Assembly (NCBI RefSeq): GCF_009914755.1
Contig: NC_060941.1
DNA: 64,000 nucleotides
Origin: the human T2T-CHM13v2.0 reference genome, Homo sapiens
Reading direction: 5' to 3' (one strand)
Shown here: in pieces, positions 1 through 64,000 of the stretch
Numbering within the stretch: position 1 is the first letter of the stretch
How the letters are laid out: each line of letters starts with the position of its first letter
Position numbers and translations under genes: made by a program
The notes under the pieces: generated by a model
The model's database searches: none
What the model saw: only the letters and a program-made list of their open reading frames with translations
Told to the model about the DNA's origin: nothing

Positions 1-1461
1 AAATTTCCTGCACTTCACAGATACAAATCTCTAGTCTCTTCCTGAAGATTCTGATTCTGCGAGCCTTCACCTAGAATAACATGGTGACCAAAAAGTGTGA
101 GGAATTCAGCCCCAAGTAAACTGTGAGCCCTAAGATGACAGGAACCAAGTCCCTGTTTTATGTGTCAGGGACTTCACATATCCAGCAAAAATAGTAGATT
201 TGAAAGTGGAGGGTACCCAACCAGCCTTTTCTGGAGCAACATCCTGTCTTAGAATTCCCATTAAGTGAGATCTCTCAGACGCTTTTCTTTCTTCTTGCAG
301 GGCAGCAGAGGATGAAACCCCAAGCAGTCAGGTGCTGGGGACGTCATTCATCCTGATGATCCTGATGGGGTTAATTCTTACTAGTCATGTCTCCCTCACT
401 CTGATCAAGCCACCCTAGGACTCCTTCTCTTCTATTGCTTTGGAAGGAGGACTGTTCTTTCTGGCTCCAGGAGTCCACCTCCCAATCTCCCAGCATGTCC
501 CCCGGAGCTGAGTCTGACAGATCCAGGCTCTTCTGCTTTTTCTTTGGGGCTTTCTCTCCACTTGTTTCTCTTATACGTTCTAGCTCAAACCTATGCCCAA
601 CACAGAGTAGGCACTCACTAAGAATGGGTGCTGGATTGTTCATCATCAGGGCCAGGTTGCCTTTGCTGCCCTCATCAGGCCCTTATACAGCCAGGGCATT
701 GGTGGTACTCTGGGCAGGCTATGAGACCCTGCTTGCCTAGCGTCTGAGAGATGGAAAGTCCGCCAACCAGACCTGGGCTGCCCACCCCTTCTCCTCCCCT
801 CCCCAGAAAACCCCAGATTCCCCACTGTAAACAGTTCTGTGACTGTGTCTCCTGGAAAGGCCAGATCTGATGTCCATGCAGGAAGCTTTGTAAGAATTCC
901 TCATGGTCGAATGCATCTGTTCCCTAATCAAAACACAGGCAGATTCCTCATGCTGGGCCTTAATTTGCTGAACTTGCACATAATTGAGACAGATTATCTC
1001 TATTTTCCAGCTAGTCATTTTATATTTCGGGGGTGATGCTGGGCTGGCTCAGGATGTTTCTGGTCGGAGCCCCCATCTGCTACCTGTGCAGGAGGGCTGG
1101 GCGCCCTGTGTGCCTACTTCCTTCTATGATCTAACAATAGAGAATGCATGTGGATGCCTGGTGCAGGAAGGAAGGAGAAATACTGTTCTTCTTCAGATGT
1201 GTGTGCCAGGGAGGAGGAGATGGACAGTAGGGTGCACTGTCCAGTGGGCAGATCTAAGGAAAGAGAATTTCTTACCTGAGTCTTCAAGGAAAGCCAGAAT
1301 CAGGGCCCTAAACCCATTCAAAGACCAAGCAACAGCTAAAGGCTTTATGTTCCACACTGGACTCTCAGAAGTAGCTGAAACCAAGTGACTCTTACCAGAA
1401 ACCAACTCTGGAGTAGTTGCCTTGCTCGAAGCCTAATCAACTCTGGGCTGAGAAGAAAGGA

Positions 1462-1511
1462 ACACACGTGGTTCCTTTCCCTTCCACATGAGGATTAAAT
1501 GAGATACATCA
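1462..1511 (+). repeat. Perfect 50-bp dispersed duplicate (copy) of 3793-3842
   Basis: ACACACGTGGTTCCTTTCCCTTCCACATGAGGATTAAATGAGATACATCA is present identically at 1462-1511 and 3793-3842. Confidence 0.97.
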
Positions 1512-1785
1512 GGGTGGCAGAGGAGAGTGCTCCAGTGGGTGAAAAATGACCAGGAGTGGGGTGTTGTGTGTCCCACTTTATGGAAATCATACTTGGAAAA
1601 ACTGAATCAAAAACAACAAACTCTGACAAAGAGGGTCATCGTGAACAATGGGAATATCAGGAATATCCCTTTAAAGAGAACCCCCTGACACATGCATGGT
1701 ATCTGTGGGCTTACCAGAGTTGCATTTACACACTCATTTTAGGGACATGTGCCTAAAATGAAGTACATCTGTTAATCAGGGTACA

Positions 1786-1968
1786 GAGAGGCTGTGTGGT
1801 GAGGGGGAAAGAACTGGATAGGGGGTCATGGAGCCTGGTTCTGCCACTTTCTCACTGAGAGACCTGGAGCAAATCACTGTCCCAATCCAGGCCTCTGACT
1901 CCCATTGGACAGAGGGTAGGACTGGATTAGATGATCTTTAAGGCCACTTTCGCTTTGACATTTTCTGT
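1786..1968 (+). mobile_element. MIR3-type SINE fragment
   Basis: tRNA-derived head and core, ending GGATTAGATGATCTTTAAGGCCACTTTC...TGACATTTTCTG (MIR3/L3 tail). Confidence 0.6.
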
Positions 1969-2189
1969 AGGAAGAGGAGGAAGAAGACGGAACTTCATGG
2001 AGGCCCTACTGTATTGCAGATGCTCATTTGACCCAATGCCTTGGTAACCCCAAGAAGAAGTCATGCTCAAACAATTAAGCAATGCATCCAAGGTGAGAAG
2101 GTGTCAGGGCCAGTAAGTGTCATTACCACGCCCTCGTAGGAGGTGGCAGGGAGGATTCAAACCTGGGCCTGGCTGACCCGTGTATGTGG

Positions 2190-2192
<3 letters not shown>

Positions 2193-2234
<42 letters not shown>
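2193..2234. repeat. (GT)21 microsatellite
   Basis: Uninterrupted GT dinucleotide run, 42 bp. Confidence 0.98.
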
Positions 2235-2236
<2 letters not shown>

Positions 2237-3247
2237 TTTCCAGCTGTGATCCTATAGGACAGGTGAGGCAGGGAGCCAGTGGACTTGCAGTACTGCTTCT
2301 GTTTTAAATTGAGACAAAGCTTGGGGCCATCACATGGGCTTCCTGTGGGGAAAAAGGGAGGCCAATCCATTTAATTAACACCCCACCAGACCCCTGGAAC
2401 TCTCCCTCCAGCCAGAGCACCAACAACCCTGATAGCAACTGGGCTGCCCCACCACAAACCTTTAAGCAATTCATTTTCTACACTTATAATAAATAAGTCA
2501 ATGAAAAAAATTTTCGACATAATTTCCCCAGAGAATGGAAGAAAGAAGCAGCATGAATTGGAAGCTCCTATTATCTTCTGTTGTCTTGTCTCTGATGACA
2601 GATAATGGCGGCTGGTGAAGGGGATTGGTTGGCAGGGAGAACAATGCTTGGGTAAAGGTGGCCTTTAGAATATATCATCCCGCATCCAACTCAAAAAGGG
2701 AAGAAAAAAGCAAAAGACAAGGCAAGGCTAGCCGTGCTGCTCTGTTCAGGCCTCCCTTCCATCTACATCTAGCCAAGTTGCAGCCCCTCTTACTATTAGA
2801 AACCATTGCATGAATCACCCTATTTGCTGCTGCTTTTCCCCTGTGCCTTCAGAGAGCTGATTAATTGGTCCAATACCAGCAACTCGTCACGAAGGTCTTA
2901 ATTAAGAAAGAAATAGCCACCTTGTGAATTCCCTGGGCATCAATAGCCCTGGGGATGTCTCTTCTGCCTTTCTGCCTGCTGCTCAGGGAATGGTGAGGAA
3001 AAGAGGACAGAGGCAGGCTCCGATTCAATGGGATTACAATATTGGAGGGAGTAAGAGAGCCAAGTGGCCAGGAAACTCCAGGACAGTTCAGGAGGAAAGA
3101 ATAATAGAGAGTTTGGCCAAATGAGTCAGCTTCCAAGGCTGAATCCAACTGGCTGGGGGCTCCCACAAGGGGAGTGAACTTTGGGGACATCTTGGGTTTG
3201 GACTAAATTTTTAAGACTAGCTTTAAAAAGGACAGTTAAAAGTATAG

Positions 3248-3419
3248 CAATTATTTTCAACCCTGACTGCCCTGTAGGGGAGCTTTTAAAATACAGTGAT
3301 GCCCGAGCCCCACTTCACTCCAGTCCAATCAGAATCTCCAGGGGGTAGGAACCAAACACTGATGTATTTTAAGAGCTCCCTGGCTGATTCTGTGGTACAC
3401 CTGGGGCTGAGAACCACCA
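3248..3419. mobile_element. MER5-family hAT-Charlie DNA transposon (MER5A/B-like)
   Basis: Decayed termini TTTTCAACCCT...GGGGCTGAGAACCAC; internal GGGGAGCTTTTAAAA and AATCAGAATCTC motifs. Confidence 0.75.
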
Positions 3420-3433
3420 AGGATGGTACAGAG

Positions 3434-3597
3434 CGCGTTTCTTCATGTGTGCTCCCTGGGCCAGCGGCATCAGCATCAACATCACCTGGGAGCTTGTCAG
3501 AACTGCAGAATCTCAGACACCACCCCAGAACTACTCAAGTAGAATCTGCAAGACCCCTAGCTCATTCTCATTCACTTCCAAGTTTGAGAAGCAATAG
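3434..3597. mobile_element. MER5A/MER5A1-like hAT-Charlie element
   Basis: CAGCATCAACATCACCTGGGAGCTTGTCAGAACTGCAGAATCTC...AAGTTTGAGAAGCA. Confidence 0.75.
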
Positions 3598-3640
3598 TTT
3601 AGACAACAGATTGTTTGGGGTTTTATTTGGACTCCAGCAT

Positions 3641-3905
3641 TGAGGCACATTACTCAACTTCCCTGAAACTCAGTTTCACTGTATGTAAAATGGGACTAAT
3701 GATATGTATATGCCACAGTTATCAAGAGAAGAAGACAGAATCATTTCTGCAAAGCATTTAACACAGTGCTTAGAACAGTCACTTCTCAATAGACACACGT
3801 GGTTCCTTTCCCTTCCACATGAGGATTAAATGAGATACATCATGTAAGGCATTTAATAGAGTGCTTGCTTGTACTGTGTGCTTAATAAATGTGGGCTATT
3901 CTTAT
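3641..3905 (+). mobile_element. Two tandem MIR fragments (~3641-3792 and ~3818-3905)
   Basis: Core CTCAGTTTC..TGTAAAATGGG; second copy TGAGGATTAAATGAGAT...ATGTAAGGCATTT...CTTAATAAATG. Confidence 0.75.
3793..3842 (+). repeat. Donor copy of the 50-bp duplication
   Basis: Identical to 1462-1511; here its 3' half runs on into intact MIR sequence. Confidence 0.95.
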
Positions 3906-4879
3906 TTCCTCAAGCATTCCCTAGGCAGACAGCGGGACTCCTGCCTTTGTGCTCCTCCGGCTCGCTACTCATCCATCTCTTCCAGCCCTTGGAGTATTGA
4001 ATTTCAATAAGCCATTTTTATGTCTCTCAACCCCGCTGGGTCTTATTCAGCTCACTTCCCTTGGCCTAGTACAAAGTAGGTCCAGGAAATACATGAATAA
4101 ATGCGAAGGCCATAAAGTGTTCCTTAGCTGGAGAACAGAGAGGCCGGGGGTCACGTGCCTGGGGCTTCCAAGTCCTTAGATGTCCTGTTTCTTGGCCCTT
4201 GTGTAAGAACGAGGCTCTCTGAAGGAGAAAGGGGCCCCTTCCAGTGTCTGTGAGTAGAAAGCAGGTAGCAAAATATGTCATGGAATATTCTGTGTGTTGG
4301 GTCAATTTCAACCAACACAGAACCTAAATGCTTTGTAGACCTAATTAAACTGGGAGCTTCTAGAAAAATAAAACCGACTTTGAGATTGTCTCTAGACTTC
4401 CTTTATTCCTAGCATGCTTGGGCTGGAAAAAGAAAAAGAGAGAGAGGTCAGTCCCCTTTGTCTGTTATGCCCCATGGCAAGCAAGGGGAAGTCTTGGCAG
4501 ATGGCAGCAAGGCCTTCCTAATTCATGGGTCACCCTGGAGCTGCCCACAGACACTGCCAGACCTTTTAATGAAACCACTTAATTGGCATGAACATAGGCG
4601 AGTGTACAGGTCACCTTTGCTCAGGTCAGGGGCTCAGATGGGAGCATGAGGCCTTTTGGGCCTGCACTAAGCCCTTTTTTCAAGAAGACTGTGTTGCTGC
4701 CAGGCTCAAGAGAGAGGTGGTTGGAACCTAAAATACTGATAAACAGCTCATAGTCCTGCCTAGGGAGACAGAGGTAGGCCAGCTTTGCCAGGTCATGCAG
4801 GACCAACCTCACAGGTACCAAGGGGTTGGAGACTGCCTCTCATAGCTTTGATAAAAGTCAATCATTTCTATTAGTTTAT

Positions 4880-5190
4880 GCATTCACTCATTTAACAAAA
4901 GGTTTTCGAGTTCCTGCTCTGTGTTAGGTATATAAAGTGCTTTTCTGTACATTGTTCCATTTGATTTCATTTAATTAGACAAGAACTTGCTGAGTTAGCT
5001 ACTATCTTCCCATTTTACCAGTAGATAAGCAGAGCCTTAAATAAGTTAAAGAAAAAAATATTTAACTTAAAAATTTTTATTTATTAAAAATTAATTACTA
5101 ATTTTTAACTTAATTTATTAATTATTGACTAACTTAGCTCAAAATCACACAGCTTGACAAGGTTTGAACCCTAGACTCTGTGATTCAGGC
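4880..5190 (-). mobile_element. L2 tail/MIR, interrupted by an ~80-bp AT-rich insert
   Basis: CCCATTTTACC...AAGTTAAA[insert]TAACTTAGCTCAAAATCACACAGCT...GGTTTGAACCC. Confidence 0.65.
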
Positions 5191-6279
5191 CTCGATCAGT
5201 AGAAAGAGTTCACAGGCATGGCCTCCTGGACCTTTAAGGCAAACGTTCCAGAAAGGCTTAGGACAAGATCATAGAACTCCTGGCAGAACCAGGTGCCACC
5301 AAGAAGGAGTGTGCTTTGTTTCTGTAGTCTTGGGGTACATAAAGCTGGGCAGGGGGCAGGGGGCAGTGGGTGGGGGTTACACCAAATCTGAGCTGCCTTT
5401 ATCTGTACCGACCTGACATCTTGAGCAGACCAAGCCCCAGGCAGTAAAAGTGCTGGAAAGTCAAGACACGTGGGCCTCAGTCCTCTCTGCTTCTTGAGAG
5501 GCGTTCGACCTTGCAGAGGCCCTTGCTCTTGCCATCTGGGGGTTTAGGGCCAGATGGCTGCCCAGGTCTCTTAGAATTAGGTTGGCCTGATTCCTTGAGC
5601 TGTGGGGTTGGTGTTCCTGGAGTCACTGCTAAAAATTCTGCAAATTGCAGGGAAGCCAATGTTTAAAGACTTCTCCATCGCACTTGTGGTTGCATACATC
5701 CACACACCTCCCAGTGGGTCACGACTTCCTAGGGCTTATCCCACTGCCAAGGAGAGAGGCCCTTCTTTCCTCCATCCTCTACGTCCCCAACTCCCAGCTT
5801 CTTTTTCTATCACCTGGGGGGTGCCCATAATCTGTCTCAAGTTTGTGATGGTGAGGTGCTCGAGGTTGGGAAGCGTTTCCCTGACTGTCTCGTGAGCAGG
5901 AATGATCACACTGTGTTCCCAGCCCTTTGTTCTCCCCTTAGCCTCCCACTCGGTTTTCCAGGTGAGGTCAAGGGCCACATGGAAAGGGAAAAGGTATTAT
6001 AATGGAAGGGATGCCCAAGAGGAGTGTGTATGGGAAGGGTTGAGCGATCATACTGGACACTTTCAGGTCTTTTTTATTGGCCATCTGTCCTCCACTTTCT
6101 TCTTGCTTCCAGGGAGGTGGGTCTGTGTCTGTGGCTGGATGCAGTGAGAGGAGCCAGAACCAACACCCAGTCTGTTCTTCAGCCAGAGGGGTGAGGCTGA
6201 GTCCACTAAGCTGGCACCTCCACGGTTTGCCCTCGGCAAGCGCCTGATGCCTAACCAACCTCACCCATGAAGTCAAGGG

Positions 6280-6445
6280 TCATTCATCAAACCCATTTTC
6301 CTAAGCATCTCCTACATATCAGGCACTGTGCCAGGCTGTGGGAATGCATGATCCACATGGTCCCTGCTCACAGAATTTACAATCTTGTGCTAGAAACTAT
6401 TAAACTAATAATGACACAAATAATTATAAAATAAAATTGCAGGAA
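6280..6445 (-). mobile_element. L2 3' end fragment
   Basis: CATTCATCAAA...AGCATCTCCTAC...CAGGCACTGTGC...GTCCCTGCTC. Confidence 0.6.
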
Positions 6446-6879
6446 GTCTGCATGTGTCAGCTCCTGACCTTCCTTCTACTTCCAGGACTGGGTTTGATTA
6501 AAAGTGAGGCTACTATGATGGGCCACTAGAAGATCTGGGAGGTGAAATCCAGTCCCAAATCTCCTCTCACCCACTGACTCTTGGGACAGCAGAGCAAGTG
6601 AATAGGAAAGAAAAAGAAAGAAGATGCTGTAAAAAGGTGGCTTGGAGCTGGCAGGTGCTAGTGCAATGGATGGGGGAAACCATATAATCTGTCATTTCCA
6701 TCTCTTCCACGTCACTGACATTGGTCCTCTTGACCCTGTCTCAGCTCAGACCTGCATCATCTTTTCACGAGATGATTGTGGCAGCCTTCTGCCGCCAGTC
6801 TTGCCTCTCACCCAGCCCAAGATAGCCTCGATAGAATCGATACAAGTCTGCAGAGAACCTCTCCTCTTTCTGCCTAGAG

Positions 6880-7044
6880 CAGTATTTCTCAGCCTTGGGA
6901 CTGGTGGCAATTTGGGGCTAGATAACTCTTTGTTGGCTGGGGCTCTCCTGTGCATTGTAGGATGTTTAACAACATCCTTATTAGTAGTGACAACCAAAAA
7001 TACGTCCAAAGATTGCCATATGCCATATGATTTGGGAACCACTG
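6880..7044. mobile_element. MER20 (hAT-Charlie), internally deleted
   Basis: CAGTATTTCTCAGCC...GATAACTCTTTGTTG...TGTAGGATGTTTAACAACATCC...GTGACAACCAAAAA...GAACCACTG. Confidence 0.8.
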
Positions 7045-7114
7045 GCTCAGAGATATTATGCCCTTGAACTTGATATTCAAAGCTCTCCATGATCTGATTC
7101 TAAGCTGTATTTCA

Positions 7115-7399
7115 GGCCAAGCGCAGTGGCTCATGCCTTAATCCCAGCACTTTGGGAGGCTGAGGCAGGCAGATTGCCTGAGGTCAGGAGTTCAAGACCA
7201 GCCTGGCCAACATGGTGAAACCCCATCTCTACTAAAAATACAAAAATTAGCCTGGTGTGGTGCCACATGCCTGTAATCCCAGCTACTAGGGAGGCTGAGG
7301 CAGGAGAATCGCTTGAACTCAGGAGGCAGAGGTGGCAGTGAGCCAAAAAGAGTAAAGAAAGAAAGAGCGAAAGAAAGAAAGAAAGAAAGAAAGAAAAAA
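7115..7399 (+). mobile_element. AluS lacking the last ~50 nt of the right arm, with (GAAA)n tail
   Basis: Alu dimer to GCAGTGAGCC (7344), then a GAAA-rich tail; degenerate 14-bp TSD TAAGCTGTATTTCA (7101-7114) / TAAGCTTTGTTTCA (7400-7413). Confidence 0.93.
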
Positions 7400-8579
7400 T
7401 AAGCTTTGTTTCAGTATGCTCTTCCTCTGTCCTGTCTCTCACATTCTATTATGTAGCCATAATCAAGTACATGAAATTTTCTTAAAGTGCCCTACCTTTT
7501 TCTTCTTGCCTTTGGCCATCCTGTTCTCTTGACTTACAGGGCCATGACATCTTCTCTATCTATTAAAAGAAATCTACTTGTGTCACAAGATTCAAATAAA
7601 AGGCCTTGTCTGAGAAGCTTTTCCAGATTTCTGGCATTTAGTTATCTTACCTGTCAAATAAGGATAAAAAGTCTGCCCCATGGATTGCCTGGAATCAAAA
7701 TTTCAGAGTTGTAGGAGACCTGGGGAATCACCAATGTCTTCTTTCAGGGAGATAGACAGAAATGCAAAGAAGTGGATTGTCTTGCGGAAGTCATAGCCGG
7801 ATGGAAGATAAGCTGCACCTAGAACTTGGTGTTCTAAATTCCGAGATCAATATTCTAAACCCACTTGTCAGCTTTTGCAAGATGAAGACACTATCTAATC
7901 AACAGGAAAGTTAACTTTGTGGCCACAAGGTCACAAAAGCTCTCTGCACCTCAATGTTTCTCTGTAAGGTGAAGGGCTAAACCAGCTGTTCCCCAAAAAT
8001 CATTCCAGGATGCTTTGTGCTACTATGCTTCTAATTTTCTTTTGAGAAGATTGTCATTTAATCATAAGCTATTCTTACGGGGAGGTATTCATAATACTTC
8101 CCAGTCCATCTCATTGTGGGGGCTGGAAATTTCTGCCCTTGCTACGATGCTGTCAAAATTGAACCCCAGAGCTCAGCTCCCAAGAAGGTTAACATAATGG
8201 TTTTGCTACTCATCGTAACAACACCTCACATCATGCCTTCAGATCACTCCCCAGCATCATTCTTCAAATTCAAACGCGAACCAGAAGTGACAAATGATTC
8301 TTGTAATGCGCTCTTTGACACAAATCATTTCTGATTGCTCGGGACCCCAGACAACCTTGAGCATGCAGAATCAAGCTGAGAGGGAGAAGTCTTAGAAAAT
8401 GAACAGCTTCAACTTCTTGCCGATGAGAACCCTCTCTCTGCTCACGAGGCAGGAGCAGTATGTGCTGATTGCCAAACAGATCATTTTTAAAATGATGCAG
8501 ATCTGTGGGGGATTGGTCCGTGTGGTGATGTGTCTCATCTTACAATGTCCTATGCAGCCTTCAAAGCGTTTTTAGATCC

Positions 8580-9170
8580 TGGCAAGGAAACAGACATTCA
8601 TGTGCGTAGGGTTTGCAAGGCCTCTGCATATGATGTTGCTCTTCATCCTCCCAGCAAGCTTGGGTATGTATTGTTATCCATCACCCCATAAAGGAGGAAA
8701 GGGAGCCTCAAAGAATTCCTAGAACATTGCCAAATGACCTAACGTGTTGCTGTTAGATCTTAGACTACAATTCAGGTCCTGTGGCTCCAAAGCCAGTGCT
8801 CTATACCGAGGGGCACCTCTAAGCTATAAATCCCTTTCAAAGTGCTCTTACTATTTGGCCTCATTCTCTGTGTATGAATGCTTAGAATTGAGAGAAGAAG
8901 TGCACATTGATGTGAGGGGGGCTTATCTGGAAAATCAGGAGGTTGGAATGGATCACAAATAATACTCCTGGTTCAAATGCATTGGCAGACCAGTCTAAGT
9001 GCCTTATGAGTATCATTTCCTTTGCTTTCCTTAGCAGCGCAGAAATCCTGTGGGGTAAGTATTAGGATTGTTCCCATTTTTCAGAGATGGAACTGAGACT
9101 CACAGTAGTTAAGCAACTTGCTCAAGGCAGAGCTGGGGTGGGGCCAGAGGCAGAGATGAATGGCCATCCA
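8580..9170 (-). mobile_element. Two MIR fragments (~8580-8810 and ~8975-9170)
   Basis: CCCATTTTTCAGAGATGGAACTGAGACTCA..GTTAAGCAACTTGCTCAAGG and a similar upstream copy. Confidence 0.7.
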
Positions 9171-9204
9171 TCAAGGATTCCTGCTCCCTTGCAAAGACTG
9201 AATC

Positions 9205-10023
<819 letters not shown>

Positions 10024-10376
10024 GAAGAGTCTTGTTTCCGAGGTGCATTCTCTTCACTGCTGCACCACAAAGTGGCCTCGGGATTGTTTAGATTTATGGA
10101 GATAGTAGAAAATGTTCTCCTTATTCCCTAGCCCAAGAGCAAAAGTGTGTTGGTATTTTTTTCCACCTGTGAAGGCTGGGGAGTATACGGGAGTGACGTT
10201 CATGTGCTTCTGAGCCGCTTCCAAAATTGACCACCACTCCCTTCAGTCTTCTCATCTCAGTAAATGGCACTAGCATATACTCAATGGCTTGGCAGTCATT
10301 TTGGATTTCTGTCTTTCCTTTGCCCCCACATCCTAACTTTCAACAAGTCCTGTAGACTCTACCTCAAAAATAAATT

Positions 10377-10584
10377 CAGTGGGTGCTGGAACTGGCTCAA
10401 GCCAACTTGTGAGAGCCGACTGTCAAATTGTTAGAAATATTGGAAGACAGTTGATGTCATATTGAAAGTTTTAGGCGGCCCATGGTGGAGGTATTTGCAC
10501 TATGGAAATTGACAAATGCTACAAAATAAGGTCACCCTGCTCCCAACAGAGCAGATTGTTAAATGCCTACCGACACATCCACTG
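10377..10584. mobile_element. MER63A-like hAT-Blackjack DNA transposon
   Basis: Termini CAGTGGGTGCTGG ... CCGACACATCCACTG; internal GAGAGCCGA and GGAAATTGACAAATGCTACAAA. Confidence 0.75.
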
Positions 10585-10728
10585 AATATTTTCCAAGTTT
10601 CACCTTTTCTTACCACTTGCACTGCTACCACCCAAGTCATAGCCACTAGCATCTCACCTTATCTTGCATATATGACTGTAGTAGGCTCCTAACTGGTCTT
10701 CCTGTAATTTTCTGCTCTTTCCCAGTTA

Positions 10729-11072
<344 letters not shown>

Positions 11073-11989
11073 AAAAATGTAAGTGACACCACATCACTTC
11101 CCTGCCCAAACCTCTCTGGGCCTTCCCATTGCCCTTAGAGTAAAATTAAAATTTCTTTTTGTAGTTTACAGAACTTTACACATCTGGCATCTGCCCACCT
11201 TTCTGACTCAGCCTCTGCCACTCCTCTCTCACTCATCGGTCTGCAGCTGGGGTGGTGGTGTATCTGTTCCACCAACATAGCTTGTTCTGGTGTCAGGGTC
11301 TCTGTGTTTGCTGATCCCTTTGCCTCAAATGCTCTTCCCCTTGATCTTCATATAATTTGCTGTTTTACATCATATAGGTCTCTGCTAAAATATCACCTCC
11401 TCCTAGAGGCCTTCCTTGAGCTATCTAAAATAGTCACCTCCCGCCCACCCTGCCACAGCACGTGCTTCCTGAAGTTATGTTATGCATGTGTTCACTTGTT
11501 TACAAGTGAAATCTGCTGCTTCTACTGAAATGCACTTTCTGAGGGTGGGAATCTTTCTTTGTTCACTGTATTCTCAGTGCACGAACTGGTGTCTGGCACC
11601 AGAAGATGCTCAATATGCCTACTGCTAAATGGACAAACACATACCTGATCTTCAATATGACATGATTGAATGTAGCCAAGTCAAGTCAGCAGATGCTCAG
11701 ATCATAATGTGGGTGGAGGTTCTGGAAGGCAGGGCCTGCAAGATAGTTGGAAAGTTGGATGGGCTGACTATGTCCAAGGACCACAGGGCAAAGGGGGAAA
11801 CCAAGGGAAGAATGAAAACAGAACAGAAAGTTTGATAGGGTACCTGGAGGGAGAGTGTACGCCGAGCCTCAGGTCAGTATCTGTCAATGAAGCGTCAGAG
11901 TGTGTGTCTAGGAGGGGCAATAGGAACAGGATCTAGATAGATTTAGCCTAAAGCCTCTTTGTTAGGGCACCAGAGAAAGCTAATCCCTA

Positions 11990-12170
11990 TCTATAACTTT
12001 TTCACTACGTGACTTCGGGCAAGTTACTTAACCTCTCTGATTCTCAGTTTTCTCTGTAGAAAAGGGTTAATGATATCCTCCTATGGCTGGTGGGAGCACT
12101 AAAGGAATAGAAGATTAAAAGCCTTGAGTAAAATGCTTGGCATGCAGTAAGTGTTCAATAAATGCTTAGT
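11990..12170 (+). mobile_element. MIR
   Basis: GTGACTTCGGGCAAGTTACTTAACCTCTCTG..CTCAGTTT...TGGCATGCAGTAAGTGTTCAATAAATG. Confidence 0.8.
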
Positions 12171-12489
12171 AACTGCAAATTTCCATACTCTTTTTAACCT
12201 TCCTGCCTGTAAATGATCACTCTTTTTATTGTCTATATCCTTTAGTTGGACCTTAGAGACAGGAGAAGCAGGGTATGGAAGCTAAACAGGACTTAGAGGT
12301 GAAAATGGTGAATGATTAGGTCTCATCGCATGCCCCTGTAGGCAGAGTTGGGATGGCTAATGAGAAGAGGGTAGGAGGTATCAAAGGCTCCATACAGACA
12401 CGGCCAGTGGGAGGACCTTGGGACAGTCCTCATTCCCCATGGCATCCACAATGGGATCCCCAATTTGTTCTCTGAAGTGGCATCTTCTA

Positions 12490-12650
12490 CCTGGAGGCCT
12501 TTTTTATTGAGACTTACAGCATGGAGGAGAACACCAAGAAGGACTGAGAGGGATGCAGTGGGGACTTACCAAGGTCACAAGGCCAGTGCTTGGCAAAGCC
12601 GGGATAGAAACCCAGTTCCTCTGACTCAGCCCAGCACTGTCTATTCCACC
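12490..12650 (-). mobile_element. MIR
   Basis: GACTGAGAG...GACTTACCAAGGTCACA...GAAACCCAG. Confidence 0.6.
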
Positions 12651-13769
12651 TTCTACTCTGTATCACCTCATGTAGGAGCTGCTTTTCCAAAGGGGCATCA
12701 GCTGCTCCAGAGCATGATCTGTTATCCCCTCTTTGTATATCCACATTAACAGTTGTTCAACCAATGCCTGTGGAATGGAATTAATTCAAGGGCAGGTTTT
12801 TTCTACAAGGTAGATCCATGCTCTCTTTTGAAGAGGCATGCCCATGGCATGAGGCTGTGAGGATGAGATACTTGGAGGCTCACGTAGATTTAGAAATAGA
12901 ACAGTGAAATTTGAGTTTAGTAATGAATACTTACTAGGAATAGGATAACAATCTTCTAAATCTATAAAGTGCATTTTAGCCCATAAAACCCATTCAGACT
13001 CTCATTTTCCCCCACTTCTCCCAGCAAGCAAGCCTGTGGGTGGACTCAGAAGAGGTTAATGTCCCATTTGCAGTTGAAGAGACTGAGGCACAGACAGGGA
13101 ACACAATCGCCTCTGATGAGCCACGTGGCCTTAGGCTAGAGTCTGAGAAAGGGTGACTATTGGCTACTGTAGTACACACTCCTATCACCTGCAGATGGAG
13201 CCTGCAGTGCCCCCAAAGAGGTTAATTTCTCACTAGCAGATTCTTTCTCAGACATCCAGCAGGTGACTTGCATTTTAATGGACCCCAGATGCTTATTGCT
13301 TGCAAAGAGGTCAAGTTTCTAAATGGGCAGCCAGATGGAGAGCCCTTCTGGACTTTCCCTGGGGTCAATTAAGGCTGCGCCTGCCATTGGCGCCTGCTTT
13401 TCTTGCCCTACAATGGTGCTAGCACCTTCCATGCTAACAGCTTCCTCCTTCTGAGCCCCTTTCAGGGCTCAAGGCTGGATTCCAAGGTGGAGGGCAGGAA
13501 AGCTGGAAGCATAGGCAGGGCAGCTCCAAATGCAAAGATCTGAAGACCCAAATGCACATTCTTTCCTGTTTGCCAGGGAAACATGTAGACAACTTTAACA
13601 TTCAATGCCTTGTAGAAGTGCAACCATCGTGCATCACCACATATACAGTACAGACACCAATAATTAAAACCCAGCCCCTGTGCCTGGGGCCTCATGGCTC
13701 GTGCAGCACGTTCACAATTGCTCTCTCATTTGATTCTCATAGGAAGCTCAGCTCAATCCTTGACTAGCT

Positions 13770-14042
13770 CGGGTATTTACTGGCTGCCAACTGTGCCAGG
13801 TGCTGACCTTCGGGAGCTCACAGTCCAGATGGGAGACAGGCACATAGCAGGGAATTACATGGGAGAGTGCAGGGAACAACATGAGACCCATGCAGTGTCA
13901 TGGGAATGAGTGACAAGGGACTTCTGTCGAAAAGGTGCTATCCAGGCTGAGGAGTTAGCCAGGTGAAGGGGCAGGGACAGCGGAGTGTTCCGGGCCAAGA
14001 AACAGCATTTGTAAGAGCCTAGGACTGAAAGAACTCAGCACT
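13770..14042 (-). mobile_element. L2 fragment
   Basis: TATTTACTG...TGTGCCAGG...GGGAGCTCACAGTCCAG...GAGTTAGCCAGGTGAAGGGG. Confidence 0.7.
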
Positions 14043-14486
14043 TGTGTTCATTTCCTTGGGCTGCCATAACAAAGTACCCCAGGTTGGGCACCTTCAACAA
14101 CAGACAGGGATTGTCTCACAGTTCGGGAGGCTGGAATGCCAATATTGAGGTGTCGGTAGAGTTGGTTTTTCTGCAGCCTCTGAGGGAGCATCTGTTCCAG
14201 GCCTCTCTTCTAGCTTTTGGTAGCTCCAGGTGTTCCTTGGGTTGTGGATGTCATTTTCTGTGTATCTTCACATCCTCTTCCCTCTGTACATGTCTGTCTC
14301 TATAACCATATTTCCCCCTTTTCTCTAATGACACAAATCATATTGAATTAGGATTCACTCTAATGACCTCATTTTAATTTGACCATCAGCTAAGATCCTA
14401 TTTCCAAATAAGCTCACACTCAGCATAGGTAGTAGGAGTTAGGACTTCAATATATTTTGGAGGGGGGCACAATTCAACTCATCACA
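14043..14486 (-). mobile_element. MLT1B/C-like MaLR solo LTR
   Basis: TG...CA ends; GCTGCCATAACAAAGTACC, TCTCACAGTTC.GGAGGCTGG and CACAATTCAAC; perfect 5-bp TSD GCACT (14038-14042, 14487-14491). Confidence 0.9.
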
Positions 14487-15479
14487 GCACTTCCCAAAGA
14501 ATGGGAGGTGGCATAAAGATTGAGGGGGAGGACAACAAGGGGAGGTCAGGCTAGCTGGTCTACCTGGACCCTCTTAGGGAGGGTTCATCAGCCATGATGA
14601 AGACTTTGCAATTTATTATAAGGGCAAGGAGTGACCCATTTTCGCTGCCCTCACATAGAGTTAGTTAGTCACTCCTGTGAGTTCTTGGACTCACTCCTGT
14701 GAGTCTCTCAAGAGTACTTTCCTAGGTGGGCGGGTATAGGTTTCCCTACTTGATGGTGCATTCATTGAGCATAGGGACCAGGTCTTCCAAGTCTTATTAT
14801 TCACTGGGACCTACCAGCACAGAGATCAGCACACAGGACACGCTTAATAAGTGTTTATGAATCTAACACATTTAGGTCAGTTATTGCATCAGCTGACTGA
14901 AGAGCTGTCCCTTCATTTATATGTGCTTTTCACACATTTCACATCGTTGTTGCAATAGACACAATCCCTTTTGCACATCTTCATGTATATTCTTGATTTC
15001 TCAGGTTGAAATGTTATTTTCATCTTCTTAAAAAGAGAATCCTTCATTACATTCGCCCAGACTCCTGTGTCTTATGTGGTTTACAAAAGAGATCTGACTG
15101 GGCATGTTGTTTTTTTTTCTTAGGGAAAAAAAATCAATGACTTATTTGTGTGTCTTTAATGTAGAGGGAAGTAGTAGAATTGGTTTTGCCATCTTAAGGT
15201 TGACAAGTTTAATACTTAAGACAGGGTTTATTCAATCCCAACATTGTTAGAGCTTGTAAAAGTTTAATGATCTACTTCTAGGATTTAAGATTTGACTGAG
15301 TCTCTCTCTCTCTCTTAAATTTTACTCCGACAGGTTTGCTCTGAGAAAAGCAGGATTTTGTAGCCCTGGCCCCAATCTTTGGACTTCTGCAAAACGGGAG
15401 ATCAGAAACCCCACAATGTCCCCCCCGAACAGAGTGATTGAGTGGCTGATAAATCTGTGGACATGTGAAAATGAAGTGC

Positions 15480-16120
15480 AGCTTGCTATATTATAGCATC
15501 CAAACTGCAGGGGAGCCAACAAACATCTAACTCTGCCCACTCATTTTACCACTGGGGCGAACGAGGTTCAGGGAGGAGCAGGGACTCACCTGAGCCCAGG
15601 AATAGGGAGGCTCAACGGAAACTCAGGCCATTGTTGCAAAGCACATCCTATCTGCAGTAAGGTGAGGACTGTATCATTAGGGCTTCCACTTTCTCAGGAC
15701 TTTGGAGATTTCTGGCTCCCCAGAAGCCTCATGGAAAGGAGTGAGCCACCTTCATGCATTTACCTACTCCCAGAGACTCTAATGCAAGTGCCCCTTCCCA
15801 AGCAGCCACTTCTCAAGCACATCACTACTACAGGTACTCCATCTCCAGGTGTGGATCCCAGGTGCTCTGCTTCCATGCATCCTTCACCTGGTTTCCCAGG
15901 TCCTTTGCTTGGTCTAGTGCAGGGTTAAGACCCACTGGACAAGAGTTTGGGAGCTCTGCCCTTACAAGCTGTGATCTTAGGCAAGCTTCTTTATCTCTCT
16001 AAGTTTGTTTCCTCATCAATTTCATGGGAATAATGAAAGTTTCTATCTCATAAGGTTCTAACAAAGACAACAAGACCAATGAATGCGAAATGCTGAATAC
16101 ACTCTCTGTTGTATACTTAA
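15480..16120. mobile_element. MIR fragments (minus ~15480-15650; plus ~15900-16120)
   Basis: CTCATTTTAC...GAGGTTCAG; GCTGTGATCTTAGGCAAG...GTTTCCTCATC. Confidence 0.6.
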
Positions 16121-16193
16121 ATACTTGACTCCTTTGGTTGTGTGTGTAGATTCCAATTAGTGGGAAGCAAAAGTCACTTCAAATCAATCTTCA

Positions 16194-17365
<1,172 letters not shown>

Positions 17366-17679
17366 CAAATCAATCTTCAGTTTGTGTGCCAGGGACAGTG
17401 CCCAGACTCCCAAGTGTCTTTGGGGCCTCTATGCAAAATAACTTTCACCCAGTACTCTCTCCCTTTCATGTGAGAGGTAGTGTCAGAAGTAACAGTGAAA
17501 GCTTGAAAGTACAGACTGTAAATGGCTCAAGTTGCATCTCCCTGGAGCCCCTATTTCAACATAGTTTTGACCAGAATGTTGGTTTCAGCTGCAAGCAATT
17601 GATTGGCCTATACAATTCTGTCATCCCAACAACTGATTAATTCATCAGTAATGAAACTGTCTGTGGTCCCTGCTAGCAT

Positions 17680-17915
17680 GCGAGCTACCATTATCGAGCA
17701 TTTATTCTTTGTCAAGTTCCCCAAGTACTTTACGTACATTACCTCGCTTAGTACTCTCAATAAAGTCTTATTACACAAGCCTTGTTATTCTGCTCTAAGC
17801 ATGAGGAGCCTGGGAGGTCAGTTCAGAGAGGTTAAGGAAGCTGCCCAGGGCACAGAGCTAGTAAACGGAAAAGCTGGGATTTGAACCCCAGTCTGTTTCA
17901 GTCTTTCAGCCACAT
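17680..17915 (-). mobile_element. MIR
   Basis: GAGAGGTTAAGGAAGCTGCCCAGGGCACAGAGCTAGTAA..GGGATTTGAACCCCAGTCTG. Confidence 0.8.
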
Positions 17916-17916
17916 T

Positions 17917-18570
17917 TTTAAATAGGCTTACAGGGGAATAATTTATATACAGTAAAGTTTACATTTTTTGAGAAGAGAGTACAGTACATTTTGAGAAAGT
18001 ATACAGTTGCATAAGCACCATACAGTAAAGCTAGAGAACCTTTCCCTAACCCAGGAATTCCCTTTTGGCCCTTTGCAGCCAATCTGTTCCTTTCAACCCC
18101 AACCCCTGGGAGCCTGCAGTCAATGATTTGTTTTCTGTGACTATGCTTTTGGCCTTTTCTAGGGTGATGTATGAATGGAATCTTGTAGTTTGTAGTCTTT
18201 TGTATTTGACTTCTTTCCCTTATCAGAATGGTTTTGAGATTCATCCATGTGGTCGCCTGTGTCACCAGTCTGTTCCTTTTCAGTGCTGAGTAGTAGACCA
18301 TTGTGTGAATAAGGTATACCCCACTTTGTTCGTCCACGCACCAGCTGATGGACATTTGGATTGTTTTTAGTTTGTGGCTATTATGAATGAAGCTGCTATG
18401 AACATTTGTGTACAAGTCTTTGTGTAACAAATGTTTTCATTTCTCCTGGGTAAATACCCACGAGTGGAAATTCCTGGGTCTCAGGTTAAGTGTATGTTTA
18501 ACTTTGCAAGAACCTACTGAACCATTTTCTAAACTTTCTGTACCTTTTTAAATTCTCATCAGCATTGCAC
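17917..18570 (-). mobile_element. Old L1M (MB/MC/ME) ORF2 end and 3'UTR
   Basis: GAGATTCATCCATGT, GATGGACATTTGG, GCTGCTATGAACATT.GTGTACAAGTCTT, AAATACCCA.GAGTGG. Confidence 0.85.
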
Positions 18571-18653
18571 TGAAGGTTTTGTTCAGCTACATTTAAAAAT
18601 GTTAGACTCAACATCTACCTCATTCTGAGCCGGGAGGTTGAGAATAATGAATG

Positions 18654-19508
18654 CTACATTTCGTTGACTCTAAGATGCCATCAATTTTAAGATGCGCCAT
18701 TATTTTACATACTGCTAAGAAAGAAAAGCATTTCACAAATGATGACACAATGCTTTTATATCACTTAGAAAAAATTTTGCATACTTATTAAAATAGCCCA
18801 TATATCACCCTTATACATACATAAAATGGAAAATACAAATGAAAAAAAATATAGGTCGGGTATTCCTAGAATGTGTATTCACCTTTAGAATCTTCTGATT
18901 TTTTTTTTGACTCCAGTCCTCAGTATTTATATTTTTGTCCCCCGGAGTTTCCCTGTGTGCCATCAGCCTGTTGATGGTGCAGCATTTTTAAAAGAGTGCT
19001 CTGTTACTGTCTCCAAGAATTATTTTCAAGAAAATCTCAGTGCTGGGAACTGTCTTACTTGACTACACTCATATTTTACACCCCTCTACCCACCCAGTTG
19101 AATTATGTATCACCAGAAGTTAAGTAGCTTCTGTTCAAATTTAGTAAAATGATTTTTGGCAAATTGATATTTGTTGCCTTAAAGATAGCCCTACTCCATA
19201 GATAAATCAGTCCCACCAGCCTCTATTGCTTTACAATTTCATTAATCCTTTTTTAAAGAAATATGACAATTTATCCTGCCTTCAGTAGCTGTTGGTTCTA
19301 TATGTTAAGCAATGCACATAACCCAGCTGAAGTTTTGACAACATTCATGGCTGTGAGACCCAGTCCACACATGTATGGGCTGTGATGACTTCCTTGTGAC
19401 TTGCTGTCTGACAGTGATTGAAAGACGTCTTCATTTGTAGGAGACAGTCTGATCTTAGGGACATTAAAATTGAAAAAAACTGTGCATCTTAGAGCTCATT
19501 AAATGCAG
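18654..19508. mobile_element. Kanga1/MER104-family TcMar-Tc2 DNA transposon
   Basis: Decayed TIRs ATTTCGTTGACTCTAAGATGC ... GCATCTTAGAGCTCATTAAAT; subterminal TAAGATGCCATCAATTTTAAGATGCGCC. Confidence 0.7.
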
Positions 19509-19559
19509 CATATTTTACCCGAGACGCGGATTTCTACTGTGCTCTATTTTTCAATATCC

Positions 19560-20050
19560 CCCAAATTCCCATAATAGACAAGAGAAACATCTGCTTCATT
19601 TTTGGCCACTTCTTTCTCCCCAGCCACCTCTAATCACAATGATTCTCCTCTTCTTAACCACTTCTGTCACCTTCATTCAATGCCCATTCTCTTTACCATA
19701 GCTATTGCAAAAACCTCCTCACTTCTCTAATTGCCTTCTAGAAATTTCTTCTCCTTCAATCAGTCCTATTTATTATTCCCAGAGTAATCTTGCTCCTATA
19801 AAAATCCAAACATGTAATTCTTCTTCCTAAAACTCTTTCTTGGATACTTATTATTTAAAGAATAAAGTACAACCTCCTTAGCATGACATTCAATTTATTT
19901 TACGTTCTGGGTCCTACATTTTGCCCCAGCATTATTCTCCACCATTTCCCACTCCAGGCACACCCAACTATTTGGTGTTCTCCAAATGTGCCTTGGACTT
20001 TCCCTTGCTGGGACTTTTCCATTCTGGAATTCTGTTTATGCTTTTGTCTA
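19560..20050 (+). mobile_element. L2 fragment
   Basis: CTATTGCAAAAACCTCCT, CCAGAGTAATCTT, AACCTCCTTAGCATGACATTCAA. Confidence 0.6.
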
Positions 20051-20154
20051 GAATTCCTTCTCTTCCTTGTTCCTATTGAAGGCTGTTCATAGAAATGAAG
20101 CATAATGCTCATTCTGGTTGTATTAGCATGATGCATTTATGGGTGAAGTTTTCT

Positions 20155-20280
20155 CATATATATGTGCATATATATATGTAAATATATATACACATATGTA
20201 TATGTAAATATATATACATAAGTATATGTAAATATATATACATATGTATATGTATATATATGTAGACACACACATATGCA
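20155..20280. repeat. Compound TA/CA microsatellite
   Basis: Three copies of TATATGTAAATATATATACA embedded in TA/TG/CA runs. Confidence 0.9.
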
Positions 20281-20749
20281 CAAATAGACACAATCACATA
20301 TATTCATCTTATTCATTCTTAGTTGCTATGTCCTCTATGGAATTTTCTTTGTGCTCTTTAATTGGATTCCTTCCTTCATGTTTTCTCAACACCTGCTTGT
20401 ACCTTCGATTGCAGCAACTTTTGCTGTAAAATGGAGATAGGAGAAATGCATAGGCCTATTTCAACAATTAATTCAATTACATAGACTAAGGGTGCTAGAA
20501 TTTTGGAGGCACCCGAGTATGATGAAAGACATCTAGAACTTGGCATCAGGCAATAGTGAGACAAAGCTGCAGCCCTGTCACTTTCTACCTATGCGACCTT
20601 GGGCACATAATGTAACCTCCTTGACTTGTGTTTCCTGAAGTTCCTGAGCCAATGTGAGCCCTCCAGACACCTTGTAGAACCCCTTCTCCATAGAGAAGAA
20701 ATGCTGGGAAAACTGCCAAGTGCCTTCCTGAGTCCTCATGGGTAGGGCA

Positions 20750-21350
20750 ATTCTGTCCCTCAAGTTACCTCCTCCAGCCCTTGGTTCATGTTTTGTGGAA
20801 GAGATGGGGCTTGAAACATTTCTCTCTCCTCTTACAGATTATATACGTGTAGCTGGCACAGGACCTTGCTAGCACAGGACCTCACTCCCAGCTCCTCCTG
20901 CAGCTCAACATGGCCAGGTGACTGGTTCTCACTAAAGCAACGTGAGTGGAAGTGACAGGTGCTACCTTGGGGTCAAGGCTTTTAATTTGCAAGTACCTCT
21001 CCAGGCTCTCCTATTTCATTTGCTGGCTGAGTGCAGATGACAACTAGGACCTAGGCTAGTGCTTCTCAAACTTGAGGGTGCATCAGAACCACCTGGAAGG
21101 CTTGTTAAAAAAGGTTGCCAGGCCCTACCTCCAATATTTCTGATCTGGTGTCCCAGAGAGGGGCCTGAGCATGTGCATTTCTAACAAGTTCCAGGGTGAC
21201 GCTGCTGCTGTTGATATAGGAACTACAGTTTGAGAAGCACTGTCCTAGGAGACAGCACAGACACAACATGGAAAGGGCCTGGGTACCTAATGACCATGGA
21301 TGGGGCAGCAGAGGGGGTGGGTCGGTCAATTGGGTATATTCATCTGCCAC
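20750..21350 (+). mobile_element. Old MLT1-like LTR remnants flanking MER5A
   Basis: GGCCAGGTGACTGGTTCTCAC..AAGCAACGTGAGTGGAAGTGAC; GGAAAGGGCCTGGGTACCTAATGACCATGG. Confidence 0.5.
21057..21242. mobile_element. MER5A hAT-Charlie MITE
   Basis: TIRs (T)AGTGCTTCTCAAACT / AGTTTGAGAAGCACTG; TSD-like ACCTAGGC / TCCTAGGA. Confidence 0.9.
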
Positions 21351-22639
21351 TATTAAATGATCAAGAAATAAACTTTTAGTGAGTTTGAGAATTTATAGAT
21401 TTTGGTGAGTCTATATGCATTACAGTGGGTTAATCTATCCTTCAAAGCACTATCCCAGCTATTCATGAGGCTAGAGTCCAGACCCATTGAATTGTCCATT
21501 TGCTGGCTGTCTTTCCTCCTGGTCTGGACCCAGCTTTGGAGTCCCTCATACCCTCCCAGCTATCTGATCACAACAGTCTCTGGGCCATCACTCAGAGACT
21601 GACAGTCCTAATCTCCTACAAGCCCTCCTGCTCTCTGCCATTGGACCTATGGATAGTCGCCCCATCCTGCAGAAGCCTAGAGTGACCTCCAACCCACTGG
21701 ACTTGGTAATGAGGACTTTTGGCCTCTCCCTGGCTGGGACAACTCATCCCCCCCATCCTAATTAATTGTCCCTGGTTGCTGCCTTCGCCAGCTTCTGCCC
21801 ATGCTACACCTGCATCTGAGAACCCCCAGTCCCCTTGCAGAATGCTAGAATGCTAGGAGACAGAATGCTAGACCAGTCTCCCCACCTCATACCCAGTTCC
21901 TCAGTTCCAGCACTGCCCAGGCACACAGTAGGTCTCAATGCCTAAAAGCAAAACTGCAGTGACCAATTCTGAGGAAGAGGTCAGGACAAGAGGAATGACA
22001 GATGGCAGCTGATACAGCCAGCCATCACAGCCAGGCACAAGATACAGGTTCAGTGTCACTCCAGCAAAGTTCTTGGAGCTTATCAGAATGCAGTCTCTCA
22101 GACGTTAACAGGGAAATTGTGTGATAATTATATATTAAAAAGTTTAGCAAGTATTAAGAGATCACTAGTTCAATAAGCATATGAAAGCTCAAAGCAGGAT
22201 TCATGCCATTAACTCAAATTACATGAGCCGAGTCTGCTGTCGTCTCCCTTTTAAGCAGCACATCAAGGAAAAGAGGTGCTTTCATTGGATTATTAAAAGG
22301 ATTTAATTAACATGGAATACTTCACAGGAAGACAACCTATGACAGAATAATTAAAATATAGTTTGTTGAAATGCACATTAATTGGCTACTAATTATCACA
22401 TTTCGTTCCCCTTTATGGGCTAAAGATACGCTCAGGAGAAGACATGGCTCTGTGCAGAAGTACATTTCCTTGCTTGTTCCGCTCAGTGTTTAATTAGAAG
22501 AAAGGACAAAGTGCTTCACTCTGCAATTCTAGAAAACTAGATTGGAAGTCAGAGCGAGCAAATGAGGGGTATTATTGCACACTGGCCATGCATTGTAGTG
22601 GGAGAGAGCATTGGACTGGGAGTCTACAGGCCTGGGTGT

Positions 22640-23240
22640 TCCTCTCCTGCTCTACTCTCCATTCACCATGGGTAATTACCATGCTTAAAACAGTTCACGG
22701 CTGCCCTTACCATTGCATAAATTCCAAATCCCTACTATCTGGTCAGTTATGGTCAGACACTCAACTGTTTTTCCAAGATTCCCCACCTTGCCCATTCCAC
22801 TCTAGCCATGCTGACCTTGCTGTACCTTAAGCAAGTCAAGGTCATTACCACCACAGGACCTTTACACTTGCCATTTTCTCAGCCTGGAGTCTCTTCCCCT
22901 GAAGCTTCATATGGGACTTCTTCCCGTCATTCACAACTTAGTTCAAATGACTTCTCAGAGGGCTTCCCTGACTATCTAATCTAGTGTTGCCTTCTTTATT
23001 CTCTATCACATCACAGTGCTTTATTTTACCCCCAGATGTAACACCATGGGATTATCTTGAGTATTTATTTGTTCACTTGTTTTGTCTGTTTCTTGTATTG
23101 TCTGTTTCCTCCACTTGAACATATATGCTATGAAGGCTGGAACTGTATGTTTCCTTGATGCATTGCAGCTCCAGCACCTAGAACAGTGCCCGGGACATGG
23201 CAGGCATGCAATAAATATTTGTTGATTAAATGAATAAAAA
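22640..23240 (+). mobile_element. L2 3' end
   Basis: CCAGCACCTAGAACAGTGCC.GG.ACA..GCAGGCA.GCAATAAATATTTGTTGATTAAATGAAT. Confidence 0.85.
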
Positions 23241-24599
23241 TGGCAGTGGAGCAAGAAGACCTCTGAAGGTCCTTTTAGCGCGAACACTTTAGGATACTTT
23301 GAACATGCAGAGAACCAAAAGAGACATAAAGGCTGCAGAAGACAGGGTGCATCTTAACTCGTTTTAGGAACCCCCTACTGGCCCTCAGCAAAGCTTTGCT
23401 GATGATGATCTTTCAGAAAGCATTTGTGGCTTGGGGTCCGTGCAAGTCTGCAATTCTAGGGTTCTCAAGAATCATCAGGATTCCTGACCATCTCTCCTTT
23501 TCAAAGCTATAATCATGGGGTCATCACTTTAAAAACTCACCTCCTCTCTTAATTTTTTCTTACCTGCTTTAACCTGCTTCATGGGATTCTAGCAAGACCA
23601 AGACCTTCCTTTCAAGGCTCATTTTGCAAATTAGCCTAGATTGTGGCTGACAGATGCTGCCTATGGCTGTTGAGTGGGCATGCTTGTTTTTCAAATGAAG
23701 AGTTCAGATCCTTGGCATTATGAAAGTACTTTCCTGGGTTCTAAATCTACAGTCCTGTTCTTTCCTCCTTTAGGGAAATCTGTGAAACATAATGGATGAT
23801 AGACCAGGTTTTAAATCTTCTTCCCCAAAAGAGGTGGTCATCCTCCTCCCTAATGCTTCTGCCTGCCTCACTCCATGGTGCCTGGTCACTTCTTCCTCCT
23901 CCACCTCAGTGACTTGGGTGACAATGGGCTTTATCACCTCCCTGCCCTTTGTGAACTATTGCCTTCTCATGGGGCGGCTAAACCTAGGGACGCTGAGACA
24001 GCCTTGAGCCAGAGGCCTGGACCAGCTTCACCTCCAGCATTTTGCCAGATGCTTTCTTTGGCTCTGTGTTTCTGGTTTCTCATCTCAGAGCAACTCCTTA
24101 TCCGAGCACAGTGGAAATTCAAATTTCAGAGTTGTAGGTGAGAGCTGAGATAAATCAGGCCCTCTATGAGGTCCAGTCCAGCTCAGTGCACAGTCTGCAC
24201 AGTCATTTGGGGCCAGAGGTCCAGATAGTAATAAAGCATTGCTTTGTCTACTCTGTGAATATATTGTAGAAATAGTTTATGGAGGAGCGCAAATACCGGA
24301 ACGATCTCAAGCAGTGTTGTTCTAAAGTCAACTTTTAAGGCAATATCTCCTTTGCAAGTTTGCAATCACAGTAACTGCTGCGGTCTGCTATGTGAGTGCT
24401 GGTGGGCTCTGCTGGGCGACAATGACTGGCAGGCGATATCATGGGAAGAAAGGGCTCACATGTGTGATGTTAACAGGGCGGGACAAATCACAGTAAACAG
24501 CTGCAGTGATGTCACAGGACCCTCATGGTTAATTCACATACTGGGATAGCTCTTGTTTACATTCTGGGACAGTAGCAACTGCTTTAAAGCTCTATTGTG

Positions 24600-25480
24600 T
24601 AGTAGTTAAACAGCAGAGGCTGAAGAGCCAGACACTCTAGGTTTGGTCCTGTTTATATCACCTACTGGCTACTACTGGGCTTTGGTTTCCTCATTTAGAG
24701 AAGGGATAATTGCATCCCTTGTAATCTAATGGAGAGAATATTAGCAAGAGGTATGATGAGCCCAGAGTGGAGAAAACAATAACTGCTGAGTAAAGAGATT
24801 ATGGTTTCTAGAGAAGGTACATTTGCAGTGGCCCTCTGTGCATGACTAGGAGTTTTATAAGCAAAAGAAGCTATGGCAAGGACAGGAGTATAAGCATAGG
24901 GAAAGTGATAGTAGTGATGGTGGAGAGGAGACTACATTTTAGGTAGGAAACAGCTTTTGTGTGACTGACCTGTGAATTGTAGTGGAACAAGAACGTGAAA
25001 AGATATGTTGAAGCTCTGGGTGGGCTTAATGCAAAGCTAAGAAATTTGGACTTTGTTCTGTGCAGGATTTCTTTTATTTTTTCTGGATGATATTTTTATG
25101 CCTAGAAAATAAATAATATTTATCTTAAGCTCACTGCAGAAAACTTGAATACCAAGAAAGTGTAAAGAAAAAACAATCATATGCAAACCTACTACACAAA
25201 ATAATTGCTGTTAACATTTGGTCGGATGTCTTTTCGGTGCTTTTTCGATGAATATGTATGCTGATCTAGCATTATGAAAATGTTATCTAGGGAATATTTT
25301 TGAGCAGGAGAGTGTTGCGCAATTAGGTTTGCATTCCGGAAAGATTCTGGTGGTGGTGGCTGTGGGGAGGAGGGCTAGATGAGGTTGCAGCCAGAGGTCA
25401 GGACGCTGTTAGGACTCATTCTAGTCCAGGGGAGGAATGATGAGGGCATGGGCCAAGGCAGCACCTGTGGGGCTGTGGAG
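24600..25480. mobile_element. Mosaic of MIR, L2 (minus) and L1ME fragments
   Basis: TTTCCTCATTT core; AAGCTAAGAAATTTGGACTTTG and TTTTGAGCAGGAGAGTG L2 motifs; ATAATTGCTGTTAACATTTGG L1ME-like. Confidence 0.5.
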
Positions 25481-26519
25481 AAGTGACACCTTCACAGGAA
25501 GAGACACCAAAGACAAAAAACTGCTACCTTCGTCAAGTCAAACTTGAAGTCAATGGCTGTACCAATGACCAATCAATGGCCACTAAGAATATCTTCTCTA
25601 GGATTCTGGTCTACTCCCAATCAGAGGCCCATAGCTTGGTCTTCCATCCTAGAAAATGCTCTTCTCCTTGTGAATAATTAGATTATAGACATCCTTCCCC
25701 TAGGACCCCCAGCTCTCTCCAAAAACTTCACTGTGCTTCCTTCAAAACTCAGTAGGAGGGATTTTTAGACTGTTGTTCTGAGATGCCATAGCCATCAGGA
25801 TCCCTTCGATGTAAAAGCCAGATATTGTCCTCACAAGGGAACTTGGCAGCATGGCTCTTCTGACTCTGCAGGTGCGATGCCACTCACCTCTCTAACCTCA
25901 GCCATTGTTCTCCTCCCTTCCACATCCCTCCCCAAACCAGCTGCCACCAAGCTGTGCCCAGAAAATGAAGGTTGTCACAAAGGAGCCTGAGGCTGGGTGT
26001 GAGAAATGAGATGTGTTGTCTGTGATGGGGGAAGATTGAGAAACTGAATAATTGGGGGCCTGAGAACCAGGCTCTTCAGACAGTCGGGATGGGCTCACAG
26101 CATGGAACACATTAAAATCTCATTGCCCACCGCTTCCCGGTAGCCTCTGCTGCCTCGCTTCAAGTGCTGTTTTATAAGCAGTGTTTGCAGAGAGTTAACG
26201 AATTTGAAGGGGCCCTGAAAGGGAAAGGGCCTCTGTTGAATAACTTTTCTCTTACTAGAGAAAATGAGAGATGGTTTTCCTTATAACCCAATTTCCAAAG
26301 CCTTTTATTACAGAGCGTCAGGAAGATTTGCCTCCTGCCAGGCTGAGTGGGGCTGGGCCAGCTCCCTAGAGAGCTTAGAGATGGTTGGATGGCTGCTGGA
26401 GGCATGGAGGGTGGTCAAACTGATAGAATCAATACAATCTTCCCTCAGTAACACAAAAGACCTTTGCCAACTCATGCTTTTTGCACTGATTTTTCTCTCC
26501 TGAAACCATGAAATGGGAG

Positions 26520-26720
26520 GAAGCATGTAGCATGATGGAAAAGTAACAACAGGGACTTGGTGTCCAGCAGACGTGGGTTCCAGTTCCAGCTCTTGCACTT
26601 TCTGACATGACTGCAGTTTCCTACTTCGCAAAAGGAAAGACAATATCTGCCTGAAAGGCTGCCATGAGTGAGGGTGAGACAATATGTAAAGTCCTGGTAC
26701 ATTTAGACTCTCAACATCTC
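26520..26720 (+). mobile_element. MIR
   Basis: CAGACGTGGGTTCCAGTTCCAGCTCT...CAGTTTCCT...ATGTAAAGTCCTGGTACA. Confidence 0.7.
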
Positions 26721-27543
26721 TTCTTGTTCATCATAGATACTTTGAATATTTCTCAGCCAAAGATCAACCAGTGGGATTTGTGCATTTTTTGAGGTAACAA
26801 TTTTAGGGCAGTGATTTGTCAAAAGTTACGTACTGAGTTCCAGACAAAGCTGGAAGCCAGATGGTCAGTGGAACACTCGCGTCAGGTATTCTGTTAGTGC
26901 AATGGGCATGGCTGTTAATGGTGGAAATGTTTCCCCAGGGAAGTGCTGCTGGGCTCTCTTGCACCGCCCTGGAGCTGGGAGGGGAAATGCATTTGCAGTG
27001 GGTCTCTTCTCCCTCCCAACTGAACCCTGGGCCCACTGGACAATGTCTGTAGAAGAGGGGCTCTGAGCAGCAGGGACATTTGAGTCACTTGTTCTTTGGG
27101 GCTTAGGACTGGTCAAGAGAAAGGGACTCCTAGAGTTCTGGCAATCCTCCCCTACCCTGGAGTGGCAGAGGCCCTAGTGGAATTGGAGTCCTTTAAGGAA
27201 ACACCAAATCAATGCAGTGGAGGCACTGCATATAATCTGAAGGGTAGGGGTCTTCTCTGGGGCCAGTGAAGGTGTTGCTAAGAGGGTGGGTTGAGATAGC
27301 ACTAAGCTGACATGTGAACAGGTGGTAACTGAATATGTGGTTTATTTTGGGCTTTAGAATAATGAGTCATATTCATAATAACCAATTGAATGTTTCTTGC
27401 CTCAGAGCTTCCAGAGACCCCAAGACAACAGGTGTCACAACTTAAATAAAGGGGTAAGACTTGCAAAGAGAGGTAGAATAAACAGCTTTATGTCTCATCA
27501 CCTCTTCAGCTCTGATAAAGGAGATTGTTTGGGAGGCAGATCC

Positions 27544-27696
27544 TTTATTATTACTATTATTATTATTATTATTATTTTGAGATGGAGGTCTCTCTATGTT
27601 GCCTGGGCTGGCCTTGAACTCCTGGGCTTGAGCAATCCTCCCACCTCAGCCTCCCCAAGTAGCTGAGACTGCAGGCGTGAGCCACTGTGCCCAGCT
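27544..27696 (-). mobile_element. Free left Alu monomer (FLAM_A-like) with (ATT)n tail
   Basis: Single ~120-bp monomer GAGATGGAGGTCTC...TTGAGCAATCCTCCCACCTCAGCCTCC..AGTAGCTG preceded by (ATT)n. Confidence 0.85.
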
Positions 27697-27719
27697 GAGA
27701 AAGCTTCTTTAATACCAGA

Positions 27720-27910
27720 TAACCTTTATTGAGTTCTTTCCATGTGCCAGGCATGGTACTATGTGCTTTCCATCTTTAACCTAATTCATTCTCACAACAT
27801 TCAATTATGTGGTAGTAGATATTATTATTATTATTATACCTATTTTGGTGATGGAGAAGCTTAGGCTAAGAGAGATAAAATAACTTATTCTAATGTCTCA
27901 CACATACTAA
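27720..27910 (-). mobile_element. MIR
   Basis: TTTATTGAG..ATGTGCCAGGCA...CCTATTTTGG.GATGGAGAAGCT.AGGCT.AGAGAG. Confidence 0.75.
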
Positions 27911-28418
27911 TGAGGCTTAAGTGACTGTATGAAGCACTTTGTAAAGCAGAAGGACCCAGCAAAGAACTTTGATTGTTCTGCATGAGGCAGGTAGACGTTG
28001 AATCTGAGTCCTTCGTTTTTTCCCCTGCAGTTGAATTCTCTTCCTAGGTGCAATTCAAGCATCCAGAAACAGCAGAAATGCTTAGGATCAATAAATTGGG
28101 TGGCAGTGCTGTTAGGCAGTAAACTTAGGGGAGAATTACACAGGGCAGCCATGAAGACCCAATTCTCTAATGCCTGGGGAAACACTTTGCAAATTGGTCG
28201 GTGATGTTTTTAACTGCCTTGGATGGTTTCCTATGAGTGAAATTGTTCTGTTTGGAAGGTGGCTTTAGTTGGAGACAGTGTTATTTGATTGTGTTGAATT
28301 CAGTTTGAGTCTACACAAATATGACACAGAGTCTCTGTCCTGAGTGGGTTTGAAGTTTAAGTGGGGGAAGGGAGAGAGATAGTAATGGAGTTAGACTATT
28401 TTAGCATCACTGCTTATA

Positions 28419-28442
28419 TGTGTGTGTGTGTGTGTGTGTGTG
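28419..28442. repeat. (TG)12 microsatellite
   Basis: Pure TG run. Confidence 0.95.
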
Positions 28443-31109
28443 TTTGCATGTGTGCACGTGTGGTGGATGGGGATCAATTGAAGGGAGTGACCATAGAAGG
28501 GCTATTGTAAAATAAATGAATCTCTACTATGTCAATAAGATAGGCTTAGGGGAAGGGGTATTTCAAGATGTGGGAAGAGCACATGCAAGGATCCAAAAGG
28601 GCCTGGGGTTGCCAGTTCAAAGACCATCAACCTATGTACCAAGCCCTGCTAGTGTCTGTGGCTAGGATCATTTTCAAGTGGTTCTTCTGTCTTCTGTGCT
28701 TTTTGTGGAAGAAGTTGACAGGCAAGGGAGGTGGGTCTGAAAGGAAGGAATGGCCAACCTGGCTTCAAAAGAAGCACCACCAGAGGGTACATACAGTCCT
28801 CACCACCAGGGAGGATCTATGCCTGAGGCTGGCCGGGGACTGAGCTGGGGGAAGTAAGGCTGAGTGATATTTCATATCTTTCCTTACTGAGAAGTGACTC
28901 TCAGTGAGACTTTTAAGACTGAAACATATCTGAAATGAACTCCCAGCCACACTAGACCATAAATAAAAGGGAAGGAGCCTCTCACATATCAAGGTGAGGC
29001 TGAGGGTTTTAAATAAATTTTTATCCCAGTACTCTCAATGACTCTGCAAGATACCCATCATTATCTCCATTTCTAGGTGATCAGTAAAAAGTGGATTTGA
29101 AGATCAAATCCAGATCTGTCTGGCTCCAATGTCTATGTCTCAAATGCTCATCCTCTCCATGTCTCTTCCGGGTTTCACAATGGTCAGATGTCTCAGAAAG
29201 TTATGGGCACGCGGGTAACAGAATGGTCCGTGGCTACCTAACCTACTATTCCCTGAGTTATGCCTGTAGTGCCCTCCTAGCTAGGTCCCACTTATGCTTT
29301 TGGTCCGCTGCTGATTAAATGAATGGATTTAGAAGGTACTTGTTTTCCAGTGTAGACGGAGTAGTCCAAATTCTTGTGAAATAAGGACAATACATGTCCT
29401 ATTAACAGCTGACACCAAAATATCTTTTAAGAATGATACTATTTGTTTGGAATATAACACATTCTTGGGGGTGCAAAGTGAGACCCCCCCAGCAACATGT
29501 GTATGAAGATAACTGTTCTTTGAGAGGCAAGGTAAAAATTTGCTTGCTACTCTAGAAAGACAGGAAATGAAAAGCGGAAAAATAAGAGGTGATGAGGAGA
29601 GAGAGATGGTGAAAAGCTGAGAGGTGCAGGATGTGACAGCCCAAACTTTGAGCTCATGAGTTAACCCAACTCATGAAATTCTTGGTCCAAATGACACTGT
29701 CATAAACCTATGAAAGGATGGAGCTTATGCTCAGGTTACCATGGAGTAGAAATTGGACCTCAGGTGTGAAGATCAGGAACCGAGATAAGGAAATCCAGGA
29801 GGATGTCAGCAGTCAGGAATTCAAAGCAATCATGGAAAGAACTCTGGACTCCCACAGGCCTTGATTTCGGGGTTTGAGCCGGTTTAAGTACATTTTCAAG
29901 GGATACAGGGACTCTAGCTGAGTTCTACCAAATTGAACTTCTAGCACTCTCCAGAGCAAGATGAGATTCAGCTCAGATAAAAGCATTCTGTTTTCCAGGA
30001 CCTTAGAATCCAGGTATATAACGAAGGCTACCAGGAAGGATCTGTTGATCATAGCCCAAGATGCCTCTTGGAAAAGATACTTATTTGAATATCTTAAAGA
30101 TGACAGCCGCCCATTCCTGCAATGTGATCCCACAGCAATGTGGACACTGGTTTCCCAGCAGCTTCATCATGAGGTAGACAAGTGTAATGGCTGAGAGTAA
30201 AGATCAGAGCCAGAGATTAAGGGTCTGTGGGTGCATCATGGTGTTACCACCCTAAGGCTATCAACCCACCTTGGACTTCTGCCAAGGGGAGAGGAGACAT
30301 GGGGAGAAGAGACAATCTTAAAGAGCAAGTTACACAATGAACTGAGTAACTGGAGTTCCTAGAGGGGCCTAAGGCATAAAGCAGAGATGCCTTGGAGTTT
30401 AAGAGCCCTGACAAGATGTGGCATAGCTGCCTCTCCACTCACCTTGGCTTGAGAATGACAGCGCGTGGGAAAATCTGAGAGCTGGGATGATGTTACAGTT
30501 GATTTCTTTCCTGTCTCTATGACCTTGTAATGCCAAGGAGCCACTGGATGACAATTATTTACTTAGAGCTTAAATACGTTTAAATTCAGAAAATTAAGCA
30601 CAGCTCTCTTCTAGGTGCTTCAGCAAAATTTTAAACTTTTGTGAAGCATAATGAAATAGATTCTGCTAATCTAAAGGTTTGTGGCTGCATCAGACACCCA
30701 AGTTTGGTAATGAGTGAGGCCTCTGGAGCTAGAAAGTCACAGTCATCTTTGAGGGAAGAACTTTGTGGAATTTGGAGGTATATGTATTAGTGTTTACAGG
30801 TAAGCTAGCCAGTGATGACTATGATGATTTTTCTTTCCATCTGCCCTTTAGTTACCTACATAAAAAGAAGCCATTGATCCTCTCAGCATATTTCCATTTC
30901 CCATATTCCCCTAAGTTATTCCCATAAGCATATCTTAGCAAATTCTGCTAGCAGTAGAACATGTCTTGGTCTGTGAGAGGTGCCTTAAGTGTAAGCACAG
31001 GTGAGGGAGGAATGGTGGAAGACTTTCTTGCAATTAGCTCTTCCTGTTCTATGCAAGAGCCCTTCTTGGACAGCTGCTTTTGCAGCATCTGTCTCTTTGT
31101 TATCATCAT

Positions 31110-32030
31110 CACATTAGCTAGTATTTGTGGAGCATCTTAAGTGGAGCAAGCACTATGCTGACCACTTTCCAAGAATATTTCTACCTTACTTCCTATAATG
31201 TGGTAAATATTCCCACCTTATTCAGTATAAGGTGGCCTTTTTCCTTTTTGGTCTCCATTTTACAAATGTTAAGTAACTTATCTAGTCCCTAGCAAGTAAG
31301 TGAAAAACCAAGTGTAGTCTCAGGTCTATATTACTCTAAAGTCCCTGCCCTTAATCTCAGAAATTGTTTCCTAGTCACTATCCTCAGAGAAGAAAATCAT
31401 TGAAATAATTGTATTCATTCATTCATTCAACATCAACTAAATACCTACTATGTGCTAAGTGCAATGTTAACAGTCAAGACTACAAAGATGAACATGGCAT
31501 GGTCCCTGACTTTAGGAAGCTCATGGTCTAGGCGTGTAAGTAGATGTTATAAAAGAGAATAATAGGATAATTGCAAGCATCTCAACAGAGCATTATGGGA
31601 ATACTAAAGAGGAACCATTCTGCATTGGTGGAAGGAGGAGTGTTAGAGTTGAGAAAGAAGATGAGCCTTAGAATTCTTGAGATTAAAAACTAAAAATGAA
31701 ACTCAGCTTGTCCAAGACATATTTCTGCAGGGTTTGCCGTCTGACTATATGATAACACCAATGATCTCATTTTTCAAGACAAAAAGTTAAGCATTTTATT
31801 TACACATCCCACTCTATTATTCTCCATATCCAACTCATCACTATATTATACTAAATATCCCTCCTAAAAATCTTTTGAAAACATCTACTTATCTCCAGAG
31901 GCATAGCTACCATCCTAGCATAATCTATCATCATTATCTCTCACTTGAATCTTGGCAGTAACCTTCCAACTGGTCTTCCCATTTTCACTCTTTCTTTGAG
32001 CTTCCTTTTCTCTGCAAAGACTAATCTGTT
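31110..32030. mobile_element. MIR (minus), L2 (minus, (TTCA)n tail at ~31415) and L2 (plus) fragments
   Basis: CATTCATTCATTCAACA..ATACCTACTATGTGC; CCATTTTACAAAT; CCTTCCAACTGGTCTTCCC. Confidence 0.65.
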
Positions 32031-32159
32031 ACTCATTTGGACCATATTTTTTCTAGTAGAAAATTTATATTTATAATATATATTTTAAAGTCTTTACTAA
32101 ACCCAACATTTGGGCCTTCTTGGTATCTATTTCTATTAAAGATTTTTTTCTTGCGTATG

Positions 32160-32312
32160 TGTAGGGTCCAGCCCCACAGGGTTGGTGGGTTTCTCCCTGT
32201 GTGTGGAGACGAGAGAGTGTAGAAATAAAGACACAAGACAAAGAGATAAAAGAAAAGACAGCTGGGCCCGGGGGGCCACTACCAGTCCGACCCTGTGGGG
32301 CTGGACCCTACA
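32160..32312 (-). mobile_element. MER11 (HERV-K11/HML-8) LTR 3'-end remnant with inverted duplicate terminus (26-bp TIR-like)
   Basis: 32160-32284 matches the reverse complement of the MER11 3' end as I recall it; 32287-32312 is a 25/26 reverse complement of 32160-32185; flanks GTATG / CTATG. Confidence 0.85.
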
Positions 32313-32645
32313 CTATGGATCAGAGTTTTCTATTTTTATTCATGTTTAGTAATTTTTGTTGTATCCTGGACATTATGGATGATATGGCATAAATATTCTG
32401 GGTTATGTTATCTTCCTCTGAAGAGTGTTCAGTTTTGTTCCAGCAAATTGTTCAGTTTCTGGCTGATGACCTTGAACTTTTAGAGATTTGGTTTTATGCT
32501 TTGTTGGTGGAGGAGGAATTCTGTGGTGTTCTCTAATCTCCTCTAACTTCATAGTACTAAAATTTCAAAAATTCCCAGTGAATCTGGTTGAGGATTGTTT
32601 TTAGACTTTATTAGAATAGGTCTAGTGTAGTCCTTACTCAAGGAC

Positions 32646-32836
32646 CAAGATCAGCAAACTTTCTCTTGAGGGCCAGATAGTAAACATTTTAGGCTTGTGA
32701 ACCATATGGCCTCTGTAGCAAATAATCAGCTCTACTACTGTAACCTGAATGTAAATGAATGGGCAGGATGTGTTCTAACAAAACTTTGCTTATAAACATT
32801 GGTAGCTGAACCAAGAGCCATAATTTGTTGACCCTG
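32646..32836. mobile_element. MER58A hAT-Charlie
   Basis: TCAGCAAACTTT..GGGCCAGATAGTAAACATTTTAGGCTT...AATGAATGGGC...GCCATAATTTGTTGACCCTG. Confidence 0.85.
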
Positions 32837-32857
32837 CCTGAGGACATGATCCTTACT

Positions 32858-33118
32858 GTTGTTGTTTTTTTTTTAGACGGAGTCTGGCTCAATCTCAGCC
32901 TAATGCAACCTCTGCCTCCCAAATTCAAGCAATACTCCTGCCTCAGCCTTCCAAGTAGCTGGAACTACAGGTTATGCACCACCACGCCCGATTAAGTTTT
33001 GGATTTTTAGTAGAGATGGGGTTTCACCATGTTGGTCAGGCTGGTCTCAAACTCCTGACCTCAAGTGGTCCACTTGCCATGGGCTCCCAATTACAGGCAT
33101 GAGCCACCATGCCTGGCT
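32858..33118 (-). mobile_element. AluS with two small internal deletions
   Basis: Alu dimer lacking ~28 nt after GGAGTCT and ~10 nt after CTCCCAA; 15-bp TSD GACATG(A/G)TCCTTA(C/T)T at 32843-32857 and 33119-33133. Confidence 0.92.
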
Positions 33119-34769
33119 GACATGGTCCTTATTCTTAAGGCATGGCTTTCTGATGTCTTAACTGGATCTCCAGGTGTTAACAAGGCCTCTACACTCTGAC
33201 TGAGCAAGAACTCCAGTATCTTCTAGCACTACTTGACTTCTAGTATTTTTGCTCCACTCTCAACCTCATAACAGCCCTTCCTGGTAAGCTTTTATGCCTT
33301 CTCCCTGTGTCTGTGCTGTCCATGACTCCTACCACAAAGATATCTGGGGCCCCCTTCCTCACAGCTCCCCACTTTATCATGGCCTACCCCACAGATTCCA
33401 GTCACTTCAGTAGTCTCAAAATCTGATTCCTGCTTCTGGTCAGTGGGAATGTCATGCTCTATATGGGCTCTGCCCCTCTACATCACAGCTAGAATATTGT
33501 CCCTAAATGAAGAACTGAAAAAAATGAGATCTCACTTCATAATTTTCTTTTTTTTCAAAGGTCGTGGTCTTGCCATTGCCATTGCCAGAAAGCAGTTTCC
33601 TTATATATTCTGCCTAGTTTTGTAGTCACTTATGGCAGAGGGCTAGCATAGTGCCAGTGTCTCCATTATTGTCAAAAGCAGAGATCCCCACATTCATACC
33701 TGCTCTTTTCAATGTATTTTCTACTCTGCAGCCAGAGTGATATTTCCATCTGATCATATCCAGTGCCCTCTTTAAGATTATTCAATGACCCCTTATTGCT
33801 TTGAAGATGACATGTAAGGGACAGTATGGGTTTTTGCCCATCAGTAAATTCCCAACACACAGTGTAGTACCTGCCTTATGATAGCTATGTCTATGATATA
33901 ACTAATTTGAGTAAGTGAATGAACAAGAAATAACATTTTTGGCTGACAGAACAACATAAGCAAAGGCAGGGTAGCATAAAATAGTATGGAGAATAGTGAA
34001 CTATTTGGTGAAATTCCAACTCAGGATGCTGACTACAAATTACTCAAAGGCCTCATGTGCAGAAAATGTGACAATTGAAGCCCATGTTACTGTACTGCCA
34101 TTTTTTTTCAATCACCAAAGGCCTTAAACCATTTGCTCAGCATGAAGCTCTTAAGATGAATACAGCTGTCGAGGCAAGGCAAGGAAAGCTTTCTTGGACC
34201 TCGGTTGGCTGTGTTCACAGACAGACAGATGGACATGTGCGCAGGCAGAGGGAATCATCAATTTGCTAAAAATAACACCTCAACCAGTTTTTCACAGAAA
34301 CCCTAAAGGAAGAGAAAACAGATCGATAGCAAGCATACCACTTGTGTGATGTTGACGTCCTCCCTGATCAGAGAAAGTGAAATCACCTTGGAGACCAAGT
34401 TCTTTCCCAGACAGTAGAGGAAATGACTAAGGCAACTGCTACTTTGGAACCAAGGGAGGCCCCAAAGGACTTATGAGTTGATTAAATAAATTTGACAGGA
34501 AATTTTAGATAAGGAAAATTGGCATTTATGATACTCAGGGAAGGGAAAAGCAGGATTTGGGCAGCAATGTATCTAGGACCTTTTCGAAGGAAGATTTTTT
34601 TAAATGTTCAGAGGAAAGCGAGGTGTGGGTCTGTGGTTTGAGACTCTGGAAAGAACTCAAATGAGGTCAAAAGTTCTCCAAAATATAGTTTCAAAACTGT
34701 GCCCTAGAAAATACTCCCAAGGTGAAAGAAGCAACGAATGTGACCATGGAGGTTAGCAGGAGACAGAAA

Positions 34770-35010
34770 TTCACATTTATTGGGTATCCTCTGGGTGAGG
34801 GCAGACTGCTTGGGGCTTTCCATGAGTTAGCTCATGTTATCTTTATAATAACTCCATACGTTAGGATCTATTATTCTTATCTTAGAAGTGAAAAACTGAA
34901 GCTTAGATAAGTTACAGTATCTGACTGAAGTCACACAACTAATACACAGCAGAACTTCAATTCATACCCAGATTTATCTAATTCCAAAGCCCATAGACCT
35001 TCCAAAATAC
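34770..35010 (-). mobile_element. MIR
   Basis: CATTTATTGGG...GAAAAACTGAAGCTTAGA.AAGTTA...AAGTCACACAACTA. Confidence 0.75.
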
Positions 35011-36159
35011 CACGTCGCCTCCCTGGTGTGCATCCTGTTTTTTTGTATGCAGTAGTAGGTGGCATACTTCTGGGCAGTCTAAATTTTCAGAGGTCAAGCC
35101 TTTCTGTTTCCTGGGCCATAGGGTAATGAATGCAGTGTTACAGAGAAAAGGGAGCATCGTTATGACGAAAAGGGAGATTCTCATTTCAGAAATGAGAATG
35201 TTAGGCCCACTCATTACTGGTAAGAATTCTTTCCACTTCCCCACTTATGAAGGCCAACACTAGAATTTATGGATATATGTATGCATATATGTCATGGCCA
35301 AAGGTCAAATTCCAGCTTTATCCTGGAGTCCGGAAGGCACAGGTATAACATCCATGCCTGTGTGCTTGGCTTGACATGCTTGGGTTTTAAAAATCAATTA
35401 AAGAGAGGCTTTGATCTAACATAGAACTGATAGCACTGGCAGGTGCTCTCTAAGCTTAGTTTCTTGCTATGCAATGCAACATTTATAAAATTCATTCCCA
35501 CCTGTAGCAAGGCAACCCCACTTTACATTTGTGAAGGGTCTTCAGGAAGGCAAATAATTAGCTTCGGTGATAGAAACAGAAGACTGAACAGAAACAAAAC
35601 ACAGAAACTCTTGTTAGTGGACTCTTCTTCCACTGTCTGCATCGTTTGGAGTGCTGCAATTTGTAGAACACCATCCATTTTCTTATACACTTTGGTGTTT
35701 TTATTCAGACAGACATAGGGGGCGTGAGCTAGAACATATGCTGGTGTGAGTTTGGATGTGTGTATTGAAAGAAGAGCAGGCAGGAGCCTGGAAAAAAATA
35801 TGTGCAAATATGGCAAGGAGCAGAAAGCCCAGTGGGAATTGCTGGTTTCCTAGCAATCAATGACCAATTTCCCTTTGGGGCTATTCCCAGAAGTGCAGAT
35901 CACTTCAAAAATAGATGCATGTCTTAGTTCAGTGATTGACGTTTTTCTACCAAGGACTGTGTGCACAAGCATCCCTCTAGTGAGATCTTAAGATCTTGGA
36001 TTTGAGTATTCACATTCCTAAGACTCCTCTTCGAAGTTCCCTCCTCACTTCCCAGACTTCTCGGGTTTTATCTCAGGATAGCTGTTCCAATCCGGAGTGA
36101 TGAAAGGATTTCTTGCAGGGAATCAGTCAGTGGCAGTTGTTGTTCTCAGGACATTCAGA

Positions 36160-36440
36160 ACCATCCTCCAAGACTCAGCTCAAAGGCCGCTTCCTTTGTG
36201 AAACCCTCTTCAACTTGTACGGGCCAAATGCCCCTTTCACCTTTCTCTGCACTTTCAAATTTGACATTTTCTTGTAACACATTTTTTTTTTCTAAATGGC
36301 TGTTTTTATGCAGGGGCTATCTTTCCCAATACAGTAGAAGCTTCTTGGTTCCATCTGATTTATCTCTGTCGCTTTCTGGTGCCAAGCACAGACCTAGTGT
36401 ACGCTAGGTGCTTAGGAATGCTTGTTAAATGATTGAACAA
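36160..36440 (+). mobile_element. L2 3' end
   Basis: CAAGACTCAGCTCAAA...AAGCACAGACCTAG..AGGTGCTTAGGAATGCTTGTTAAATGATTGAA. Confidence 0.7.
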
Positions 36441-37229
36441 ATATACAGAGCCTCAGAGATTTCTTATGTGCTTTCAAATTGCCATTCCCATTCCTAATCA
36501 TCAGCCTTGTATTCCCAGCTTGGAAAAAAGCAGAAGAATCACTGTCTAGGACCGATGGATGTCATTGCTGCATCAGTGTAGGACGTGACATGCTACCTGT
36601 CCTGGAGGGCCACCACCAGGAGAGAGCACGTCACACTCTTGTGCATCAGAGTGAGTCTTGCCTGATAAGGGAAGTCACTCTTGGCACCTATCACTTGGGA
36701 AAAAGGAGCGTCTCAGACCAGAGCTGGCATGTGATAGGCTTGGGGGCTTCCTACAGGAATGGGACTCTAAGGCTTAGCCTCCAGAGGGTTGATATGTGAG
36801 GCAGCTCCTGGATAAGATGGCACCAACTACTTGGAATGGACCCAGCAGCTAGCTAGGAGGTAGGGGTATCAAGCAAGGGGCTGGATGGGTGGCTGCCTCT
36901 GATGACATGTGGATCCCACACTCAGACCACAGGATAAACTGGGCCTGAGTGTCACCCTCTTGATTCATTTTCTGCACTCCCTTAGTATTTAGACAACTTC
37001 CCTGCATACCACAGCCAGTTGCAGCTGCTCCACAGGAGAACCACAGGATTCATGGGCTTAGGCTAGTGGGCTCTAGGAGGAGCTGTTGCAGGGAGATTGC
37101 TCAAGGGAATGGGAACTCTTGGGCCAAAGGAACCATGATGGCACAGCCAGCCACCCGTCAAACTGGGGAAGCTTCCCTCTAAAGCTTAAATCTCCAGAGT
37201 TTTGCTACTTAAAATGATGAGGCTTTCTG

Positions 37230-37910
37230 CTCAGACCTTCTGATAAGTGGGAAGACAGTGATACTTCAGTTAGCACAGTACAAGAAGGGAAATGACATTT
37301 GCACAGTATTTGTCCTGTACCAGACACTTTACATGTCTGCTAATCCAATCTGCTCAGCAGCCTAATGATGTAGATATTATTTTTCCTGTGTTATGGTGGA
37401 TGAAACTGAAGCCTAGAAAGAAGTGACTGCTCACAGGATAAACCGGGAATTAAATCCACGCTTCCTCATTCCCAACCCTGGCTCCTTCTGATTCTTGCAT
37501 TTGAGGCATCTGTAAAAATGTATAGCTCTACCTCCTCCTGCTCCCCATCCCCAGCCTACCACTGGAGCATTTTTCACTAAATGCCGAAGGTACTCTTGGC
37601 CTTTACCTACTTCTTATTTTTCTAAGCTGCATGGCCTCAGGTCTGCTCCTTGGTGATTCCACCTGAAACTTCTGGAGTGCATCAGGCTGAATGAGAAAAA
37701 GCATTCAGCCAGATCCAATCTTGTAGCCACTGCTCCCAGTTAAAGAACCAGTGAGGGGCCAGACTGGAAATGATCTCAGAGACCATCTAGTAGAACCCCA
37801 TAGCTTTTAATATGGCGAATCCAAGGCCACATGGGGAGTGACTTGCCCAAGCCCATCTGTAGCAAAGGAGGTGGGTGGGATGCTAGAGCCAGGTTTCTCC
37901 TGGCCACCTG
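37230..37910 (-). mobile_element. MIR (~37290-37490) and MIR3 (~37770-37910) fragments
   Basis: GATGAAACTGAAGCCTAGA; GAGACCATCTAGT...GTGACTTGCCCAAG. Confidence 0.65.
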
Positions 37911-38709
37911 CCTTATTTCTTGGATGCTTTGACCAGCAGGATGGGCTTCCTTTCACTATTGCCATCTGGAGAGCCAAGTCTGCATTTGACTACAGACATG
38001 CATCTCTAACTCTGGTACTCGAATATTTCTTACGAGATTAGATGGCTAAAGTAGAAATCAGGGCCATAGTCCTGACACTGGAACCAGGAGCTCCCTGCAG
38101 GAAGTCACATATTCCTGTGGTGGGAGGAGCACCGCGGCAGCCCCACTGAGGAGGTGAGGCTGAGCTGATGCCCTGCACGGTCTTGCACGGCTGAGATGAA
38201 CCGGATAAAGGTGCATTGCTCTGAGACACACAGACACACTGCCTTGTCTCTGTCTGTCTTCCTCTCTCGTTTTAAAGCCTGCATCCCTATCTCCAAGTCA
38301 GCAATCCAATTAGTGGAGATTTTTAAAGAAAACCTCAATATTGAAAAACAGAAGTCTCAGTTAAGGAGGCCTGCCCTGACTCGTTAATCCACCGGTCAGT
38401 TTGCAATGGATCAGGTTGAAGTTGGCTTTCCCCACCACCTCCAGGAGTGCTGATTTAAGGGGATCAAGCCCTTAATCCCAGATATTAGGATCTTTGCCAG
38501 CAGCACCAGTACAGTCCCTGGGTCAGTGGAAAGTCACATAAAGTACAAAACTCTGTTTGGGTTTCCTGAGTTAATTATCCTTTTTATTTGTTGTCTTTCT
38601 GCAAATAGGAATATCCAAAGGTTGCAGAGGCTATCCATGCTCCTGAGGAGCAGCATAATGGCACTGCCTGCCATGCACACCTCGAAGTGCCAGCAAGCCA
38701 CCCCTAGCC

Positions 38710-39208
38710 TGTTGGGAGCAAGCCCCCCAAAATCTGGCCATAAACTGGCCCTAAAACTGGCCATAAACAGAATCTCTGCAGCACTGTAACATGTTCATAA
38801 TGGCCCTAACGCCCACGCTGGAAGGTTGTGGGTTTATGGGAATGGGGGCAAGGAACACCTGGCCTGCCCAGGATGGAAAACCGCTTAAATGCAGTCTTAA
38901 GCCACAAACAATAGCATGGGTGATCTGTGCCTTAAGGACATGCTCCTGCTGCAGTTAACTAGCCCAACCTATTCCTTTAATTCGCCCATCCCTTCGTTTC
39001 CCATAAGTGATACTTTTATTTAATTTAACATCTATAGAAACAATGCTAATGACTGGTTTGCTGTTAATAAATACGTGGGTAAATCTCTGTTCGGGGATCT
39101 CAGCTCTGAAGGCTGTGAGACCCCTGATTTCCCACTTCACACCTCTGTATTTCTTAATTCCTCTAGCACTGCTGGGTTAGGGTCTCCCCGACTGAGTTGG
39201 TCTCGGCA
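38710..39208 (+). mobile_element. MER9 (HERV-K9/HML-3) solo LTR
   Basis: TGTTGGGAGCAAGCCCCCCAAAATCTGGCCATAAACTGG ... GGTCTCGGCA; AATAAA 39066-39071; 6-bp TSD CTAGCC / CTAGTC. Confidence 0.92.
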
Positions 39209-39279
39209 CTAGTCTGTGTCCCTGGCTTGCCCTTCCCTCCAACTCTGTCCTGCAGGATCTCTCTCTCTCATTAATAATA

Positions 39280-39490
39280 ACTAGCTTTTCCATATGAGCC
39301 ATCCAACTCTGTCGGCTGGGAACTTCTACCCTCATTGCCTTCTTTGGGTTTTCAGACAGTTATAGGAGTCAGAGCAGATATTCAAATTCCCATTTTACAG
39401 GTGAGCAAGTTGAGGTTCTGGGAGGACATAATAGTTAGTAGGTGGCAGGGCTGGGACTTGAAAGCAGAACTTCTGCCTCCATATCTGTGC
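39280..39490 (-). mobile_element. MIR
   Basis: CCCATTTTACAGGTGAG.AA.TTGAGGTTC...GGGCTGGGACTTGAA. Confidence 0.75.
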
Positions 39491-39564
39491 ACACAGCACC
39501 ACCTCTGCAGTCCCTGTACCATGATTTTCTTTGTGCCTTGCTCTCTGTTGTTTTCCAGAACAGT

Positions 39565-40110
39565 CCTTAGAGGTAAAGTGGACACTTCATCTGCCTTACC
39601 AGTGCCCATGCACGTCCTCATCTTCCTTACCAAGAGAACCCAGAACTGGTTCAGAGATCCAGGCCTCCCACCTCAGGTGACTCCACCCTCAGACTGATCT
39701 GAGGATAATCCCATTCCCCCTAACAATGGGAAGGGCCATGTGAACCAATTCTGGCCAATGAGAGAGGGAAAAGAGTCTGTTAGGAAACTTAGGGAAAACC
39801 TCTCCTCTCTTCTAAGAGACTCATAAGAAGAGAGCTTCTCTTCCTCCTCTGGATGCTGTCCTGTGTGTAGCACTCAGGACTGCTGAAGACATCTAGGTAA
39901 CAGCCTGAAGGTGAAACCAGCACTGAGGTTTCCTGATTCCTGGGTGGAGCGCAGACTGGAGCCTAAGCCCTGACAGCATGGTGAGTGTTGACTGTCACAC
40001 CTGGGGCTAATTCTGAACTTCCCATGATGTGAACTCAGGAGTTTTCTTACTGCATATGCCTGTTAGAATGTGGCTTCTCCTCTTGTAGCTGGGAGCACCC
40101 TTCCTGGCTG
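39565..40110 (+). mobile_element. Old MLT1 (J/K/L-like) LTR
   Basis: GGCCATGTGAACCAATTCTGGCCAATGAGA...TTGTAGCTGGGAGCACCC. Confidence 0.65.
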
Positions 40111-40779
40111 GGATCAGCCTGCAGGTGCGCTAAGCCCTCCTCACTCAGCTCTCCCTTCCCTTACATCTTTCTCTGTTACTCTGCCTCTGTCCTTTTGTCA
40201 GGAGGGCTTATACATGAAGGGGAACTTGAAGTACAGAATAGATGGGAGTTCTGCCTAGCTCAGGACAAATACTTGGAATACTTGAGATAATTGCATTTTG
40301 TTTGTTTGGTTGGTTTTAGTGTTAAGATTCTTTGTGGTGGCCATATTACAGCCTTGGGAATGGTAGATCCTTTTATTTTTCCTATAAAGGAGCCACCCCT
40401 TCCACAGTCCCTGCTGGGCCCTTCCCTCTAACCAAGGCTCAGCTGATTGAACCAGGCAGGGACACCCAGCTCCAGAGAGAATCATCTGGGCTGCCAGCTG
40501 TCCATACATTGTGGCTGCTGTTAATAGAAAAGATGAGTAGGCAACTACAAGTTTGTCATCTGAGGACTTTGAACTAAGGGCACAAAACATGTTATTAGCC
40601 AGTGGAGAGACAGACATACACAGACCTGGGAGAGCATGGGCAGCTGGATGTGCTATAGTATATTCCCCCTTACAGCAGAACAGTCATAGAAGGTTTGCAA
40701 TGCTCCTGAGCCACCTGGAACCCCAAAGCTCTTTCAGGTCCGGGCACAGTAATCTCTATCTCCAGGATTCCCTTTGCCA

Positions 40780-42870
40780 CCCACTCCTTGTGATAATCTC
40801 CCATGATTTAAGATGTCTTCCCCCTGCAGCTAGACACCCATTCCCTGGCATGACACACAGGGCCCTCCGTGATCTTTCCTGACTGTGTCCCCTGCTGTCT
40901 CAACTTGCTCCTCTTAACTGCATTGCCTCCACTCCTCTACACATGCCACATCCTTCCATATCTTCCTGCCTTGGTTTGTGCTATTCCCTCTGCTTGGAAT
41001 GCCCTTGCTCTTTTTCCCCTGGTGAGATCATGTTCATCTTCCAGAACCCAGCTCCTGTAGCTCCATGATTCTTTCAAGTAGATATGAGTATTCCTTTCCT
41101 TGTTTTCTCTTGCATGTGTTCATTCAAAATTTATGTATTTAGTGCCTACCATATGTGCTGTTATGACTATGAAACAAGGCTGGAGGAGGAAAGAGTGGCA
41201 GGATTGGGGTGGCTGTGGTGGCTGCTTTAGTGAGGGCCATTGGGGAAGTCTCTGAGCTGAGATCTGAAAGCGGTGAGAGAGTGGCCTTATGAAGGTCTGA
41301 GAGAAGACCTTCATTTCTAGCAGAGGGAACAGAAAGGTGAAAGCCCCAGGGTGAGAACAATTCTGGAAAGGAAGACAGCAAGCGTAGCTGGAGTGTAGAG
41401 AGTGAAGGTGCGTCAGAAAATGGGCAGGGATTAAATTATACAGAGCTTGATAGCCTCACTGGGCCACTGCAAAGAATGTGAATTTGGTCTAAGCATGAAG
41501 GGAAATTCCAGGGAAGGGTATGAGAGGAGCAAGTGCCAGGAACTGATTTGCATTTTAGAAAGGTTCATTTGGCTGCTGGACAGTGGGAAGGGAAGAGTAA
41601 AAACAGTATTCCAGGCAGGATGGTGTCTCTGGAGGGAGAAGCGTGGCAGGCCTGGGGCCTCCTGTGGAGGGAGAGTCAATAGGACTTGTGGACAGGCTGG
41701 TCGTGGAAAGGGAGGGCAAGGGATAGACTGGAATTGAATCTCAGATTAAGGCCTGAGCAATTGGGTACATGGAGGCACCTTTTACTGAGATGGGAACAAG
41801 TGGGGGAGTGAGTTTGGAGGTAGAGGTCAAGAGCTGGGTTAGGACCTAGAACTTGTCAACCATACTGCAAGACTTTGCTACAAGTCCCAGACTCCTTGAG
41901 GGGAGATTCCATGCATTTTTTTTTTGGTCTCTCTCCCCCACTCTACATAGCGCAAGTCTTCAGAAAAGAAGATACTTAGTCCATTGTTGATGAAGGCTTT
42001 GACTTCCACAATGTCCTTATTACTGAAAAATTGCAAATGGTACATGGATATCCTTCTTTTCATTACCTTACTTGGTCACCACCAAGCCATTTTGTTTTTA
42101 TATTTGATTACTCTTCAAATGGCAGTAACATCATCCCTCAGTCACAAGTCAATCTGACCTCCCTCCACACCTATGCCCTCCTTTGGTCCTCTCACAGTCA
42201 AACATGACCCAAATGGGTGCCAGGGGAGCCCTCCAGTTAGAGACTTGTGCTGGCAGGTGTTCCATTAGCATACCTTGGTTCAGGAAGATGTGATAGCTTG
42301 TTCCCACTGGGTTATGTCAAATTGACCAATCAATCACCAACCATATACTGAGCACCTTTGATAATAAGCCCTTACCTTTGGCTTGCACTTTATAGCTTAC
42401 GAAAAGCATTTTTATATATCCGCTCATTGGACTTGTGCAACCAACCTCTGAATTGATGAGGCAAGGTCTCTGGATATTAAATTCCCTATTTCATTTCAAC
42501 TTCCACATCTTGCAACTAAGGGTCTTAAATAAGACTGTTCCCTCTGCCTGGTGTGTTCTTGTCCCTCTCATTGGCCTGGTAAACTTCCGGAAATGGTACC
42601 TTCCAGAATCATCTTAAGTATGAAATGACACCATTCCCGACCCTCGAGCAGAGTTAATCATTCATCCCTTCCCCCTCTGTGTTATATGAGGCTATAGGGA
42701 TATATCTGCCTTTTTATTACCCTCTAGATATACATAAACTATATAATACATATATACATACCTATCTCTCTAATAGATAATATTCTTTTTGAGGGGAAGG
42801 AATGTATTTCACCTCAGAATCTCAATGCCTGATATATTCCTTTACATATAGTTAGCAATCAATAAATCAA
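40780..42870. mobile_element. L2-rich block (plus ~40780-41110, minus ~41118-41840, further L2/MIR pieces)
   Basis: GCTATTCCCTCTGCTTGGAATGCCC; GAGCTGAGATCTGAA, GATTTGCATTTTAGAAAG, GGCCTGAGCAATTGG. Confidence 0.7.
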
Positions 42871-43659
42871 TGGCCATATGGGTGTTCTTACAGCTTAAGG
42901 TCATATTGTGGAGAACTGTGTATATTTTGCTAAGGGATATGGAACTCAGCCTGTAGGCATAAAATAGTCAATGGGAGCTTGATTTATATCACGAAAGGCA
43001 GATGGCAGGCTCATTTCATAGAATTTATTTCCCTGAAAATTGATGAGTTTTGATTTATGTCTTCCCTTGAAGGTCAGGTTATGGACTGTTCAACTCACTT
43101 TGCCTTTCTCTCTACCAAGGGTTTCATGAGAATAAGATGGTGGAGATGGTGTCAGTTATACATAGCCTGTTTGTTTGTCTCACCCAGGAAGTTTCATTTC
43201 AACACATCAAATTTTCATTGAGCATCTACTGTGTGCCTGGCACTGTGGTCAATGCCGTGATAATAAGGCAAGGTGGTTGGGGCGCCCTTTGCAAAAGCCC
43301 TGGAGGTGGGGCCTGCAAGGCATGTAGAATGGTGACATGTCTGAGTCCCCTGTCGTGTAGCCTTCATTCCATGCTGTTGTGATCTGTTCCCAGGGACTTG
43401 CAGCTCAAGTATATCTGTGCTTCACTGGAAGAGTTGAAAGAGCTGGAGACTGTCTGTGATCAATGAGCCCCTGTCACTCTCATGACACTTTCCTGAACCA
43501 TTTCACCAGCACTCAGGTGAGCCTGCAATAATGGGCTGATGGGATGGGCCCACAGGGAGTGAGGCAGTGGAGGGCAGCAGCACTGACGGATGTTAAGCGT
43601 CAGAACGGCCCACTAGAAGACTTAATTGACTTCTTCAGGTTCTTCCTTCGTGTGCACTT

Positions 43660-43836
43660 ATTCATCCATCCATCCATCCATCCATCCATGCACACACCCA
43701 GCTATTTATTCTTTCATCCACTCATTCATATCTTTAGCTTAAAGCACAGGTCTGCCTCTTCTTTTTGGTGCATATCATCCATCCATCTATCCATCCGTCC
43801 ATCCATCCATCCATACATGTATCCATAATTCATCCA
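43660..43836. repeat. Two degenerate (CCAT)n tetranucleotide tracts
   Basis: CATCCATCCATCC... at ~43663-43689 and ~43776-43813. Confidence 0.9.
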
Positions 43837-44669
43837 TGAACCCTTAATTCATTTTTAAAGCACATAGTTCCTTGCTCAAAAACCCTGACTGGCTGTCATG
43901 TGTCGCATGTTAGAAGCAAAGTTGCCTGTCTTAGCATTCCCAATTAGCCTATATTTCCTGATCATATCTATATGAACCCTTCCTTAGCTCACTTTCCCCT
44001 GGGGCAAGCTGGATTTTTTTCTCCTCTCCTTTTCTCCCGCCCTCTTTCTCCTTTCCTCTGTGCCCTCCCCATCACTCCTCTCCACCTCTTGTTTGTTGCA
44101 GTCCAACTCTTCATTCACTTAAGTCTTCACTTCCTCGTGTGACTGTCCCCTTTGCTCTTGCACTAGCTGTCTCCTGGGTGATCTACCCCTTCTCTGAACT
44201 ACTAAAGCTGTCAGCATCTGACTCACCCTTTGGGTGTTTGACTTTTGTGTCCTTAAATTTATCTTTTTATAAATGTGGTCTTTCTCCTCCAAGAATCCTG
44301 CCTTTCTTCAGTCCTAGTAAAGACTATTGCCTTTGACTCTATCCCATCTAGCCTTGAGCCCATCAGGACTCTGAGAAATCAGGAATGAGTCTTGATACTT
44401 CAAGCTTTGTGCTTCTGGCTCCTGGCCTGAGTCCTGGGCACCTGTGAGGCTCTGCTCTGAAGCCTTTATTCTCAGACCGCTGTACTTAAAGGAAGGGTGC
44501 ATGTTAGGCTCACCTAGAAGCCTGTTTGGCTTTAACACTTGTGTCATTCTCCTGAGCCCCAGCACTGGGATGCAACCTGTCCCCTTACCCCAAATTTGAT
44601 GAGCATTTTCTGTGAATTGATTAGTCCCAGAGAACCATATCACTGCTGTGTGTGTGTCTTTGAGTGTTA

Positions 44670-45126
44670 CCATTTTAGTTACTTCTTGCTGTGTAACCAT
44701 TTCAAAACCTACTGTTTCTCATGATTCTGAGTTGGTTGGGTGGTTCTTCTGCTGGTCTTCCCTAAGTTCATTTAGGTGACTACCATCAATTTAGGAGCTC
44801 CCTGGATAGCCTTGCCCACGTGTCTGGGGTGAAGTGACTGGAATGGCTGGGATGACCAGGCCTCTCTCTCTCTCCATGTGGCATCTCATCCTCAAGGAGG
44901 CAAGGCTAGGCTTCTCAGAATGTGGCAGGCTGGGAGTTCCAGGAGTATAAACGCAGATGCTTCACAGAGGCCTCAGCTCTGGAACTCACCCAACATCTCT
45001 TTCACCACATTGTTGGTCAAAGCAAGTCACAAGGCCAGCCCAGGTTCAAGAGTTGGAGAAAGAGATTTCACTCTTTTGATGGGAGGAGATCTAAAATATC
45101 GGGCCCAGCTTTTTCAATTCCCCACC
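44670..45126 (-). mobile_element. MLT1 (G/H-like) MaLR LTR
   Basis: TTGCTGTGTAAC, TCTCATGATTCTG, GGTCAAAGCAAGTCACAAGGCCAGCCCAG.TTCAAG, CTTTTGATGGGAGGAG. Confidence 0.8.
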
Positions 45127-45319
45127 TCATCTACCCTGTTCCATTCACCAGACTAATCTCCCCCAGAAGCGTACACCATTCCAGATTAGGCCCAAGTTCT
45201 CCACTTTAGAGATGACATATAACACCCTGGGCTATGACCTCAGGAGCCCTCTTTTTACCTCACTAGATCATCTCGACTCTCCTATACACTCTGTGAGGCA
45301 GGGGCTATGTCTAGACTCT

Positions 45320-45540
45320 GGCAACTGTCTGCACATCATCCTGTCGCATATTTTTCAGAGCAGTTATTACTACCTAAACTTAACTTCTTGTTGTTTTGTT
45401 CACTTGTGCATTGCCTGTTTTCCATCAAAACAACAGTTTCCTAGAGGAACTTTGTTTTGTTCACTGATTAATCACAGTACCCAGAGGTATACTTAGCGCA
45501 GAGTAGGTACTCAGTAGAAATTTTCTGAATGAGTGAAATG
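45320..45540 (+). mobile_element. L2 3' end
   Basis: TTGTTTTGTTCACTG...AGTAGGTACTCAGTA.A.ATTT.CTGAATGAGTGAA. Confidence 0.7.
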
Positions 45541-47617
45541 TCCCCAAAGACTGTGATCCAGCCTCAAACCCATTGATAAACCCTCTCCCAGCTCCTGTCA
45601 CTGGCAGATGCCCAGAAACATGTTATTTAGGACAATTTATTCATTTATCACACATAAATGTGTGAAATGCTATGAAGGTTGTGGACAGCCTCTTTGCTCC
45701 CATTTGATAAATGTTTACAAGAGTCTTCTATATGCCCTGAGAGTGCTCTGCTCCTTGGAAGTGTATAATTTGTTTGATAAGACAAAACTTGAACATCTGG
45801 AAAGACAAGAGGATGTTGTCTGTTTCATTCAAATTCCTTCAAAGCAGTTCATCTCGGCCATTTGCATGTGTGCTGGGTGCACATTTTTTAAAAAGAGCAA
45901 AAACCCTGCCACCACTATTAGCACTCATCAAAGGGTTTACCAGCAATCCCTCAAGACTTCTCAGGCTCTTGTTTAGATGGGGTTGTTCACTGAGGTGAAA
46001 TTCCAGGTGAGAGGAGATATTATATTTCTGGCATTTTCTCTGGCAGAAGATGAAGACTGTGCTCTACCTGTTCCTTCTCTGAAGCTAGAAGATCTGGTGT
46101 TTCGACTTTGCCCCAGCCAACTGACCACATTGAGTGATGTGCTTAGTTTACACTGAATACCAAGAGATGGGTGGGATTGCTGTGCATATATATTAGCAGG
46201 ATTTTGGCTGGAGGCCACTTGTGACCTCTATTGAATGTAACTTCCTCACTCAGGAGTTGATATGGAACCACTCACTCCTATTGGCTCAGTGCCCAGAAGG
46301 CCTCAGAGAGAGCCCACAAGATCAACCCGACAGACCCCGGCTTTCCAAATAAAGAAACGCACCCCCCCCCACCCCAGGGTAGGGGTCTTTGTGGGTCCTG
46401 CCTACACCCTCCTAGGATTGCTTTCAGGGGCTCAGAAAATTAGCAGTGATGTCCATGGCCACTACCTGAGCAGCGTATGCTTCCATGTGAGGCCGGGTTA
46501 TGGCAGAGCTGTGATTTGTCCTTGGAATCTAGGCCACATCCCCAACACCCATAGGCGTCCCCAAGCATGGCAAGGAAAGGGGGACTCAGGGAACCCACTG
46601 CCCTTACCACACCCCAACCCTTGGTCATAAATAGGGGAGTTCTGAAACTGAAGGTGGTGAGCTCCCGCCTCCAGACTGAAGTGATGATAGAACTCAGTGC
46701 CTCTTTATCTTCAGATCAAATCTTATGACACCAGCCCCAGCCGCTTACCTGAATCAAGGCTGAGTCAGTGTGAGTAAATAGGACCAATGGTCACTCCCAA
46801 GTAGAACACTAAGCCACCCTTAGGAGATCTGCACGAAGTGATGGGCGCTGTCCATTGTACCTGCTTTGTGCCTTCCCCTGCTCCATAGCCTGGCCTGGCT
46901 GGAAGCACACAGCTGTCATCTCTGGGAACATTCCATTCTCTGCCCTCCTCCTGCCTTCAACCATGCACACTGCCTGTGACCTCATCTCCTCTGTCCTCAG
47001 GGACTGTCACAACCATCTGCCTATCATATTTTGGAGTTGACTATGAAATGAACAAGGATCCTGAATCTTAGTTCTTCCAGAAAGATAGATTTCCTCTTAT
47101 GGTGTGAAACTATGGTCTTCCCAAAACGCACAGGTGCCAATCTTCAGAGGGGCCACAATGTCATCATGAAGGTGAAATATGGGCTTCATGGTACACGTTT
47201 ACCTGGATAAGCATGGTTCATATAAGGAATCCAGAATAAGATGGACTGAAGATTCCCTCAGGACTCCTTTCTCAGATTTCCTGCTCCAACCTGTGTTAAA
47301 GGGGGCCACTAGACCATTTAGAATACCCTGCTATTTTCTTTGTCATTTAACTTTATTTATAAGTATATAAAATATAGAAAATAATACAGAGAAAAATTAA
47401 ACAAATACCCACGGCCCATCTCAGGAAATGAAACATTATAAATACAACAGAAGGCCTCTGTGTGACTCTCCTAGATCCAACTCCCCATCTACCTTCCCTC
47501 CTCAGAGATAACCACCACCTGCAACGAATATTCCCAAGCTAGATATTATGCTTCCAGCACATGTGGGAAAGCAAACATCAGCTTGGTTAACAGTTTTGTT
47601 TGCCTGCTTTAAATCTT

Positions 47618-47925
47618 GTTTTTTTGTTTTGTTTTGTTTTTTCAAGACAGAGTCTTGCTCTGTCACCCAGCCTGGAGAGCAGTGTCATGATCTTGGCTCA
47701 CTGCAACTTCTGGCTCCCAGGTTCAAGCGATTCTCCTGCCTCAGCCTCCTGAGTAGCTGGGACTACAGGTGCATACCACCACGCCCCGCTAATTTTTGTA
47801 TTTTTAACAGAGACAGGGTTTTGCCACGTTGGCCAGGCTGGTCTCGAACTCCTGACCTCCGGTGATCCACCCGCCTCGGCCTCCCAAAGTGCTAGAATTA
47901 CTGACATGAGCCAACACACGCAGCC
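47618..47925 (-). mobile_element. AluS, full length
   Basis: Complete dimer; perfect 17-bp TSD TGCCTGCTTTAAATCTT at 47601-47617 and 47926-47942. Confidence 0.95.
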
Positions 47926-48474
47926 TGCCTGCTTTAAATCTTTATCTAAGCAAAAGTACTATCTTCAGAATCCACTGTAACTTTTTCTGCCCTCAACATC
48001 AAGTTTCTGGTATTCAGCCACGTTGATACAGGCTGCTTACTCATTTGACCATCTCCTTCTCTTTTGGTGGACTGTTAGGGTGTTTCTAATCTCTCACTAC
48101 CAGAGTGCCGCTCACTTCTCCTGCACAGGGAGGAGGAGCTCTCTAAGGTGGTTCTGTTCGTTTAGGTGTATCTTTGACTTAACTAAATAATACCGAACTG
48201 CTCTTCAAAGTGTTTGTATCTGCATTAGCATAAGAGTTACCATTGCTCTACCATCAATTAGTACTTGGCACTCTCAGATTTTTTCATTCCTGTTCCTTGG
48301 ATGGTGGGAAAATGGCCTTTGCTCTTGCTTTAATTTGCATTCCCCTGATGATCCACCAGGCAGGGTGTATTTCATGCCTATTGACCATTTCTGCTTCCAC
48401 TTCTTTATCTTACCTGTCCATAGCCTTGTCCATTTTACTATTGAGTTGTTGATCTTTTTCTTATTGATTTATAG

Positions 48475-48713
48475 CAGGGTTTCTTAGCAGTAGCACTATC
48501 AACATTTTAGACTGGATAATCCCTTGTTTTGGCAGGGGTTGCGTAGGGGTGCTGTGCTGTGATTGAAGGATCTTACTAGCATCCCTGGCCTCTACTCACT
48601 ACATGACAGTAGCAAATTCTCTCCCACAACAGTTGTGACAAAAAATAAAAATGTTTCCAGGCATTGCCAAATGTCCCCTGGGGAGTAAAACTGCCCTCAG
48701 TTGAGAGCTGTTG
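48475..48713. mobile_element. MER20, full length
   Basis: CAGGGTTTCT...AGCATCCCTGGCCTCTAC...GCATTGCCAAATGTCCCCTGGGG...GTTGAGA; perfect 8-bp TSD ATTTATAG (48467-48474, 48714-48721). Confidence 0.92.
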
Positions 48714-48939
48714 ATTTATAGGAACACTTTATTTTTCATAGATGTTAATCTATTTTTAGCCTTACAAATTGCATATATCTTTACAAAAATATTCTAGGAC
48801 AGTCAATAGATGTGGTTCCTCTCTGTCTCAAAAACTTTGCCATGGAGAGAGGAAGATAGAACGGCACATTTATTGTGTCTGAAGAGCTAGTTTGGGTGGT
48901 CTCTGTTTCTATTTTTTTTTTTTTTTTGCTGCAGATCTA

Positions 48940-51070
48940 CAAGATATGTGTTAATATTCATATTTTATAGATGAGGAAAATGAATCTGGTAATTTGCCCA
49001 AGGACACTCAACCAATAAGAGTAGAAACTGGTACAGATTCAGGTCTGTCTGTTTCAGCAGAGTGGAAAGAAGGTGGCACCAGGAGTGGGGAGGTCTGATC
49101 TTAGTCCTGGCTCTATCACTAGCTGGCCATATGACCAACGCCTGGCCTCCACACGTCAGTCTCCTCACATGATGATAAAGGGGCTGGACACAAGATCTCA
49201 AATGTTCCAGCCCATTCTACCAACAGCAGAGTGGTTGGCTTTGCCACTACCTCATGAGTGATTCATCTCTGAATCTCCACTCCTTGTTTTCCTCATATGA
49301 AGGTAGAGATGCAAACAGCACTGAGTCCCCAGGGCTTCTGTAAGCATTCGACGATTCATGTAAAGTACTTAACACATAGCACAAGTTCCATAGATGCCAT
49401 AGACTGTCATTATAATTCCATAAATAGGAGACCAGTTAGTCTGGATTGGGAAGCACTGTGAAATGTAGAGTGTGATATAAAGGAATATTTCACTACCTTT
49501 AGGTATAAATAATAACACCCAGGAAGAGTTTTGTCAATAGGCAACTCTCCTTCTTTGAAAGGTGAAGAAAGGAGCTCTGTGACAAGCTTGTGGCTTATAT
49601 GGTGGTGGTGCTTTGAAGAGTTACTCAGGCCTACCTATGGTTTGTCCTCTTTTCCAAGAGAATTGGCAGCTGGGCAGTGCTATCTGCAAAAACTGTACGG
49701 AGATAAATGTTAACCCAGGGGCTCCCAGAAATCACAGGATATGAATGGGGCTCTAAATGCATGCCTTGCTTTCCTCTCCATGAAAACTGTATTTGAAACA
49801 AGTGAGTCAAGCTGCTCTGGACTCGGTAGGTTTCATGGGCAGAGGGGCAGGCTATCAGCAAGCAGGGCCCCCCTTCAAAAGAGGGAGTACAGAGAGGCAA
49901 GGGGCTCTTTAAACATGCATGCCAAGAGAGCAAACGCCCCACAGCTAATGGCTCTGCAGGCTTAGAAAGGGGATGCCTGCAGAGTTTGCCTGTAATTAGT
50001 TGTTAACACATGAAAATAAAAGCCGATTTGGAAACGGAGTCCATCATTTATTTATAGCGATCCAATGCAAGTATTGTTTTAAATAAAAAACTGGACACAG
50101 TTCCTAGTCAGAACCAAACCATTCAAGTAGCTCCAGATTTACCTCCTCACTCACTCACCTTCTCTCTACCTTTTCTTAGAAGTCCGCCTAGACCAGACTG
50201 ACCTGCCTGAGCCCTGCACCCTTTGGCTTTCAGGCTTGCATTCTGCCCCAGACTGTTGTGCATGACTAGATCGTGCCCCTGATTCCTTGCACTTGTGCCT
50301 CTGTGTGTGTGCTGGTGAATGAAAAGAGCACAGACTTCAGAGAGAACCCAGTTCAAATCCTGTTTCTAGCCATTTTCAGCTCTATGACCTCATGCAAGGC
50401 CCTCTCCAAGCCTAGGCTTGTTGTAATTCAGGTATAGATGTGACTAGGTATGGGGAGCCCCTAGTATGTTGCCTAGCACATAGCAGGCACCCTCATTCCC
50501 TCCTGGCCAAGGTCTGCATCTTTCTTTTTCATTCATTCTTAATTTATGGCAGAAAAATCAGAACAGCATAGATAGTACAAGTTCTAGAGCCAGATTGCCT
50601 CTCTGTGTTACTTCAAGTGACTTACTTAGGCTTACAGCGCCCAATGTCCTCCAATGGAAAGTGGGAATGATACCAGTACCTACCTCACAGGGCACCTGTG
50701 AAGGCCAAGTGAGCACTTAATAAGAACTCATTGCAATCCAGTGCTCTTGGTACAGGCAGTGATAGCATGCAAGAAGGAGATGTTTTCTCCTTACTCCCTA
50801 CCCATAAATGCTATACCTGGAGTATGGTGAGAAAGCAAAGGGCACCTGTTCTTTGAGTCTCACAGACCTGAACCAGGATCATACCGATTCCACCATTGTG
50901 ATCCTGGGGAAAGGTATAGAACATCTCTGGGCTTCACTTTTCTTCTCTATAAAATGGGAGTATCAACAGCACCTACCTCATAGAGTTGTTGTAAGGGTTA
51001 TATGCATTAATATGTGTAATGCGCTCAAAATAGGGCCTGACATATAGTATGTTCTCATTAAACATTACCT
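48940..51070. mobile_element. Cluster of about six MIR/MIR3 fragments with unique spacers
   Basis: Repeated MIR cores, e.g. ATTTTATAGATGAGGAAA, TAAAATGGGAG...CCTACCTCATAGAGTTGTTGT. Confidence 0.65.
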
Positions 51071-53059
51071 TGTAACAAATGTATGACCTCTTTGTTGACT
51101 TTGAGCCTCTTCATTCATCTTTTCTCCTCTGCTTTTCCTTCTTATACCTTCCTCTGGCCAGAATACCCAACTGCTAGGGCTTGAGAAGACAATGTTGAAG
51201 ACAGTTAGCCCTCTCTCCATTGCCACTGAGTGCTGTGTGATTTATACACAGTATCCCAGGGAAGCCTCCTATTACTGCTGCAAGGGAGGGTCATTTTAAG
51301 AGGAGTCCAAGGCTTCTGGAACATGTTATGCTCCCTCTGTGGCCCCAGGTCTAAGTGCAGCCCTTAAATTACTGTGCAGCTTCAGAAGAGACTGAAGCAT
51401 TTCCTTGTCAGAAAACAGCTTTGCTCCTTCTGGAAGGGAATCTCCAGGGGAGAGGTGTAAAGGAAGAGGAGCGGCGAGCAGGGCAGCCTGACATGGGATT
51501 CAGGTGCTGCTGAGAGGCCTCCCCATGCTGTGGAGACAACAGACCCTACCGTATTGGTTCTCTAGACCCAGAGCTTCCCAACCTGGCACAGCATTAGTAT
51601 TTCCTGGACTTCTCCCCAGAATAACCAAACCTGATATTTCAGGAATATGGCCCTGGAATGAGCATTCTTACCAACCACAGGGGATTTGGGTGCAGCAAAT
51701 GAACAACAGTGGAAAAGCAGTTCCCCTAGCACCTATTTTTACCAGTCCCCTCATTCTCTAAGGAATTAGCCACCAACTGAGAGATGTCCTAGATATGACT
51801 GCTCAGCCTCATTCCCCTCCTCTGTGTTCACACCATGTTCCACCCGGCCTGCCCCCAACCTGTCTTACACCACCATCCGTGAAACTCCTACCCTTCTGCC
51901 TAGGGCCTCTCCAAAGGAGAGAAGAGAACCTTTCCAGTGGCAGCCAGTGGTGTGTTCCTGGTGCTTGAGGTGTGAGTTGAAAATGCCATTATTAGCATTT
52001 TTCATCCAGCTGCATCCAAGCCTGGCCACGCTTCTGTTGCTTACTTGGGCTTCCAATCTCCATTTACAGGTTTTGCACACAGCGAGGACTCAAGGACTGT
52101 ACTTTCTGGGTGGAGCTGAATTTCTATAGGAACATACTTCCCGTCTCCTAAACAGCTGACTTATAAGACACCTTTGGAACCCATTCTACTGGCAGTTTAG
52201 AGACCACCTGACCTTATTTTATTTAACTGAACCCCTTCCACTCTACTTTGGGCCATAATCTCTGATTTTAGGAATGATGAGACGTTCTGAATGCCCTTAG
52301 AAGTGTTCCCCTATCTACTGGTCATTAAAAGCAAATGACAGCACAGTGAAACACTGTGGTTTAGAAGTTTCTAATCCTGGTAGTAACTCAAGCTGACATT
52401 TCAATTCTCTGAGCCTTAATTTTTATTTATAGGACACGTTAAACCAGATGATTTCTAAAATCTCTTCAGGCTCTGCTACCTTACTCATTTACAGTATCAG
52501 TCATTTACACCTTAGTATGAATAAAGACTGAACAAAGTAAAATGGGTGGGCGAGACAATTGGGACGGATAGAAGAATAAAGGGACATAGACAAAATGGCT
52601 AAGGGACACCAAGAAAAAAGTTCAAACAAGTTTCCTTAGGGAAGCCTTTGCCTATTCTTGGGAAGATCTTTATACGTTTGGGGTTCAGTCACTATGTCAT
52701 TAGACTCCATCTCTCCCCTTATTTACTTCACTCCCCCCTCCTCTTCCCTACACCAACTCTACAACTGACCCGGCTTGACCTTGACAGAGGGGGCACTAAT
52801 GGCTTTTCAATACAGCCCCACCTGGAAGGTGCTGATTTCGCATAATCCTAAGATTAGTCACAGTTCATATAGTTCAGGGACTGTAATTAAACTGTGGAGC
52901 TAAACATTGGGGTCTGTGACCTGAAACAGTGACCGTGGTAAAACCCTGCCACAGCAGGCAAGAAAAGATGGATGGGGTCAGAATTCTCTAGCTTCTGCTG
53001 CTGCATCCTCACCTGGTCCTAGGGAGCACCTTGGAAGCGGTTATAGAATGCAGGTTAAT

Positions 53060-53389
<330 letters not shown>

Positions 53390-53416
53390 TCAGGGCACAC
53401 TGGAACACGATGTGGC

Positions 53417-53438
53417 TTGGTATGTTTACAAACCTCTA
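53417..53438 (+). repeat. 22-bp exact copy of LTR12 internal sequence 54035-54056
   Basis: TTGGTATGTTTACAAACCTCTA occurs at both sites. Confidence 0.9.
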
Positions 53439-53554
53439 ACACTCCGCCTCATTATTCTGGAGGTGAAGGTAGAAAACAAGGAGATATAGACTAGGGCTGC
53501 GGGGTACCCATCCAGTTTATTCATTCAACATTCATTGAGAATCACGTGCCTTAC

Positions 53555-54160
53555 TGTGCCCAGAATTGTCTCCTTCTGGTGGGTTCTCGGTCTCCCTGCC
53601 TTCAAGAATGAAAGGGCAGACCCTACTGGTGAGTGTTACAGCTCTTAAAGATGGTGTGTCGGGAGTTTGTTCCTTCAGGTGTTCAGCTGCGTCTGAAGTT
53701 TCTTCCTTCCGGTGGGCTCCTGGTCTGGCAGACTTCTAGAGTGAAGCTACAGACCTTCGCAGCCAGCGTTACAACTGTTAAAAGTAGTGCGGACCCAAAC
53801 ACTAAACAGCAGCAAAACTCATTCGGAAGAGCAAAAGAACAAACTACCACACCGTGAAAAACACCCCTTGCATTTCGGCGTCTGGCTCGGGTGCGCTGCA
53901 TTTATTCTCTTATTTGGCCCCACCCACATCCTGCTTATTGGTCCATTTTACAGAGAGCTGATTGGTCCATTTTACAGAGAGCTGATTGGTCCATTTTTCA
54001 GAATGCTGATTGGTCCGTTTTTACAGAGTGCTGATTGGTATGTTTACAAACCTCTAGCTAGACACAGAGTGCTGATTGGTGCATTTCCAATCCTTTAGCT
54101 AGACAGAAAAGTTCCCCAAGTCCCCACCTGACCCAGAAGGCCAGCTGGCTTCACGTCTTA
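53555..54160 (-). mobile_element. LTR12 (HERV9) solo LTR
   Basis: GAGTGTTACAGCTCTTAAAG, GTGCGGACCCAAA, tandem GCTGATTGGTCCATTTTACAGA units, GCTAGACACAGAGTGCTGATTGG; near 4-bp TSD TTAC / TTAA. Confidence 0.93.
53895..54080 (-). promoter_or_regulatory. LTR12 U3 promoter/enhancer with six CCAAT (NF-Y) boxes
   Basis: ATTGG at 53937, 53961, 53985, 54009, 54034 and 54075; AT-rich TATA-like element at ~53900. Activity is inferred from family knowledge only. Confidence 0.6.
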
Positions 54161-54993
54161 TTAACATCCTGAACTCCAGGGTTGGTACCCACAGGGTAGT
54201 AAGTTGACCACCAGACCACTTTATACAGCATCCAAACTGGCATGGAGAACTCAGACTCCATTCAGATGGATATCAATTCCATCTGGATCTAATTAAATGC
54301 AAAGGACCCAGCATCACAAATACAGGTGGCAGGTAAGACTCAAAGTCAGGAGTGCAGCACTGCTGCAACTCTGGGTATAGAGTTCTATGAGAGCAGGGCT
54401 TTGACCATTGTGGTGGGAGAGATGTATGCAAAGAGGGAGCGGAAGGAAAGAGCTGGGGACTAGAGATCTGAGTAGAAACCGCACTACAGGTGGCATCAGT
54501 ATCATGAAAGAATGCAAATGATGTTACTTGTAGATGTGTGGGTCCCCAGGGCCCACACTAGGCAAATTGGATGATGGGTCTGTTGCACTAAAACCAATGC
54601 CAGGCTGCACTCATGAGTGACGCTGAGGGTCCTAATGGCTCCCTGCACCTATCAGGTTAGCTCAGGATTAGGAGGAGTTAAGAATGAGAGTGAAGACTCA
54701 ATGACCCCAGCTCAGCACCTCCTCCTCACTCTTGTTTTTGTGACCCTGGGGTCCCCAGGTACTTCTTCAGTGGGATCTCACTCTTGCTGCGTCTCAGCTA
54801 ATATAAGATAAGGTGGTAGTAATGTCTTATTGTAGCACCTCCCCAAGATATGAAAAATAACTAAGTTCTTTTTATTAAATGGCTTAAAGGCCTATGGGAT
54901 ACAAGCACTACAAGTGTAATAGTGTCATCTGCATAGGGGCACCTACCCAGGGTTAATGGGCCACGGTCATGTAGATACCACCTTTTTGGTTTA

Positions 54994-56235
54994 TGCGGTA
55001 GGCAAAATTTTTAAAATGTCCCCATCCTCAAGATCACACCTCTAATCTCTAGGATCTTTGAATAGGCTGAGATACCACGTCCATGAATATGTTACATTTA
55101 CAGCAAAAGAAGTTTTGCAGATGTAATTAAGGTTACTAATTAGTTGACCTTAAAATAGGAAGATTAGCCTGGATTATCTGGGTGGGCTCAATGTAATCCC
55201 ATGTGTTCTTAAAGGCAGAAGAGGAGGACAGCAGGTGAAGTCAGAGAGATTCAAAGCACAAGGATTCAACTTTCTGTTGCTGGCCTTGAAGATGCAGGAG
55301 GCCATGAGCCAAGGAATGCAAGCAGCCTCTGGAAGTTGAAAACGACCCAAGTGCTCAGTCCTACAGCTGCATGGAACTGAAATCTGCCAACACCCTGAGT
55401 GATCCGGAAGTGGATTTTCTCCCAAAGCCTCCTGATAGGAGCCCCAGCCAGCTGACAGATTGACTTCAGCACTATGACATCAAAGAGCCCACCCAAGGCT
55501 GTTACTGGAAGGAGGGCCTTGAGTGTAAGTTATTCAGTTTCTTGGCGTTTTGAACAAAGAATTGGACAAAACACACAAAGTAACAAAGGACTGAAACATA
55601 GGAACGAAGTAGGGAAAGCAGGAATGTATTAAAGTGAAAAAGGACCCCACAGGGTGGGAGTGGGCCCAAGCAGGTGGCTCAAGGGCCCAGTTGCAAAGTT
55701 TTCTGGGTTTTAAGTTCTCCTGTTCAGATTCCTATTGGCTACCCTTTATCTGGATGAAGAATTTGGCCTGTGGCTAATTAAAGGATGAAGTGAATTGGTG
55801 TCCTATGCGATGAAGGGATGGTCCCTGCTTGGTCCTCGGCCCATCGAAGGCACTCTCCCTGTCCATCTGAGACATTGAGTAGCCTTTGCTCCTTTGCTAC
55901 TCTGGAGCGGGGAGGTGGGGTTTTTCCTTTTGGTTTAGCTTTAGGAAGTTGGTTTAATTGGCCTTAGCTTCCCTGACCGTAGACCCAGGTGCTATCCTTT
56001 TGATTCAGCTTTAGGAAGTCAGCACGAATTGGCCTCAGATTCCGTGTCCCCACACCTTGGTGTTTTTCCTGGATTCAGCACCAATTGTCCTTAAGTTCCC
56101 TGCCTCCAGACCCTTATTCTCCTTCCTGAAGACAGCTTGAACTTCTGACCCACAGAACTAGGAGCTAATAAATGAGTGTAGTTTTAAGCCACCGAGTTTG
56201 GCAATTTGTTACAACAGCTGTCGAAAATGAATGTA
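54994..56235 (+). mobile_element. MLT1D/E-type MaLR LTR split by MER51
   Basis: TTTGCAGATGTAATTAAGG, GGATTATCTGGGTGGGC, GAGCCAAGGAATGC; resumes AACTTCTGACC..AATAAAT..TTTTAAGCCAC..TTTGTTAC. Confidence 0.88.
55500..56129 (-). mobile_element. MER51-family (ERV1) solo LTR nested in MLT1
   Basis: TGTTAC...TCTTGGCGTTTTGAACAAAGAATTGGACAAAAC ... TTCCCTGCCTCCAGACCC.TATTCTCC; near 4-bp TSD AGGC / AGAC. Confidence 0.85.
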
Positions 56236-56259
56236 ATCTACAAAATAGGAGACTGTCAC

Positions 56260-56735
56260 TTAGGGGAGGGACAGTAATGCGTTGTGAGCACCTGGAGGGC
56301 AGAAACTGGGTGTTATTTATTTGGAGGCCTTACAGCCTGATATGTAGTAAATGCTCAATAAATATAAGTGAATGAATCAATGAATAAATGTTAAAAGGAT
56401 AAGCAAAGGAGCCAGGCTCAGTCTATAAATTAATGATTTCCCAAATAGCTGCAGATTCCAGGATGTGTTCAACCGAGAGGCAAGGGTGCTGAGAGGTTAG
56501 CGCTTAAGAGTCTGTTGTCTGGAGTCTGAGGTCTAATCTCAGTTTGGTCTGCTAGCTGTGTGACCCTTGGGCAAGTTACCTAACTTCTCTATGCCTTTAT
56601 TTTTCCACCTGCAAAGTTAGGATAGTAACAGTAACTACCTCATAGGGTTGTCACAAGGATTAACTAAAGGATGTACCTCAAGCTCTTAGAACAGTGGCTT
56701 GCCATAGTAAATATTCAGTACATATTTGCAATTAT
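56260..56735 (+). mobile_element. L2 tail and MIR
   Basis: AATGCTCAATAAATAT..GTGAATGAAT; GCTGTGTGACC.TTGGGCAAGTTACCTAACTTCTCT. Confidence 0.8.
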
Positions 56736-57743
56736 TTCACAGATGGAATCAAAATGATCTGATTTCAATTTTTGTTTCTCCAACAAGGTACTCGATTGGT
56801 CTCCACACCCCACCCCCTCATACACACTCATACACCCCCTCATACACATTCCAAAGCTTCATTTTCTCATTTATAAAACAAAGAGATGAACATTAAGAAC
56901 ATTCTTTATTTTAAAAACCTCTGTCATGTTAAAAAGCAGTGGGCACTGTTATTTTAATCTAGGCAAAGCCCTGTAGTTCTCACTGTTGCTGGCTTTTCAA
57001 AGTGGAATTCATCAGCAAATAACGTTACTAATGCTGCAAATGAGTGGGGCTGGGTGGGGTTGGGCTGGCTCTCACCCTGCCCTCCAGATGCAATGAGTGT
57101 GGGGACACTGGTGACTTCTACAAAGGCTCATTGAAAAGGTCCAGTCCAGCAGCGGCTTGGTCTAAGGTAAGGCTTCTTTTCTCATTGATTAGCTGAGCAG
57201 GGGGAGAGGAAGCTATTAGTTTTATTGTTGTTTTTCTTTATTGGACTCACAAGGCCTCAATGCCATAAACCCATAAACCAGAACTGGATACAATCTATTC
57301 TTAATTATACAGGGACAGATGATCTGCATTACAAATTGTCCACAGCAAACCTTGCTCACTAATTATTGATGAGATTGTCACTTGCCCTGCCTAAGCTCAT
57401 GTTGGCATAAATGGCCCCATTACTTACTGCGGACTTAGAAGGCCTTATATTAGAAATGCTTATGTGTGGTCATTTCTCTGCCTGCCTCCCTAGAAGAGAA
57501 GTTGCTTCGCAGTGGGCACTGTGCTATCTATGAAACACATTGAATGTATGCCCCAACCATGACCTTCCTTCCAGAACAGAGGAAGGGAGCCAAGCCAGCC
57601 ATTATAGCTATGTCTGTATTCAGCTCTAAGCATCAGGACCCAAACTCCAAGACAATGCCTGTCCTGTTTAGGCCAGTGTTTTGCATCGGTGTTTAGGGAA
57701 AATCTCTATAATAGAAACTATAGAAGGAGAGGGGACTGTCTTA

Positions 57744-57763
57744 GGGCATGTCAGAACATGCCC
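57744..57763. promoter_or_regulatory. Candidate p53/p63/p73 response element
   Basis: GGGCATGTCA GAACATGCCC: 19/20 match to RRRCWWGYYY x2, zero spacer, both cores CATG. Confidence 0.6.
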
Positions 57764-58229
57764 AGATTATTTCATAGCCCATAGCACCGAACATACCAAT
57801 GTTCAAGGGTGAGCACTCAAGCAGCTTGTGAAGCCCCAGGTAAATGATGCTCAGCTGCCACGGTTTCATTTTATTCAGTCACAGCATGGGCAATTAAGAA
57901 TAAACTGCATTTGATTTCTCTGTGGTTGAGAAAGGATCTTGATGAGATGTCATCCTGGGGCTGAGTGTGTAGGTCCCAGGCAGACATGTTCTGGGCTCCT
58001 GGAGCTGAGGGTGGGGATGAGCAAGCCTCTGCTTGGGTTTATCTCAGCCAGAGCTACAGGCCTTTTGGATTGTTTTCTTTCCTGTGCCCTAGCCTTGAAC
58101 TCTTGGCACAGTTCGGAAATCCGTTTTCATAAAACCGATTTATTTTTCCATTTATTTGATTAATTGAAATTGCTAATACTCTGGCCTCTAGGTCATAAAC
58201 ACTGGATAATAAAACCCCCTCTACATCTG

Positions 58230-58400
58230 TCCAGTATTTTAGTGTTCACTAAGCATTTCACATCCATCATCTCAAAGGTAGGCAGGGAAGGGATCGCCAT
58301 CTTTAGTTCATGGAGAGGGTGACATGTGTTGTCAATGATTACAGTTAGTATGGAGCAGAGCTGGGGCTGGAAGCTGGTTCTTAGAGTCTGAGTCTAGTTC
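58230..58400 (-). mobile_element. MIR
   Basis: AAGCATTTCACATCCATCATCTCA...CAGTTAGTATGGAGCAGAGCTGGGGCTGGAA. Confidence 0.6.
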
Positions 58401-58405
58401 TCTTG

Positions 58406-58547
58406 TGGGGTGGCTAACAAGAGAATGAATGGCTCTTGTTGAAATTATTCCAGTTTACCCCAGGACTGAGTTGATTTTTAGGATCTGAGGCTTTTAATTT
58501 TAAAACTGGGTAAGTTCTGGGCAAATTGGGAGGAGCTTGTCACTCTA
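58406..58547. mobile_element. MER81-like hAT-Blackjack element with a short insert
   Basis: GGGGTGGCTAAC...CCAGTTTACCCCAGGACTGAG...TAAAACTGGG..AGTTCTGGGCAAA...GTCACTCTA. Confidence 0.65.
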
Positions 58548-59279
58548 CTTCAGAATCCCAGGGTGTCTGTTGTGATAGAGCCCTGTCACCTCCATCAGGT
58601 TCAGGGGAGGGAGGTGGCATGTGACTTGGCACAGGTGAGGCAGATGTTGTACCTGGAGCAGCCAACCAGGGCTGCTAGCTGAGAACAGCCAGAAGAACCT
58701 TATGGATGATCAGAGAGTGGCAGGAGATCCATCTAAGTCAGATCTTGGGGTTTGATGGGTTGTGGAGGGACAGGAGGTACTGGTGATGGAGTGACCCCTC
58801 CTGCCTAGGCTGCTTGTGGAGACAGTTCGTAGGAGAAGGATTCGGAAGCCTGAGAGTGCTGAGCCGGAGAGGGGACACTAACAGGAACTGCCTGGCAAGA
58901 AAGACCCATGAGAGAGACACCGATGGCCTAAAGACAAAGACAGGGCAGAGGCACCATGGTGGATTGATGGGATGATGGGGGATGGAGGGAAAACGTCAGA
59001 GAAGGAGCAGACAGAGAGAGGAGGGAGGGTCCATGAGGTAGTTTCAGTTGGAGAAGAGTTTTGGGGCCCTCACTTGCCATCCACAGAATCTCTGTCCTTG
59101 TGGGCTACAGCCTCCTTCCCTCCAGCCTAGAGATTAAACCCTTCCTAATAAACCAGCCAATCTAATTTAGTTGGGGTGGAAGGAGAGGGAAAATGATTTG
59201 TTCAAAGTGGCCTGAGCCTGAGCTGAGTCTTGAGCTCTCCAGTCCAGGTTAATGGGCTTTTAGCCTTGAATCAGGGCAA

Positions 59280-59311
59280 GAGCCAGGCAGGCCACGAGCC
59301 AGGCAGGCCAC
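59280..59311. repeat. Perfect 16-bp tandem duplication
   Basis: (GAGCCAGGCAGGCCAC)x2. Confidence 0.95.
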
Positions 59312-60399
59312 GTGGCTCATGGATGTACTCCCTTGTCAGCCTCACTGTGTCCTTGACCCAGTCCCAGGACCTCTGGCCCTGGGAACTTAGATGCCTTCCC
59401 CAGTCTCTGAAGGATGGGATCTCATGTCTTGGTTCCATTCCCTTGCTTGTTAGCATTTTGCCTTTATTAATTTGAAGAAATTCAAATCTTATTGAGAAAT
59501 CATTAAGTTAAACCAAACCCAGAACAAATCAACTGAGTAGAAAATTGCAGATACCAGCTGCACTTTTTCCTTCCCACCCAGAGTGGAGAAAGGACTGTTT
59601 TTGTGATTACCACAGAGGCAAGCAGGGAGAGTGAGGCACCTGCACTGGGCATGTGGTCACCATGTGACTGGCCAGAAAGCCCCAGGAGTTGGTTGCAATA
59701 TGGGAAACCGTGTAATGCTGCAGGGAATATAAATAAGACAGAAGGAATCAGCTAACAGATGGGATTTCTTATCCTTTTTTGTTATGGCAACCAGGTAGGA
59801 TGTTATAACCTGCATTTTAGTTTTCCCTTCTGCCCTCTAGTCTCGATGTTTTATCTAATTTGTAGTTTTCTTAGTCTTGATATATTTAATTTATATCTTT
59901 TACTTTATTACATATATGTCTTGAAAGCTGCTTCAAATCCTCTGTGGAACAAAGTGAGGAATAAATATACAGTCTGACGAGCCTCTCCACTAGTGTCCTT
60001 TTTGGAGCGTAGTGCCACAGTATAAGACTAAGTAACTAGGGAAGAAGGATGGCGGAGTGGTCATGCATGCCTCCGCAATACCTTGTCTCAGTTGGTGTGC
60101 AGAAGGGGGCACTCAGCCACCTCTAAGTTGTGCCAGTGCTTCCTAGACTCAGGAGAAGCAAGTGAACATGGCTCTGTGTGAGCTGGCAAAGAAGAGTGTC
60201 CACCGCAGCTCTTGGCTCCTGGCGCAAAGTCACCCTGTCTCAGGATCTTATTGAATTGTGATTTCATGAATATCCTCATAAAGAAGCCAGTCTATCTTTC
60301 TGGAGCTTTTTTCTGGAGCTTCTGGGTTCTCATATTTTATATTCTCAGTCTGAGTTTACCATCTAGGGGGGCAGGGGGACCTATTGTAACCTGCTCGGG

Positions 60400-61080
60400 T
60401 GAATTGAGATACGTCTTATAAAATTCTTGGGTTATTGCAATAGCTTCCTAACTAGCATCTCTGCTTCATTCTTGCCTCCCTACAACCCACTGATTGATCA
60501 TTAAAAAAATGTAAATCATCACTATGCCACTTCCCTCTGTAGAACCTTGCATTGCTCTTGGCGTAAAATCCATGGTTCTTCCCAGGCTTTCAAGACCCTG
60601 CGTGATCTGGACCCTACATATTCTTGTCTCCCTTGTCATTCTTCTTTTGGCTTTCTGAATATGCCCAATGTATTCCTGTCTTGAGTTTTTGCTTTGCTTC
60701 TTCAATTATTATTGCTTGTTACAGGATTTTCCTGTTTCTTCATGTAGTAAGTTCTTTCTTATTCTTTAGGTCTCAAATCTCATCTTAGACATGCCTTCTC
60801 TCCCAATCCATCTAAACTGGCTCCATCCCTTTCACTCTGCTCGACCTCAAAATTATCCATCACATCATGCTACTTACATCCAGCATTTACCACGATCTGC
60901 AATTATCTTCTTTATTTTCTCATTTGTTCATTATACACCTCTCTGAGCAGTATATAAGCTTCAGAGGGCAGAGACTTGATCTGTTTTGATCTCAGCTATA
61001 ACTGAGCCACACCTAGTATCTAGAACTGTGGCTGGCATGTAGGAAGTTCTTAATAAATATTTGTAAGATTAATGTATCAA
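60400..61080 (+). mobile_element. L2 3' region
   Basis: TTATTGCAATAGCTTCCTAACT, CAAGACCCTGCGTGATCTGG, TAATAAATATTTGT. Confidence 0.8.
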
Positions 61081-61090
61081 TGACTTAAAC

Positions 61091-61327
61091 CAAAAGTTCA
61101 CAAACTATGGCTCATGAACCAAATCCAGCCTGTTGCCTGTTTGTGTAAATAATGTTCTGTTGGAACACAGCCTATTCACTTACATATGTTACATGATTAT
61201 GTATTGTCTGTGGCTGTTTTTGGTGCTACCATGGCAGAGTTGAGTACTTGCAACAGAGATCATATAGCCTGCAATGCTGGAAATATTTACTATCTGATCC
61301 TTTACAGAAAATGTTTGTTGACCCTTG
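61091..61327. mobile_element. MER58A, full length
   Basis: CAAACTATGGC...TTGGAACACAGCC...GGCAGAGTTGAGTA...AAATATTTACTATCTG.CCTTTACAGAAAA; 8-bp TSD ACTTAAAC / GCTTAAAC. Confidence 0.9.
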
Positions 61328-61339
61328 GCTTAAACCATA

Positions 61340-61760
61340 ACCCTAACAATGGCTTAATCCATATGGGTATTTAGCGTTTCACTTAATGAGAAACAGAAGA
61401 TCTCAGGGTCAGTTCAGTGGCTCAGTGATGTCATTCAGAACTCACAGTCCTGCTATTTTGTGCTCCTCTGTGCTGGAAATATCTTGCCTCAAAGGTCTAA
61501 GATGGCTGCCACAGCTGTACACATGATGTCTTTACACATCAGAGTTGTAAGGAAAAAGGAGTTTAGTGAGAGCAAAAACTGGCTTTCACATGCTCAGCGC
61601 TTGCCCAGTGATTGACAAGAAGGTGATTGACTGCCATGATTGGCTTAGATTGGCTTAGATTGGCCGTGATTGACTGCCATGATTGGCTTAGGCCAGTCAT
61701 GATTCTTGCCTTGAGGTTGGGCATAACACTTGTAGTGAGCAGAGAAGAAGGCAGACCTCT
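61340..61760 (-). mobile_element. Ancient MLT1 (K-O-like) LTR remnant containing a local duplication
   Basis: AATGGCTTAA, CAGTGGCTCAGTGATGTCAT, AAGATGGCTGCC, CCATGATTGGCTTAG. Confidence 0.6.
61623..61691. repeat. Complex tandem duplication (26-bp x2 enclosing 10-bp subrepeats)
   Basis: GTGATTGACTGCCATGATTGGCTTAG at 61623-61648 and 61666-61691, separated by ATTGGCTTAG ATTGGCC. Confidence 0.95.
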
Positions 61761-62329
61761 GTCCACTTGTATGAATGAAGCATACTCAGTTTCCTCAAAC
61801 TCAAGGTGGTTGTGATTAAGGACTGAAGTTGTCTACTCTCTCCCCTTGATAGAATTAGAAATGGATGGGCACATTATTACTCTTTTTTCCTTTTCTAGCT
61901 TTCAGGGGGATCTTCTATCTAATCCTTCACCCTCTTCACCATTTTCCTCCCACTCGCTCCCAGCCTTGACCATGTAACATAACTTCAGGCAAGTAGATCT
62001 CAGCTGACTTCATAACAGTCTCACTTGATTCAGATTTTCCTAAGAGGACAGCCTGGCCTCATTATAAAGATTTAGGAACACCAGTTGGGACTGTAAAATG
62101 TTCCCAATTCTATTCCCCACCAGCCAAGTCTGATGCTTTAAACTCCACTATGCAAGGGACATTTTAGTTTAATGCATTGTTGTTCAGAATGTCTCTGTTA
62201 AAATGAATGGTATTTTCAAAAGACCATGCATGATGTGAGCTTATGGCTTAATCTCAAAGGTATGACATCACATATCATCTTGGACAACAGAAATCTTGAC
62301 CTTGAGAGGAGCAGGGAGAATGTTATCAT

Positions 62330-63390
62330 GGAAATAGCACAGAATCATGAGATACCTAGATTCCAGTTCTTGTTTGTCTGTTGCTCTGTTATCCACCTTA
62401 GGTAAATTCACTTTCTCTTTCTGGACCTCACCTCCCTCATCTGTTTGATGAAAGAGTTGGATTCAGTGATCTTTGAGGGCCCTTTCAGCTGGTGAAGAGG
62501 GATTGGCCACACACTTTGTACAGTTTCATGTCCACATCACTGCCTTCATTCACTCCTTATTTCTTGAGCCATTCTTCCGATCCATATTTATTAAGAACTT
62601 TCCATGTGCTAGGAGTTTTCCTGGATGCTGGGAGGGTAGCACTCCTGCTCTCTTGAAGCCTACTGTCGAATGGGGAAGACAGAAAGAGTAAACAAGTAAT
62701 ATAACACCGTGAGACAAGTGTGAGGAAAGAGGAGACAAGATCGCATCACAGGCTCATTTCAGTCCAAGGCAGAGAGGGAAGGTGTTACCTTATACAAGGG
62801 GTCAAGTGTGGCTCCCCAGATATGGAGATGTTTGAGCCTGAAGGAAGATTCTGAGTTGACTAAGCTAAAAAAGTGTGGTGGGAGAAGAATCTCTCCAGTA
62901 GGGGTATTGGCATGTGTTAAGAACTGTTAGTAAACTGTGTATCATTTATGCTATATCAGGTTCACCATTTCTCAGTCAATTCACTTGCTGTGTGGCCCAT
63001 TCAAAATGACAATGGAAAGAAGAATCAGATAAATTTAAGAAGAACCTGAGCCAAGTTTATCCAACCAATCACCACTGGGATCACAGTTAATATCTATTTC
63101 ATTACTTAAATAAACATATACTATACATTTTAAGCATGCCACGTATATCAGATTCATTGCTTTAAAATAGAATTATCAAATTGTCACAATGTGCTAGGCA
63201 CTTGGCCAGAGCCAGAGAAGGGAAGTAGAAGAGGACACAGACCATAGTCTCCAGGAGCTCAGAGCTTAGTGTGGAGACAGTTGAGAACATTAACAGCACG
63301 AGTACAGTATGTTCCCAGGCACACAGAGGATGCTGACACTATCAGGCTGGGGCCAGGAAAGCTTTCAGAAGGCCATGAGCCCCCTGAACT
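62330..63390. mobile_element. MIR3 (plus) and L2 (minus) fragments
   Basis: CTCATCTG..GAGTTGGA..GATCTTTGAGGGCCCTTTCAGC; TTCATTCA..TATTTATTAAG..ATGTGCTAGG. Confidence 0.65.
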
Positions 63391-63394
63391 GAAA

Positions 63395-63980
63395 TTATTT
63401 CTTATTTATTTATTTTACTGTGGTAAAATAAACATAACAAAGTTTATTGTTTTAACCATTCTTATGTGTATCATTCAGAGGCATTGAGTACATACACAAT
63501 GCTATACAACCATCACCACCATCCATCCCTAGAAACCACTCATCATCCCAGACAGAAACCCTGTGCCCGTGCAGCAAACACTCCCCATTTCCCAATCACC
63601 CCAGCTCCTGGAAACCTCGATTCTACTTTCTGTCTCTGTGAATTTGCCTACTCTAGACACTTCACATAAATGGAATCACACAGTATTTATCTTTCTGTGT
63701 CTGGCTTGTTTCACCCAGAACAATGTCCTTAGGATTCATCCAAGTTGTATTACGAATCAGTATTTCCTTCCTCTCAAAGGCTGAATAATATTCATATATA
63801 TATATTCACACACCACATTTTGTTTAGCCATTCAACTGTTGATAGACACTTGGGTTGTTTCTACCCTTTGGCTACTATGAACACAGCTGTACAACTGTCT
63901 ACTTCAGTGCTTGATTTCAGTTCTTTTGGGTGCATACCCAGGAGTGGAATTGGTAGATCATATGATAATTCTATTTGAAC
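63395..63980 (-). mobile_element. L1MB-type 3' end
   Basis: TGTGGTAAAATA.ACATAACA, AACCATCACCACCATCCAT, AAATGGAATCA.ACAGTATTT, ATACCCAGGAGTGGAATTG.TAGATCATATG. Confidence 0.9.
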
Positions 63981-64000
63981 TGAATTTTGAAGGCTAAGAA

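What the first reader, a model, noticed from the sequence alone, without database searches (positions are those of the whole stretch)
32160..32312. 153-bp ERVK (MER11) mini-element with the same U5 end on both sides: a MITE-like retroviral relic
Seen: the element starts TGTAGGGTCCAGCCCCACAGGGTTGG and ends CCGACCCTGTGGGGCTGGACCCTACA. These are 26-bp inverted arms whose single mismatch looks like CpG decay in the left arm. About 125 bp of MER11 3' end is followed by GT and then the inverted terminus. The flanks GTATG / CTATG resemble a 5-bp TSD, and the host L1M appears colinear across the insert. Known: MER11 LTRs are about 1 kb, have distinct U3 and U5 ends, and share only a few bp of inverted repeat. 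Inference: either integrase joined two U5 ends (two cDNAs, or a fold-back cDNA) and the palindromic centre collapsed, or a template switch at the TGT...ACA termini of a solo LTR deleted most of it and copied the opposite end. With two integrase-competent CA ends it could belong to an undescribed non-autonomous family, but one copy cannot show that.
Basis: partly seen in the sequence, partly recalled or inferred. Interest (0 to 1): 0.8.

Follow-up and report, generated by a model that had tools for sequence, protein, structure and literature searches.

The report
Retroviral insert with two U5 ends
A single 153-base relic of an ancient HERV-K-type retrovirus carries the same viral end on both sides and a clean 5-base target duplication, so the viral integrase most likely inserted a broken, rearranged DNA copy; it is a one-off fossil, not a mobile family.

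Summary
Window 32160-32312 has 26-nt inverted arms with one CpG-type mismatch. Bases 1-125 match the terminal 125 nt (U5 end) of a roughly 1,008-bp LTR family. Next come GT and an inverted copy of the last 26 nt. Paralogues of the host repeat show that the two flanks overlap by exactly 5 bp, so the 5-bp duplication is genuine.

- **Family name.** The LTR is not MER11. LTRs of proviruses published as HML-8 (MER11A/B/C) give no BLAST match. The family instead flanks the betaretrovirus-like provirus at the ERVK13-1 position (16p13.3). That points to LTR13/LTR13A (HERVK13, HML-4), a name I inferred and did not align to Dfam.
- **Mobile family.** The junction is unique in the genome and only the window covers all 153 bp.

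Best explanation (about 0.6): integrase inserted, in one concerted reaction, DNA carrying two U5 ends. A mirror case supports this. On chr12, two inverted LTRs of the same family (98% identical) have both outer ends as U3 ends, flanked by a perfect 6-bp duplication. The main rival (about 0.2) is later rearrangement of an ordinary solo LTR. Orthologous primate loci would decide, and I could not examine them.

The parts
32155..32159 (.). Left copy of the 5-bp target-site duplication (GTATG; paralogues read CTATG or GTATG here)
   Evidence: The left-flank alignment ends at the same 5 paralogue bases where the right-flank alignment begins (L040, L045, L051, L052, L058, L043, L060).
32160..32284 (-). 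Last 125 nt (U5 end) of a roughly 1,008-bp ERVK-type LTR, LTR sense on the minus strand; the terminus ...CCCTACA lies at 32160
   Evidence: 39 scored copies match 1-123/126 at 93-95%; homology among copies starts sharply at base 1 and runs about 1 kb rightwards in full copies; mean identity to 29 copies is 93.8%, against 93.1% among the copies themselves.
32160..32185 (+). Left inverted arm (26 nt), the native U5 terminus; carries TTGG where most copies have TCGG
32272..32287 (+). Junction zone GGGGCCACTACCAGTC inside a U5 inverted repeat. It is not found forward in any of 29 copies. Its reverse complement is the distal arm of that repeat in 3 of 29 copies (a 13-14-mer core in 6 of 29)
   Evidence: Ambiguous: either A>G plus GT filler, or a strand switch at the inverted repeat.
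32285..32286 (.). GT between the colinear LTR part and the inverted arm (filler, or part of the switched arm)
32287..32312 (+). Right arm: an inverted extra copy of the last 26 nt of the LTR, ending in ...CCCTACA flush with the TSD, where a solo LTR would have its U3 end (...GCCGCCCACA)
   Evidence: None of 29 other loci has such a second arm within 1.5 kb, and the true U3 end of the family is different.
32313..32317 (.). Right copy of the 5-bp target-site duplication (CTATG)
32066..32159 (.).
   Evidence: 3 paralogues at 77-84%..
32313..32513 (.). Right flank: continuation of the same old repeat
   Evidence: 193 candidates, 40 scored, 69-77% identity over about 190 nt..

Best explanation
This is a one-off aberrant integrant of an ERVK (betaretrovirus-like) virus of the LTR13/HERVK13 (HML-4) type. 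The viral integrase inserted, in one concerted reaction with the family's usual 5-6-bp stagger, DNA that carried a U5 attachment end on both sides instead of one U3 and one U5 end.

Shown:
- The insert consists only of U5-end sequence.
- Both ends are the exact viral CA terminus.
- They abut a genuine 5-bp duplication of a colinear host site.
- The insert is single-copy.

Inferred:
- Two U5-terminal cDNA pieces, 125 bp and 26 bp as they survive, came from two cDNAs or from a broken cDNA.
- They were synapsed by integrase and their inner ends were joined by host end-joining. The join left GT and occurred either before integration or as repair of the gap afterwards.
- A less favoured variant is snap-back copying at the U5 inverted repeat, followed by loss of most of one palindrome half.

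The insert has no coding capacity and no sign of later mobility.
For: Anatomy. The terminus is sharp in 29 other copies. Full copies are 979-1,022 bp in 27 of 28 loci and end TGTAGGG...GCCGCCCACA in window orientation, so the right arm is not a U3 end.

TSD: 7 of 18 paralogues give flank alignments that overlap by exactly 5 bp; L051 and L052 look like duplicates, so 6 are independent. The family makes perfect 6-bp TSDs in 13 of 28 loci and perfect 5-bp TSDs in 6 of 28.

Virus type: the LTR family flanks a provirus with Gag_p10, dUTPase plus RVP, RVT_1, RNase_H, rve and HERV-K_env_2 and a CCCTCT TSD.

Mirror precedent on chr12 (L078):
- Two full LTRs of this family lie inverted and are 98.15% identical.
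- Both outer ends are U3 termini.
- A perfect 6-bp TSD, ATTTGA, sits in an Alu tail.
- The inner U5 end keeps the TC that lies between U5 and the primer-binding site in two proviruses of the family. It is fused to gag about 2.7 kb from the primer-binding site. This looks like end-joining of cDNA pieces before a same-end integration.

Literature (PMC5041404, Discussion read): rearranged viral DNA, with viral segments appended in either orientation, arises during faulty integration.
Against: - One locus in one genome; no orthologous sites could be examined.
- A 153-bp DNA is short to loop both ends into one intasome, so extra steps must be assumed (two separate pieces, or a longer precursor later deleted).
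- One TSD copy differs at 1 of 5 positions.
- The U5 inverted repeat folds no better than shuffles (z 0.26). A 127-nt minus-strand DNA does not fold to prime on itself, so nothing supports a structure-driven snap-back.
- The chr12 case involves U3 ends, not U5 ends.
- The survey for further cases was insensitive (exact words only) and found none like this one.
Confidence: 0.6

Rival explanations
1. An ordinary solo LTR or provirus integrated here with a 5-bp TSD. A later break or replication error removed about 880 bp. A 3' end left near the U3 terminus (TGT/TGTGGG) then primed by microhomology on the U5 terminus (TGTAGGG), copied 26 nt, and was rejoined at position 125.
For: The LTR termini share TGT-GGG / CCC-ACA. 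The inverted match extends 1 nt into the flank (GTGT/ACAC, 27 nt), which gives 4 nt of possible priming homology. The GT filler and a junction inside an inverted repeat are typical of template-switch repair.
Against: The degraded end would have to lie within the last 3-6 nt of a 1-kb LTR, so that the new arm ends exactly at the viral terminus beside an intact TSD. The chr12 element cannot be made by a single inversion, which shows that same-end integrants do occur in this family.
Confidence: 0.22
2. One-ended integration: integrase joined only one U5 end. Host polymerases and recombination then appended viral sequence in inverted orientation and joined the other side.
For: PMC5041404 (Discussion read) describes truncated viral ends extended by copying either strand of viral DNA and then joined by host machinery.
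Against: That paper reports such events with deletions, duplications or inversions of the host flank. Here the second side ends exactly at CA, the host is colinear, and the duplication is the canonical 5 bp. Copying past the U5 terminus would have added the inverted left flank, and the right flank does not read that way.
Confidence: 0.08
3. A member of an undescribed non-autonomous, MITE-like family mobilised by ERVK integrase.
For: It has terminal inverted repeats ending in CA, a TSD and small size.
Against: The 20-nt junction has 1 exact genomic match, which is the window itself. The only 2-mismatch hit is within chance expectation (27 hits for the reversed control). Only the window covers 1-153. 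No other plus-then-minus arm pair within 3 kb was seen among 73 of 73 T-variant hits, 100 of 113 A-variant hits, and the first 100 of 232 15-mer hits. The insert has no primer-binding site, promoter or packaging region for an RNA cycle.
Confidence: 0.02
4. Assembly artefact, or two unrelated LTR fragments that happen to abut.
For: Very short solitary U5-end fragments do exist: a 33-nt piece on chr8.
Against: The flanks overlap by exactly the TSD length in paralogues. Both arms end at the exact viral terminus. Reads could not be checked.
Confidence: 0.03

Closest known systems
Solo LTR of the LTR13/LTR13A (HERVK13, HML-4) group
   Same: The sequence of the last 125 nt is the same, as are the CA terminus, the 5-6-bp TSD and the age class. 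Identity to the copies equals their identity to each other.
   Different: It has no U3 or R, being 153 bp instead of about 1,008 bp. The end that should be U3 is an inverted second U5 terminus. It cannot arise by LTR-LTR recombination.
   Same: Both are ERVK-class LTRs of about 1 kb or more. They share a loosely similar U5 layout, visible by eye.
   Different: There is no BLAST similarity between this LTR family and the LTRs of five proviruses matching published HML-8 loci. The proviral proteins are only about 40-59% identical.
Aberrant proviruses from faulty integration (ASLV and HIV-1 work summarised in PMC5041404)
   Same: Viral DNA is truncated and rearranged, and viral segments are appended in either orientation.
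   Different: In that work one end is joined by host enzymes with host deletions or duplications. Here both ends look integrase-made, with a canonical TSD, and the event is fixed in a germ line.
In-vitro concerted integration with two like ends (recalled from the integrase literature; no paper seen here)
   Same: Integrase synapses two identical attachment ends and makes the normal staggered cut.
   Different: That is a test-tube reaction with designed donors. This would be a natural, fixed product.
chr12 inverted-LTR element of the same family (T2T chr12:56,464,235-56,469,393; L078)
   Same: It belongs to the same LTR family, has like ends on both sides, and has a canonical TSD.
   Different: Its outer ends are U3, not U5. 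It keeps two full LTRs plus 3.1 kb of leader and gag.
MITEs of DNA transposons
   Same: Both are short, with terminal inverted repeats and a TSD.
   Different: This insert is a single copy, has no cognate transposase cycle, and its arms are retroviral attachment ends.

Membership tests
ERVK (class II, betaretrovirus-like) LTR | TG...CA termini and a 5-6-bp target-site duplication | tested here: met
   of 28 loci, 13 have perfect 6-bp and 6 have perfect 5-bp TSDs. The termini read TGTGGG...CCCTACA in LTR sense.
ERVK (class II, betaretrovirus-like) LTR | The LTR flanks proviruses with betaretroviral gene content (Gag_p10, dUTPase in pro) | tested here: met
   on the chr16 provirus bounded by L024 and L025 with a CCCTCT TSD.
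ERVK (class II, betaretrovirus-like) LTR | Lysine-tRNA primer-binding site next to U5 | tested here: inconclusive
   TGGCGCTC(T/C)GACGTGGGGC follows CCCTACA-TC. Its likeness to the Lys primer-binding site is recalled and was not compared with a tRNA here.
MER11A/B/C (HML-8 LTRs) | Sequence similarity to LTRs of proviruses published as HML-8 with MER11A, B or C LTRs | tested here: not met
   located proviruses matching Table 1 of PMC10194239 by position and strand: 1p33, 1p13.3 and 9p21.1 (MER11A), 6q14.1 (MER11B) and 17q11.2 (MER11C). Their LTRs match each other at 76-85% but give no hit to this family at E<=1e-3. The mini-element gives only 21-29-nt chance matches.
LTR13/LTR13A (HERVK13, HML-4) | It is the LTR of HERVK13-type proviruses | tested here: met
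   The chr16:2.68 Mb provirus lies where ERVK13-1 is listed, in a 16p13.3 interval (PMC6418362, passage). Its gag finds only about 13 related loci. That fits the roughly 10-12 HML4 copies (PMC4724089, table passage) and not the 78 HML8 proviruses. Repbase pairs HML4/HERVK13I with LTR13 and LTR13A (PMC5753468, passage). The link from gene name to group is by naming convention, which I recalled.
LTR13/LTR13A (HERVK13, HML-4) | Alignment to the Dfam/Repbase LTR13 consensus | not testable with these tools
Solo LTR | A complete LTR with a U3 end on one side and a U5 end on the other | tested here: not met
   Only the last 125 nt are present. The other end is an inverted U5 terminus, not GCCGCCCACA.
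Mobile non-autonomous (MITE-like) family | Several copies sharing the junction, each with its own TSD | tested here: not met
   the junction is unique and no second close outward-facing arm pair was listed.
Integrase-made (concerted) integrant | Both viral ends stop exactly at CA and abut a direct duplication of family-typical length in an otherwise colinear host site | tested here: met

The most novel reading that the evidence does not exclude
HML-4-type integrase paired like ends in vivo more than once, leaving a small class of TSD-flanked 'same-end' integrants. The class includes this U5/U5 mini-insert and the chr12 U3/U3 inverted-LTR element. Such fossils would record that a pre-integration complex could hold two cDNA ends of the same kind, from two cDNAs or from broken and re-ligated cDNA. 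They could be mined across ERV families to measure how often integration went wrong in the germ line.
Probability: 0.3. Interest if true: 0.65.

Novelty: new variant of a known kind. Interest (0 to 1): 0.45.

Why it matters
Faulty retroviral integration is known from cell-culture work with mutant or drug-inhibited integrase. Natural, fixed products are rarely recognised, because repeat annotation reports them as small LTR fragments. A clean U5/U5 insert and a U3/U3 counterpart in one family would show that integrase can use two like ends in vivo. They would also give a sequence signature (like ends plus a canonical TSD) that can be searched for in any genome. For this locus itself nothing functional is indicated. 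It is an intronic relic with no Rfam match, and the correction of its family name matters only for annotation.

Tried and rejected
- **Whole-genome file:** not available.
- **Gapped patterns for arm pairs:** a genome-wide gapped pattern was not accepted. I used plain words instead. These need both arms intact and list at most 100 hits, so the negative result is weak.
- **Wider survey:** I did not pursue it.
- **Folding:** the U5 inverted repeat as RNA has z 0.26. The 127-nt minus-strand DNA has z 0.59, and its best fold does not pair the 3' end with bases 25-29. This gives no support for structure-driven self-priming. The whole element folds strongly (z -6.8), but only because of its arms.
- **Rfam:** nothing on the element. 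The weak mir-1268 and SRP matches at 32872-32994 lie below gathering score, within the stretch 32900-33075 that NCBI masks as repeat; I take them to be an Alu, unnamed by any tool.
- **HML-7 (MER11D):** rejected as the family. The published LTR length is 897 bp and the loci differ (PMC8156875, passages).
- **chr4:77.01 Mb as HML-8 locus 4q13.3:** rejected. Other chr4 loci give an offset of about 3.4 Mb, not 3.06 Mb.
- **chr8 pair of arms (L077):** not a mirror case. It is a 33-nt solitary fragment near an intact solo LTR.
- **Literature searches** for like-end integrants found nothing relevant: 'two U5 ends' (0 papers), U5-U5/U3-U3 (2 unrelated papers) and 'inverted LTR' with provirus and TSD (1 paper, not read).

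Full report
**1. The observation**

The sequence is as described.
- TGTAGGGTCCAGCCCCACAGGGTTGG lies at 32160-32185, and its inverted copy lies at 32287-32312.
- The only mismatch is TTGG against TCGG.
- No other site in the 64-kb window matches within 3 mismatches, and 0 of 100 shuffles gave two matches.
- The window's genome could be searched, though not downloaded.
- With the 153 bp as query there were 583 first-look candidates, of which 40 were scored. The 39 non-self matches cover query 1-123/126 at 93-95%. Only the window covers 1-153.
- In the 29 other fetched loci the right arm matches only as the reverse complement of the same single terminus. None has a second inverted copy within 1.5 kb.

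**2. What the 125 bp are**

- Homology among copies begins exactly at base 1, with unrelated flanks to the left.
- It runs about 1 kb to the right. In 27 of 28 loci with both ends found, the repeat is 979-1,022 bp. L013 has an internal deletion.
- In window orientation the repeat reads TGTAGGG...GCCGCCCACA. In LTR sense that is TGTGGGCGG...CCCTACA.
- An AATAAA lies about 175 nt from the CCCTACA end (read). The window's plus strand is therefore the complement of the LTR, and bases 1-125 are the last 125 nt, most of U5.
- The true U3 end shares only TGT-GGG with the arm, so the right arm is an extra inverted U5 terminus.
- The 125 nt are as similar to the 29 copies (mean 93.8%) as those copies are to each other (mean 93.1%). 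By that measure the insert is no older or younger than the other copies.

**3. The family is ERVK, but not MER11**

Evidence that it is ERVK:
- Two copies, L024 and L025, are the LTRs of a provirus on chr16:2,680,468-2,690,743, flanked by CCCTCT.
- Its frames hit Gag_p10, Gag_p24, zf-CCHC_5, dUTPase plus RVP, RVT_1, RVT_thumb, RNase_H, Integrase_Zn, rve, IN_DBD_C, HERV-K_env_2, HERV-K_REC and GP41. That is a betaretrovirus-like set.

Evidence that it is not MER11 (HML-8):
- The chr16 gag region finds only about 13 related loci.
- A gag query from a different provirus, on chr17:28.63 Mb, finds 70 candidates (40 scored). Their places and strands track Table 1 of the published HML-8 survey (PMC10194239; abstract and sections 3.1 and 3.4 read). 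Examples are 3p12.3, 6q14.1, 3q22.1, 1p33, 5p13.1, 9p21.1, 11q13.2, 1p13.3, 10q24.32, 22q11.21, 2p14 and 12q21.31.
- I fetched the 5' LTR regions of loci labelled MER11A (1p33, 1p13.3, 9p21.1) and MER11B (6q14.1), together with the 17q11.2 MER11C provirus.
- These LTRs match each other at 76-85%. They give no BLAST hit to the present family at E<=1e-3.
- The mini-element finds only 21-29-nt matches in them.
- The two kinds of provirus share only about 40-59% protein identity.

Evidence for LTR13/LTR13A:
- The chr16 provirus lies where ERVK13-1 is listed, between PDPK1 and KCTD5 (PMC6418362, one passage).
- HML4 is given as HERVK13I/LTR13 with about 10 copies (PMC4724089, table passage).
- Repbase lists HML4 with LTR13 and LTR13A, and HML8 with MER11A-C (PMC5753468, passage).
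- The family is therefore most likely LTR13/LTR13A. The name is inferred, because no repeat library was available. The link from the gene symbol to the group is recalled.

**4. The target-site duplication is real**

- The right flank has many old paralogues (193 candidates, 40 scored, 69-77% identity). The left flank has few.
- I aligned the last 70 nt of the left flank and the first 70 nt of the right flank separately to 18 paralogues.
- In 7 of them (L040, L045, L051, L052, L058, L043, L060) both alignments reach the junction and share exactly the same 5 paralogue bases. These read CTATG five times, GTCTG once and GTATG once. L051 and L052 look like duplicates of each other.
- L034 is consistent with this, apart from a 1-nt shift.
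- The other 10 gave no left-flank alignment reaching the junction.
- The host site was therefore ...CTTGA-(C/G)TATG-GATC..., and 5 bp were duplicated.
- The family itself makes perfect 6-bp duplications in 13 of 28 loci and perfect 5-bp duplications in 6 of 28.

**5. Not a family**

- The junction 20-mer occurs once exactly, in the window itself.
- The single 2-mismatch hit is within chance, since the reversed control gave 27 hits.
- Exact arm words were listed in three searches:
  - a 15-mer with 232 hits, of which the first 100 were listed;
  - the T-variant 16-mer with 73 hits, all listed;
  - the A-variant 23-mer with 113 hits, of which 100 were listed.
- The only plus-then-minus pair within 3 kb is the window's own.
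- This survey needs both arms intact and is therefore insensitive. A wider fetch of loci was not possible.

**6. A mirror case found while surveying**

The element lies on chr12 (L078).
- Two full LTRs of this family lie inverted and are 98.15% identical. Unrelated full-length copies are typically 88-94% identical, and the chr16 LTR pair is 94.2% identical.
- Their U5 ends face inward. Both outer ends are U3 termini.
- The outer ends are flanked by a perfect ATTTGA duplication inside an Alu tail. The left flank already contains the first GA of the Alu body, and the right flank then repeats it.
- Between the LTRs lie 3.1 kb that are colinear with the primer-binding site, leader and gag of the chr16 provirus.
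- The inverted LTR's U5 end reads CCCTACA-TC and is fused to gag about 2.7 kb from the primer-binding site.
- TC is the dinucleotide between U5 and the primer-binding site in the chr16 and chr12 proviruses. That is what an unprocessed linear cDNA end would carry.
- A single inversion of a normal provirus cannot give this arrangement.
- It reads as cDNA pieces joined end to end and then integrated through two U3 ends.

**7. Mechanism for the window's element**

- Both ends stop exactly at the viral CA, and the host is colinear with a canonical duplication. Both joins therefore look integrase-made.
- The simplest account is an intasome holding two U5 ends, with the inner ends (125 and 26 bp as they survive) joined by host end-joining. 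GT would be the filler.
- The joining may have followed integration, which avoids bending a 153-bp DNA.
- The junction can also be read another way. GGGGCCACTACCAGTC (element 113-128) is absent in forward orientation from all 29 copies. It equals the reverse complement of the distal arm of a U5 inverted repeat in 3 of 29 copies, and a 13-14-mer core matches in 6 of 29.
- That second reading would fit a snap-back at this repeat, followed by loss of about 110 bp. It needs one extra G in a G run, so it is no more economical than 'A>G plus GT'.
- Folding gives it no support.
- Self-priming of strong-stop DNA is known for HIV-1. I saw this only in a search listing (PMC6088434).

**8. Rivals**

- **Later template-switch repair of a normal solo LTR.** This is possible, since 4 nt of terminal homology are available (GTGT/ACAC). 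It requires the broken end to sit within the last few bases of a 1-kb LTR.
- **One-ended integration with host-mediated joining** (PMC5041404, passages and Discussion read). This predicts host deletions, duplications or an inverted flank, and none is seen.
- **A mobile family.** This is refuted at the sensitivity reached here.

**9. What is left open**

- No orthologous primate loci, raw reads or repeat library could be consulted.
- Supplementary tables of the HML-8 and HML-7 papers (lists of solitary LTRs) were not opened.
- Searches for prior descriptions of like-end integrants found none. Much of the older integrase literature is outside the searched library.

**10. Verdict**

This is a real, single-copy aberrant ERVK integrant, most likely of LTR13 type. 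Its best reading is a two-U5-end integration. It is interesting to retrovirologists as a natural fossil, especially alongside the chr12 counterpart. It is not a new mobile element.

Noticed in passing
L078 1735-6893 (T2T chr12:56,464,235-56,469,393): Two inverted full LTRs of the same family are 98.15% identical. Both outer ends are U3 termini, flanked by a perfect 6-bp TSD (ATTTGA) in an Alu tail. The inner U5 end keeps TC and is fused to gag. This looks like an integrant with two U3 ends.
   Followed up: partly
L077 3173-3205 (T2T chr8:144,388,673-144,388,705): A solitary 33-nt U5-terminal fragment of the family sits directly after an Alu poly-A tail. It lies 984 bp from, and inverted relative to, an intact solo LTR (L077 4189-5194) that sits in a G-rich minisatellite. 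How so short a terminal piece arose is unexplained.
   Followed up: partly
L078 4296-4990; also chr8:146,235,248-146,236,081: A stretch of gag (query 851-1109 of the chr16 provirus) is tandemly amplified in the chr12 and chr8 proviruses of this group.
   Followed up: no
L068-L069 (T2T chr17:28,625,001-28,645,000): The HML-8 provirus on the minus strand is followed by a second betaretrovirus-like pol-env stretch on the plus strand (L069 4206-8631). That stretch is only 40-50% identical to the chr16 provirus proteins. An isolated Gag_p10-like hit also lies at L068 1350-1619 on the plus strand.
   Followed up: no
(genome-wide lists): Copies of this LTR family cluster in gene-rich chromosome ends. 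For example, 10 of 73 T-variant hits lie in chr8:143.8-146.3 Mb, and many A-variant hits lie on chr19, chr16p and distal chr9q.
   Followed up: no
window 32872-32994: Weak Rfam matches to mir-1268 (37.9 bits, gathering 83) and SRP RNA (19.1 bits, gathering 70) lie on the minus strand, within the stretch NCBI masks as repeat (32900-33075). I take this to be an Alu. It sits between the last exon of LOC112268206 and the first exon of ASIC2-AS1.
   Followed up: no
L038, L039, L041 and L051, L052: Paralogues of the host repeat on chr1 (three places) and on chr16 and chr1 give identical alignments. They probably lie in segmental duplications and should not be counted as independent.
   Followed up: no
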